DNA of 55,362 bases, counting the filler, from Sphacelaria rigidula (Eukaryota), in the NCBI GenBank assembly GCA_964200075.2. It is 6 parts of 6 records of this genome, joined end to end, with 100 filler letters (N's around TTAATTAATTAA, not from the genome) between each part and the next. Parts side by side here need not be neighbours in the genome. Positions count along the whole stretch, not along the records: positions 46,221 to 55,362 come from CAXNAA020009196.1; 5 more parts are not named here. One strand, 5' to 3'. Below, one piece after another: positions 1 to 55,362 of this stretch. A model generated the notes under the pieces. It ran no database searches. It was not told the origin of the DNA and saw only the letters and a program-made list of their open reading frames with translations. A program made the translations under genes and the position numbers. How positions within the stretch are numbered: position 1 is the first letter of the stretch; the number at the start of each line of letters is the position of its first letter.

Positions 1-79
1 TCTTGAGTTTACATCAAGCTTTTTTTTCCCATTTCATTCTTGTTTTCTTCCGTGTCATGCTTTCCCCCCCCCCCCCCCC

Positions 80-390
80 ATAGTGAGACACCGATGTGGC
101 GGTGTGTAAGACGTGGCTGTCTCTGGAAGTGGCGATACCAGGAAATGAAAAAACACATTGTAGGCTGTCATCCAAATACAAGATAATCATTAGGCGTCGG
201 ACGGAAAAATCGTAGCGGGATGCAGCTCACCCGTCATGCGACTCGTCAAGCACACCACGGCGGTTCGCGCTCGGTCATTGATTGCGAGCCTGGTCCGGTG
301 AAAACCCAGCGTGCTCCGTCCCGGCTTTGTAGGGATGCGAAGCCAATGGCCATATGACCATGGCATGCAAGATTATGAGTACCCTCCCCT
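80..390 (+). repeat. Dispersed ~310-bp repeat family A, near full-length copy (class unresolved)
   Basis: Core gtgctccgtcccggctttgtagggatgcg...atgagtac plus a C-rich tract recurs at 18293, 19940, 26131, 26863, 51425 and 52436. The 5' part (t[a/g]gtgagacacc...gctgtcatcc) also matches 20390-20520 and 27030-27142 on the minus strand. Confidence 0.9.
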
Positions 391-799
391 CCTCCACCCC
401 ACCCGCCCCCCTCTCCTCGGGACGAGTGCGTGGTCTTCCCTGGTACGCGCCTTACATTTTGGTCTCGCAGATTGGATCAGCACTCTCGCACCACGTCGAC
501 TTCAGTAAAACAATGCATTTCTGCTACCCACGCCCTCACGTTTCCAAAGACGGAAATCAAATACTTTTCAGAGCAAAATAAAGTTCAATTTAACAGAAAT
601 CGAACCCGAATGCTTCCCATCTGATGGTCGCAATTGTACCAGTAGATTAGCGGGGGGAGGCGGCATGGACTGCAGGGTCGCTGTCAACGGTTTAATCGAC
701 CTTGCCCTTATCCCTTGTATGATCTGATCACAGGGGTTGTTGGAAAATTGCTAAAAAACATAAGAATATGCACAAGGACGTGAACGTTGTTCGACTATG

Positions 800-2430
800 A
801 GACTACCCTCCCTCACGCCTCTCTTCCCTAACCAGGCACCTGTGTCCGGTGAATGCGTAGACTGGAGGATGACGGGTGACTTTTTGGCTGGGGCGTCTTG
901 GGACCAGGTTTACGCGGCCAATGCCACGGTGAGAAAATCGTTCACTGCGTCGATGAACCGCACTAAAGGATCTCGAGCCCTCGCTTCGTTCTCGTCTGTT
1001 TGGCATCACATGTTTCTCCGCCATGGTGGCCAAGTCATAGAGCCGTCTGCGTGTTGCCTTATGGTCATTGCCCTTTATTTTGCAATCTTTGTCATTCGTT
1101 GGTGGGGGGAGCACCCTCGACATGGCATCACCATTGTCTCAATCTTGTTTGCTGTTGGCAGTTGTTGCTCAGATGTTTCACTGTCACACGTTTGGCGTAA
1201 TCGGTGGCCGCGATGAGACCCATCACGCGTGTGCATGTAAAATCGAGTTGAAGGAGGATGGATGTGGGAGTGCTGCGTGCATGCAAGAGAAACATTGACA
1301 CATCGAGGTTTGTCATTGTGATGGAAACTATTCGCTTCATACCTCCGTCAGTCTGGCTGACTAAGCGACTTTACTACTGAAGCACATGCGTATCTCTATG
1401 ATAAACACGAAGGCCTTGTCACGGTGGTACGTCCCGACCCGGTACTTTCATTTCGCTTACCGCCATCCATTACCCCTCAGCATAGTTTGATGTGAGTCAA
1501 TTTTCCTCTAAGGCAAAATTGTGTTCCAGGCCGACGTTCCCATCATCGCTTTTGCCGTGACTACGTGCGACTGGGCGCTGGAGGCGTTGTTAGGGCCGAC
1601 CTCCGCCGTGGGTGTTGTTTCACCGCGAAACGACCCTCGATCATGGGGACATTTGCAGTAGTTTACTTTTCCTCGTGCATGATATAATAAACGAAATTCC
1701 ACGAGCATCCAGGGATCAACGATCTCGAATCTTGTGGTAACTCATCTGAAATGATTCCATGGCACCATGTCGGCCGAAAAATGCACCCACTCTCTGCAGC
1801 GTAGTACATCCACCAGAACACAGCGTACGCCCTTTAGGTACGGAGGAATCACATCAACGCCGCTCGCATCCATCATCCACGATGTCCCTCATTGTTGTGC
1901 TATTGCGTCGATTGTACTGTTGGCACTGTCAAATAAATTGTTTATGGCCGAAACAAGATCATTGTATAGGTATGGCTCCAACTGGGAAAAGAGAGGCTCC
2001 GGCCAAAAGCGGATATATTGTTTTATCCAATACACCCTATTTCCGTTGCCTACGCTCGCTCTTCCTCGCCTTGGAGGCGTCGAAACAATCGACGATGGTC
2101 ACCCGCAATGCAAATAAATTGATTGCCCTCCCTCCTCCGTGGCGAAAAAAATGGCTGCCCGGCGCTACCATCACAGCGCACGATTATGAATCGAACTACT
2201 TGACAGTGTAAATACACCATATGTTGCTTTCCGTCGCGATGTTCGTTCAGAATAGTCGGAAGCTCTTCGCGGATGTTTAACTTGTCCCCAAGACTAGAAG
2301 CAACTGTAGCGGGAGCTGACGTATTATTCGGGTATGCTTCCGATGAATGTGCACTCCATGTGAATGCCTTCCTCACGAGATGCTCGAGATCTTTCTGGTG
2401 ATGCATGCCACGGAAAACCGTAGCCAAGCT
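800..2430 (-). pseudogene. Highly degenerate coding relic, possibly a MULE/FAR1-type transposase
   Basis: Protein-like fragments across frameshifts on the minus strand (IIVRCDGSAGQPFF; YLYNDLVSAINNLFDSA; VTTRFE; SWIM-like MCQCFSCMHAALP). There are many stops and the family call is tentative. Confidence 0.3.
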
Positions 2431-3408
2431 GAAGTCCTAGTTCCTCTGTCTCATAAGTTGGGGTACCTAAAATTGTACGGGCCCTCATCCGTGTCCGATC
2501 TGTTTTTCGATTTTTTTTCGTTGAAACCTTCGGTGTTTATCGAGTAAAATGCACGTTTTGTCTTGTCTTTCAGGCAGTGCTCGAACCATGCGGCCGAACT
2601 GCCGAAAAAAAAACAGTCGGCACAAAATGGCCGTATTTCACGCCTTTCCTACGGGACCGCATGGCCATCGCAATCTCTACCGCCATTGCGTAGCGGGCAC
2701 CAACCGATATATCGGCGCCCCGTTTGCGAGGTGGGGGTGTGCTGGGGGGCGAGGTCATCGCTAGAATGGTGTAGTGGACTGGTGGGGCACTAAAATCGAA
2801 CGCTTTGAGAATTTTTCGAGAATTCTCAACAACATTCTCACAAAACATTCTCCAAACTACTCCCAAAATAGGCCAAAATAGGGTATATTTTAACCCATTT
2901 TAGGTGAAGGAATAGAACCCCGTTTTTTCCTACTGTAGCTTCGTCTGCGTTTTATCTCTCTGCCGAACCCGACTTTACTATCCTCACTAACACGGTTGTA
3001 CCCAGACAACCTATTGCCCATAGGTACCCTAACGTATGAGACAGAGGGGGTATGGTATTGCGCTGTGTTGAGAGACCACAACGAAGCTCACGCCTGCGTC
3101 ACTATCCAAAATGCTCGGTATAGATGTGTCGGCGGTCTTACCGACCTAAACGTTGGCAAAGCCCAACCTCAGTCACAAGGAATACGTACCCGCTCAGCGT
3201 GGTTAGATGAGATACTTCCCTCGTTCTCCGTGATGCTATGCGTCCCGAGATGGATACAGGTACCTTCCTTGACCTCTTTTGTCATTCGTTGACGGTATTG
3301 CCCCCGAAGGTGCTCCCTTGTGGTGAATCAAAGCCGTCCACGTCGATCAGACTTCTCAATCGCCGCAGGGATACCTTCGGCCTTGGCACCTGATGGACGA
3401 AACGACAG

Positions 3409-3537
3409 GTGGTGGTGATTCAAGCGCACAACGGAAATCCAATGACCTTTCTGGAGCAGAACACAGACCTGGTGGTTGCGGAGCAGTTGGCGCGGCTGAA
3501 AGCTGAGTTTGGTGCTGATGCCTTCAGAATGTGCGCG
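3409..3537 (+). CDS. Isolated exon-like segment of unknown product (may be a relic)
   Basis: cag|GTGGTG...TGCGCG|gtaagt; 129 bp open frame VVVIQAHNGNPMTFLEQNTDLVVAEQLARLKAEFGADAFRMCA. No partner exons identified. Confidence 0.35.
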
Positions 3538-4299
3538 GTAAGTTGTTTATTGCTCCTCCTTACGATAAGTATGTACTAGACGTGTTGGAAACTTAAACGC
3601 CGATAAATGAGCTCCCTCCGGTGCGCCCCAAAGTTAAATATTTTGATCGCGTCCACAACTCACACTGAGATGCATACATGGTCCTCTCCCTGTCTCGAGA
3701 TTGGTGAAATTGAGTTGATACAATCGGGACCCTGTCGAGCTCATTTGTGTTTGGGTCAGCCATTTTCGATGTGCAGACAACTTGCCACGATGTCCTCCTT
3801 GAGTTGAAGGAGATCGAAACACGATGTGTATGCGACGGCTCAACGAGACTTGGTCCGGACGAGAGACCAATCTTGAAAGTGGGTCTTTCACGACGAAATA
3901 CTCAGTTTGTTCAGACTCTTGTACCCACTTCGCCAACTCCGTATTGATTTACGTGGCGAGGGCCTAACTTATCTGGCACGCACCACGCCCAGTACAGACG
4001 CTATATTGTCTGCACTGTACGGTACGGTAGGGAACGGCACGGTATGGCACGATGCGGTACGCTACAGTACACCACCTCTTCTCCGCTCGTCTGTTACCCA
4101 GCGTGCATACAGCTTTGCTGAACACAACGGGCGATTCGCTGTGCGATTGTTGCGGTGTGAACTTAGCAAACCGAACCTGCGTTTTTGCCCGTCCTTTGCT
4201 GACGACACGTGTAGCTATCGAATTTGAGGGGTGTCCTGGCTAGGCCGCACTAGATGTCATCGTCGGTATATTATCATCAATTCTCCATTTCAGATACAC

Positions 4300-5090
4300 A
4301 TTGCGGCGCACATGCGATGATTGGGGGTTGAGGTCGTGTTTGGACTGCCAAGAGTGGAGCACCCCGTGATTGAAACTTTGAATTACTTCATCCCTGGTTC
4401 CTTAATCTTTGAACCCCATCCGGCAACAGCCCATCAACCAACCCAACAAATCTCTCAAGGTACTTGAACAACAAAGTAATCTCATAGCTGTCTCTCAATC
4501 CGCCGTCATGACGTTTGTCAAGATATAATCAAAGAAATGGCAACCTGGAAACATACTTGGATTTGTTGACAAGCGACATGCACGAAAGCTGCATGACAGT
4601 TTTGACTCGACTTCGGTTTGCTTCACACGGGTGATGAAGTTGTGGTTGATATGCACGCTGATGCCAGAAGTTGGTGCGCACACACATCTTCTCAGCTTTT
4701 GAGCTTTGATTCGTGCGCTCATTTTAGGAAACTCTCGACCGTGTTTTTCTTTCCCGAACCCCCTGGCATTTTCCCTCCATGCTCGGCTAATGGCTCGGCA
4801 CTAGGCCCAAGAGCTCGGACCTGGTGCTGTCTCAAATATCGATGGTCAATTTCACACGTATTTTGAATAAATTTCAAGTGATGGGGCCTCGGCGCATTAT
4901 CTCGAAGTGCTTTTCGCTAGCAATGGTGAACTGTTGCGAAAGTTCACGTTTCAACACAACATGGGCCTCAAATCCAATGCAAAGAGTATGCGCTGTAATC
5001 ACCACGAATGCGATCATTTTCGTGGTTCTTGTCGGCTCGGGACTGCTACGTCCTGGCCGTCAGGATGAGCCCTCGATAGTTGCAGTGTAG
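4300..5090 (-). pseudogene. Degenerate coding relic, possibly a Mutator-like transposase
   Basis: Minus-strand fragments RAISRAWRENA, FFDYILTNVMTAD and EVIQSFNHGVLHSW loosely recall MULE motifs (H..RAW..N; YF..NW; ES.N..LK). Flanked by actgt/cagta-rich tracts like the clearer MULE at 13-15.7 kb. Confidence 0.25.
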
Positions 5091-5397
5091 CAGAAGCACT
5101 TGGGCTGTGACCCCGTGAGAAAATGGGTCTCATGAATCAATTCTCGGATTAACACTATCGATCCGTGTTCAGGAGGAGCAAACAGCAGAGAAATGAGTCT
5201 ATTTGTCTCAGGTGGTATAAAAGCACTGCATCATTGATTCGTGACAGCAACTTCTCAAAAGGGTGAACCTAGTGGTCAGCGCATGTTGTAATCTATTGTG
5301 TGTGAGTCTCGAAAATGAGCGAGGTGTCACCGGTTGGAGAACAAAAACGTTGACGGTTTTACCTTTTGGCAGTACGCGGCTGAGTGGAGCACATGGA

Positions 5398-5444
5398 CTG
5401 CAATGTGCTGACTGCAATGTGCTGACTGCAATGTGCTGACTGCA
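5398..5444. repeat. 14-bp tandem repeat (ctgcaatgtgctga)x3.3
   Basis: Perfect tandem copies visible directly. Confidence 0.9.
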
Positions 5445-7457
5445 CTGCTGCCGCTGTGTTCTGGCTATGATGCACATGAGTAGGCCAACAAGTGTCAACA
5501 ACGACACGTATGCTACACTACACTACAGTACGCGCCCTCTACAGTTACGCCTTTTGACTCAAGGGTGACGTTTGTAGTACGTGCCGATGTCTTCTCGTTT
5601 CCGCGCGAACACTGCTCTTCGCGATTACCACGCGATGCCAAACCTCAACGACCAGGTGATGTTATTGTCTGTTGCCATCCCAACGATTTTTCAAACCTTC
5701 TTTATACCTTAATGCACCTTGTTTTAATCGTTTCCTCCCTGTAATAGCCACGTGCCATTTCCAACCTGATGGACCTTTCACCGTATCAAGTTCTAGGAAG
5801 TTCGTCGTTATCGTTATGTGGCTGGTGGTTCAGCGTTTCGTGTAGATGTCTGAGCAAAGGTTTGGGACTTCTAGCGACTCAAGATCAAGACTTGTGGACA
5901 AAATATGCACATGAGCTACACATGGAACAGCGACTCAGACATGAAAAAGATCTGAGTAAGTGCGGTGGAAGCACCACAATGCGAGCCTTCATAAAGTGCG
6001 GTGGGGTGAATCCCAGCATATGCCCTCCGCGGTTCACCGTACTTCGTTTAGATACCAAGTATGCCCAAGGGTTGTACGGATTCAGTCACTGCTATTGTTG
6101 TGCTGTGCAAGAACCACGCAACCTAGATCATCGAATTAGGCGGCTTGTGGGTGAGGTGTAGATACCTGTGTGTTGTAACTGAATGTATGCCTATGGTATG
6201 TTCTGCGCTCTTCAGCTTTTCCCGATATGCTACGGCATTATTGTTCTCAACCTCAACCGCTAAAAAATAGCGGTATCGCAAGGGTAATGGGATGTTCTTG
6301 ATTGAAGCCCCCGAAATGTTTGCATTCCACGCGATCAGTGGCGGTATGAGGAGACTGTGGAACGGGTCCTCTGGAAAGATCAATTCGGCATGAGTGAACG
6401 TGATTTATTTCGTAGGCTCAACCGGAGTGTGGACTTCGTATGTGCATTGTACAAGAATCAGAATAAGCCTGGACGTTTGGCCCACCTTCGTAGGCCGGAA
6501 TTCTTATGGGTGTTCAGAATATATCTGTGTCTTCCGCCTTGCGGAATCAAAGCTCAAATAGACCAATGGGGTATTACACGGCTTTGGTCGGTGACACCCC
6601 GCAGCGTAAGTTCTGATACTGTCTGTAAGGGGACGTTGCTTGCCAGGGAGCTTGAATGGGTCCTTCGCAGAACCAACAGTTTGTGCCAGAGGAGCTTCAC
6701 ACCGAGCTGTCGCGCGAGTTCGCGCTTAAAGGTTGAGCCCAGTACCCAACATAATGAACGGATACTAAAGGGTGCTTGTTAGCTACGGTGCGTCAAGCTT
6801 CTATCCATGACCGGGCTAAGTTTTATGACAAAGCTGGCAGGCTCCGTTGCAGCCTCCCCACCGGTTTGATGTCGTATCCTCTACACTCGTCATTTTAGTC
6901 GATGAGTTTCGACTAACAAATAAAACGGGCTATGCTGACAGCCACTGTTCCAACCCACGTAGCGCCCTGGCGTCTCCGAACCTGTGGCTTCAAGACCTAC
7001 TTATGGCATCAGCCAAGATATACTCGAAGTTTCAGGTTCATCAGACTCGAGGTGCACCTTGTCTCGATGCATTATTCTCGTATGAAACACATATATATAT
7101 ATATATATGTTGGTTCTAGACGAATATGGTGAACCCTGCGGTTTTAGGAACAAAAAGGGGTAACGCACTTTTCAGTTAGGGGCGTAGCGCTTCACGCCGG
7201 CTGAGGACCTCCATCACACGTTTCAGCACCTCAGCCCCACGTCCAACGTGCTTGGGCAATATATGCCCCAACCTTTTCTTCCGCACATGGCAGGACGCTT
7301 ACTTAGGGCGCGAAGTTGGCGAGCTTGTTAGAGCACCCTATTGTGTCAACATACAGGCAGGATACAATCAGGTTTCATATAGAAAAAAAAAACGTTTTTG
7401 TTCGATGTTGACCCTGCCGCGGGCTCCGCAGATGATACGCCGAACCGTCCTAAACAT

Positions 7458-8797
7458 ACCCTATTTTGCTAAATCAAACGTTGCCGAAAACGCCGAAACT
7501 TTCAGCGATCAAGACATTGTAGTTTGCTGCTGGTTGCCTCTCACACCCGCAATATCAGACGATGTGTGCACGGCGCAAACGCTTGTGTGCGGGGAATCAC
7601 GAAGATCCAAAGATGACTGAAAAACCTTCCTGGCACAAATACGCCGACACGTCATCATGTGGCGTTTTTAAATGGAGGATTAGAGCGTAGCCGTATCTGC
7701 GGTTTGTGGGTCGGGACGAATCGTCTGCGACCGGATTGCGGTAGAGTACGAATCGGATTACGCATCATCGGGTGTACTGGTGGAAGAGAGAAATGCAAAT
7801 ATTTCATATTCTCGAGAGGAGCGAAACATCACGTTGTCACATCGTAGTGGAACGATGTCAGTGCCATTTACGAACGACGTTATGCAGCAGCGCGGCAGCA
7901 CCGCTGGTCCGTCATCAAACCGCATATCATTCATCCCGTTCAAACCCCCCACGAAAAGGAAGATGGACGGGTGGCCGCTGGTACACGTCATCCGCATTCT
8001 AGGGCATCTCTAAGTTATTATGGCACGTTATGGATGGGATCAAAGATGCGCGCTGAGAATAAAACCGAGTTATGATTGCATGCGTTGTCGCGTCGTGTAA
8101 CCACTGTACACCCACTGTACACCCACTGTACACCCAACTATATCGTGGGACATGTGGTTCGCTATCCCGTTCACGCTGTTGTACGAATGAGCGATGCCGC
8201 GGTAGCCCCCCGCCCGAAACCAAAACTGTCACGAAGAAAATGGTCATAGAGTGCTTGATAGCTAGTTCAAAACTGCGTGAAGCGCGTCACATGGGCGACA
8301 ACGACCCCAAGCATGAGCTTTCCCTGCTGCTCGGTATGCTCGGCTTTTGTCACTTTGATTCGCATGTAGATTTCGCCCCCTCAAACCAGCCACGTTTCTG
8401 TGGGGGGACAATCGCGGCATCACTCGCATGCTACTCACCTTGTGCTTTGCTCCTCTGGAGAACGTGAAATATTTGGGTTACACTTCCTCAGCAGTACATA
8501 CGAGTATGGGTAATCCCATTCGTACTCTACTGCAATCCAGCCGCTAACCATTCGTCTTGGCCCGCGAACCGTAGATCCGGCGACGCTCTGATCCTCCACA
8601 TGATGACGTGCGGGCGTTTGTGTGCCGGCAAACGAATTGCACATCTTTGGATCTGTGTGATCTCCCGCTCATGAGCGCTTGCGCCCTGCACATACAGGTG
8701 AATGTGTTGGGCGTGAGAGGCAACCAGCAGCACGCCAAAATATCTGTCATTGGGCTTCTTGACCTTTTCGGCAGGGCGTAATTTGACAAAGTAGGGT
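7458..8797. mobile_element. Old long-inverted-repeat element (arms ~7458-7830 and ~8442-8797)
   Basis: Arms are colinear reverse complements, e.g. tgctgctggttgcctctcacaccc / gggcgtgagaggcaaccagcagca and gtagagtacgaat / attcgtactctac. About 610 bp spacer, no TSD seen. Confidence 0.75.
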
Positions 8798-9144
8798 CCT
8801 CCTCGTTACCGTCAGGTTGTCCTTTTTTGTTGTTGTTCTTGTTCTTGTTCTTCTTCTTCTTCTCGTCTTCTTTGGATCTTCCTATCTAGCGTTTTTCAGT
8901 CCCCGGTGTGCAGGCTCTGTGGAGCATCTGTTTGAACAGCACTACAGACAGTATATCTATCTTGGGATTGGTCTCTGTTCTACGCGACAGTTTCGATTAT
9001 CCGCTCACTTGCTGTTACTACTTTGTGTATACACCAGTACGTGACAATGTAGTCGGAGAGGTCACACGCAGGAACTGATTCCAGTACAAGCAGGTCTCCT
9101 GTAGTTCAATCGATCTCATACAGATATTTCGTAGTGTGGGTGCC

Positions 9145-9244
9145 NNNNNNNNNNNNNNNNNNNNNNNNNNNNNNNNNNNNNNNNNNNNTTAATTAATTAA
9201 NNNNNNNNNNNNNNNNNNNNNNNNNNNNNNNNNNNNNNNNNNNN
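9145..9244. other. Artificial linker 44N-TTAATTAATTAA-44N
   Basis: Six-frame stop spacer inside an N run. Confidence 0.98.
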
Positions 9245-9311
9245 TTGTCGTTACCAGTGGTGGGGGCGGCGGCGTTCGGCTCGCGCGGCTCAGGGCAGGC
9301 CAAGGGGGCCT

Positions 9312-10385
9312 CAGATACTCTATCCAAAAATTGGGCAGGTTGGGTACGACCTCATACGTTCTAACCAGTTTTGACCGGTCTCCCCGGTGGCTCAGTTGGT
9401 AACCTCGAAATCTTCTGATTGTTGGGTTGTGGGTTCAATTCTCGGAGCGATCTGGGAATTTTTCTCACACAATGCCCGACAATGGAGAGTGACTACGTCG
9501 TGGGTACACAAAAATTCGACTTGACGATCGATGAGGGAAAGGGATTACTGAACCCCGAGACTTTAAAAAGAAACATGAGCACCGCAGAAGGAAGGTAGGG
9601 TACTAAAGACAAAGAAAAAAATAAAATGCTCCTGTGTTGGTCTCCCTCCTGTGTGACCCCGGCTGGTGCGCCCGCATACACCGAAAGGTGTAAAGCGGCA
9701 CCCAGAATAGATGGGACGACAACACACAACACAAATTTTTGGGTAAGTACTCTCAGCAATAGCCGGGTGTGGAGTATCACTTCGGTACAACGCAAATACT
9801 CTACAGAAAAAATTGGGTATTTTCGGTACGATCTTCAACACTTTACCCAAAATTTGGGTAGATTGTGTACGACCGCGAATGGTCTACCCAAACTTTTGGT
9901 AGATTGAGTACAACTTCAAATACTCTACCCGAAAATTGGGTAGATTGGGTACAACCTCGAATACCCAAAATTCGGGTAGATAGGGTACGACGTCGAATTA
10001 TCAACCCAATTCCGGGTAAGTACTCTCAGCAATACCCAGGTATAGAGTATCATTCGGATGTGAACTCAACACTTTACCCACATTCGGGTAATTTGGGTAC
10101 GGCCTCGTATACTCTAATCAAATTTTGGGTAGATTGTGTACGACCGCGAATAGTCTACCCAAATTGTGGGTATGTACTCTCAGCAATACCCGGGTGCAGA
10201 ATTTCACTTGGGTATGGCCTCAATACTCTACCCAAAAAATTGGGTGATTCGGGTACGATATCCAATACTCTACTCAAATTTGGGTATATGGGGTCCGACT
10301 TCAACGCTCGACACAATGTTTCGGGTACATCGAGTGCGACATTTCAAAGTACCCGACTATCAGGTATACTCTGCCCGACACTCCC
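9312..10385. repeat. Degenerate ~37-bp minisatellite array with a palindromic core, interrupted by a SINE
   Basis: Unit approximately ctacccaaaatttgggtagattgggtacgacctcaaatact. A variant module gggta(a/t)gtactctcagcaata recurs at ~9741, ~10015 and ~10168. The first units at 9312-9373 lie left of the SINE. Confidence 0.85.
9376..9735 (+). mobile_element. tRNA-derived SINE
   Basis: Pol III A box tggctcagttgg (9388-9399) and B box ggttcaattct (9432-9442), ~300-bp body and an (AC)-rich tail acaacacacaacacaaa. The body matches 36678-36876 on the minus strand. Confidence 0.8.
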
Positions 10386-10387
10386 TT

Positions 10388-10833
10388 GAACACGGGATCT
10401 CACAAACTTGGGATGGATCTTTTATTGGGGATGAGAAACCCGGAGAATTAAAATCTTCGTATCCACACCAAATCTTCGAAATATGGTTCCATTTCTTCAC
10501 CTACTGGTTGCTATTGCAAACTGCTACACGCCATGAAAATTTGGCTTTCGATCACCAAAATGGAAGGGTCCTAGGTGAAAAACCAATTTCGGAACCATTT
10601 TGGCGTCCGTTCGGACACCCGGACTTCCCCCAAATTGGTTCTTCACCTTGGACCCCAACATTTCGGTGATAGAAATCCAAATTTCTATGGCGTGTAGCAG
10701 TTGTCAACAACTATCAGTAGGTAAAGTACTGGCACCATATTTCGAAGATTTGGTGTGAATACAAAGATTTTAAGTCTCCGGGTTTCTCATCCCCATTAAA
10801 TGATCCATCCCCAATTTGTAAGATCCCGTGTTC
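10388..10833. mobile_element. Foldback/MITE-like long palindrome
   Basis: gaacacgggatct...agatcccgtgttc termini. The ~205-bp arms pair along their length (e.g. ccaaatcttcgaaatatgg / ccatatttcgaagatttgg) around a ~35-bp loop. Confidence 0.9.
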
Positions 10834-10899
10834 TTGCAAGGTTTGACTTCCTCAGTAACAAATGAAGCGGGGTGAAGGCTCAATATTATCGACAATATT

Positions 10900-11139
10900 T
10901 TTTCTGAAATCTCCGAATTTTTGGGGACTAGCGAAGTACGTGATGACTCTCGAATACGTGCGAGCGCCACGGCGTACACACAGGGCAGCTCTCCGAAGTG
11001 CTAGGTTGAAGTTAGAGTTTTGCGGACATCTCAAAAAATGAAGCTCCGGAGAAAAAAATCAAGCTGCTTCGTTTCCGGAGAAGTCTGAACACAGAGTCCG
11101 AAAAGTCCGAGAAATTCCGACATCTCCGAAAAAACAGTG
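10900..11139. mobile_element. Single end of a CACTA/EnSpm-like (CACTG) DNA transposon
   Basis: Ends ...tctccgaaaaaacagtg (reverse complement CACTGttttttcggaga) with many tccga/tccgg subterminal repeats. The partner end was not found. Confidence 0.45.
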
Positions 11140-13059
11140 TCAATGATAATGGGCGTAACTTTGGCTCCTAAGGACACATGCTCCACCAATGTGCGTGCGC
11201 AGCAGGGAGATTGTCATACAATTTCCATGATCGATGACGACGCTTCAGGGTCCGTTGTAGGAGTGCTCAAGCGTTCGTGCTCGAGTACCTCTTCGAGTAT
11301 GCTTGCCTCTCTGGGGCACGTTGATTCCATAGCCGATGGGGGTTCGGGGGAAATGACCATCCGTATTATTGGAAACCAGGACGAGGTCGTCCTTTCCCCT
11401 CGCTCGTTTCCTACCTCGGTCAGGGTTGATTTCTGCCCTTGTGCAGCAAGCACTAGGTCACCTATCAATACAAAAAGCCAGCGTAGCCACGAGTCGCCCG
11501 CAGGTGTCGTTAGTACAAGTTTCACGTGGTGTACGCGCCTCAACGCAGACAATACCACCGACATATTGTGGCAAAATCTAGGATCGGCCGTTCATACGAG
11601 CTCCGTCACAGCCTCTTGTGTAATGTAGCTAGCAGTGAAAGTGCGTATGAGTGAATGTACTCGGACCAGCTGAGCACTGCATATGTTCGGTAGATCTACG
11701 AGAAAAAACCTGCAATCCATGAGTTCATACTTACGAAAACAATATGCGTATTCTCTTGCCTGAGTACGCTATCTTCACGTGAGCTTGAGTGCGTCTCACG
11801 GCCACTCGGCGCGACTCTTGCGTGCCTGCCGAGACGGACCCAGAGTCTAGGTGCGCCACGATTAAGGATACTATAATGAATAAAGTCTTGAGGGTTTTAT
11901 CTTGATTTTCTACCGTTTCATCAGTGAGACACTGGGTGATCCCGTAGCAGGCCAGATTATATCTGCAGACTTTCCTTTATCAGCGTGTCGAAACAGCCGC
12001 TGCAGTTGTGGCTACAGCGTAATACGTCGGTGAGCCCACGGGCGTCAACGCGGCAGGGTCGTGAGCGGGAAAGCTAACTGAGCACTTGAGCTGTGGGGCC
12101 GTGCCGGCCCATGAGTACACACAACCATTTGTCGACACAACATGAGGGCGGAGAGATGCAAAACATCAGAACAAGAAAGACAAATACCTGACCGTATAAT
12201 TTACATGCAGCAGCCGCTACGAAGCATAGACTTGTGATTACAGCTCGATATGCTGCTAAATCACCACGCGCATGCGGCAGGGATGTAAACATTGACTGAG
12301 AACTCGAGGTGTGGGGCAGCGCCGCTCTACAATCTGGTTCAGCACAAAATCATCTTTTGGAGGGGGCTGTTCGAGCGGAAGAAAATTGCGTAATACGCAG
12401 CGTTTGAAAACCTCGACTGACATACCGACACCTCCTGCAATGTGGTAGCTACGAGCTACAAGCTTGGCGTTCGGGACGTAAGATCATCAGACCGCAGCTG
12501 GACTGTTTGGGGGGGCTCCTGAAAAGCATATATGGACAAACACTAAAAAAGCGTCGCTCGCTGTGAGTTGTACAGATATTAGAGAGTTTCGGAAAATGTT
12601 TTTTCGCATCTTGGAGTCAGAATGAAGGGGAAAACAGCCGATAACGGTGCACGTTCCGAAATGAAACGTTCTTCAGAGCTAAGTTTTTACAGTCATAGTC
12701 CCGCTTTGACCTCTCCACTCTGAAAACCGATGTGCCTGTCCAAACTTCATAGCGGAACGTAAAAGAACCACCCCCACCTTCACCACCATGGTCACAGTCA
12801 GTCCAAAATGAATATACCCTAACAAGCAAAGTGGGACATCCATCACGACTGCCATGCTCATCACAATGGGCCATTCACGAAGTAGAAACGCTTGGCATCG
12901 CAATCAGAGGACCTCCCTGACGCCGCTATGGTATCAAGCTTCGCTTGGTTATGTTGCGTGAATTTCAAATGCTCGGCGGGTACACGACGTTACCTTGGGT
13001 GCAGTTCTTCACTCTTGCCAGCTTCAGTCGGAAAAATATGGTGTGAACGGTTCGTAGTC

Positions 13060-15760
13060 TACAGCGCACAAGCAGTACTACACCTGACTGCATTGCCATT
13101 CCGTTGGAGGTCATTACGTGTTGCACCACCGATATGGATGGCATGTTGGAAATTCATTACAATGCGGCTTTGTGTCTTGTTTGAAAGTGCTGCGTACTGT
13201 ACTACTGTACACTTGACTGTCTGTACGGTATCGCTGTAGTTCACCGTACCACAATGTACTGTTAGGTGCGCGCCTGACCCGCCAAAATAGGCGAAAAGCG
13301 TGTCAGCGACCAAGATCACGAACAGATACGAGCAGACCGACTTTTGCGGCTCATCCGGGCACATGGGGTACAATGCGCCTTGCGTCATCGGAGGAAGAAA
13401 ATGACATAAATCCAAAATTCACATCGAGAAAAAGCGGACTGCATTCTAAAGTCAGAACCCCAACGCGGCTGTCACTGGCATTCCAGCGTATCGCAAGCGC
13501 GGACGAAAACGACGCAGTGGCATGCAATATATCAGGAACAACAACGGAAATCGCGGTTGAAGGGGAAAATGAATGGGCCGGGGAAACACACGCAAACGCA
13601 AGGCAGCAGAGACCCAGACGCTGTAAGCCCCGTGTTGCGTTGTAGCCTATGTCTCGTCGTCCCAGCAGTCCCAGTTGCGCACGGAGCACGCGAAATACTC
13701 TACACCAGTGTTCGCGAATGGCATCTATCGCTTTGGTCACACCAAGAACACGTCAGACGACGCCGCTAACTTGGCGCAATCGCTCCGATGGGTCCTCAAA
13801 ACCAAGACACTGAACCACCAGCACCACCAAATTTCCCTGCACCTACCCCAGAGGAACCCTCAGATACCCACGTATTTGTAGCACGTGTGGGTTGTCTTTT
13901 GCACATACTGCGCATTTTCATCACATGCGGGTTGGAGAGCGGTTTCTTCATGGGGCCGCACGGCAAGGGATCCTGGCATGGGCGGGACGACCAGCATATT
14001 TTTGCCCTGCTTGGATAAGCTTAGACTGTAGCGAGTCGTATTCATCAGACGGGACATCATCCCAAAGTGATGTCGAGGGATGAGGATCCAAGGCGTGCCT
14101 TTTCGGTCAGGGGTACGACGTTGCAATCCTTTGTGGTGTGTCCGTGCTGTTTGCGTAGAATTTGGAGATAAAGTTGATCGAACAATTTGTTTCGGGGAGT
14201 GCGGATCGAAATTGGGCCAACATCGTCAATTGGGCCAACTCGTGTGCTCAACACGCGGCAGAGCCAAACGTACTGATGAACTTGAACGAAGACGTCCCTT
14301 GCACAGACGAGTGGAGTACAAAGAGTCACTGGGTGTGTGATGCGGGCTGGGAGTATGTCGGTGGATCATCTCGTCATGTTCAGAGGAGCTTGATGTATAA
14401 CAGGTCATCGTTCTGCAATTTTCGGCGGAGGGATGACTCGCCTTGTGCAAGTGTATCAGTTATTCTGTGGACATGGCTTTTAACTCCATGGACATGATGA
14501 TTAATCGGACTCAAAAGATGTTCAACTCGAGAGGCAATGGAAACAAACCGTCGTCACGTGCGTGACCCACCGGTGCCTATTACAATAGACGCGTGTCTTA
14601 GGGCGATGACACTCTTAAGCCGATTACAACAGACTGCGCACTCGTTCAGCGTCAATTGTAGCTTGGGCTGAGTCACGGCTTCGCTTCGCTGCTTTAAGGT
14701 CGCGGCGATTCTTGCTTGATTTCGTGCAACTCATTATTGACGGCTGTTGGAGTGTGTGGCCATTGCGTTCAAGATACTGCTCGTCTCTTTTCTTACAGAT
14801 TTTCCGTCTCGCCAGCTTGCTCTGTGGCTTCCTTTTTCCCTTCAGTTTGCCCAAACTTGCCGCCAAACGAGATTAGATACTAAGCTACGCTATCGATGGT
14901 GGCGTGGTGATTGCACTGGGTACAGATGAACGAGCGCTATTCTCATCACCGACACGAGCAATGCACAGACGGGGGTATGTGTCTCAGAGACAGCCTCTGG
15001 GGCGGGGCGGTCGAAGGCTCAAGCTCCACACCTGTCGAAAATTCCACACATCCGATGTACCAGTATCAAAAGTCATTCATGGGTGTAATCTGTTCTGTGG
15101 CCGTTGGGCAGGGATTAGAGGCGCTTGTATGCGCTGATAGCCTAAACCGCGCCCCAAAATACTCATCGCCAAGGCCGTCGATTGGGATACAATCTATTGC
15201 ATCATCTGCGCCAAAACCGCAGCTACGGCTGGCGTCGACGAAATGTATTATCCCTCCAGGATCCGAGTTTCATAACAAATTAAGTGAAGAAAACATAGGT
15301 TGTTTGCGATTTTCTCGATCACCATAACTTATTTCCCAAAACGGTCGACCTTAGCTGCAACTCAGGCAAATACACGCCGTTGAGTAGCCGTGGCACGCCG
15401 TGGTTCGTAGTCTGGGATGAGAAAAACAAGACGGCGTGACATGAAAACCCTACACAAATCCCAAGTACTTCGGGTGATTACACGGCGTGCCTCACCAGGG
15501 GATGAACAAGATGTGCGGTCTGTTCGTGGTTTTGGGCGGTGACACTTTTTTTGCCCGTTTTGGGGGGGTCAGGCGCGCCCATAACTGTTTTAGGGTTCTG
15601 CATTGCACTCTCTGTACCGCACTGTCTGTACTTTACACTGCACAGCACTACAGCACTACAGTGCCCTGTAGTGCACCGTAGTGCAGTGAAGTACTGCAAG
15701 TGCAGTAAGGCGTATTTTACGGAACGTACGTGCCGCAGGGTACGGTACAACACAGACTCG
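13060..15760 (-). mobile_element. MuDR/Mutator-like element (degenerate) with inverted repeats
   Basis: Inverted repeats 13259-13356 and 15500-15587 (gcgcgcctgaccc...gtgtca...cacgaacaga), extended outward by actgt/acagt-rich tracts, enclose a transposase relic. Outer boundaries are approximate. Confidence 0.7.
13870..15330 (-). pseudogene. MuDR transposase pseudogene
   Basis: Motifs in MuDR order across frameshifts: SDPGGIIHFVD; TATEQITPMNDF*YWYIGCVEF; IALVHLYP...LVSNL; SWIM-like GTSSFKFISTFGSAAC*AHELA; FISKFY...LDPHPSTSLW; AGRPAHAR; KCAVC..HTC knuckle. Confidence 0.65.
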
Positions 15761-17749
15761 CTACCGTTGCTGCACAGTCAGTGCTATGCTGACCTATGCA
15801 TTCTCGAACTGGACGCTGGTCGATCGTAGATTTGGCGGGGTAATTTGCGGCCAATCACTGCGACAAAAAGATCCACATCAAGCCACGTCATACCAGCTTC
15901 CGCTATGAACTTTTCAGCGTCCACTCTGAAGTTTCAAAGCTTCCACTCTGAACTTCGACTCTATGATGAGCTTTCCCCCCCCCGAAACTCTCTAATAAAC
16001 GTATAGCAAGTTGTACATTTTTACTGACGACAAAACTCCTGTTCAACTTTTTCATCCGTAGCACATAGGGCCGAATCCACGCCACAGAATTTATTATGAC
16101 TTGTCATGCGGAGATTTATTGATGTTAGGCTACAGAGCAGAACAAGCCCCCCGAAACTTCAGTATACATGGCTGCGCAGTCAACCCTCGCCATTGTTCGT
16201 GTGAACAGGCTAATCAGTAGAACCCACGCTGCGGTACAGTAGCGGCGTATACTGCGTGATGTGTTGAACAGACGCTCGCGGCGTTACACTTGTGATACGC
16301 GTGCCGGCGATATACGTGAATGCGAGGCCCCGTGTGTGGGGTGTGTAGCTGCACACTCCTTCAGTCAAGCTTGGCTCTCCAGCTACAAGCTCTCCTTTTG
16401 AATTGGTATCGATCGAACCCCTCCCGGTACGTAGGCTATCAAACACAACAGTATAACTTTACGTGTATAAAATTTCTAAATGGCGTAGACGCGAAGGGAA
16501 TCCCAGCACGCTGCAGCTATTCTTCGATGAGAGCAGAAGAAGATACCGTGCAAGATCGTATCCTATCGGATAGAAGATACAGTCAGGAACACGAGAAAAG
16601 AGTCCGCGGGCGCTGTGACAGATGGTGTCTTCCTTAGCGACGGGTACCCAAGGTGGGGTAGGGGTTCCGCGGCAATACAACTACCGGCCGCTGAGAGACT
16701 TGACACAGTCACTCGGCGGCAACACAACCGTGCAGGGAGGTGGCACGGTTTGGGCGACGTGTGGGCAGGGGTGCACAAGAGACACAAGAGGGTACTGGCC
16801 TCGAACGTGAATACCATACTAGTTATGAGTATGGCGATGGGGGTGGGGTGTATGGATCTAGTCGAGGTGCTTTCAGTTACCATGGTGGTCCGCACGGCGG
16901 TGCAATATATTTTCTGGTGCTCAGACCGGTTATCATGATGTTTACAGGGAAGGAACGTGATGGTGGTGTGTGGTATATCTGTCGATGGGATGTTGGATAA
17001 AATCATAGCATTCCAGTTCATGTCAACACAGACGGGCAAGTTTTCCGAGGTGTCAAGCTTTGAAGTGCGATTTCAATAGTAGGAAAATACTGTTGCAATA
17101 GGAATTCCACAAGCAGGCAACTGTCGTAGTAGTCGGGGTTATAACAGCAGGAAAAAAAAAAGCTGTTATAATCAGGAACTCACCAGTAAAGCGAACTGTT
17201 GTAATCGAGATTTGAACAGTAGAAAGGAATGTCGTGGTATGAGAAGCACTTGGTGTGCCCCGCAAAGGCTCCTCTCTCGGCCGGACAGAGTTTTCCCAGA
17301 GAAGATATAAAATACAGATAATATTTCAGACTTGTGAGGTGCTGTTTGTGTTCAGTTGCTTGTGGGCAAACGCACAAACCCTTTACGGTGCACTGTGCGA
17401 CGGAGATATGGTGAAAATATGCCTGATACAACATCACATACGTTGTAAGAGGTGAAGTGATGAGATCGATCATGCCGGCACGTGTAATCTGGTGGGGACG
17501 GTACGGAAATTTACAGTTCGCATGCGTCGGCCGGCAAAATATAGGGAAATTGAAGAAATCCCCCGCAGCGAGAAACGCTGTACAGAGTAAAATTGGCGTT
17601 CATGCGTTTTGATATTGTGTTTTATTTAGTTTGTGTGGAACTTATTTTTTGGCGTGGATAGTCTTGAACAATGTGAGACAAATGTTCTGACCTGTGTATG
17701 ACGGCATGCTTGTTGGAGTGCTGACTTGCTGACTGGTGAGCAGGCACGT

Positions 17750-18170
17750 GAGCGCAGTCATTGTGATTTGTTGAGTGTTGAAGTGGACGTGTACAGCGTT
17801 GCAATTGACTGTAGGAGCAAGGGCGTGAGTACAGAACAAGAACGCGCTGACTGTAGGACATGAACGCAGAAATATTCAGTGCCAAGCTTATTGATTGTTG
17901 GAGCGAACGCAGTACGGCAATATCGGCTGTTGAGATGAACGCCGTAGAACAGCAATACCACCGTAGTGTTTGTCAACGGGGCGAAAACGGTAGTACAGCA
18001 ATGATGCCTGATGGGCTGTTGGAGCAAAAGCGGTGAGGCAGTGAAAACATAACTGTTGAGACGGAAACATCAGTGCAGCAATGTTGATTAGTGATTGGCT
18101 GTTGAGCGAAAGGGTTAGCACAGCAGTGACTCCAAATATGACTGTACAACGAGCATCGCATCGGAACAGT
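17750..18170. repeat. Degenerate array of short ctgt(t/a)g(g)agc..aa...acagca units
   Basis: Motif recurs at ~35-60 bp spacing (gactgtaggagcaa, attgttggagcgaa, gctgttggagcaaa, gctgttgagcgaaa). Confidence 0.55.
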
Positions 18171-18292
18171 TTCACAGACTGAGCGTCCGGAGACATTCGG
18201 GGGTTTCCAGTGGCTGAGGGCGTGGTCATTGAAGGGGGGGGGGGGGGCGGGGGGTGGGGGGGGCGGGGCAGCGGGGGGGGGTGCGGGGCTGC

Positions 18293-18388
18293 TGTACTCA
18301 TGATCATGCACGCCATAGTCATAAGACCATTGACCTCGCATCCCTACAAAGCCGGGACGGAGCACGCCGGGTTCTCGCCGGACTAGGC
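18293..18388 (-). repeat. Repeat family A copy (cut by linker)
   Basis: gtactcatgatcatgcacgccatagtc...tccctacaaagccgggacggagcac. Confidence 0.9.
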
Positions 18389-18488
18389 NNNNNNNNNNNN
18401 NNNNNNNNNNNNNNNNNNNNNNNNNNNNNNNNTTAATTAATTAANNNNNNNNNNNNNNNNNNNNNNNNNNNNNNNNNNNNNNNNNNNN
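18389..18488. other. Artificial linker 44N-TTAATTAATTAA-44N
   Basis: Same spacer as at 9145. Confidence 0.98.
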
Positions 18489-18898
18489 GGGGGGGGGGGG
18501 GGGGGGGGGGGGGGGGGGCTTTTGATTGGACGAGAGAAGAGGCTCATAAGTGTGTCCGACGACCTGCCACACTCGCGGTGCGCTTTATTTGATTCAAAAC
18601 TGTGTCAATCGGTATAAATGAGCGTGTTTTTTTAAAATTTAAGACAAGCTCGTTCGAGCAACCTCTGCTGCTTTTCACCGACGACTTGACTTGGAATTTT
18701 GTGCAAGAAGTGGCCCGAAATACCCCCCCCACGCACCCCCCCCACCCGCCACCCCCACCCACCCAAGCTCACANNNNNNNNNNACAAGCTCGTTCGGACA
18801 CCCCCCGCCTCCTTTCCCCCCCGCCTTGACTTGGATTTTTTTGCAAAAAGGGGCCCGAAACCCCCCCCCCCCCCCCCCCCCCTATCGTAGGATGACTC
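18489..18898. mobile_element. Partial copy of the Sola-like MITE at 41830
   Basis: Shares the body (cgacctgccacactcgcggtgcgctt; acaagctcgttcgagcaac) and right TIR cctatcgtaggatgactc. The internal duplication across a 10-N gap (18774-18783) is probably an assembly artefact. Confidence 0.85.
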
Positions 18899-19700
18899 GT
18901 ATACGACATATTTTTCACTTGTTTCTGTTGCGCAAGGGATACGGAGTATGACAGTATAATCGCGAACAAGAATGCATGATTGCAAGGGCAGCGGGGGGCA
19001 GCTTTTGTTAAATAAAAATGCTTTAGAATAGGGGTACCATCGTATCAACGCCCCCACTTGGCGTATTATTTGGGGTATTCACCATTGTAAGAACTTACTG
19101 CATTATTCCCATCATGGCAGCGTGTGGTGACTTCCAGCTGCTTGATTTTGCGTGTGCCATTCAAGGAAGACACAAAATCCTGCGAATCGCACAAACGTTC
19201 ACTAACTTTGGTAAAGGGACGAACAACTCGAAAAACAAATCTTGTTTCATGCTGCTAAGCAAGGTCTGTAGCTCCAAAAAAATTAGTTGTACACCTGGTT
19301 ACACACAGAGGTGTCCACGCTGTCAAGAGTGGTGACTATGTCGTACTACCTAAAGATAATCCCCGTGTCCGTCCAAGCTGTCAGGCCTATAGATCGAACT
19401 CCCGATCCACCCCAGGTTTGAGCATCCCTGCAGTCCGCGCTTCCTGAGTGGCTCAGTATTTGTTGTGACATCTTCGCAAATGCACATCCTTGGATGATGA
19501 CAAATGCAGACAGGTTTTCATCCTGTATCTTGGGTGCTGTGTGCTGTGTCCATATGTGCTACGCATACTTGTTCATAGCTCCGTGTGTTCATAGCTTGCA
19601 GAACGTTCACCATCCTACCCCCAAACTCTTCCTCTCCCTAAATAACTCCGTGTATCGCTTCTTTTCTTTTTTTTCCCTCCCTTCCATCTCTCGCTCTCAG

Positions 19701-19906
19701 ATTCCGGCCGGCGTTCTATCTGGCCCTGCGAGACACACTGGTCGCTCCCGATCTAGACACCGCGGTGGCCAACGCTTATGAGCGCGGCTCTCAAGGTCGA
19801 TGCCTCTACAAGATCGTGTCGAAAGACGGAAAGCTTGTCGATCGCTCCGGGACCATGACGGGAGGCGGCAACTCGACAAAGCGCGGGGGAATGCGCACTA
19901 CGGGGG
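19701..19906 (+). CDS. SMC4: SMC4 (condensin) exon, C-terminal half of the hinge
   Basis: ctctcag|A TTC...GGG G|gtgagt; encodes FRPAFYLALRDTLVAPDLDTAVANAY...IVSKDGKLVDRSGTMTGGG, the SMC4 hinge signature. Confidence 0.93.
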
Positions 19907-19939
19907 GTGAGTGAGAACTATTGCGCGCGGGGGGAGAGG

Positions 19940-20520
19940 GGGTACTCATGATCTTGCCTGGCGTAGTCGTAAGACCATTGACCTCGCATCCCTTCATAGC
20001 CGGGGCTGAGCACGCCGGGTTTTCGCCGGACCAGGCTCGCCATGAATCGAGGGTCGGACGAATCAATGATTCGTCTGGAAATCAATTGATTTTAGTGTGA
20101 ATGATTCGTACCGGACGAATCAATCCTCACCTTAGGCTTTGATTTCAGCGTTGCAAGCCTGGTACAGGCGGCCCGGAGACGTGTAATGGCGCAAAAGTTG
20201 CATGGGAGACCTACTTGACCAGCGGTCAACGTTTTTCTCTCTTTTGAGCAATCACGCCTTAACAATCGTAGATTTAGCAATTCGAATCGGCCATGATTCG
20301 TCCCAACCATGGAATCACTCACCAAACGTGGACCGCTGTGATGTGTTCGGCTAGTCGCATGAGTGGTGAGGTGCATCCCGCGAAGATTGTTCGGTCCGAA
20401 GCGTACTGGTTATCTTGCATATGGATGACAGCTTCGAATGAGTTGCTTCGTTACCTTGGTATTCCCACCCCCAGAGATAGCCACGGGTTAATTACACACT
20501 GCCGAATGGGTGTCTCACCA
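19940..20520 (-). repeat. Repeat family A copy split by a ~270-bp insertion (20041-20312)
   Basis: gctcgc|aatcactcacc is contiguous in the 51.5 kb copy but separated here by a gaatc/gattc-rich insert with imperfect inverted ends. Confidence 0.85.
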
Positions 20521-21083
20521 TTCAAGCACTACGTGGTACGATCATCCTCTTTTTTTTTTGTCAAAATCGGCGCCGAAGGTGCCGGATTTGAGATCTGCCA
20601 GCACGCACTTTGCTTAGAGCACCCGTTGCACGCACACCCCCTTGCGCGCGGGTTCTCAGTTAACCTTGTTGGGCGGTTGGGGGTTAGCGTCAGCGTCATT
20701 TTGAGAACATGAATAACCGAGAAAAATCTTGACTGATTGTTTTCGACAAATGCGCAAGCATGTCTCGTTTAGAAATGCGTACAGTAGTGTATATGTTGCC
20801 CACGATCAGGTCGAACACGATTTCGACGACCCTGCAAGTTCGTTTATGTGCAGGGCTTCTTTTTTTCACGAGTAGTTGCACCGTTTGAAGAGGGTCTTGT
20901 TAAGGATACTCTGCTCTGGCGGAAGATTGGCTTAGCGCGGGCGCTGTGTATTCGTCCGTATGTGAGGAATGCATGATGTTTTCATGTTTTCACGGAACGT
21001 TATACCGGAGGTTCACGGCAGCGAGATCAATTATTAACTATTCACGAAGGATCGCGTCTAGGCATGTAATTATCTGCATGTGA

Positions 21084-21571
21084 GGCTGGATGTTATGGCA
21101 CACAGATCTTTGGCCCACGGATTGTTCACTTTCGGAACATTTGACCCACTTTTTTTAACCCCAACCAGGGAAAATCGCCGACAAACGTCTCGGGACACTT
21201 TGCATCACCCCACAGAGAGGAGTCTAGCCCACTTTTCAGATTCGCCTGGCTCCAAGGTTTCGAGATTGGCCCCTGAACAGTGATCCCGTGTGCATTGAAA
21301 TCTACGGCGATCTCCACAGATTATTGGGCAAACTGCTGTACGTTGGCAAGCACAGATTATTGCACACGAATTATTGTTCAGCGGCCAATCTCGAAACCTC
21401 GGAGCCAAGCAAATCTGAAAAGTAGGCTAGGCTCTTCCCCCCTGTGGGGTGATGCAAAGTGTCCGAGACGTGTGTTGGCGATTTTTCCTGTTTGGGGGTG
21501 AAAAAGTGGGTCAAACGTCCCGGGAGTGAACAATCCGTGGGTCAAAGATCTGTTTGCCATAACATCCGGCC
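21084..21571. mobile_element. PIF/Harbinger-like foldback MITE in an SMC4 intron
   Basis: Termini ggctggatgttatggca / tgccataacatccggcc, TGA on both flanks (3-bp TSD), ~215-bp arms and a ~65-bp loop. Confidence 0.85.
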
Positions 21572-22024
21572 TGACGTGGGGGGATCGGACCCGTTACACT
21601 CTCAAGATTTGGAGTATACTGGTGGCAGTAGTAGGTGTTGTTGTTGTTGTTGTTGTCAGTGGTGGTGATGATGAGGGTGATGCTCGGTAGGTTTCAATGC
21701 AATGGGGAGGAAACATACGATGGTTGTGCCTTGTTGTCGCTCAACACAGGAGGAAGATGTGACGAAAGTTCTCCGTCTTCGTCTCGTTCGTATTCTGGGG
21801 GCACTATAGTATCACGCATCCTTCGATTCCTACTATAACGGGAAAAAATACGGGGGGAAAGTTGACGATAACTTCACCTTGCAATCATTTCAAAACAGTC
21901 CAATCCACTCCGGTCCACCACAGTAAAGTCATGTGATCACACACACACTCACACACTCACAGATACTGAAATACGACGCGCATACTAAATGTCTTGTAAG
22001 GAATAGTAGGGACAGCATTGGAAA

Positions 22025-22100
22025 GACCAACCTACGTCTGTGACCACGGGTTCGCGAGATCGGACTAATGTCCGGTATTATTATTATTATTATTATTACT
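22025..22100 (+). mobile_element. 3' end of a non-LTR retroposon with a (TAT)n tail
   Basis: cctacgtctgtgaccacgggttcg...(tat)n. A reverse-complement copy lies at 25625-25690. Confidence 0.6.
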
Positions 22101-22336
22101 ACATGCTCTCTTCAGCAGACCCCGTGGGTCAAAGGCAACGAACTGTCGCCGGCTACGCGCTGTATCGTATTCACCCTAAACGTTTTCTTCTAAGAGAAAA
22201 GAATCATGCGCGCGCGCCCGCATAAACACATCACACATGGGTTTTTTTATTGTTTCGAGGGGGTTTTGGACAAGAGGCAGACAGCATGGCTAAAAGTTGG
22301 AAAAATAAATGAATGAAACCAACAAAAAATAATCAG

Positions 22337-22533
22337 GCGGTAGGCATGGCGGTGCGGGGGCCAGGGGGGCGGGAGCGGCGCCAGGCGCTCCCGGTATTGT
22401 CAGCGCGGCACAGGCAGAAAAGCTCGCTTCTTTGGCGAGGAAGGCCCAAGAGGATGTGCGCGAGGCGTCGGCCGCCGTGAGAGCTGCGCAGGGGCAGGTC
22501 AAGGCTCTGCATGCCAGAGGCCAGAAGCTGCAG
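22337..22533 (+). CDS. SMC4: SMC4 exon, Gly/Ala linker plus start of the coiled coil
   Basis: aatcag|GC...CTGCAG|gtatgt. The phase matches the previous exon (G+GC). Encodes GRHGGAGARGAGAAPGAPGIVSAAQAEKLASLARKAQEDVREA...KLQ. Confidence 0.85.
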
Positions 22534-22594
22534 GTATGTAGCAAATGCGTGTGTGTGTGTGTGTGTGTGTGAGGTCATGGTATAGGTTTGTATT

Positions 22595-22900
22595 TGATGT
22601 ATCTGATTGATATCTCGATTGACTGGGGCACAGTAACTAATCCTCTGGGGATACCCGGCCGTGGCTACACGATAGGCGATGGATGATGAACGATAGGTGA
22701 TACGTGATGGATCGATGTACCCGAGATTGAAAAAAAAATGGAAGAAGCACTCGGAGGAGATCAGTGAAGAAAGCAGAAAAAGAGTTGTGGAATAGAAAAG
22801 GCGAACAGAGTGGGCTGAAGAAAATACGAAAGAGATGAGACAAACCAACGAAACAAAAAAGCAAGGGTAAAGAAAAGAAGTAGAATACAACATGTGTTGA
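22595..22900 (-). mobile_element. Retroposon 3' fragment with an (AATC)n-type tail
   Basis: Reverse complement matches tctcgggtac...ccacggc.gg...cagtcaatc at 47085-47170 and 23321-23400. Confidence 0.55.
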
Positions 22901-22914
22901 TCGACTGGCAAATT

Positions 22915-23102
22915 GATTCGTTGGTGGGTTGGTCGGTCGGTCGGTTGGCTGGTTCGTCGGTTGGTTGGTGGGTTGGTTCGTCGCGTGGTCGGCTGGCTGG
23001 TGGGCTGGCTGGTTGGTTCGTCGGTCGGTCGGTCGGTCGGTGGGTTGGTTCGTCGCGCGGTCGTTTGGCTGGTCACCTGGCTGGCTGGTGGGTGGGTTGG
23101 TT
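22915..23102. repeat. (GGTT/GGTC/GGCT)n compound microsatellite
   Basis: Tetranucleotide tract with an internal higher-order duplication (ggtgggttggttcgtcgcg twice). Confidence 0.9.
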
Positions 23103-24180
23103 GTCGTATATTCAGTGTTTCCTGGAGAATCCGGCGTGGATTGGATCATGATCAGCACTCTTGCACCGCGTCAAATGTCGTCTAACGAACTTAGCCAACT
23201 ACTTTTTTGTTCACTCGCGTACTCACGCCCTTAGACGGTGACAATCAGATACTTCGAAGGGGAAAAAAGAACCCAGGGCATCGGGAATCGAACCCCACGT
23301 TCTCTCCACTTCTTTTTTGTTGGGTACGTCTATTATGAGACCACGGCTGGACCCCTGGGGGGGTCAGTTCAAGTGCGACAATCAGTCAATCAATCAAAAA
23401 CAGCGAGAGTGGGGCATCTGTTGAATCGGCATTAATCCCACTCGAGAAGGCATGCATGGTCCAGATGGACTAAAAGGCATTCGCTGAGGGTTCATGATGA
23501 CTGTCATACCATTTTAATTTGCACCACCGAGAATCGACCCACCTACTCCCGCAATGAGAAGCGAAAGTCACCTCTGTCAATACAATTGACGCACGCACGG
23601 CCATGTGCAGCCCTTTCACGACCGACACCTCGCTAACGTACGATCGCTGCCTCAAGGGGAGAGTCTCTCTATCTGGAGCAGCAATCTGTGCGTGCTCCAC
23701 ACTTCATTCACGAACATGTACTTGAGAATGGAAGCACTCACGCAGCGTCCGCGCTTGGGCAGTGTTTCGCAAGCGCATATAACAGAGCTCTTTCTCACCA
23801 GGGGCTGATCAGGAAAGAGATATCTTTATAACTACCCTGAAATAATTAATACAAAAATATGCTGCAAACGGGGTACATCTGGCTTGTGGTGTATTCGACA
23901 GGTTACTCCAGAGTGTAATTATGCACACATATATATATTTATAAATATTTACCTCGCTGATCCTTGTATCTTGAAATGGCCAAAAAGGGACAGGGTGTGT
24001 TTTTTCACGTATCTCTTTATCTGACCATTATAGTACCCGACAAATAAAAAAAAGGTATGCCTTGTCCCCCCCCCGCCCCCTGCTTCCCTCGCGCGCGCGC
24101 TATCTTATTACTTTCGTTCGATTTTTTGTCCTTGTCCCTGATGTGTACGATGAACGTGCGTATTCCGTTGAAATTCACAG

Positions 24181-24264
24181 ACCCAGATCCCTGCACTTGA
24201 GACACGGCTGGAGGGTGTCGGTGCAAGTGAGGAGCAGTACCGCCAGCAGATACAGTCACTACAG
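24181..24264 (+). CDS. SMC4: SMC4 exon (coiled coil)
   Basis: ttcacag|ACC...CTACAG|gtttgt; 84 bp, phase 0/0; TQIPALETRLEGVGASEEQYRQQIQSLQ. Confidence 0.8.
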
Positions 24265-24911
24265 GTTTGTGGAGAATTTCTTCAACCCTTGTGATTTCAC
24301 GTGTCGGGGGTGCCTTATGATTGCACGGGGTAATTTTTTATAATTTTTTCTATGATTTTTCATAACATGAAAAACAACTACAACTTGTCCCAAAGCAAAT
24401 TTTCGTAGGGAAAAAAAAAAACAGGCGCTGGATTTTTGGAGAAATCTGTAGTCCGTCCTACATTGACCTATTTGCCTGACCTGGTTGAGAAACTTCCTGT
24501 CAAATTTTTGGGAGGTATTTGTTTTGTTTTCCGGAGAATTCGGAAAATTCGGAAAAACAGCAGACCCGTTAGTAAGACTCGTCACTATTTCCCGTTGGAA
24601 ATGTGACTTTTTTTCTTAGACGTACATGTATGTCGACCTGCGACCGCTCAAACGATCTTATGAAGAATCCTGCCATCCCTTTGACTGCGAGAAATAGGTC
24701 ACCTGTTGAATGGGCGTCAATTTTACTCGAATAATGAATGCATAGCCAGATGATCTACGTTCAGGGTCAAAGAAGAATTTGTTTACGTGTTTACGACGTG
24801 TGCGAAATGATCAACCCCATGGCCGGTTTAACGAGCTCGTTCGTTGTGTCGTGAGGTACGCATGCATATTGTGTACCATTAGTAGTGGTCTTGGTATAGC
24901 TATTGTAGTTG

Positions 24912-24944
<33 letters not shown>

Positions 24945-25435
24945 TGTTTTGCCTTTGCTGTATGTTGTTACTTGTTATTCGGCTACTGTACCCATATTTT
25001 GTGCCAATTTCACACCCTGGACAAGAGTTGTTTGGTCAATGGTTCAAATAGACAAGAATTGTACTGCGTAACGTATAGGCCTATTGCAACCATCGTCGCA
25101 TATATATGCATATATTCAGGGTCAATGATTGTAATGGAAAATAATTGTACCGCGTAAAGTATAGGCCTATTGCAACTATCGACCATACATAGTGTCAAGG
25201 GTGCGGATGTTTTCAAATTCTATTGATGTTGTGTTGCGCATGGCCTATTTTGAATGCCGCTATTATACGCATTGCTGCTGTTGTCGTTAGTTGCTCACTC
25301 CCACGTGTTGGTTGTCGATCCACTGAAAAAATTATATATCGTCGATTTTTGAAAAATATTTTCACGCCCCTTGGAATTTTTTATAAATGAATAATTAAAA
25401 CTATTATAATACATCTTAATTTTAATTATTTTCAG

Positions 25436-25522
25436 GGCCAGTGCCAGCTTTCGCCCGAGGCGCAGGCGCAGCTGGATGCACTCAACAAAGACTTGGCCAA
25501 AGATGAGAGGGCGCTAGCAAAG
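25436..25522 (+). CDS. SMC4: SMC4 exon (coiled coil)
   Basis: tttcag|GGC...GCAAAG|gtaacg; 87 bp, phase 0/0; GQCQLSPEAQAQLDALNKDLAKDERALAK. Confidence 0.85.
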
Positions 25523-25738
25523 GTAACGTGAATCCATTGCGGTCATTTGACGGTTGTCGCCACGCCCAGATCGTGAAACTGGTACACACAAGTCGACACT
25601 ACATGTAATTTTGTTTATTACATGATTATTATTACTATTTCGGCACATTCGTCCGATTTCTCGAACCCGTGGTCACAGACGTAGGCTCGTCCAGACGGAG
25701 ACTCTAGGTGGATTTTTCTCTGAGTCGAATCCCGACAG

Positions 25739-26133
25739 CAGACTTTTTCAAGGTTGTGTTTTGTAGGGTATGGAATTCCTTGCAGAAGTTACAGAAACAT
25801 TGGAAACCGATCTGGAAGTCTTACATAAATTACAAAACTGTCGGGTGCAGGTTTGAAAATCTTCCAGGAATTACAGAACCAGTCGGGTACGGTTTGGGAG
25901 GCTTGCAGAGAACCTTACTGGCAATCGGATATTTCTTCAAGGGCATACCCGCGCTCCGGGTATGGGTATACATTATGTATAGAACTCACATATCTACTGG
26001 GCAAGGGTTTGGGTATGGAAGACAAACAGAACTCACAGAAGCTGTCGGGTAGGGTATGGAGGTTGCGTAGAAAACCGTACCCGCAACCGGGGTCCTTATC
26101 AAGACCATACCTGTGTCCCTGGTAACGGTACTG
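25739..26133. repeat. Non-autonomous element with internal ~40-bp gggta.gg...cagaa subrepeats
   Basis: Starts cagactttttcaag and ends ggtactg, with recurring (c)gggta(t/c)gg and t(c)acagaa motifs. It abuts and truncates a family A copy. Confidence 0.55.
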
Positions 26134-26218
26134 CATGCCGTAGCCACATGACCGTTGATCCCGCATCCCTACAAAGCCGGGACGGAGCACGCCGGGTTTT
26201 CGCCGGACCAGGCTCGCT
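26131..26218 (-). repeat. Repeat family A partial copy
   Basis: cgcatccctacaaagccgggacggagcacgccgggttttcgccggaccaggctcgc. Confidence 0.9.
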
Positions 26219-26674
26219 CTCGGGGGGGGGCAGAGAGGGGTATTGCACACTCAAGATACGTAAGCTTTTGACATGAACTCCACCGTGACTTCACCAACCC
26301 CTTCCCCACAGAACATTAGTGCGAACCCTCTCGTCCGGTACCTATCCCTCATTCTGTCCAACGGTAAAGAAGAAATGTCGACGACAGTAACGAAAATGTT
26401 ATAAATAATTCCTTCGGTCGAATATATATTTTTTATGTTTATGTAAGAGATGAAGAAGATAACGTTTTTCGCTCACGTTGGTTGGTTGGTTGTCTCCTTT
26501 CAACTAGCCGTGGTCACATTACAGACGTAATGTATCCAAGACAAAACAAAACTAGAACACTCGCTGCAGAAAAAAAAAAGTAGAACAGAACACATATAGT
26601 AAGTAGACCAAGACGAGAAAATGAAAGGAAAGAAACGTGACACGTGTGCTATTATTGTTGTGTTTGCGTCGAAG

Positions 26675-26790
26675 GTGTCCAAGTCTCTGGAAGAAGCGGA
26701 GGCCGCCATTCAGGAGCTGCAGACCGCTATCCTGGAGGTCGGGGGAGAAAGGCTCAAAAAGGCGGCCAAGCGGGCCGATGCCGCTGCCAG
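26675..26790 (+). CDS. SMC4: SMC4 exon (coiled coil, LQ.AILEVGG.RLK motif)
   Basis: gtcgaag|GTG...GCCAG|gtgagg; VSKSLEEAEAAIQELQTAILEVGGERLKKAAKRADAAA. The I.EVGG..L motif is characteristic of SMC4. Confidence 0.9.
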
Positions 26791-26862
26791 GTGAGGGACA
26801 CAAAACGGTGATTATGTCGTTCGATTGGGATGCAGTGAGAGGTGGGTGGGGAGAGAGGGAGG

Positions 26863-27142
26863 GTGTACTCATGACCTTGCATGCCGTAGGCACAAGACCG
26901 TTGACCTCGCATCCCTACAAAGCCGGCATGCAGCACGGCGGGTTTTGCTATTAATCTCCAAGCGCGGAGCGTCGTCATGTGTTTGTTTAGCGAGTCGCTA
27001 GAAAGGTAAGCTGCATCCTGCTGAGATTGTTTGGCTTGTCTTGCATGCGTATGACAGCTTTGAATGAGTTGCTTGTTTTTCTGGTGTTGCCACTTCCAGA
27101 GACAGTTACGGGGTACACACAGCCTCACGGGAGTCTCGCCAT
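26863..27142 (-). repeat. Repeat family A near full-length copy
   Basis: Colinear with the reverse complement of 80-390. Confidence 0.85.
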
Positions 27143-27632
27143 ATACACACCACTTAATACAATCATCCCCTTTGCACGGAGTTCTTGTTCTCCACCCCGC
27201 ACAATACGATCTAGCTCGACCACCGTCTTGGTTAGCTCAAAGATCGTAAGCGAGAAAAAAGGAAATGGTAACCTAGTTGCTTAGCTTACGCATTGAGTAG
27301 TGTGTTTTAGAACTTCGTCGCCAACCGACGCCAACCCTAGTGGACGGATGGGGGGGGGTTGGGGGGGGGGTGGGGTGAGTTCCTCGCTTCCGGGTAATCC
27401 TCTGCAAAGTGCCTCTCCAAGTAGTGAGTTCTATTTGAGAGCTCTTCGCCTTCCCATCGTTGTACTATATATGGTGCACACTGCGCATCCATTAAAAAAG
27501 GAAATCATCCATGTATGTCTACACTTTTTTTTTTGTCAGCGAGCGTCGCCTCCGTTTTTTTTTTCTTCACATCGGGTATGTTTATTTTGTGTTGACCAAA
27601 ACGGGATCTTTTGGGTGTCAGTAATGTGTTGC

Positions 27633-27732
27633 NNNNNNNNNNNNNNNNNNNNNNNNNNNNNNNNNNNNNNNNNNNNTTAATTAATTAANNNNNNNNNNNN
27701 NNNNNNNNNNNNNNNNNNNNNNNNNNNNNNNN
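27633..27732. other. Artificial linker 44N-TTAATTAATTAA-44N
   Basis: Same spacer. Confidence 0.98.
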
Positions 27733-27800
27733 GGGGAAAGCACTGTTTTAGGCTTGAGCCTCATCTCGAAGTTAAACCTCAATTCTCACAATTTGTTGTT

Positions 27801-29480
27801 AAGTACGTTCTCTTGATCGTGGATCGAGCCTCTAAGTTCCCATTCGGTTTCCCACTCCAGACAAAGTAGGCTGAAAGTATAGCTCGCATCCTTGCCGAGC
27901 TAGGCTTGACATCCGGCATGCCGCAGAGAATCCGCCGTGACGGAGGAAAATATTTTAGAGCCGAGGTGGTGGTGTCGCAGACGCAAAGATGTACCTGTGT
28001 TAGACGCGCAGGGATCTCTACCAGTCGGGGACACGTTTCACACCAGACTTCGCTGGCCACCTAATTACCGTGACACTTTCACTCCGATACGGTCAAACCT
28101 ACGGTAAAAACCACTTAACACTGGTTAGATCTTGCCTGTCTTAGTCCGTAGGCAGAAGTGAAGATGTGCGCAAGCCTTTTGCTCAGCAAGTGGGTCGATC
28201 CTTGGTGGATGGTGGATGTTGTTAGCAGCAGTCAGCAAATGTGAAGTGCAATACAATAGTCGGGAGACGATTATCAGTTTGCCTTCAGAATTGGTCTTTG
28301 CTTTCGCGTGTTTTAACTTGTGACCCGGTAGGGGGCGAAGTCACACGGTATTTTTCCCAAATCATCATCAGACTGAAGAAGGTGTAGCCATGATCCAATT
28401 GCTCTATAGTCTACTATACAGGGTCATTATCCACCCTGTAACAGTGGCGCACATGTGCAGGTGGCCAAAAACAGATATTGCTTTCGGGTCCTCCGATTAC
28501 TCCAGAAGCCAAGGAGCAGTCGAGAGATTGGGGGGATGGCTACTGGACATGTCGGCAGAGCTGTGTAAGTCGTGGCCCCAGAGATGGGATGAGTATGTCT
28601 CTCCCGCACTCTGGGTCAAGCGTACCTTGCCTGACGTTTCCCTACCCTCCGGCATATCCCCGTTCAAGCTTTTGTTCGGTCAAAAGCCCCGCACGTCTCT
28701 AGGTTCGCTCATTCCCATATCTCACGAGGGGGAATCGAGCAAAGGACTGGACTCCTACGTAGAACAGCGCAGACAGAACCTCAAGGAGGTACATCTAGCG
28801 CTTGAGAAGAGGCACGCCGCGAAGGAATCGACTCGTGCGAAAATGAATGCCTCTATCATGAGACCCTCCGCCGGGGTGACTGTTAGAGAAGATCTGGTCA
28901 TGGTAAGCGAATCAGACAGCACGGTACACCGCGGCGGGAAGGGTAGGAAAGTGCAACACGGAAGGTATACGGGGCCCTGGAGAGTGAAGGAAGTACTAAT
29001 GACAGGCCTTAGCGTAGAAGTAGTCATGCAGGACCGTAAACGTCGTACACGTAGGGTAACCATCTCGAAGTTAAAACTCTTTCATGTTCGCCCGCCACAC
29101 CTTAGCCACTCCATAGCTGACGAGTTTGCTCAACACGGATGGGGTACAGATTGGAAGGTCAACACCACACCTCACCAAATCCCGAATTCATCATCTTCAT
29201 AGATCGCCGCGAGATCTACTCCACGACAGGCACGAAGCATTGGGAATAAAACGCGAGGACTTTTGGGGGGAAGGTGTCGGACTGGTTGCCTGAGAGCCAG
29301 CTTCGAGACAGATTTTTTCCTTTCGAACTAGACGTTTTCCACGCACTTTGGCACCTGTGCCGCCCCGCCGTTGCACCCCATCCGCCCTCGCACTCGAAGA
29401 AGCGCCCCTCTCCCCTGTCGCGCAGTGGTGCCTTGAAGCCTTTTTCCACAGGTTTCACCTTTTGGAAGGACTTCGGAAGT
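27801..29480 (+). mobile_element. Ty3/Gypsy integrase (DDE core, GPW motif, chromo-like tail), degenerate and split by a solo LTR
   Basis: YVLLIVDRASKFPFGFPL...IRRDGG..FRAEVV | AHMCRW...QGAVERLGGWL...WDEYVSPALW...SPFKLLFG...YTGPWRV...SDWLPESQL. Confidence 0.9.
27973..28443. mobile_element. Solo LTR (471 bp) inserted in the integrase
   Basis: TGT...ACA termini with GTGG on both flanks (27969-27972, 28444-28447). Removing it restores the frame AEVV-AHMCRW. Confidence 0.85.
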
Positions 29481-29679
29481 GACTCCGGAAGCCGCTCTGG
29501 GGATGCTCTTCTGTAACTACTGACGCCTATACTACTGGGAATAGAGCCCACGCGCCTTGGCTCATACATGTACCCGTATGTTACAAAATGGGAAACAAAC
29601 ATTATCAAGATGACAGCATGAAAAGAGAGGAATACAGGTACCTGTACGCTACAGAATGGGAGCCAGACAATACCAAAAC

Positions 29680-30264
29680 ACTAAGAAAAACTGCCCTGAT
29701 GAACTCGAAGAGTAGACCGTCTGCATCTCTGAACGACGTTTTGTGGCGGTCCTTCTCAGGAACTTCAATTTGGTGACATGCGGAGGCTAGATCTAGTTGT
29801 GTGAAATATATCTTGTCTTTGAGACCATCGAACATAGATTGTATGTCACCCAGCCCACCGCTGTCAGCAACCAAAAGCTTGTTCAGGGCACGTCAGTCGA
29901 TGCAAAGTCGCAAGGTACAGTGTTTCTTCTTGGCACAAAGACATTGCGCGGCCTAGCGGAAATTTGAGTGACGGATAACGTCGTGGTCAAGAAGCTTGTG
30001 AATTTCTTCTCTGATAATATGGCGTTCTCCCGGAGAGAAACGGCGTTGTTTCGCAGCAAAGGGTGTGCTAGCCTCATCAGTAAGTGGCAATTCTAGCTCG
30101 CCATTGATGCAGGCCGGTACCCGCTTGGGACCCGTTGGAGAGAATCGTGCTTCCACGAAATCTTGCAAACAGACGTGAAAGTTTTGCCTTCTCTGCTCCC
30201 CCAAGCTGTCCCATGTTTGCATCCGATACCCGGAACTGGCGGGGTTCTGAGAGTCGTTGATCAT
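29680..30264 (-). mobile_element. Ty3/Gypsy reverse transcriptase, N-terminal part (degenerate, truncated before YxDD)
   Basis: KQRRFSPGERHIIREEIHKLLDHDVIRHS...LRLCID*RALNKLL...YFTQLDLASACHQIEVPEKDRHKTSFRD. Confidence 0.92.
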
Positions 30265-30779
30265 TCTCGGGGTACGAAGGGGGTGTGGGTGGAGTAGGTT
30301 GGTTTACTGTTGATGGCGTGTCGTCGAAACGTGAGTGAAAGCAAGCAGGATCGCGTACATTGAGGCCCTATATTTTCCTCTGTTTACTAACTCGTAATAC
30401 ACGGGAAATCCTGATACCCACCACAACGGTGGCGATGCCTCTTACTGAACATCTCATCTTGACCTGTTTTAATCCTAACTTGCTCCTGTGTACTAGCCTT
30501 CGTAACCGTAACCGCTTCCGCATGTACTCTCTTTCATGACCCCACATGAGAAGCTGCGTCCTGTCTAGCAAATCGCACAAGTTTATTGCCCTGTTTATGT
30601 CCTGCCAAAGGTTCGGCACCCTTCTCACTATGCTCAATTTCTTCCCTCGGTTTTTGTGTTCTCGCGTCAAGCGTGCTACCTTAGAAACCCCATTAGTAGA
30701 TCCTACGGCAGTTGGTCTTTTCGCTTCTACACATTTCCCATTGCTGGGCGAGGGTCCCGGCTCTGAGCACCATCAAACA

Positions 30780-32732
30780 CCTAAGGCTAGCAATTGTTCT
30801 TCATGCTTCTTAGCCAACTGACAATCTTCTATGGAATGATTGTGCTTCAACTTGCACGGTGAATATGTGCAGCGTTCCCCTTTTTTTCCAGATTGACCAT
30901 CGTGTTTCCCGCTGCCCCTACTTCTGACCGACTACGCTTCCCGACCTCACTCGGAGATGACGATGGACCACGTGTTTCGCCGGGATGAGAAGAACGTTTT
31001 TTCGACCTTCCCCTGTCACCGCCAGCCCACTGTCTCCCCTTCAATATTTTTTAATCTGCTGACCTTGGTCAGCGAGTGTTTCTGCAAGCTGAGATGCGTT
31101 TGGCACAGCGACGGATGAAAGGTGGGTCGCGGAGGGATCGAAATTTTGAGACGCCGTCACGCGCAAGTTGTTGGTTTCACGTTTTCTCGCGCGAGCTCCG
31201 GCAACCTGGAAGCTATGTGTGGGGTCTTCATGTACCATCTCGACACTGATATGTCGCGGGAGTCCTGCTTCGAAAGCAGCCGTTTGGCTGACTTCCCGGG
31301 CGAAGCAAACTGGATGCCTACCATGTGGAGTGACTCGTGCGGCTTCTACGTGAAGGCGAGAGTGTGCTTTGGACACTTCTAGGGCGTGGGAGTCTACCGT
31401 GTGGTGGTATTTAAATTTGAGCTCCGCTATGGCTCGGGCGAGGATTGAAATGAGATTTGGCGGGGAATATAAGTTCGTATAAGCATCTACGCACGCATCC
31501 CAAGTTGCTGGGGCTCGAGTACTGAGTTCCCCTCCTTGTGCTCGAATGGCTTCGAGATACGCTCCTGTACGCCACTCCAAAGCACCGGTTTCCAGATCCG
31601 TGTTAGCGTCGAGGGTTGTGTCCCTCAGAGCTGTAAATGCTTAATACAACTGCCATCGATTATTTTCCGCGTGCACTGATCTTACGAGTCAATTTCAATT
31701 CGTGAGCGGTACTCTCGCATTATAGTAGGTTGCTAGTCCTCTTGGAGTCATTAGGATCGAGATATTTCTGCTTGAGCGTGAAACGCGGCGTATTTACTAT
31801 ACTGTCAGTAGTCTTCGATCGGGTTTGGTTTTCATGCGAGGGGGTCTGATATTGTGGCCCTTCTGGTGAATACTTTCCGACAGGCATATGAGGCGATGTT
31901 TGATGGTTGTTTATCACTCGTTGGCTCGTAGGAGAAGCATAGCCTACGTTGCTCGGGTATTCTTGGGCGGAAATCGGCGAGGCTTAAGAGTGTGTTGCGG
32001 GAGAATGATTTAGTGCAGTGAATCGAGTTGCTGCATTTTCGTTTGTTGCCCGGGACAACTGAGGTGACGTTCTTGATGCTGGTACACTGCGAGAGCTTGA
32101 CGGCATGTCATTAGTTTCACGATCTCCGTGACGGAAAGGAACCGGACCACTCCGAACTTGCTCTACCTTTGACTTTGACTGGTTTGTTACCGCACTACTG
32201 TTCACCTGGTGCACTTGCTGGACGACGTCGTGAGCAGCAGCCAGCATTCCTAGTGCTCGCAAGGCCCATTCGGGAGGACCCGCCCCTTTTTCCACGTGCT
32301 GTTTGATGTATGTCAGCGCAAGGTGAAGAGCTGCTTCCTTCAGGTGTCCTAGAGATGAGTCCGCAAAAGTGACGGTTTTGGGCGATGAGGACCTGCCAAC
32401 GCCGTCTGAATCAGCGTTCGCGACGCTGGTATTGCTTTCGTTCCTCGTGGAGGACACTAAAGCGATCTCCGCTGTCGGTGCCGGCGAGTTGCTCCTGGTT
32501 GGGGCGTTGGCCCTTTGCAGGGTGGCGTTTGGAGTCTCCGGTCCCTTGGGCTTGTCCTTTTTGTTGGCCTTTCCCTTGTCCGACGGGGAGGAAGTGGCCG
32601 AGTGAGAGGAAGTGGTTCCTTGGTGCTTCTCGGGTTGGGACTTAGAAGAGGTCCCGGCCAGAGCCGCTGCATTTACCACCTGAGCAAACGACCAAGAGGA
32701 TACGCCTACGCCTGCTGATCCGCCGCTGCTGT

Positions 32733-32770
<38 letters not shown>

Positions 32771-32775
32771 ATCAT
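30780..32775 (-). mobile_element. Gypsy gag-like region (degenerate)
   Basis: Low-complexity N-terminal ORF (31984-32775), capsid-like TWDACVDAYTNLYSP (31041-31580) and Zn-knuckle CTYSPCKLKHNHSIEDC (~30820-30875), upstream of RT on the same strand. Confidence 0.7.
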
Positions 32776-33829
32776 GATAGGATAGGCGTCGCCGTATCTA
32801 TCCTAACGAAATCTATGTATATATATATATACTCAGAGTGCCTTGCACACGTGTCTAATAAGCTGGCGTCAGCCAATGTGGAGGTCGTGAGACTCGCGGT
32901 GGACGGTAGCAACTGTCGAAGGTGGCCCATCCTTTTCCTCGTGTTATTTAGTCAAGGATTGACCGCAGTCAGGGGCTTCAGGCAGCTGGATCACTCGGCC
33001 CAGATTAGAGCAGATGAAGTCCGAAGAGAGCGAGTGATCCCCAGGGCTCGCCAGCAGTTCGCTGGAGAGATCCCTGTTCCTTTGGGGTCCCAGATCTAGC
33101 TGTACAGATATGGGAGTTTCGAAACTCCGGGCAGTGAGAACTGCACCTGTAGCGGCCGTTGAGAAGGTTACACGTCCTGGACGGAAATATCTCCGCACAT
33201 ATCAAAATGGCGATCTCCACACGTCGCTGTTTCTTTCGATTGATGTTGCTGCCTTGATGCGGTTCGTTCAAGCTTTCAACGTTTCCACCCATCACATGTT
33301 GAACTATTTCGAAATCGATGAATATGAGTAGATCCCCTCTGAACCCTCAGGCTCGGCCCTTTTGCCCTGCGGGACAGTAGTCTCCCGCTTCCAATGTTGG
33401 ACGGTCACATACAGCCTTCCGTGCTTCCTCAACATCAGCAGTTTCTGTGCCTCCTCCCGTGGGCCTACCGCAACAAGCTGTCGATCGGTAAATCAGACTC
33501 AGTCAGGTATGCTTCTCGCTTCTCGCGCATGCCTCCTCGGCGTATGATGAGCGTCGCAGGTGAATTCACCTACTACTGTTCCCGGCCAACTGCTTCCGCA
33601 ACCGGCCGTTCCTCCGCTGGATCTCCGCGGGCACAGTTCATCCCGAGCTGGATGCTGGGGGAGAGGTCACTTCGGAAGTAGTCAACAATGTGTGCCAGTG
33701 AATGAAAATATGTTAGATCATAGTCAGGCTGATCATCCTCGGGGTCAAGACGCAGTGAAAGGATACAGAATGTGGAGAAGATAGTGACTTCACCGAGTTG
33801 TGAAATCGTGAAGGAGCCCTAGGATCATT

Positions 33830-34380
33830 TCCGCATGGTGTTTAAATTCCTTACGTGGTCTGAATCGGCAGAACGGCCAACAGGATCTGTAACTGTTCAA
33901 GGCTATGATGGGGTCGTTTCTGTGCGGTGATTATATTCCCAAGTCTACGTGTTCTGACCCGCCAGAATGATCGTCAATATCTGGGCGACTGCTCAAGACT
34001 ATGATACGATCGTTTCTCCACCTCACGAGGTCTAACCCGACAGAATGTTCTAATTCCTTACGTGGTCTGAACCGGCAGAACGACCAACAGGATCGGCAAC
34101 TGTTCAAGGCTATGATGGGATTCTGTACGGTGATTAAATTCCCAAGTCTACGTGTTCTGACCCGGCAGAACGATCATCAATATCCGGGCGACTGCTCAAG
34201 ACTATGATACGATCGTTTCTGAAGTAGGCGTGGTCCAACCCGATAGAACACGGCAATCAATGCCGCCGGCTGTTTGGGACTATAATGGGATCATTACTGC
34301 ACGGTGATTGAATTCCTCACGTGGTCTAACCCGGCAGGATGGTCATCAAGATCGGCAACTACTCAAGGGACGATGACAAC
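33830..34380. repeat. Tandem array of ~85-90-bp units with a ~205-bp higher-order duplication
   Basis: cgtg(g/t)tct(g/a)a(a/c)ccggcagaa...ctg(t/c)tcaag(g/a)ctatgat repeated about six times. 33845-34050 is similar to 34053-34250. Confidence 0.85.
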
Positions 34381-34464
34381 GATTGCTCATGGTGTATGAG
34401 CATGGTGACGCGGCGATCCCACGTCGAACCATTATCAGTCCGAGGGCTTTTCAGCACCAGGCCT

Positions 34465-34774
34465 GAGGGGGGTGGGTATTATGGATCGCAGCCTAGTGGT
34501 GAGAGTTCAGTACGATGATGGGCTAGCTATTCGACTGGTGAGCCCGGAGGGCTGGCCAATGGCTGCCGGCGAGTAACGTGATCAGTGGGGGAAGGATTGC
34601 TTGTACCGGTCACGACGGCTACAGAGATGCCGCCCTACACATAGTTCGATTCTGTTCCGCAAACAATCTAGTTAAAGTCTTGAGCTCCATGGTGTTACAC
34701 CAAATCTCGAACTGATTGAGGCATCTTTCCGACGATATGTCGTGAAGCTAGTTTGATTCTCAACACCACCAACA
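34465..34774 (+). mobile_element. Putative polypurine tract plus 3' LTR
   Basis: gaggggggtggg is directly followed by tattatggatcg (eroded TG start) and a ...ccaccaaca end ~298 bp later. It sits just downstream of the tandem array. Confidence 0.5.
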
Positions 34775-34874
34775 TTAAGAAAGAGAATCGCCATGTGCTG
34801 AAGATATTATGTGTTCACTTGGATCGATTTCCCTGTTTGCTGATCACCGGTGAGATCTAGCCATGACTAGTTTG

Positions 34875-35257
34875 TAGAGCTCGGAAATGGTACCAGTTAT
34901 AACTGGCCATTATCATTATAATGGCCATAATGGTAATGGTTATATGAACATTTTAGATAATGGTTTCAAACCATTATTTACCGTTACCGGCTACGTATGC
35001 TACATACAGCCCCTGAACATTGGCCTGAATTTAACGTATTTTTCAGCCGTAATGAGCCAAATCGCGTAAAAACGTGCATCCGGCACGGCGCCTCCAGCGC
35101 GACCCCCTCTGCCGGGGGGGGCGGGGGGGGGGGCTTTTGGGCTCCCGGCTGCGCCCCTCGATGATCAAACCATTATGTACCATTTAACTGGTTAATGAGT
35201 GCACTACGCGTAATCATTCAACTGGTCAATAGTTAGACAAACCATTTCCGAGCTGTA
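34875..35257. mobile_element. hAT-like MITE
   Basis: 17-bp TIR tagagctcggaaatggt / accatttccgagctgta (1 mismatch) and 8-bp TSD ctagtttg / ctaatttg. Confidence 0.88.
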
Positions 35258-35908
35258 CTAATTTGAGACACTTCGCAGAGTTGAAAAAAAGCGAACTAGT
35301 GCTTGGGCGATGCTTGTTCGCATGAAGACGCGCAGCATGCTGCCTATCTCTCGTTCGCCTGAAGTCGCGTTTCTACAGCGATTAAGCAACTATTCATGCC
35401 AACAGCCATTTACCCTCAACACAATTCCCGCCCACAACAAGAAGCAGCAGGCTCCATGCCCTTCTCTTCTTGCGCTTGTTGCACCCAACTTCAAACAGCG
35501 TTCGTCGACACCAAGGCATGTTGATGTTGCAAGGGACTCGAATCTCCACGTCAACCGCAACATAATGGAGACAAATCATAGTAATACCCAACGACTCCTC
35601 AACCAATGCATCTTGTATTAATAGTACATATTTTCACTTCGCGGCACCACATCAGATCATTCACAACCACCACTCATCAAAAACTCGAGGAACGACTACA
35701 ACAAGCAACGTCAATCGAGCGAGAACTAACTGCGGACTTGACAACAGATCGCAAACAACCGAAACTCGCCAATAACGCGAGAGACGACTACAACGTGCGA
35801 CGTCAATGAAGTAGCACTAAATTTGGACTTTCCATATTCACGCCAACAAAAGTACTTCTTCAAAGAAACGCACAAAAAAAACACCTGATGACCACACCGA
35901 AGAACAAA

Positions 35909-36385
35909 TCAAGCAGGAAATGCCTTGCCAGGTCGACTCTGCAGCTTGAACTTTATCTTGAATGGCCCCCTTCCTCCCGTCGTCCCGTCTCTCGCCTCAC
36001 CCGACGTTTTCCCAGCCCCTACTGGACGTCTTTTCGGCATACCCAATCCCGACAAAAGCACCTCCTTTCCATCGTACATCTCCTGTCCCTTCGTAGTCAA
36101 CTTTATCGGGGGGTCCGATTTGCTCAACAATGGCACACTAATCTTCACGCCTCGCCTGGCCTGTTCCTCTGTCAGCTTGCACTCATAGACAAGGGTGTCA
36201 CCCTCGCGGGTGAGGAACCGGTGTGGCTTCTGCCGGAGAACGAAGCAAACGCTCCTCAAACCGTTCGCGGTGGGCGGGAACGTTATGCGTGTCCCTTCTT
36301 TCCATCCCGGCTTGACCACGATCTCGTACACGTGAGATATCCGTCGCTTTTGCCCCGTCCTGGGGTCGGTCACCATGTCCGTCAC
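35909..36385 (-). CDS. Terminal exon of a DnaJ/Hsp40 gene (C-terminal substrate-binding domain, DNAJB-like)
   Basis: Acceptor gcacgcag|GTGACG; YEIVVKPGWKEGTRITF...FVLRQKPHRFLTREGDTLVY...GLGMPKR...RGPFKIKFKL to the stop. Upstream exons are not in this piece. Confidence 0.9.
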   Translation of the reverse strand: MTDMVTDPRTGQKRRISHVYEIVVKPGWKEGTRITFPPTANGLRSVCFVLRQKPHRFLTREGDTLVYECKLTEEQARRGVKISVPLLSKSDPPIKLTTKGQEMYDGKEVLLSGLGMPKRRPVGAGKTSGEARDGTTGGRGPFKIKFKLQSRPGKAFPA

Positions 36386-36677
36386 CTGCGTGCATCGAGG
36401 GTTACGGCACGTGGGGTGTAACGGGAGCTAGGTCGAACAGCACCCTGAAAATATCAGCCGACGACGGTATTTTCATGAACGCAGGCCCCCTTCATAGCCC
36501 AAGTAGCCTAGTAGGTGCATACTACTATTAAAGGAGCTCAGACCTGTGTTTCGTCCGACCGTGCTGTGGCGGGCGGTGTCCATGTCCTCGACCGATTGAG
36601 TCGAGCACACTTCAGTTTCAGCTGTCGTGCTCCCCTGGGTGAATATCTACGTGTTTGTCCGGGTATTCGTGCGCACT

Positions 36678-36876
36678 TGTGTGTTGTGTGTGTTGTCTTC
36701 CCATTTATTCTGGGCGTCAGTCTACACCTTTCGGTATATGGGGGCGCATCAGCCGGGGTCACAAAGGAGGACGGTCAACACAGGAGCTTTTCTTTCTTTA
36801 TATGTTTTTAATACCCCATCTTCCTTCTGCGGTGCTTGCTTTTATGTTTTATCGCGAGAGGGGTTCAGCAATCCCT
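36678..36876 (-). mobile_element. Second copy (3' part) of the tRNA-derived SINE, in the DnaJ intron
   Basis: Reverse complement of ~9540-9735, cut by the linker. Confidence 0.85.
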
Positions 36877-36976
36877 NNNNNNNNNNNNNNNNNNNNNNNN
36901 NNNNNNNNNNNNNNNNNNNNTTAATTAATTAANNNNNNNNNNNNNNNNNNNNNNNNNNNNNNNNNNNNNNNNNNNN
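36877..36976. other. Artificial linker 44N-TTAATTAATTAA-44N
   Basis: Same spacer. Confidence 0.98.
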
Positions 36977-37424
36977 AAGGGATGGGACTTCAACCTCATA
37001 TTTTGTTTCAACCCCAAAAATTAGGATCGGCTGTTAGTTGATGGATGTACAACAGGGAGGCTGATGATGTTCTGAAGGTGACTGTGTCTTGTTTTTCCAG
37101 GATACAGAGTGGTACAAACAGAAGCAGGTCTTGTGTTCTTGTGTTGGGACAGATGGGAAATCTACATACTCTTGTATGCGAGCATACCTCTAGTTTTAGC
37201 GATTCACATTCAAATCGAATCAATTCAAATTCAAAGCCCCTGCACTCTCCTGCGTTCCCCTGCATTCTCCGTCTTCACTAGCTCGTTCCTTTTACTTTCA
37301 CCGATAAGCGCTACCTTCAAAACCATCATGTGTCGTTGCTTCGAGTGTGTTCCACAGCACGCCGTGCTCCCCTGAAGACTTGCTCGAGTCCGTGCCACAT
37401 ACTACAAACCCGTTTATCCAAGAA

Positions 37425-37497
37425 CTCTGACCTTAACCCTCGGGATGTTCGAATTTCGATGCGGTCCCTTGAGCACACGATCCTCCTACGCATTGCA
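37425..37497. repeat. Diverged end of the TGT..ACA MITE family
   Basis: taaccctcgggatgttcgaatttcgatgcggtcc...acgcattgca resembles 46345-46408. Confidence 0.6.
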
Positions 37498-37834
37498 CCG
37501 CACTACCTCCAAGATATTGTTTACAAGCTAAATACTCGATCAGTGTAGAGTACGATTGCAGAGCTGACAATTACCCTACTCGGACATTCAACGTAAGTAA
37601 TAACCATCGGACGTTCCCTACATATTCCTAACATGATAATGGAGAAAGATGGAAAACAAGCAAGAGTCCGCGCAGTCGCTGCGTACGCAGCCATGGTCCT
37701 CATGAAAAAGTGAGTCTTTACTCGATAGAAGAACGTAGAAACTTCAGCGATACAGCCACAGCGACGAAAGCAATGATGTTCGTCACAACCCAGGACGTTT
37801 GTTTATCGAGCCCCCCCCTCCCCCCACAAGCGCC

Positions 37835-37960
37835 AGAATGTTGGAGGTGCTTCTATTAGGAGCAGGAACGGTGCTCCGTCTCGAAAGGGATGCGTGGTCA
37901 ATGGTCCCACGACTAAGGCAAGCAACGAATGAGTACGCTCCCTCCCCCCTCCCCCCAGCA
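37835..37960 (+). repeat. Divergent relative of family A (subfamily A')
   Basis: ggaggtg...aggaacggtgctccgtctcgaaagggatgcgtggtcaatgg...gagtac plus a C tract. A second copy lies at 55060-55185 (-). Confidence 0.7.
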
Positions 37961-38639
37961 ATAGGAGCCGGTACGAAAGATACGCTGCGTACAAAACAAC
38001 CTGTAAGTGCATTTCTTGTCAGAGTCAGCGACGGTCCGGGAGGTGCCTACAACATTGACTTGTGTGGTGCAGCAAGCAGCACCAACGATGCCTCAAGCTT
38101 CCACTAAGCGCCTGGTGAACCGCCGAACAGCCCAGCAACTGATGGAGCAGTGACCCAAGCCCTGCGATAAGTTGCCACAGGATCCCTCCCGTACTCGAGT
38201 GAGGAGACGCTCCAACCTGTTTGATTGCTAAGAACGAGGCCAGGTGATAGTTGCATGAAACGATTGCACACAATCGCTCCATGTTCGTATGCGGCGTCAT
38301 TCACGGGGCGGGTACCCTTTCAAAATATAAATGTTCATTGTGTCAAACGGAGGAATAATGTTGATACGGTATCACTGTATGGGAGTAGGGCAACATTTTG
38401 AACTGCGTTTACACGATCCGTTCATCACCGTGTCGCCGCAAAATGGTGAACGTGGATTCTGGAACCATCATTGGCGCTCAGCACGGCACTAGAAAGCTGT
38501 TCAAGGGTCGAGGTTTAGCTGTCGAAAATGTTCCTCCGCGTCGATGTAGCCTATATAGTAGTCAGCATTCGAAGTTTTCAGAATTCGTAGTTGTCCTTTC
38601 TTCCGAGTTTTTATGGAGTACCGTCCTTCACTACTACTT

Positions 38640-39140
38640 GAAAGTGCTAGCGCTGGTAGATTTAGGGAGAAGGCGGAGGCCGCGGTCAAACTGCAGTGCT
38701 CACGGTGGTGTTGTTGGGGCGATACGGACTTGATACCCCGTTTATCAGGAGGGTGTTATTCACCGTTTTTGGCCTAATAGGAGCAGTTTTCCCGCTGTTC
38801 AGCGACGAAACGGTATATATTCAGATAAAATAATACGAATAAAATTCTTGACAGTAACGATTGACATTGTTTTGCACAGACCTCAGTCTAGTACTCTCGG
38901 CGGATGACCTATTTTCGGGGGGTTCTTGCATAACATTTTGCATGAGCACTCGAAAGTGCTAGCGTCGATAGTTTTGGCAAAATAAGCAAACCGCCCTCAA
39001 ATCACAATCGCCCGAGTTGGTGTTGTGGGGGCGCTACCGGGCAGAGACCCCGTTTATCAGGAGGGTATTTTTTTATCGTAAATGGCCCAAGAGACATAGA
39101 TTTCCTGCTTCAGCGCAGTGACTCGGTGAAATCAATAAAA
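38640..39140. repeat. Diverged direct duplication (~310-bp period)
   Basis: gaaagtgctagcg...tggtgttgt.ggggcg...accccgtttatcaggagggt occurs at ~38640-38757 and ~38952-39066. Confidence 0.7.
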
Positions 39141-41829
39141 AACAATCATTTTGGAGTCTTCGCTTATATAATCCGGATCGAGTCGATCCACCGAAAACAC
39201 CGAAAAGCTAGAGCCTGGGGTCGTATTTCCGCATGACCCCCGGAGATCGGTCAAGCCCGTTAGTCACTCATGATTGATCGCAGATGATTTTTCTTTTAAC
39301 GTTTGTCAAGAGGATTCAACAATCTCCGGATGCCCATTTTTCGGCATCCAACAGTCACTGTGATGAGCGGTGGCAAGCAAAACAAGTTTGGACAATCTTT
39401 GAGAAACCAAGAAACTACGGATTCTGCTTACTTCTGACGCTGACTACTGTACGCCATCCCATGTTGACCGTGTACGGGTATGTATGGCACGACTGAGTAG
39501 AAAGCGTGGAAATACTGCTCCATACCATGTGACTCACGAGTGTCTAGTCATCGCTTCGCCTGTCCTTGTGTCCATGGTGCTTCCGCTTCTCGTCTGATCA
39601 GTGCATGGGCGACCACAACATACCAGCCACACGCGAATGGATCGATCGTCAGCACAAACGTGACATAATGGAAACGATAGCATCGCAACTGACGCGTCCG
39701 TGAAGATCCAAGTCAAGCATCACCCCAAAACCAAGCTGATAGCGTCGACCAGCCGGTGACTCGGCGATTCAACCGGTGACCCACTGATCGAGAGAATGAA
39801 CGTAAACAAGGGCAACAGATCGAACGCATAGTTTGAATTATGTCTCGCCGCACGAATGGCATTGTTCACGCTTCGGACGAGGCTCAGGATTTCGGTCAGA
39901 TGCTGGGAAAATCCAGCATCCACCGAGCAATGTCGTCGCTCGAGCGAGTGCATTTCATATCGTAGAGGGACGTTGCATCGATCATTTCACATCGACGTTT
40001 GTTCTCTGAAGTCAACGAGCTTCTCCGTATCGCCACCCCGGCTGTACACAGTAACGGACACACCTCCGTTATGGTTCCTCTTCCCCTTCTCACCTCTCCT
40101 GCCGCGCCCCCTGTTGCGGCGCCTCCTGTTGCGGCGCCTCCGACGGAATCTGTTTCTCCTCCTCCTTCCACGACGGAGATCTGCAGTGATATCGAATTCC
40201 AGCAGGGATCACTCGCCGTTTGACCTTCCCTTTCGTTTTGTACGCGTGAAGAAACCTCGAGGCTAGGGGACCATGTTCGTAATGATAGCAGCGAGTACTA
40301 ACTGAAACGGTAACATTGTCGTCATCAACCGATTTGGTGAACTATCCATCAAGAGCATTTCCTGCCGACAAAGAATTGTTGTAGGGTGCACATACAGATG
40401 GTCAGTACCGCTAGCGATAGATTTCACGTTTCGACGTTGTATGTTTTGTTGTGCGGTACAGTTTGTCTGGATACTTCGAACCAAAACAGTTCGGTTTTCC
40501 TGACTACATAAACATGATTGAAATGACTCTAGTGGTCCGAGGAACTGTGGCTTCCCTGTTCTCCCGCCACGTATAAAAGAAGGACGACAGAGATTTTGCA
40601 ATCGCTTGTGGCACTCGTGGGGAAACACAGAGGCTATCCCCCACGAAATTCCGCGTACTCCAATCTGCAATCGTTCAATGTCCGTTGCTTTCTAATCAGA
40701 ACGTCAAACCGTCAAATTTTGTTCCGTTATGTACTGATTGCGATATCCCCGTGTCAGGAGAGTTCGGTATTGCTGTTTTACAGCATCTCCGCAAGTGTGA
40801 ACGGACCCAAAGCGGCCACACTCACTCGGATCACCAATGTCATTTCAATCATGTTCATGTAATTGAGAAAACCGAATTGTTTGGTGTTTACAGAGGTTGG
40901 GAAATTTGGTACATGTCGCTACGCCGGGCGACCTCTATGCAGACGCCAGCCAGTCCAGTAGAGCGACGAAAATTAGCTTTTATCGGGTTTACCTGCCGTA
41001 CTATCGCCAGCGTTGCTTGAATACCACAAGATCTTTGAGATTGGCGGTTGATGGCGTGGGTGTCAAATCCAACGACAAGTGGTTGATCAAAGAGGACGCT
41101 TTCTACGATGTCCCCCCCCCAAAACCAGCTAAAAGTGTCACGAAAAAAATGACCATACAGCGCCTGATGTACGGGTTCAGGCTGAATGAGGCACCTCATA
41201 TTGGCGACATTGGCTAGAACGAACCCAGACGTGGGACTTCCCAGCTTCTTGTTGTCCTCGGCCTTTCCCATTTCGATTTACGTGAAGATTTTGCCTGCCA
41301 AAACCATGCAAGGTGTTTTGGGGGGCTATCTCAAAACGTGTCAGAGCATCCGTATTCTTCGTGTGGGTTCATATCTTGCCCCAGGTGGTAACGCGTGACC
41401 TCGTCACATCGGAATTTTTTCTTGAAAGCTACTGTACCGAGGTGTTCACGCAGCCAGCGCGAGCTCCAGAATAACATCCCCCAAGTTGAAATTGGAAATG
41501 TCTGTTGTTTTCGCCGCACCACCGCCCTCGCTGGCATGTGTGTGACGGAGAACAGTAGTAACAGTGACGGGAACATTACCCTGTTTTTCAAAGACATGTT
41601 TTTCAGCGCACGAAGGCGCGTCCTGCCCAAAAATAGAGGCAGAGAGAAATCGATTTTCGCACTGGCCACAGGCAAGAATAGACGGAACCCCTCCGCACCT
41701 TGATGCTCTGGCACATGGAAAATTGGGCACATGCTGGTGACATCATGATGCCAGGTTCTCAAGCGATTGGGTAATTGCCGAGCGAGGACGCACAAAGCAC
41801 TCTCTGTCGTTACTCCTCTCTCTGGTGAT

Positions 41830-42081
41830 GAGTCATCCTACGATAGGGGGGGGGGGGGTATTTGCTTGCCCGAAAAAAGAGGCTCGAAAGTGTCAAACGA
41901 CCTGCCACACTCGCGGTGCGCTTGTATTTGGTTCAAAACGGAGTCAATCGGTATGGATGAGCATTCCTCATCTAAACAAGCTCGTTCGAGCAACGGTTGC
42001 TCCTTTCAACGACGACTTGACGTGGAATTTCGTGCAAGAAGTGGCCCAAAATATCCCTCTCTCCCTATCGTAGGATGACTC
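41830..42081. mobile_element. Sola-like MITE (GAG..CTC ends, 4-bp TSD)
   Basis: Perfect 19-bp TIR gagtcatcctacgataggg / ccctatcgtaggatgactc with TGAT on both flanks. The superfamily is inferred from the termini only. Confidence 0.85.
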
Positions 42082-43769
42082 TGATAACGTCATCGACGCG
42101 ACTGTACTCCGCATTCGTTAGGTGCACCTAGCCACAGCTGCTCAACTGCTGCGGACATTTGGGGGAGGGGAAATGGCTTCGCTCGGTCGTACGTGTCTTG
42201 TGTCATTCCTGCAAAAGCGAAATGCCACTTCAATCTCATTTTCTAAGATCCGCGGTCAAGGGTTGATCAAATGTTCCCCGACTTCCATCATGCAGCATGA
42301 ATCATAAGAACATATTCAACACATTATTCTCATGGAAGATGCGTCAAGTGTACATGCCCTCAATCTGGTAGTATGCGAGATTGATCACGGGTGCAAGTGC
42401 CCATATGGCGGTTGTAAATGCTTCGCAGTAGTGATTCATGTGACACCTCTGTACACATGCCAAGTTCGTGATTCGTGTGTTACGACCTCGAACGTGAAAC
42501 AATACCACCGTCCTTGATTCATACGGCATCGCAACTCTGAGTTTACGGTGTGTCAAGCGATATACAAGCGCCGATGGCCGCGATTCGGACGGATCTTATC
42601 ACGAACAGTTAATGCATTGGTGGCGCACTGCAGATCCGCCCGTGATGAGTAACAGGCATCGATAGGTTGCAATGGAGAACTTATCGCTACGAATAACATA
42701 CTAAGTACGTCTATAGACAATATTGTCACTCCATTGTAATGATGATGGTGAAATTCGTTCTTTATCCCGAATCTGTTGTGACCTAAAATAGCTGTCGGTA
42801 GACGGTTATACCAGTTGACTATATTTTTGACAGTTGAGATTGACGTCACAATTTCCAGGGCTTTCGTGACTGCAATTTTGGGATGCAGCCTTTGTCCAGC
42901 GTGTAAAGCGCATCTACATCACACAGCAAAGTACTCCAAAGCGTTATCGTTCATCAAACGAAAAATCTTGAATAATTAATGAGGGGAGCTCATGGGAGTT
43001 GCGGGAGATTGAGCGTCAGGGTATATTGTGGGATCCCTCCAACAAGCCTCACTAGTGCACAACGGATCCCGATATAATGCGTGTCGAGGTCGGAAGAGCT
43101 GAGGCCATTGACATTGACATTCATACTGAATGGATGTCACCGCGGGGACCAGAAAAGGCACTCCCGATTCGAAATGATGGAGTTGAACGATGAACACCTT
43201 GTTGAGGTCTATGATGAGATTTCTCCAATAAGTACCAAGGCAGGGACGATTCTGAAGACGAGTGCATTGCCCTAGCATATGTAACGGGGGACTACTCGGG
43301 ATATCACCGGGGGGTACAAAAAAAAAGGGTTCATATTAAGTGAGGTTGACCCTTAGATTGCGGTGCCGGTAGTCCATTTGGATCACGCATACATTCTTCA
43401 AGTTAACACTGATGCCGAATCAGCAGGTGACCTACCCTCGCGGTGCAAGGGTTAAGGACAAACTAAGTGAATTGCGGGATCCAGAGAACGAGGAAAACTC
43501 AACTGTTCTCCTCCAGGATACTAACCATACGAACGAGACACCCCAACACACTTGCTGATTGGATACGCCAGCAATCTTGAGCACTTCAAGACACTTCCTG
43601 ATGGCGATGCCATCGTTCCCCGCGTAAAGCGAGCCGACCAAGTACAACATGAGTATGTGGTGGTCCTCCCAATCATATCCGATCGACGACAATCCACCGA
43701 TAATCCCACACGCCATACCAGCGCAGGCATGCTGCTTGTCTAACGAACTGTACTTTATCCGTCGTTTAC

Positions 43770-43892
43770 CTGGTGGGAGCTTCACCGGTGTCGGGTTCAC
43801 TGGCGGAGGTGTCGTAGGAGCAGGAGTGACGGGTGACGAAGTGACTGGAGCAGGTGTAACCGGAGCCGGTGTCGGTGCCGGTGTCGGAGGAT
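43770..43892 (-). CDS. Pro/Thr-rich (TPAP) linker exon, probably of a secreted or cell-wall protein
   Basis: attctag|ATCCTCCG...CCACCAG|gtaaac; 123 bp, phase 1/1; PPTPAPTPAPVTPAPVTSSPVTPAPTTPPPVNPTPVKLPP. Confidence 0.6.
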
Positions 43893-45719
43893 CTAGAATC
43901 ACCGAAACGCACGTGTGTGGAGGTGTAGCACAGCAGGGTTCGAACGGAAAAAGGTATTGCCGACTCGCTTAGGTCCCAACGTACTGTCCTCGATCACTTC
44001 GGTGCATAACCGTGTTCCCTAGCGCGAGAAGTGGTTCGTTTTTCTACAACCGATCGCCCCTCGCCACGTTTCACCAAAGACCTACCGACCTAAATACACC
44101 TTCACGGCCGAAACCGCCGATAGAGGTTTTCACACCTAGCCTCTTTCTAGCTGCGTGGACGATACCGCAAGTCAGTACTGTCGAGGACGCTGAAGCTCAT
44201 CGCTCACTGACCGACCCCACAATATTTTCATCTATATCTTATATTATGCGGTGTCTTCATTTTCCGGCATCACCAACATCAACGATACTGTGAACTCACC
44301 CACGCACAGCCCAGAGATGCTGTCCCGAAGCCCGCTAGTGCACTGACAAAAATCAGCTGTTGGGTTGCCGCTCGCGATGCCATTGGCTGAAAGCATAGCA
44401 AAACGGGAGTTGTCGTTTAGTCGGTGGTTTTACACAGAACGTGGTGGGGCGATTTTTTCGGGGGAAAAGGCACTGCGACGAGTACTTGCGACAAAGCGAT
44501 CCGAAGCCTACGGTTTGCCGACCCACAGCTCACGTGATGTTTTCATGGCGTGAGACACGCATGTTTCGTACACTTCCTGTGGAGGATACTGGACGTCCCA
44601 CATGGTGTGAACGAGCCATTTGGCCGGTGGCGGCGACGCTTCCTACCGCTTCCAGAAATACGCAGTCGGCGTTACGTTTTTCTCTGATAAAATACAATGT
44701 TTTCGAGTCGATGTGTATCCCACATCATCACTTTTCCCGCGGCGACGGGTACTAGTTCGTCCAGAATTCGACCAAGAAATATCGGGCCAAGTTTTATACC
44801 AAACCATGGAGTATCAACCAGGCAAACGATGTCTGAATTGCAATTACACACCTAGGCACACATTTTTGACACAGCACGCCGTGGTGCCACAGACCGCGGG
44901 GTTGACAGTGCAACCTGCGCGGAGCAAGCGAGAACAGAGTAAAAACGATTTCAAAGAGGACCCAGAAAACAGTGGGGAACCCTGCACTGACGGCGGCGAA
45001 ATACAACCATCAGAAGATTTGGTGTGGATACGAAGCTTCTAATCCTACGGGTTTCCATTCCAAATAAACGATCCGTCCCCAACTTGTAACATCCCGTTTT
45101 ATCTGGGAAAAGGAGTGCACACCCAAGAGATGAAGAGAAGGAGTAGTCATCAATCTTTTACAAGAATGAGACAAGGCTGATAAACGTGCGTATCGTTTTT
45201 GTTACTGTCATCTTCCGCACGCTTACAAGGGGTGGCGAAGTATTGTGCGACGGAAAGTGAGGGGGCCTCAGGGAAAGGTGCAATCGTACGACGTCATCTC
45301 CCAGGAACACGCGTCGGTGCTCGTTTTCACGTGGGATACCCGGGTAAGTTTGCGGTTGGTGTTGTTGTTGTTGTTAGCAGCGGCGAGTTTTCGTCCTTGC
45401 TTTGATAACGTGGCTTCCGTCATTCTCCTGCTCGGAGTTCCGTGCGTTGCGGTGAACATAGAAAACGCTTATATTTGAGGGAGGTTTTTGTCCGGGGTAC
45501 AAACACTGTTTACAGCCGTCCCATCTCGGGCATGACTGCAAGCTTCCATGGTTGGAGGAGCATTGATTCGTCCGATTTCTTCTTTTATGATACATGTCGC
45601 CGAATCAATCCCCGGTCTTTGTTTTCAGCGTGTCATCCCCCAGGTACGCGCACCCCACAGGCATGTGGAATGGCGTACAATATGCCATGGTACGTTTCTT
45701 ACCCGCGGTCAACGCTCCA

Positions 45720-46047
45720 GGAAACTTTAGAGGAAGAACGCTACTGAGCACGGTGGGGAAAACATTCTGTGAGATTCTGAACGACAGAGTAGGAGCGATG
45801 CTAGAAAAGGAAGAGAAAATCAACGAGGCAACAGCAGAATTTAGACCAAACAGTAGATGCGTAGACCATGTGTACACATCACGCGAGATTGTTCAGGGTA
45901 GGAAAAACACCGGGTGGACAACGTACTGTTTTTTTCTGGACGTGCAAAAGGCGTTTGACACAGTATGGAGAAATGGGTTGTGGAAAAGGTTGGAGGAAGC
46001 TGGGACCAGAGGAAAGATGCGGAGAATAGTGAAAAAGATGACAGAAT
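45720..46047 (+). mobile_element. LINE (non-LTR) reverse transcriptase fragment
   Basis: GNFRGRTLLSTVGKTFCEILNDR...FRPNSRCVDHV...CFFLDVQKAFDTVWRNGLW, the N-terminal RT motifs. Truncated at both ends. Confidence 0.92.
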
Positions 46048-46120
46048 ATAACAGGGTTACCAGAAAAATGAGAACGTATTTTGAAATGAGAATCAACCGC
46101 TCCCCGGGATTGTGTCCATT

Positions 46121-46220
46121 NNNNNNNNNNNNNNNNNNNNNNNNNNNNNNNNNNNNNNNNNNNNTTAATTAATTAANNNNNNNNNNNNNNNNNNNNNNNN
46201 NNNNNNNNNNNNNNNNNNNN
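46121..46220. other. Artificial linker 44N-TTAATTAATTAA-44N
   Basis: Same spacer. Confidence 0.98.
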
Positions 46221-46408
46221 CCGCGTGCTTAGAGGACCGCGCCGTAGTTCAAAACTCCTCAGGATCGATGTTTTTCAAAACCAATCGGGCCAGTCCCTGC
46301 AGGTACCACGCCTCTGACCATAACCCCAACACTAACCCTAACCCTAACCATGGGAATGTTCAAATTTCGATGCGGTCTTCTAAGCACGCGGTCCTCTCAC
46401 GCATTACA
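46221..46408. mobile_element. TGT..ACA MITE copy 1 (left end cut by the linker) with (CCCTAA)n inside
   Basis: Ends gcggtcctctcacgcattaca and contains ctaaccctaaccctaacc (46332-46349). It is the reverse complement of 46558-46746. Confidence 0.85.
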
Positions 46409-46557
46409 GCGTGTGCCAGGGAAGAAATCGGCTGATCTTTTGGGGCTATGAACTCGTCCTCAGGAACGGGACGGGCTGAAAGTATGACAAAATAGAACTA
46501 CTTCAAAGATGGACACTGCTGGGTTAGAGTAGTAGGATCAACACCGTTGGGCTCCTG

Positions 46558-46746
46558 TGTAATGCGTGAGAGGGCCGCGCGCTTAGAGGACCGCTTCTGA
46601 ATTTGAACAGCCCTCGGGTTAGGATTAGGGTCAGTGTTGGGGTTAGGGTCGGGGGCGTGGTTCCTGCAGGGACTGGCCCGATTGGTTTCGAAACACGTCG
46701 ATCCTGAGGTGTTTTGGACTACGGTGCGGTCCTCTCACGCATTACA
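46558..46746. mobile_element. Ginger-like MITE (189 bp, TGT..ACA, 4-bp TSD)
   Basis: 21-bp TIR tgtaatgcgtgagagggccgc / gcggtcctctcacgcattaca (1 mismatch), CCTG on both flanks and internal ttaggg-like repeats. Confidence 0.85.
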
Positions 46747-46839
46747 CCTGTTCAGTCTCCTTCTCCATTCTCTCCTTCTGTCCCCCCCCTCCCCCCCCCT
46801 CCGTATGTCTGTCTGTCTGTGAGCGCGCGCACACACGTG

Positions 46840-47170
46840 CTATTTCCCCCAGGTGGATGTAAGTCGCGGTTAGTGCCTCAGTACAGTGGGGTTAGGATTC
46901 ATGGGTTGAGAGCTCACACCCAAACTATCGTTCTGCAGCCGAAGTAGATTGCGATCGCAATCTGCTCCCATCCATTTCTGCCCTTTTCCTCATGGTTCTC
47001 GTATTTTTCAGTCTACTATTTTGTGTCCGTTACCTCTTTCTGTTTTGTTCCCCTTCCTTCAGGGCGTGTTTCCGCTTTGTTTCATCTCGGGTACGTTGAT
47101 CATGTGACCACGGCTGGATCCCTGGGGGATCAGATACTGTGTGGCCATCAGTCAATCGAATCAATCGGAT
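46840..47170 (+). mobile_element. Retroposon 3' region with an (AATC)n-type tail
   Basis: The 3' ~85 bp matches 23321-23400 and the reverse complement of 22595-22730. The 5' boundary is uncertain. Confidence 0.55.
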
Positions 47171-47438
47171 CAACACCAAGCTGTGGTCCATGTGGTGCAC
47201 ATACGCCATGTGTCTCGCAAGAGCGGCCGCAGTTTCTCAGATAGAAGCTGCCAAAGTAGATAAAGCACACGGTTTCCGTGCATGTCAAACCGATGGCGTA
47301 CCTCGTGAAGAAATAAACCCTCACATTTTTCGAAGCGGAAGTTTTTCACCCCCAAAAAGTCGGAGATTTCGTCCGGAAAAATGTCCCGCTAATAATATAC
47401 CCCTCACTTTACAAAGCTAAAACCCGATATAAGTGTTG

Positions 47439-47754
47439 CACACGCGGCCATTTGGCTACCTCCGAAATTCCTCCAGACTGGTCAACTTTTCGAGCCTCCA
47501 GAGGAATTAAACGCCTCCGGAGGGGTGCGCGACCCTCCAGAGGATACTCTTTGGTTTCCTCCAGAGGAATTCATTTCCTCCGGAGGCTTTTTTTTGCCTC
47601 CGGAGGCCCGCGCATAGCCCATATTCCTCCGGAGGGGTGCGCGGCCCTCCGGATCGGTAGAGTTTGGCTTCCTCCAGAGGGATTGTAGGCCTCCGGAGGC
47701 TTGTTTTTCCCCTGGAGGGCCGCGCATCCCTCCGCAGGCAAATGGCCGCGTGTG
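47439..47754. mobile_element. MITE with a 16-bp TIR, filled with CCTCC(G/A)GAGG palindromes
   Basis: Perfect TIR cacacgcggccatttg / caaatggccgcgtgtg, flanks gtgttg / atgttg, and about ten internal cctcc(g/a)gagg motifs. Confidence 0.88.
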
Positions 47755-49142
47755 ATGTTGACTTCATTCAATACGTGATGGTACACCAGCAAAAAAATAA
47801 CGAAGGCGCGCTGTTTTCTCGAGCCAAGGAGTACTTTTGTTTCAAGTGCTGTGCAGCGAGGTGTCTAGCGGGCATTGCCACAACAATGCAGGCGGGTGTT
47901 ACTGCAACGACTGTTGCGAACGCGGGAAGCTGTTGCGAACAGCACAAAACAGACATGAGAGGCTTTTACAGCCATGATTTTTGCGCATTTGAACAGGACA
48001 ACGCTGACTATTGTCAAACTGTTGGCAACAAGCTCCTGAAAAAAAAAAATCAAGTACACCGACTTGCCCTTGACTGATTTCGTGGTCTGCCGTAACAAAC
48101 GGGGGGCGAGGTGATGTGCCCTGGCACTCTGCAATAGAGGTGCAAAACGATGGGCACTCTTATTACTCCCAAGAAAAATATGATGCTGATTAGTCACCAT
48201 CGTTCACTCGCGGTCAGTCCAAAATTTCAACCTTTCTTTTTCCAAAAGTGACCTAATCACCCTGGATGACAACACCAGTCGACCAGGGATTATCCACTGA
48301 TGATAAGTTTCTTCTCAAAAGAGATTGGTCATTCAAAAACTGCGGGCATACTTTACATATATCTCCTCTACTACCTAGTAAGCTGTTGTGACAGCATTCG
48401 GGCTACACAGTACAAAATTCTACATCCTCCACCCGGTCACATATCCTTGAACTTCACGAAGTACCAATCAGTTCATTTCTTCGACTTTCTTACTACGCGT
48501 CTCAATACACACTTATATACACATGTGCATTCGCATACGCAGGTAAATACATGCATAATAATAGGTGCATCTATCGTGCCGGCGATATGAATTTCTGCTA
48601 TGCGCCTCAACGCACATATGGGTATCTACTCATGCTGTCAAGACATACAACCGCATGAGATTCCGCACGGGTCACGCATCTACCGCACTACGACTTGGAA
48701 TTTTCTTGTCCAAAACTTGATGAACTGCAAGTAACAACATAATCTCTTCAAGGACAACGCTCTTCTCGCAAAGAAGCCCCTCAGAGATCACGAACACGGC
48801 CACGAAGACAGACAAAATTTTCAATATTTAAATGACTGACCAACGGAACGATGCTCAGCAATTTCCACACGATACTCGTTTCGATTTACACAACAGTAAG
48901 GTTTCTCGGGCAACACGGCTACCCACGTGTGTTCTATTCAATGATGTATTAAATTAAACCAAATCAATTTGAAAACATTTAGCGAAATGTCAAAGGTTGG
49001 CTCGTGCATCATCACAAGTTATGTTGGCCATTCATTCGCTTCCAGGGTGCAAACACGCTGCAATACTACAGTAGTACGCTACTACACTCGAAGAGAAGAG
49101 ACCTTTCGTTCGCATTCCACTCGAGAATGACTTTATCTTCTG

Positions 49143-51203
49143 CTATTTCTCGGCGTCGACCAAAGCCTTGATGGCGGAAGTGTAGGTTACTTCATTCGGA
49201 GAGACACCTTTCGCTTTCATTTCCATCAAAAGCGACAATGCGCGTTCCGCCTGCCCACTGTCCGCGCACGCGTTGATGGCTGTGCTGTAGCTTATCACAT
49301 CCGCAGGGATACCCGCTGCCTGCATCTCTGTCAAAAGAGACAATGCCTCCTTCAAGAGACCACCATCTCCGCATGCCTTGATAGCCGAATTGTACGTTAT
49401 TTCATTTGGGGGAATACCTTTCGCCTTCATCTCCCTCAAAAGCGACAAGGCCATTGCGGCCTGTCCACCGTCCCCAGACGAACACGCCTTGATAGCTGTG
49501 CTGTAGCAAATGATGTCAGGGGAGATGCCTGCCGCCTTCATTTCCATCCAAAGCGACATCGCCCGTGCCGGCTGCTCAGCGTACCCACACGCTTTGATGG
49601 CAAGGCTGTAGCTCACCACATCCGGAATGATACCGTCCGCCTTCATTTGGGTCAAATATGACAAGGACTCTTCCCAACGACCCGCGTTCAAGCAAACCTT
49701 GATGACAGAGTTGTACGTTATTTTATTCGGGTAGGGGCCTTTTGTCCTCATCTCCTGCAAAAGCGACAATGCCGGCTCGTACCCCTCGCCGCCCTCGCCG
49801 CTGCAGCACGCCTCAATGGCCGTGCTGTAGCTCACAACATCGGGGGAGACACCTACCCTCCGCATCTCTGCAAAAAGCGACAGCGCCTCACGCCATCGTC
49901 CAGCGTCTCCGCACGCCTTGACGGCCAAGTTGTAGGTGATTGTACTCGGGGAGGGGCCTTCCGTCCTCATCTCCATCAGAAGTGACAATGCCTGTTCCGG
50001 TTGCCCGGCTTGGCCGCACGCTTTGATGGCCAAGTTGTACACAATTTCATTCGGTGAGATACCCGCCGCCTGCATCTCTCTCAAAAGCGTCACACCCAAC
50101 TTCCACTGCCCAGCATCCCCGCACACTTTGATGGCCGCACTGTACACTATGTTATCGGGCCGACATTTCGCCTTAATTTCCGACAAAAGCAGCAATGCCC
50201 GTTTCGGCTGCCCAGCATTCCCACACGCGGTGATGGCCGTGCTGTAGCTCACCATGTCCGGCGACGTGCCCGCCGCCTGCATTTCCGTCAAAATTGATAA
50301 TGCCTCCTCCAACCGCCTAGCGTCTCCGCACGCCTTGATGGCCGAATTATAGCTAACGATATCCGGGAGGTGACCCTTTGTCTTCATCTCCGTCAAAAGC
50401 AACAATGCCGCTCGCCACTGCCCACCATCCCCGCACGCCTTGATGGCCGAGTTGTAACTCACCATGTCCGGGGAGAGACCTTCCGTCTGCATCTTCTTCA
50501 AAAGCCGCAATGCTCGGGCTGATTGCCCACTGTCCCCACAAGCTTTGATGGCCGAATTGTACGTTATTTCATCTGGGGAAATGCCCGCCGATTCCATCTC
50601 CGTCAAGAGCGATAAGGCCTCCTCCCACCGCCCAGCGTCTCCGCAAGCCTTGATGGCCGAGTTGTAGCTCACCACGTCGGGATGCACCACTCCCTTGTGT
50701 TTCATGAACTTCAATGTTGCAATGGCTGCTTTCCAGTTACCACATCTCGCGGCAACGTCGATGACGCGATTGTAAAAATATGAATTCACAACCAAATCTG
50801 CGTCGTTGCGACCCAGGGCTTCAAGGAGAACTTTCTCCGTCGTCTCCCAGTCTCGCCGCAACCGCGCCTGCTTCAGTCGACTCATATAGGAAGTGTGAAT
50901 TTTCCAAATATCGTCACGTAACCGCCCACCTCGCCCCTTACCCCGCCCTTCCCGTTCGCTGCGCATACCATCACCCTGATTACCTCCACGACCACCCGTC
51001 ATGCCTCCACGACCTCGCCTCCTGCTAACGGGTGGCATATCCGTCATCATTGAAGGGGAGTAGATACCGGTTTGTTCTTCACGAGAAAGGCCAACATGGC
51101 AAGTATATGGATATCTCCCAAATGCCGTCACCGAGGCTTTGAGCGAGTTCACTGCGAAGGCCGGGAGCATGGTTCTCAGCACGTGCAGCTCGACCTGAAA
51201 CAT
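49143..51203 (-). CDS. P-class pentatricopeptide repeat (PPR) protein, 15 full repeats plus 1 partial, uninterrupted frame
   Basis: Tandem 34-38 aa repeats (VVSYNSAIKACGDAGRWEEALSLLTEMESAGISPD type) and an RGG-rich N-terminal segment. The start is uncertain (ATG 51203 or 51170, or a splice acceptor tttcag near 51195). The ORF-track extension to 51515 runs through Ns and repeat A. Confidence 0.95.
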   Translation of the reverse strand: MFQVELHVLRTMLPAFAVNSLKASVTAFGRYPYTCHVGLSREEQTGIYSPSMMTDMPPVSRRRGRGGMTGGRGGNQGDGMRSEREGRGKGRGGRLRDDIWKIHTSYMSRLKQARLRRDWETTEKVLLEALGRNDADLVVNSYFYNRVIDVAARCGNWKAAIATLKFMKHKGVVHPDVVSYNSAIKACGDAGRWEEALSLLTEMESAGISPDEITYNSAIKACGDSGQSARALRLLKKMQTEGLSPDMVSYNSAIKACGDGGQWRAALLLLTEMKTKGHLPDIVSYNSAIKACGDARRLEEALSILTEMQAAGTSPDMVSYSTAITACGNAGQPKRALLLLSEIKAKCRPDNIVYSAAIKVCGDAGQWKLGVTLLREMQAAGISPNEIVYNLAIKACGQAGQPEQALSLLMEMRTEGPSPSTITYNLAVKACGDAGRWREALSLFAEMRRVGVSPDVVSYSTAIEACCSGEGGEGYEPALSLLQEMRTKGPYPNKITYNSVIKVCLNAGRWEESLSYLTQMKADGIIPDVVSYSLAIKACGYAEQPARAMSLWMEMKAAGISPDIICYSTAIKACSSGDGGQAAMALSLLREMKAKGIPPNEITYNSAIKACGDGGLLKEALSLLTEMQAAGIPADVISYSTAINACADSGQAERALSLLMEMKAKGVSPNEVTYTSAIKALVDAEK

Positions 51204-51424
51204 TGAACACCGTATCGTCAACGACACAGGTTGGGGGGGGGGGGGGGGGGGGCCACCCCTTTTTTCCTTGCTCGACCCCGTGGGCCCGTGCACCCCCCCC
51301 CCGTCCGGGGCCAGCAGGGTGNNNNNNNNNNGAGGCACGTCGCCATCATTTGTTGCTTGCCCTGGCCTGTTGACCATCCTCGACGCCCTCTTTTCGACGA
51401 CTCTGCTGGGGGGGGGGGGAAGGG

Positions 51425-51595
51425 GAACTCGTGATCTTGCATGCCATAGTCTGTTGGCCATTGACCTCGCATCCCTACAAAGCCGGGACGGAGCACGCCG
51501 GGTTTTTGCTCGCAATCACTCACCAAGCGCAACGCGCCGTGATGTGTTCGGCGAGTCGCATGAGGGGTGAGCTGCATCCTGCTAAAATTGTTCGG
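51425..51595 (-). repeat. Repeat family A copy upstream of the PPR gene
   Basis: ttgacctcgcatccctacaaagccgggacggagcacgccggg...gagctgcatcctgc. Confidence 0.9.
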
Positions 51596-51908
51596 CGGTG
51601 GGGAGGGGGAGAGGGAGGGGGATTGAATCAATTACTACACCGCCGCTCGGGTCGAACCTAGGAGACGGCGCTCGATCTGATCGTGAGAATCTGATCTCTA
51701 CGAACACTTCGTTCCACGTTGGTGAAGGAGCCCGTGAAACTTTGTCTTTAAAACAGCGAAATGGGCAGCTTTGGAAAAGAACTGCAATACTACCCTCGAC
51801 ATCATCTACCCGGTGCGCGGTGATACAGTCTCTGCCATTGTCCCACAACACCCACAATTTTTCACTCAATCATATATCTGTCGCACTTTGGGCCCCTCTT
51901 CTTCCTCG

Positions 51909-52003
51909 GGCCGAGTCCCACGTGAAGGTGTTCGCAGCAGGGGCTTCATTGTGAGACGGTATAGTAAGAGCAACGATTAACCGCCTTCACGTGGGACTTG
52001 GCC
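51909..52003. repeat. 95-bp hairpin or mini-MITE
   Basis: ggccgagtcccacgtgaagg ... ccttcacgtgggacttggcc (20-bp arms, 1 mismatch). Confidence 0.75.
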
Positions 52004-52435
52004 TTGAAGTACACCGAACCCCGCCCACCACAGGGGCAATGGTGCATGCCAATTTTCACCCCCATAAAAGTGCAGCGCTCACCGTACATGCTTGTGGCAT
52101 TCATCAACACCTTTCAATCCCTCTAGCGCAAAACCCAACCACATGGCCTTCAGGTAGACAACTATAAACATGTGAAAAGCAACCGTTTCTACTGAACAAT
52201 GATCATGAGTCAGGAGTCGCGGGCCGCGGAACTCACGATATATCGTCATTGCGGGTGGTGCTTGCAGGCAAATAAAAACTGCTCAGCGATAGCGTCGAGA
52301 TTGGCGGCGTTGAAGGCCATCCCATGCTATTGTTCCGAGAAGAGATCATAATCTCGAAGAATCAATTCCCTGGACGCCGGACCTCCTATCGAATCAGTAT
52401 TGCCGGATGGCGGTACCCGAGAAAAATGGCCGGAG

Positions 52436-52535
52436 GTGTACGCATGATCTTGCATCTCGTAGTCATAAGGTCATTAATCTTGTATCCCTACAAAGCCGGG
52501 ACGGAGCACGCCTGGTCTTCGCCGGACCAGGCTAG
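52436..52535 (-). repeat. Repeat family A partial copy
   Basis: tatccctacaaagccgggacggagcacgcctggtcttcgccggaccaggct. Confidence 0.88.
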
Positions 52536-55059
52536 AACCCAGCATCGGGAGGGTGGGAGGGGAAGGGGAGTAATTTTCAAATCAAAGTATGACACTCATC
52601 GACGGTAAACTTAGTTTTCGACCGTGAAACAAACCGACATTTGATGCTACGATGAGAATCGAGCAAACGGAGTTGACATACGCCCGTATCGGACCCCAAA
52701 CCGGAACGGTCATACGACGTTGACAGTACCACATCCCGCTGCTAGGTGGAGTCAAGCAGGATTTGGAAGACTCCACGCGGGCGGCCGGTGGAATCACACG
52801 GAATAATGCCAATGGGGCATGAAAACGTTCACACGTCGGACAGCGCATAAGCTACCTCGCCATCACCTCTCATCAGCGTATTCATCCCGATCATGGGCTA
52901 GCTCATTTGGTCCCGTTTTTCCACACTTACAACCTACAGCACTGGACGTCGACCACGCGGAGTAGCGCAAAGGTACAGTAGCGCTTGGCTTCTCGGACCC
53001 TCTTGTCACGTACATTGTGTTTTTGTACAACAGATCTGAGAGACCTCTTCAATCAGTCACTTGAGGTAGCCTATGGGCTGTCTGACGTGTGGAGAAGTCG
53101 TCTAATGGCTCCTGCAGGAGTACAACCTCAGCCTGCGGGTCGCGCTAGATCAGACGCCGATCTTGATGGCACAAAAGCACACAACATGCGGATAGACGAG
53201 GGACCTAGAACCGTCGAAATTATGCAAGTGGGTGTGTCGCGAGTGTGTCACTCACGGAGTATGCGATCGCTTGTGCCGTGGCGTGCCCTCGGCTTCTGCG
53301 GACATCATGTCGAGCGCAAGTGGGTACACCTCAGCGGAGATGCGGCTGCGAGGGCTGTGCGCTTGTTAGGTCGTTTGCATGCCCCGGACGATCACTGCGG
53401 GCACTAGAACCATCAGTACCACTTCGAGCGGTTGGACGTAATGCCACGCTCAACACGTACGAGATGTTGCGTCCCGCGCCCCCCCAGGGATATTTGGGCA
53501 GTCGGACGGCAACTTTGCCCATGCTGGTTCAGCGGGCTTTCCGAGTGGGAGGATAAATCAGAGCTTTCTGCTCGTTTGCAAGTTGGAGGATGGGGCTGCA
53601 CTTTCTTCGCGGGGTGCTACGTGATCTGCGCCGGGGCCTATGTGGAGTGGGAGTTTTAAAGTATTTCGGCGCGTCTGCGAGTGCGTAGCACGTCCTCTGG
53701 AGACAAATGCCCTTGCACGCTCTTAGTCCCTAGCATGGTGCGTCGCTCGTGCATATTTGACAAATGGGTCAGCTGGGTGGCGGATTAGCCCAGATGTCAA
53801 GGTTTCCATTGTGGGGGCTGTGCCGTAGTATGAAAAGAGCTGGAATATGACCGGAGTGTCGCAACCGTTGACATTCGAACCGTTCGGCATTTGCAAGTAG
53901 CCTTGAAGTGCTGCATTTTGCACTTGTCCGCCGTTCCACTGTTTCGTGCACATTCTTCTTGACACAAGCGTGACTCGTGTTCTACATACAAATTGCTATA
54001 CAAATTGTCACACAAAGTTTCGCCCTTTTCGGCCAGACACGGAACATACACAAGCACGAGAGATGCCAAGACGTATATCCCTCTGAAAAAAATTCCATGT
54101 ATCTACACCGAAATCTACGTGAGCTGTCACTGATCTTGCCAAATTTACGCTCGACGATAGTAGCACCAACGTTCGACGAAAAATGTCCTCCCCATCATCA
54201 TTTTCATGCTACGGGGGGCCCACGTGTTGACTACTGCATCATCACCTCCTACGGTTGGACTCCCTCATTGTGTACGGTTTCACCAGCGCTGCTGCAGCTC
54301 GTCGAAGGTAACGGTGACCGTCCCGCTCTTTTTCAACCCACCATTGGCTCTTTCATCTTCGCAGCCGAGGATTTGTTTTACATGCCACTTCCTCTATTTT
54401 TTCCACACCTTGGACAATAGATTATGTTGTCAGAGAAAATGTACTGCGTACAGCATGGAGCCTATTGTCTGTTGCAACATACGCAATGGTCGATACTGCA
54501 CGCACAACACTTTTTCGACAGTGTACTCCAGGGTGTGCTTTTCTTTGCAGCTCCCACGCGCGCGATTACGGTATGTACGAGCATGGACAACAGGTGTCCA
54601 TGAGAGCAAAGTACACTACGGTACACAGCATACAGCACACTCAATAATTGCAGCGAGCAGACCTGTCTCGTCAAATGCTCTGTGGATAGATGTGTCGCCA
54701 ATTCTGTGCCTGGTGTTCCAGCGTGCGGAAGATGCCGTCCAAACAACAACGAAAGCCATTGTAACAAGCACGGTGTTATCGCTGCACATGGCTCTTGAAG
54801 GGTAAATTCAAGCTCTCTGGACCTCGCGGTACACTGCACTTGCGACACTTTACTCGTGTCGGACACGTCCAACTTGTCACCACGGCCAGAGTCACAGCGG
54901 AACAGTCACCGTTAATGCGCGACAACCGATCAGCTTATCAATCAATCAATCAATTAAAGTAACGCTAATGATCCCGACAATATGGCGTCGTCTCAGTGGC
55001 ATGAGATGCAACGTAGTGCGAGAGTAGCTGTCTTTCGCAAATATACCAAGCTGCTCCGC

Positions 55060-55185
55060 GCCCGCGGGGGGGGGAGGCGTGGCTTACTTTTTTGGTTCTT
55101 GCCCTGAGTCATTTGGCCGCTGACCACGCATCTCTTCCGAGATGGAGCACCGTTCCTATTTCTAACAGAAGACACCTCCAGCATG
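55060..55185 (-). repeat. Subfamily A' copy
   Basis: Reverse complement matches 37835-37960 (ggaggtg...aggaacggtgctcc.tctcg.aag.gatgcgtggtca). Confidence 0.7.
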
Positions 55186-55362
55186 TGGGCGTTCATCATG
55201 TTTCTCCGATACATGACATAAAAACCTCCTAGATATATTTTCCCCTTCCTGTTTCGCTCTCGCCGTCCGGGGGGGGGGGGGGGACCGTCCGTTTTATTTT
55301 TTTTTTTCCCCAGTGGTTTTACCCTTGGGGAAGCATCCCCTTTGGGCAAGGCCCCCAAGGGG

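Follow-up and report, generated by a model that had tools for sequence, protein, structure and literature searches.

A P-class PPR gene of Sphacelaria rigidula with fifteen canonical code pairs and a predicted RNA target

Introduction

Among the nuclear-encoded factors that regulate organelle RNA in a sequence-specific manner, PPR proteins are the main group, and their code has been worked out almost wholly in land plants. The plant code table, reportedly from Barkan in 2012 and Shen/Yin in 2016, assigns the residue pairs at position 5 and the last position of the repeats (5/last pairs) to bases; binding is parallel, with the protein running N- to C-terminal along the RNA from 5' to 3', as in the PPR10 and dPPR structures. 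Maize PPR10 (4m57; 4m59 with psaJ RNA bound) is a chloroplast atpH/psaJ RNA stabiliser and translation activator; this land-plant protein is P-class and without accessory domain; many of its repeats are non-canonical, and its target is known. The designer PPRs (5i9f and 5i9h; the cPPRs 5orq, 4wsl and 4pjq) are consensus proteins built of near-identical modules, and the solved structure 5i9f includes its U10 RNA.

Residues 5 and last are named as the specificity determinants of PPRs in a 2026 review of dinoflagellate RNA-binding proteins, which speaks of a "plant code" and in which the evidence listed for PPRs is only at the sequence level (PMC12787238). Code-based prediction of sites is imperfect even for maize PPR10, in which several important nucleotides are unexplained by the code and the contribution of some repeats is small (PMC5340921); in yeast Dmr1 the code is described as only rudimentary (PMC7430664). 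The same two papers agree that nearly all characterised PPR proteins function in organelles (PMC7430664, PMC5340921). A Nannochloropsis paper does no more than count PPR genes, 26 in number (PMC3750441); PPR is absent from the main text of a large brown-alga genomics preprint, and our literature search found no study on PPR targets in brown algae or other stramenopiles.

Results

Family assignment and fold

The window, i.e. the whole stretch of Sphacelaria rigidula DNA that was analysed (GCA_964200075.2; 55,362 nucleotides in six joined parts), carries on its minus strand a gene whose product is, with near certainty, a PPR protein. Pfam PPR_2 matched it at E 1.2e-129 (422.8 bits against a cut-off of 30, in 14 stretches), together with PPR_3 (314.1 bits, cut-off 25), PPR (302.6 bits, cut-off 25), PPR_1 (268 bits, cut-off 23.8) and PPR_long (169 bits, cut-off 27). 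No non-repeat Pfam domain was found in the protein, nor an E, DYW, SMR or NYN C-terminal domain; its motifs are all P-type, without P-L-S alternation, and it terminates in a half repeat. The single-sequence AF2 model (mean pLDDT 86.7, pTM 0.69) is an unbroken solenoid of 33 consecutive helices; it stays continuous across the loop insertions in repeats 10 and 13, and its final helix (H570-584) is the terminal half repeat. As judged from sequence and model, the protein is P-class and lacks a catalytic or accessory domain.

The designers dPPR-U10 (5i9f, E 3.2e-123) and dPPR-U8G2 (5i9h, E 4.7e-122) ranked first in the phmmer search against the PDB, ahead of a tobacco pTAC2-like protein and maize PPR10, and the alignments to both designers are in register, with Asn-5 and Asp-last falling under the designers' code columns; such closeness is expected, because designer PPRs are consensus proteins and any consensus-like natural tract matches them best. 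The top Foldseek match was maize PPR10 (4m57, E 8.9e-25), with TMq 0.57-0.59 to the RNA-bound PPR10-psaJ structure (4m59) and 34-43% identity to the designers. Pfam, PDB phmmer, the AF2 solenoid and Foldseek thus bear out the P-class PPR assignment made in the sequence-only reading, and its remark on a resemblance to designer PPRs agrees with the rank of 5i9f and the register of the code columns.

The Sphacelaria protein and the designers are alike in repeat register, positions 5 and last included, and in the use of ND for U. In contrast to the designers and their near-identical modules, the Sphacelaria protein is natural, with a mean inter-repeat identity of 49%, and carries Ser rather than Thr at position 5 for purines; in addition, it has insertions in the loops of repeats 10 and 13, repeat 6 is shortened by a deletion, and the N-terminal linker is RG-rich. 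Maize PPR10, its best structural match, is similar in class, in the lack of an accessory domain and in repeat number, whereas the identity between the two proteins is 22-24%. With regard to the RFL type, a tandem cluster of close paralogues was not seen, there being no second PPR ORF in the 55-kb window (six joined parts).

Extent and structure of the gene

The PPR gene is represented by its last, and possibly only, coding exon (49143..51194, minus strand), an uninterrupted frame of 683 codons plus a stop at 49143-49145. It forms the PPR part, studied here, of the longest ORF by far in the window (minus strand, 49143-51515). An acceptor-like TTTCAG was read from the sequence immediately upstream of the exon (51195..51200, minus strand), and the first in-frame ATG (51168..51170, minus strand) could be the start codon, provided that the exon upstream is not translated. 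The window has about 50% G+C and only four ORFs of at least 200 residues in 55 kb (six joined parts); it is eukaryotic nuclear DNA, and the PPR gene is probably an ordinary nuclear gene of a brown-alga-related lineage.

The window sequence is present in 9 of 11 public runs (three studies), none of them recorded as RNA and one labelled "algae metagenome", and contigs were obtained from four (X1, X3, X5 and X7); the RNA status of these runs is a guess ("RNA?" for X3 and X5, "?" for X7), X1 being DNA. Contigs of X3, X5 and X7 match 48059/48207-50671 and 50643-51197 with zero differences. Those extending out of the coding region to 48059 or 48207 hint weakly at a probable 3' UTR of about 0.94-1.08 kb (48059..49142, minus strand). 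At the other end, the contigs of the same three runs (669-670 nt) depart from the window sequence at 51197, 2-3 nt from the acceptor-like site (TTTCAG/G), with 114-115 extra letters that map nowhere on it, while the contig of the DNA run continues past 51197 to 51223; no joint to an upstream exon was seen in the run contigs within 47000-53500. Contig depth over the gene is 33-57 in X3, X5 and X7 and only 2-4 over the flank 51717-53500; in X1 it is flat, at about 57-68. These data give a weak hint that the gene is transcribed, with a 3' UTR of about 1 kb and at least one further upstream exon, weak because the RNA label of the runs is only guessed.

All four runs also contain a contig form that goes from 49447 back to 49369 with 26 other letters between, the repeated 79 nt and these 26 nt amounting to one extra 105-nt repeat unit. 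Summed contig depth is raised over 49387-49603 and 50472-50688, and parts of the PPR gene are overlain by extra contigs that are at least 95% alike. We take this as a sign of an allele, or of close paralogues in which stretches of the repeats recur almost unchanged at other places in the genome. With other contigs this similar and one form carrying the extra 105-nt unit, the gene may belong to a recently diversifying paralogue group.

Other features of the window were noted. Directly upstream of the PPR gene, a copy of a high-copy, short interspersed repeat adjoins a 10-N gap and long G/C homopolymers. This repeat has at least seven copies of 70-87% identity (51340-51773, 18277-18378, 19925-20026, 26102-26203, 26848-26949, 52421-52522 and, inverted, 277-399), with a contig depth of about 1.5e5 in X3, X5 and X7 and 3.8e6 in the DNA run X1; Rfam gave no family at gathering score on 47000-55362, where the interspersed repeat was without a match. 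The 10-N runs at 18774-18783 and 51322-51331 look like real gaps. The filler between the parts shows as pairs of 44-N runs with a spacing of 9244 bases (9145-9244, 18389-18488, 27633-27732, 36877-36976 and 46121-46220), which do not look like gaps of the assembly. A DnaJ C-terminal domain exon (35909-36427, minus strand; Pfam DnaJ_C, E 2.4e-11) has 20 matches of 58-70% identity, four of which carry an organism name, in each case that of a brown alga (Ascophyllum and three Ectocarpus species); the exon can thereby serve to mark the lineage. A reverse-transcriptase fragment (45591-46118, plus strand; RVT_1, E 2.5e-10) runs into the filler at 46121-46220, and an inverted repeat of 178 nt lies beyond that filler (46231-46735). 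A G/T-rich, microsatellite-like array with an 8-nt period and 17 overlapping copies (22888-23111) sits within an ORF of low complexity that has much Pro, Thr and Asn. The ORF 28324-29202 looked by eye like an integrase, a label that was dropped as it had no Pfam match.

Repeats and code residues

Fifteen PPR repeats (49194-50783, minus strand) were delimited by a parse anchored on the invariant Tyr-4, in which "last" is the residue four ahead of the Tyr-4 of the next repeat, and by an HMM-based parse; Pfam PPR_2 matches the protein in 14 stretches. Their lengths, from repeat 1 to 15, are 36, 35, 35, 35, 35, 34, 35, 35, 35, 38, 35, 35, 37, 35 and 35 residues: 11 of the 15 have exactly 35, and loop indels account for the other four (34, 36, 37 and 38). 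The tract is followed by a C-terminal half repeat of 17 residues (49146-49193, minus strand), with helix A only, Thr at position 5 and no "last" residue. It is preceded by an N-terminal cap hairpin of two helices without code residues (50811..50897, minus strand; model helices H2-14 and H18-30) and by an Arg/Gly-rich linker with RG/RGG repeats (50916..51026, minus strand, from the translation); residues 61-100, counted from the first Met, include 11 R+K and 9 G.

The 5/last pairs of repeats 1-15 are ND five times, SD, SN, NS, ND, SN, ND, SD, SN, ND and SN. The HMM-based parse reproduces all 15, so that the list of pairs given in the sequence-only reading matched exactly in both parses, and its statement that all are canonical also stood, each combination being assigned to a base by the plant code. 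Every one of the 15 full repeats carries a code-competent pair (ND, NS, SD or SN), with N nine times and S six times at position 5, and D ten times, N four times and S once at the last position. The specificity positions are not hypervariable among the repeats, being confined to N/S (position 5) and D/N/S (last): between-repeat entropy is 0.97 bit at position 5 and 1.16 bit at position 35, and more than 2.2 bit at positions 1, 17, 19, 25 and 32. The focusing of variation at specificity positions that would mark an RFL-type protein was thus not seen, in a comparison between repeats within one protein and not between paralogues.

The scaffold, which had been called very uniform, proved moderately so: the pairwise identity between repeats averages 49% (range 23-80%), identity to the repeat consensus is 51-86% for repeats 2-15, Tyr-4 is invariant and Gly-31, Ile-8, Cys-11, Met-27 and Pro-34 are nearly so. 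Repeat 1 is degenerate (37% identity to the consensus). The loop indels in four repeats might interrupt a contiguous reading of RNA. At the DNA level, the tract has a 105-nt periodicity, with 68% matches at that period in TRF and 51-80% identity among repeats 2-15; from these values, the repeat array is read as old, and not as recently amplified.

Homologues and the code tract

In a homologue search, 455 of 8000 scored candidates matched the protein at E of 0.001 or below, with 23-44% identity among the 120 matches listed; the named ones belong to brown algae, Chrysoparadoxa, a raphidophyte, dinoflagellates and land plants. An exhaustive search of 1.84 billion representatives gave 38,454 at the same threshold (26-47% identity among the 150 matches listed), and residues 1-175 alone gave none at E of 0.01 or below among 2227 candidates. 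No evident orthologue was detected: the best identity is 47% among the matches listed from the 1.84 billion representatives, and none of the 120 homologues listed from the first search shares the order of code pairs, so none of them is an evident orthologue.

PPRs of Ectocarpus, Laminaria, Scytosiphon, Discosporangium, Chrysoparadoxa and Polarella (E 1e-140 to 1e-60) have the same flavour of helix A ("...Y-N/S-x-A-I-x-A-C..."), and some brown-algal, ochrophyte and dinoflagellate PPRs likewise carry RG-rich stretches before the repeat tract; their tracts, in contrast, are more often interrupted, and among the matches listed none is above 44% identity, or above 47% with the exhaustive search included. 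The longest canonical run is 15 pairs in the Sphacelaria protein and 10 in any of the 120 homologues listed, and the median share of canonical pairs is 0.48 in the 116 of these 120 that have at least eight detected repeats, a comparison biased toward the Sphacelaria protein, because the repeat-detecting HMM was built from its own 35-residue repeats. A share of 100% was reached in only four listed homologues, all of land plants and each with 8-10 detected repeats. On the sequences compared, the run of 15 canonical pairs is longer than chance would give. Within its very large family (the 38,454 representatives above), the gene is ordinary and stands out only by its unusually clean code tract.

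Predicted RNA target

Read from N- to C-terminus with the plant code table, the 15 pairs give 5'-UUUUUGACUAUGAUA-3', the same target that had been predicted in the sequence-only reading, which is a correct read-out of the pairs under that code; for matching, the exact form of the 15-mer was YYYYYGACYAYGAYA. At the ND and NS positions the other pyrimidine would be tolerated as well, and the Thr of the half repeat may call for a purine after the predicted 15-mer. The reading had also taken the AUG after a U-rich run as a sign of a translation-start target. This argument found no support and is weak: when the same 15 letters are shuffled, AUG turns up in 28% of the orderings and at least five consecutive U in 15%. 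A start codon in particular is an improbable target, and it is doubtful that the literal 15-mer would be the in vivo site.

By chance, the degenerate pattern would be matched exactly about 0.03-0.04 times per 170 kb of single strand; as a control, the degenerate site had 0 matches in the 55-kb window, with 0.08 expected. A metagenome scan for the literal 15-mer returned at least 119 stretches of scattered contexts and GC contents, and the ATG of the motif opens an ORF of at least 100 residues in 5 of 119 among the matches listed. As no organelle context was recognised among these at least 119 metagenome matches, the scan speaks neither for nor against the prediction.

Discussion

The gene found in Sphacelaria encodes an uninterrupted P-type tract with two code-competent residues in each full repeat, and our best explanation, to which we give a probability of about 0.6 as a whole, is that of a nuclear P-class PPR protein imported into an organelle, binding one RNA site through the code and acting passively. 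Plastid proteins of ochrophytes need a bipartite signal with a signal-peptide-like hydrophobic core. The 30 residues after the first in-frame Met of the exon (51168-51170) include three basic and no acidic residues, without a long hydrophobic or signal-peptide-like core; if this Met is the start, a mitochondrial presequence would be more plausible than a bipartite plastid signal, and on the partial N-terminus the mitochondrion appears somewhat more likely than the plastid as the site of import.

The analysis shows the gene, its fold class and its code residues, and from these we infer the RNA binding, the compartment, the site and the effect. The protein most likely enters an organelle, and its binding of organellar RNA is likely. 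There, the tract would bind one single-stranded RNA segment of about 15-16 nt in parallel orientation, one nucleotide per repeat, each base being read by Asn or Ser at position 5 together with Asp, Asn or Ser at the last position. Its action would be passive, as for other P-class proteins without further domains: it could block exonucleases, define processed RNA ends or open local structure for ribosomes, a role of barrier or remodeller that we model on PPR10, with effects on RNA ends, stability and ribosome access.

A sequence-specific organellar protein could nevertheless have an in vivo site that departs from the literal read-out, by several differences, by a looped-out gap or by use of only part of the tract, as happens with the natural PPRs of plants. 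We consider this possible, if on the unlikely side: repeat 1 has only 37% identity to the consensus, there are loop indels in repeats 6, 10 and 13, a 5' half such as the predicted one (UUUUU) gives little specificity in organelle genomes that are AT-rich, and PPR10 itself recognises nucleotides that the code does not explain and has repeats that add little (PMC5340921); however, not one of the 15 pairs is non-canonical and the scaffold comes near that of designers that bind as designed, and therefore the literal reading should work better here than in a typical natural PPR protein.

Very unlikely, in our opinion, is a structural or ribosome-associated protein (a mitoribosomal rPPR or an assembly factor) contacting rRNA or proteins without a 15-nt code site. 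The plant mitoribosomal PPRs mL102 (E 2.6e-33), mS80, mS77 and mL104 and the PEP-associated pTAC2/PAP2 (E 4.9e-94 to 1.3e-68) are among the PDB matches, and the Arg/Gly-rich linker could lend unspecific RNA affinity, but these matches are much weaker than those to the designer PPRs and PPR10, and the presence of only code-competent residues at both specificity positions in 15 of 15 repeats speaks for base reading. RNA-binding proteins of the nucleus and cytoplasm often have RG/RGG tracts, and those in the linker would fit a protein outside the organelles, either a PPR of the cytosol or nucleus with nuclear transcripts as its targets or a paralogue that evolves fast and has no fixed target; no targeting peptide was established on the partial N-terminus, and the contigs at least 95% alike over parts of the gene, with the one form bearing an extra 105-nt unit, are a hint of close paralogues. 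Such a non-organellar protein is nonetheless highly improbable: characterised PPRs are nearly all organellar (PMC7430664, PMC5340921), the 55-kb window has no other PPR ORF, and the degenerate site lacks a match there.

The import of the protein into an organelle and code-read binding of one RNA site are kept as the preferred reading. A natural, uninterrupted tract of 15 canonical repeats in a brown-alga-related lineage is a convenient test of the transfer of the code to stramenopiles. That the plant PPR code is unchanged in the red-plastid (ochrophyte) lineage, and that this protein has one unique conserved site in the plastid or mitochondrial transcriptome, is a joint proposition we hold to be unlikely; if true, it would be the first case in stramenopiles of a PPR-RNA pair verified through the code.
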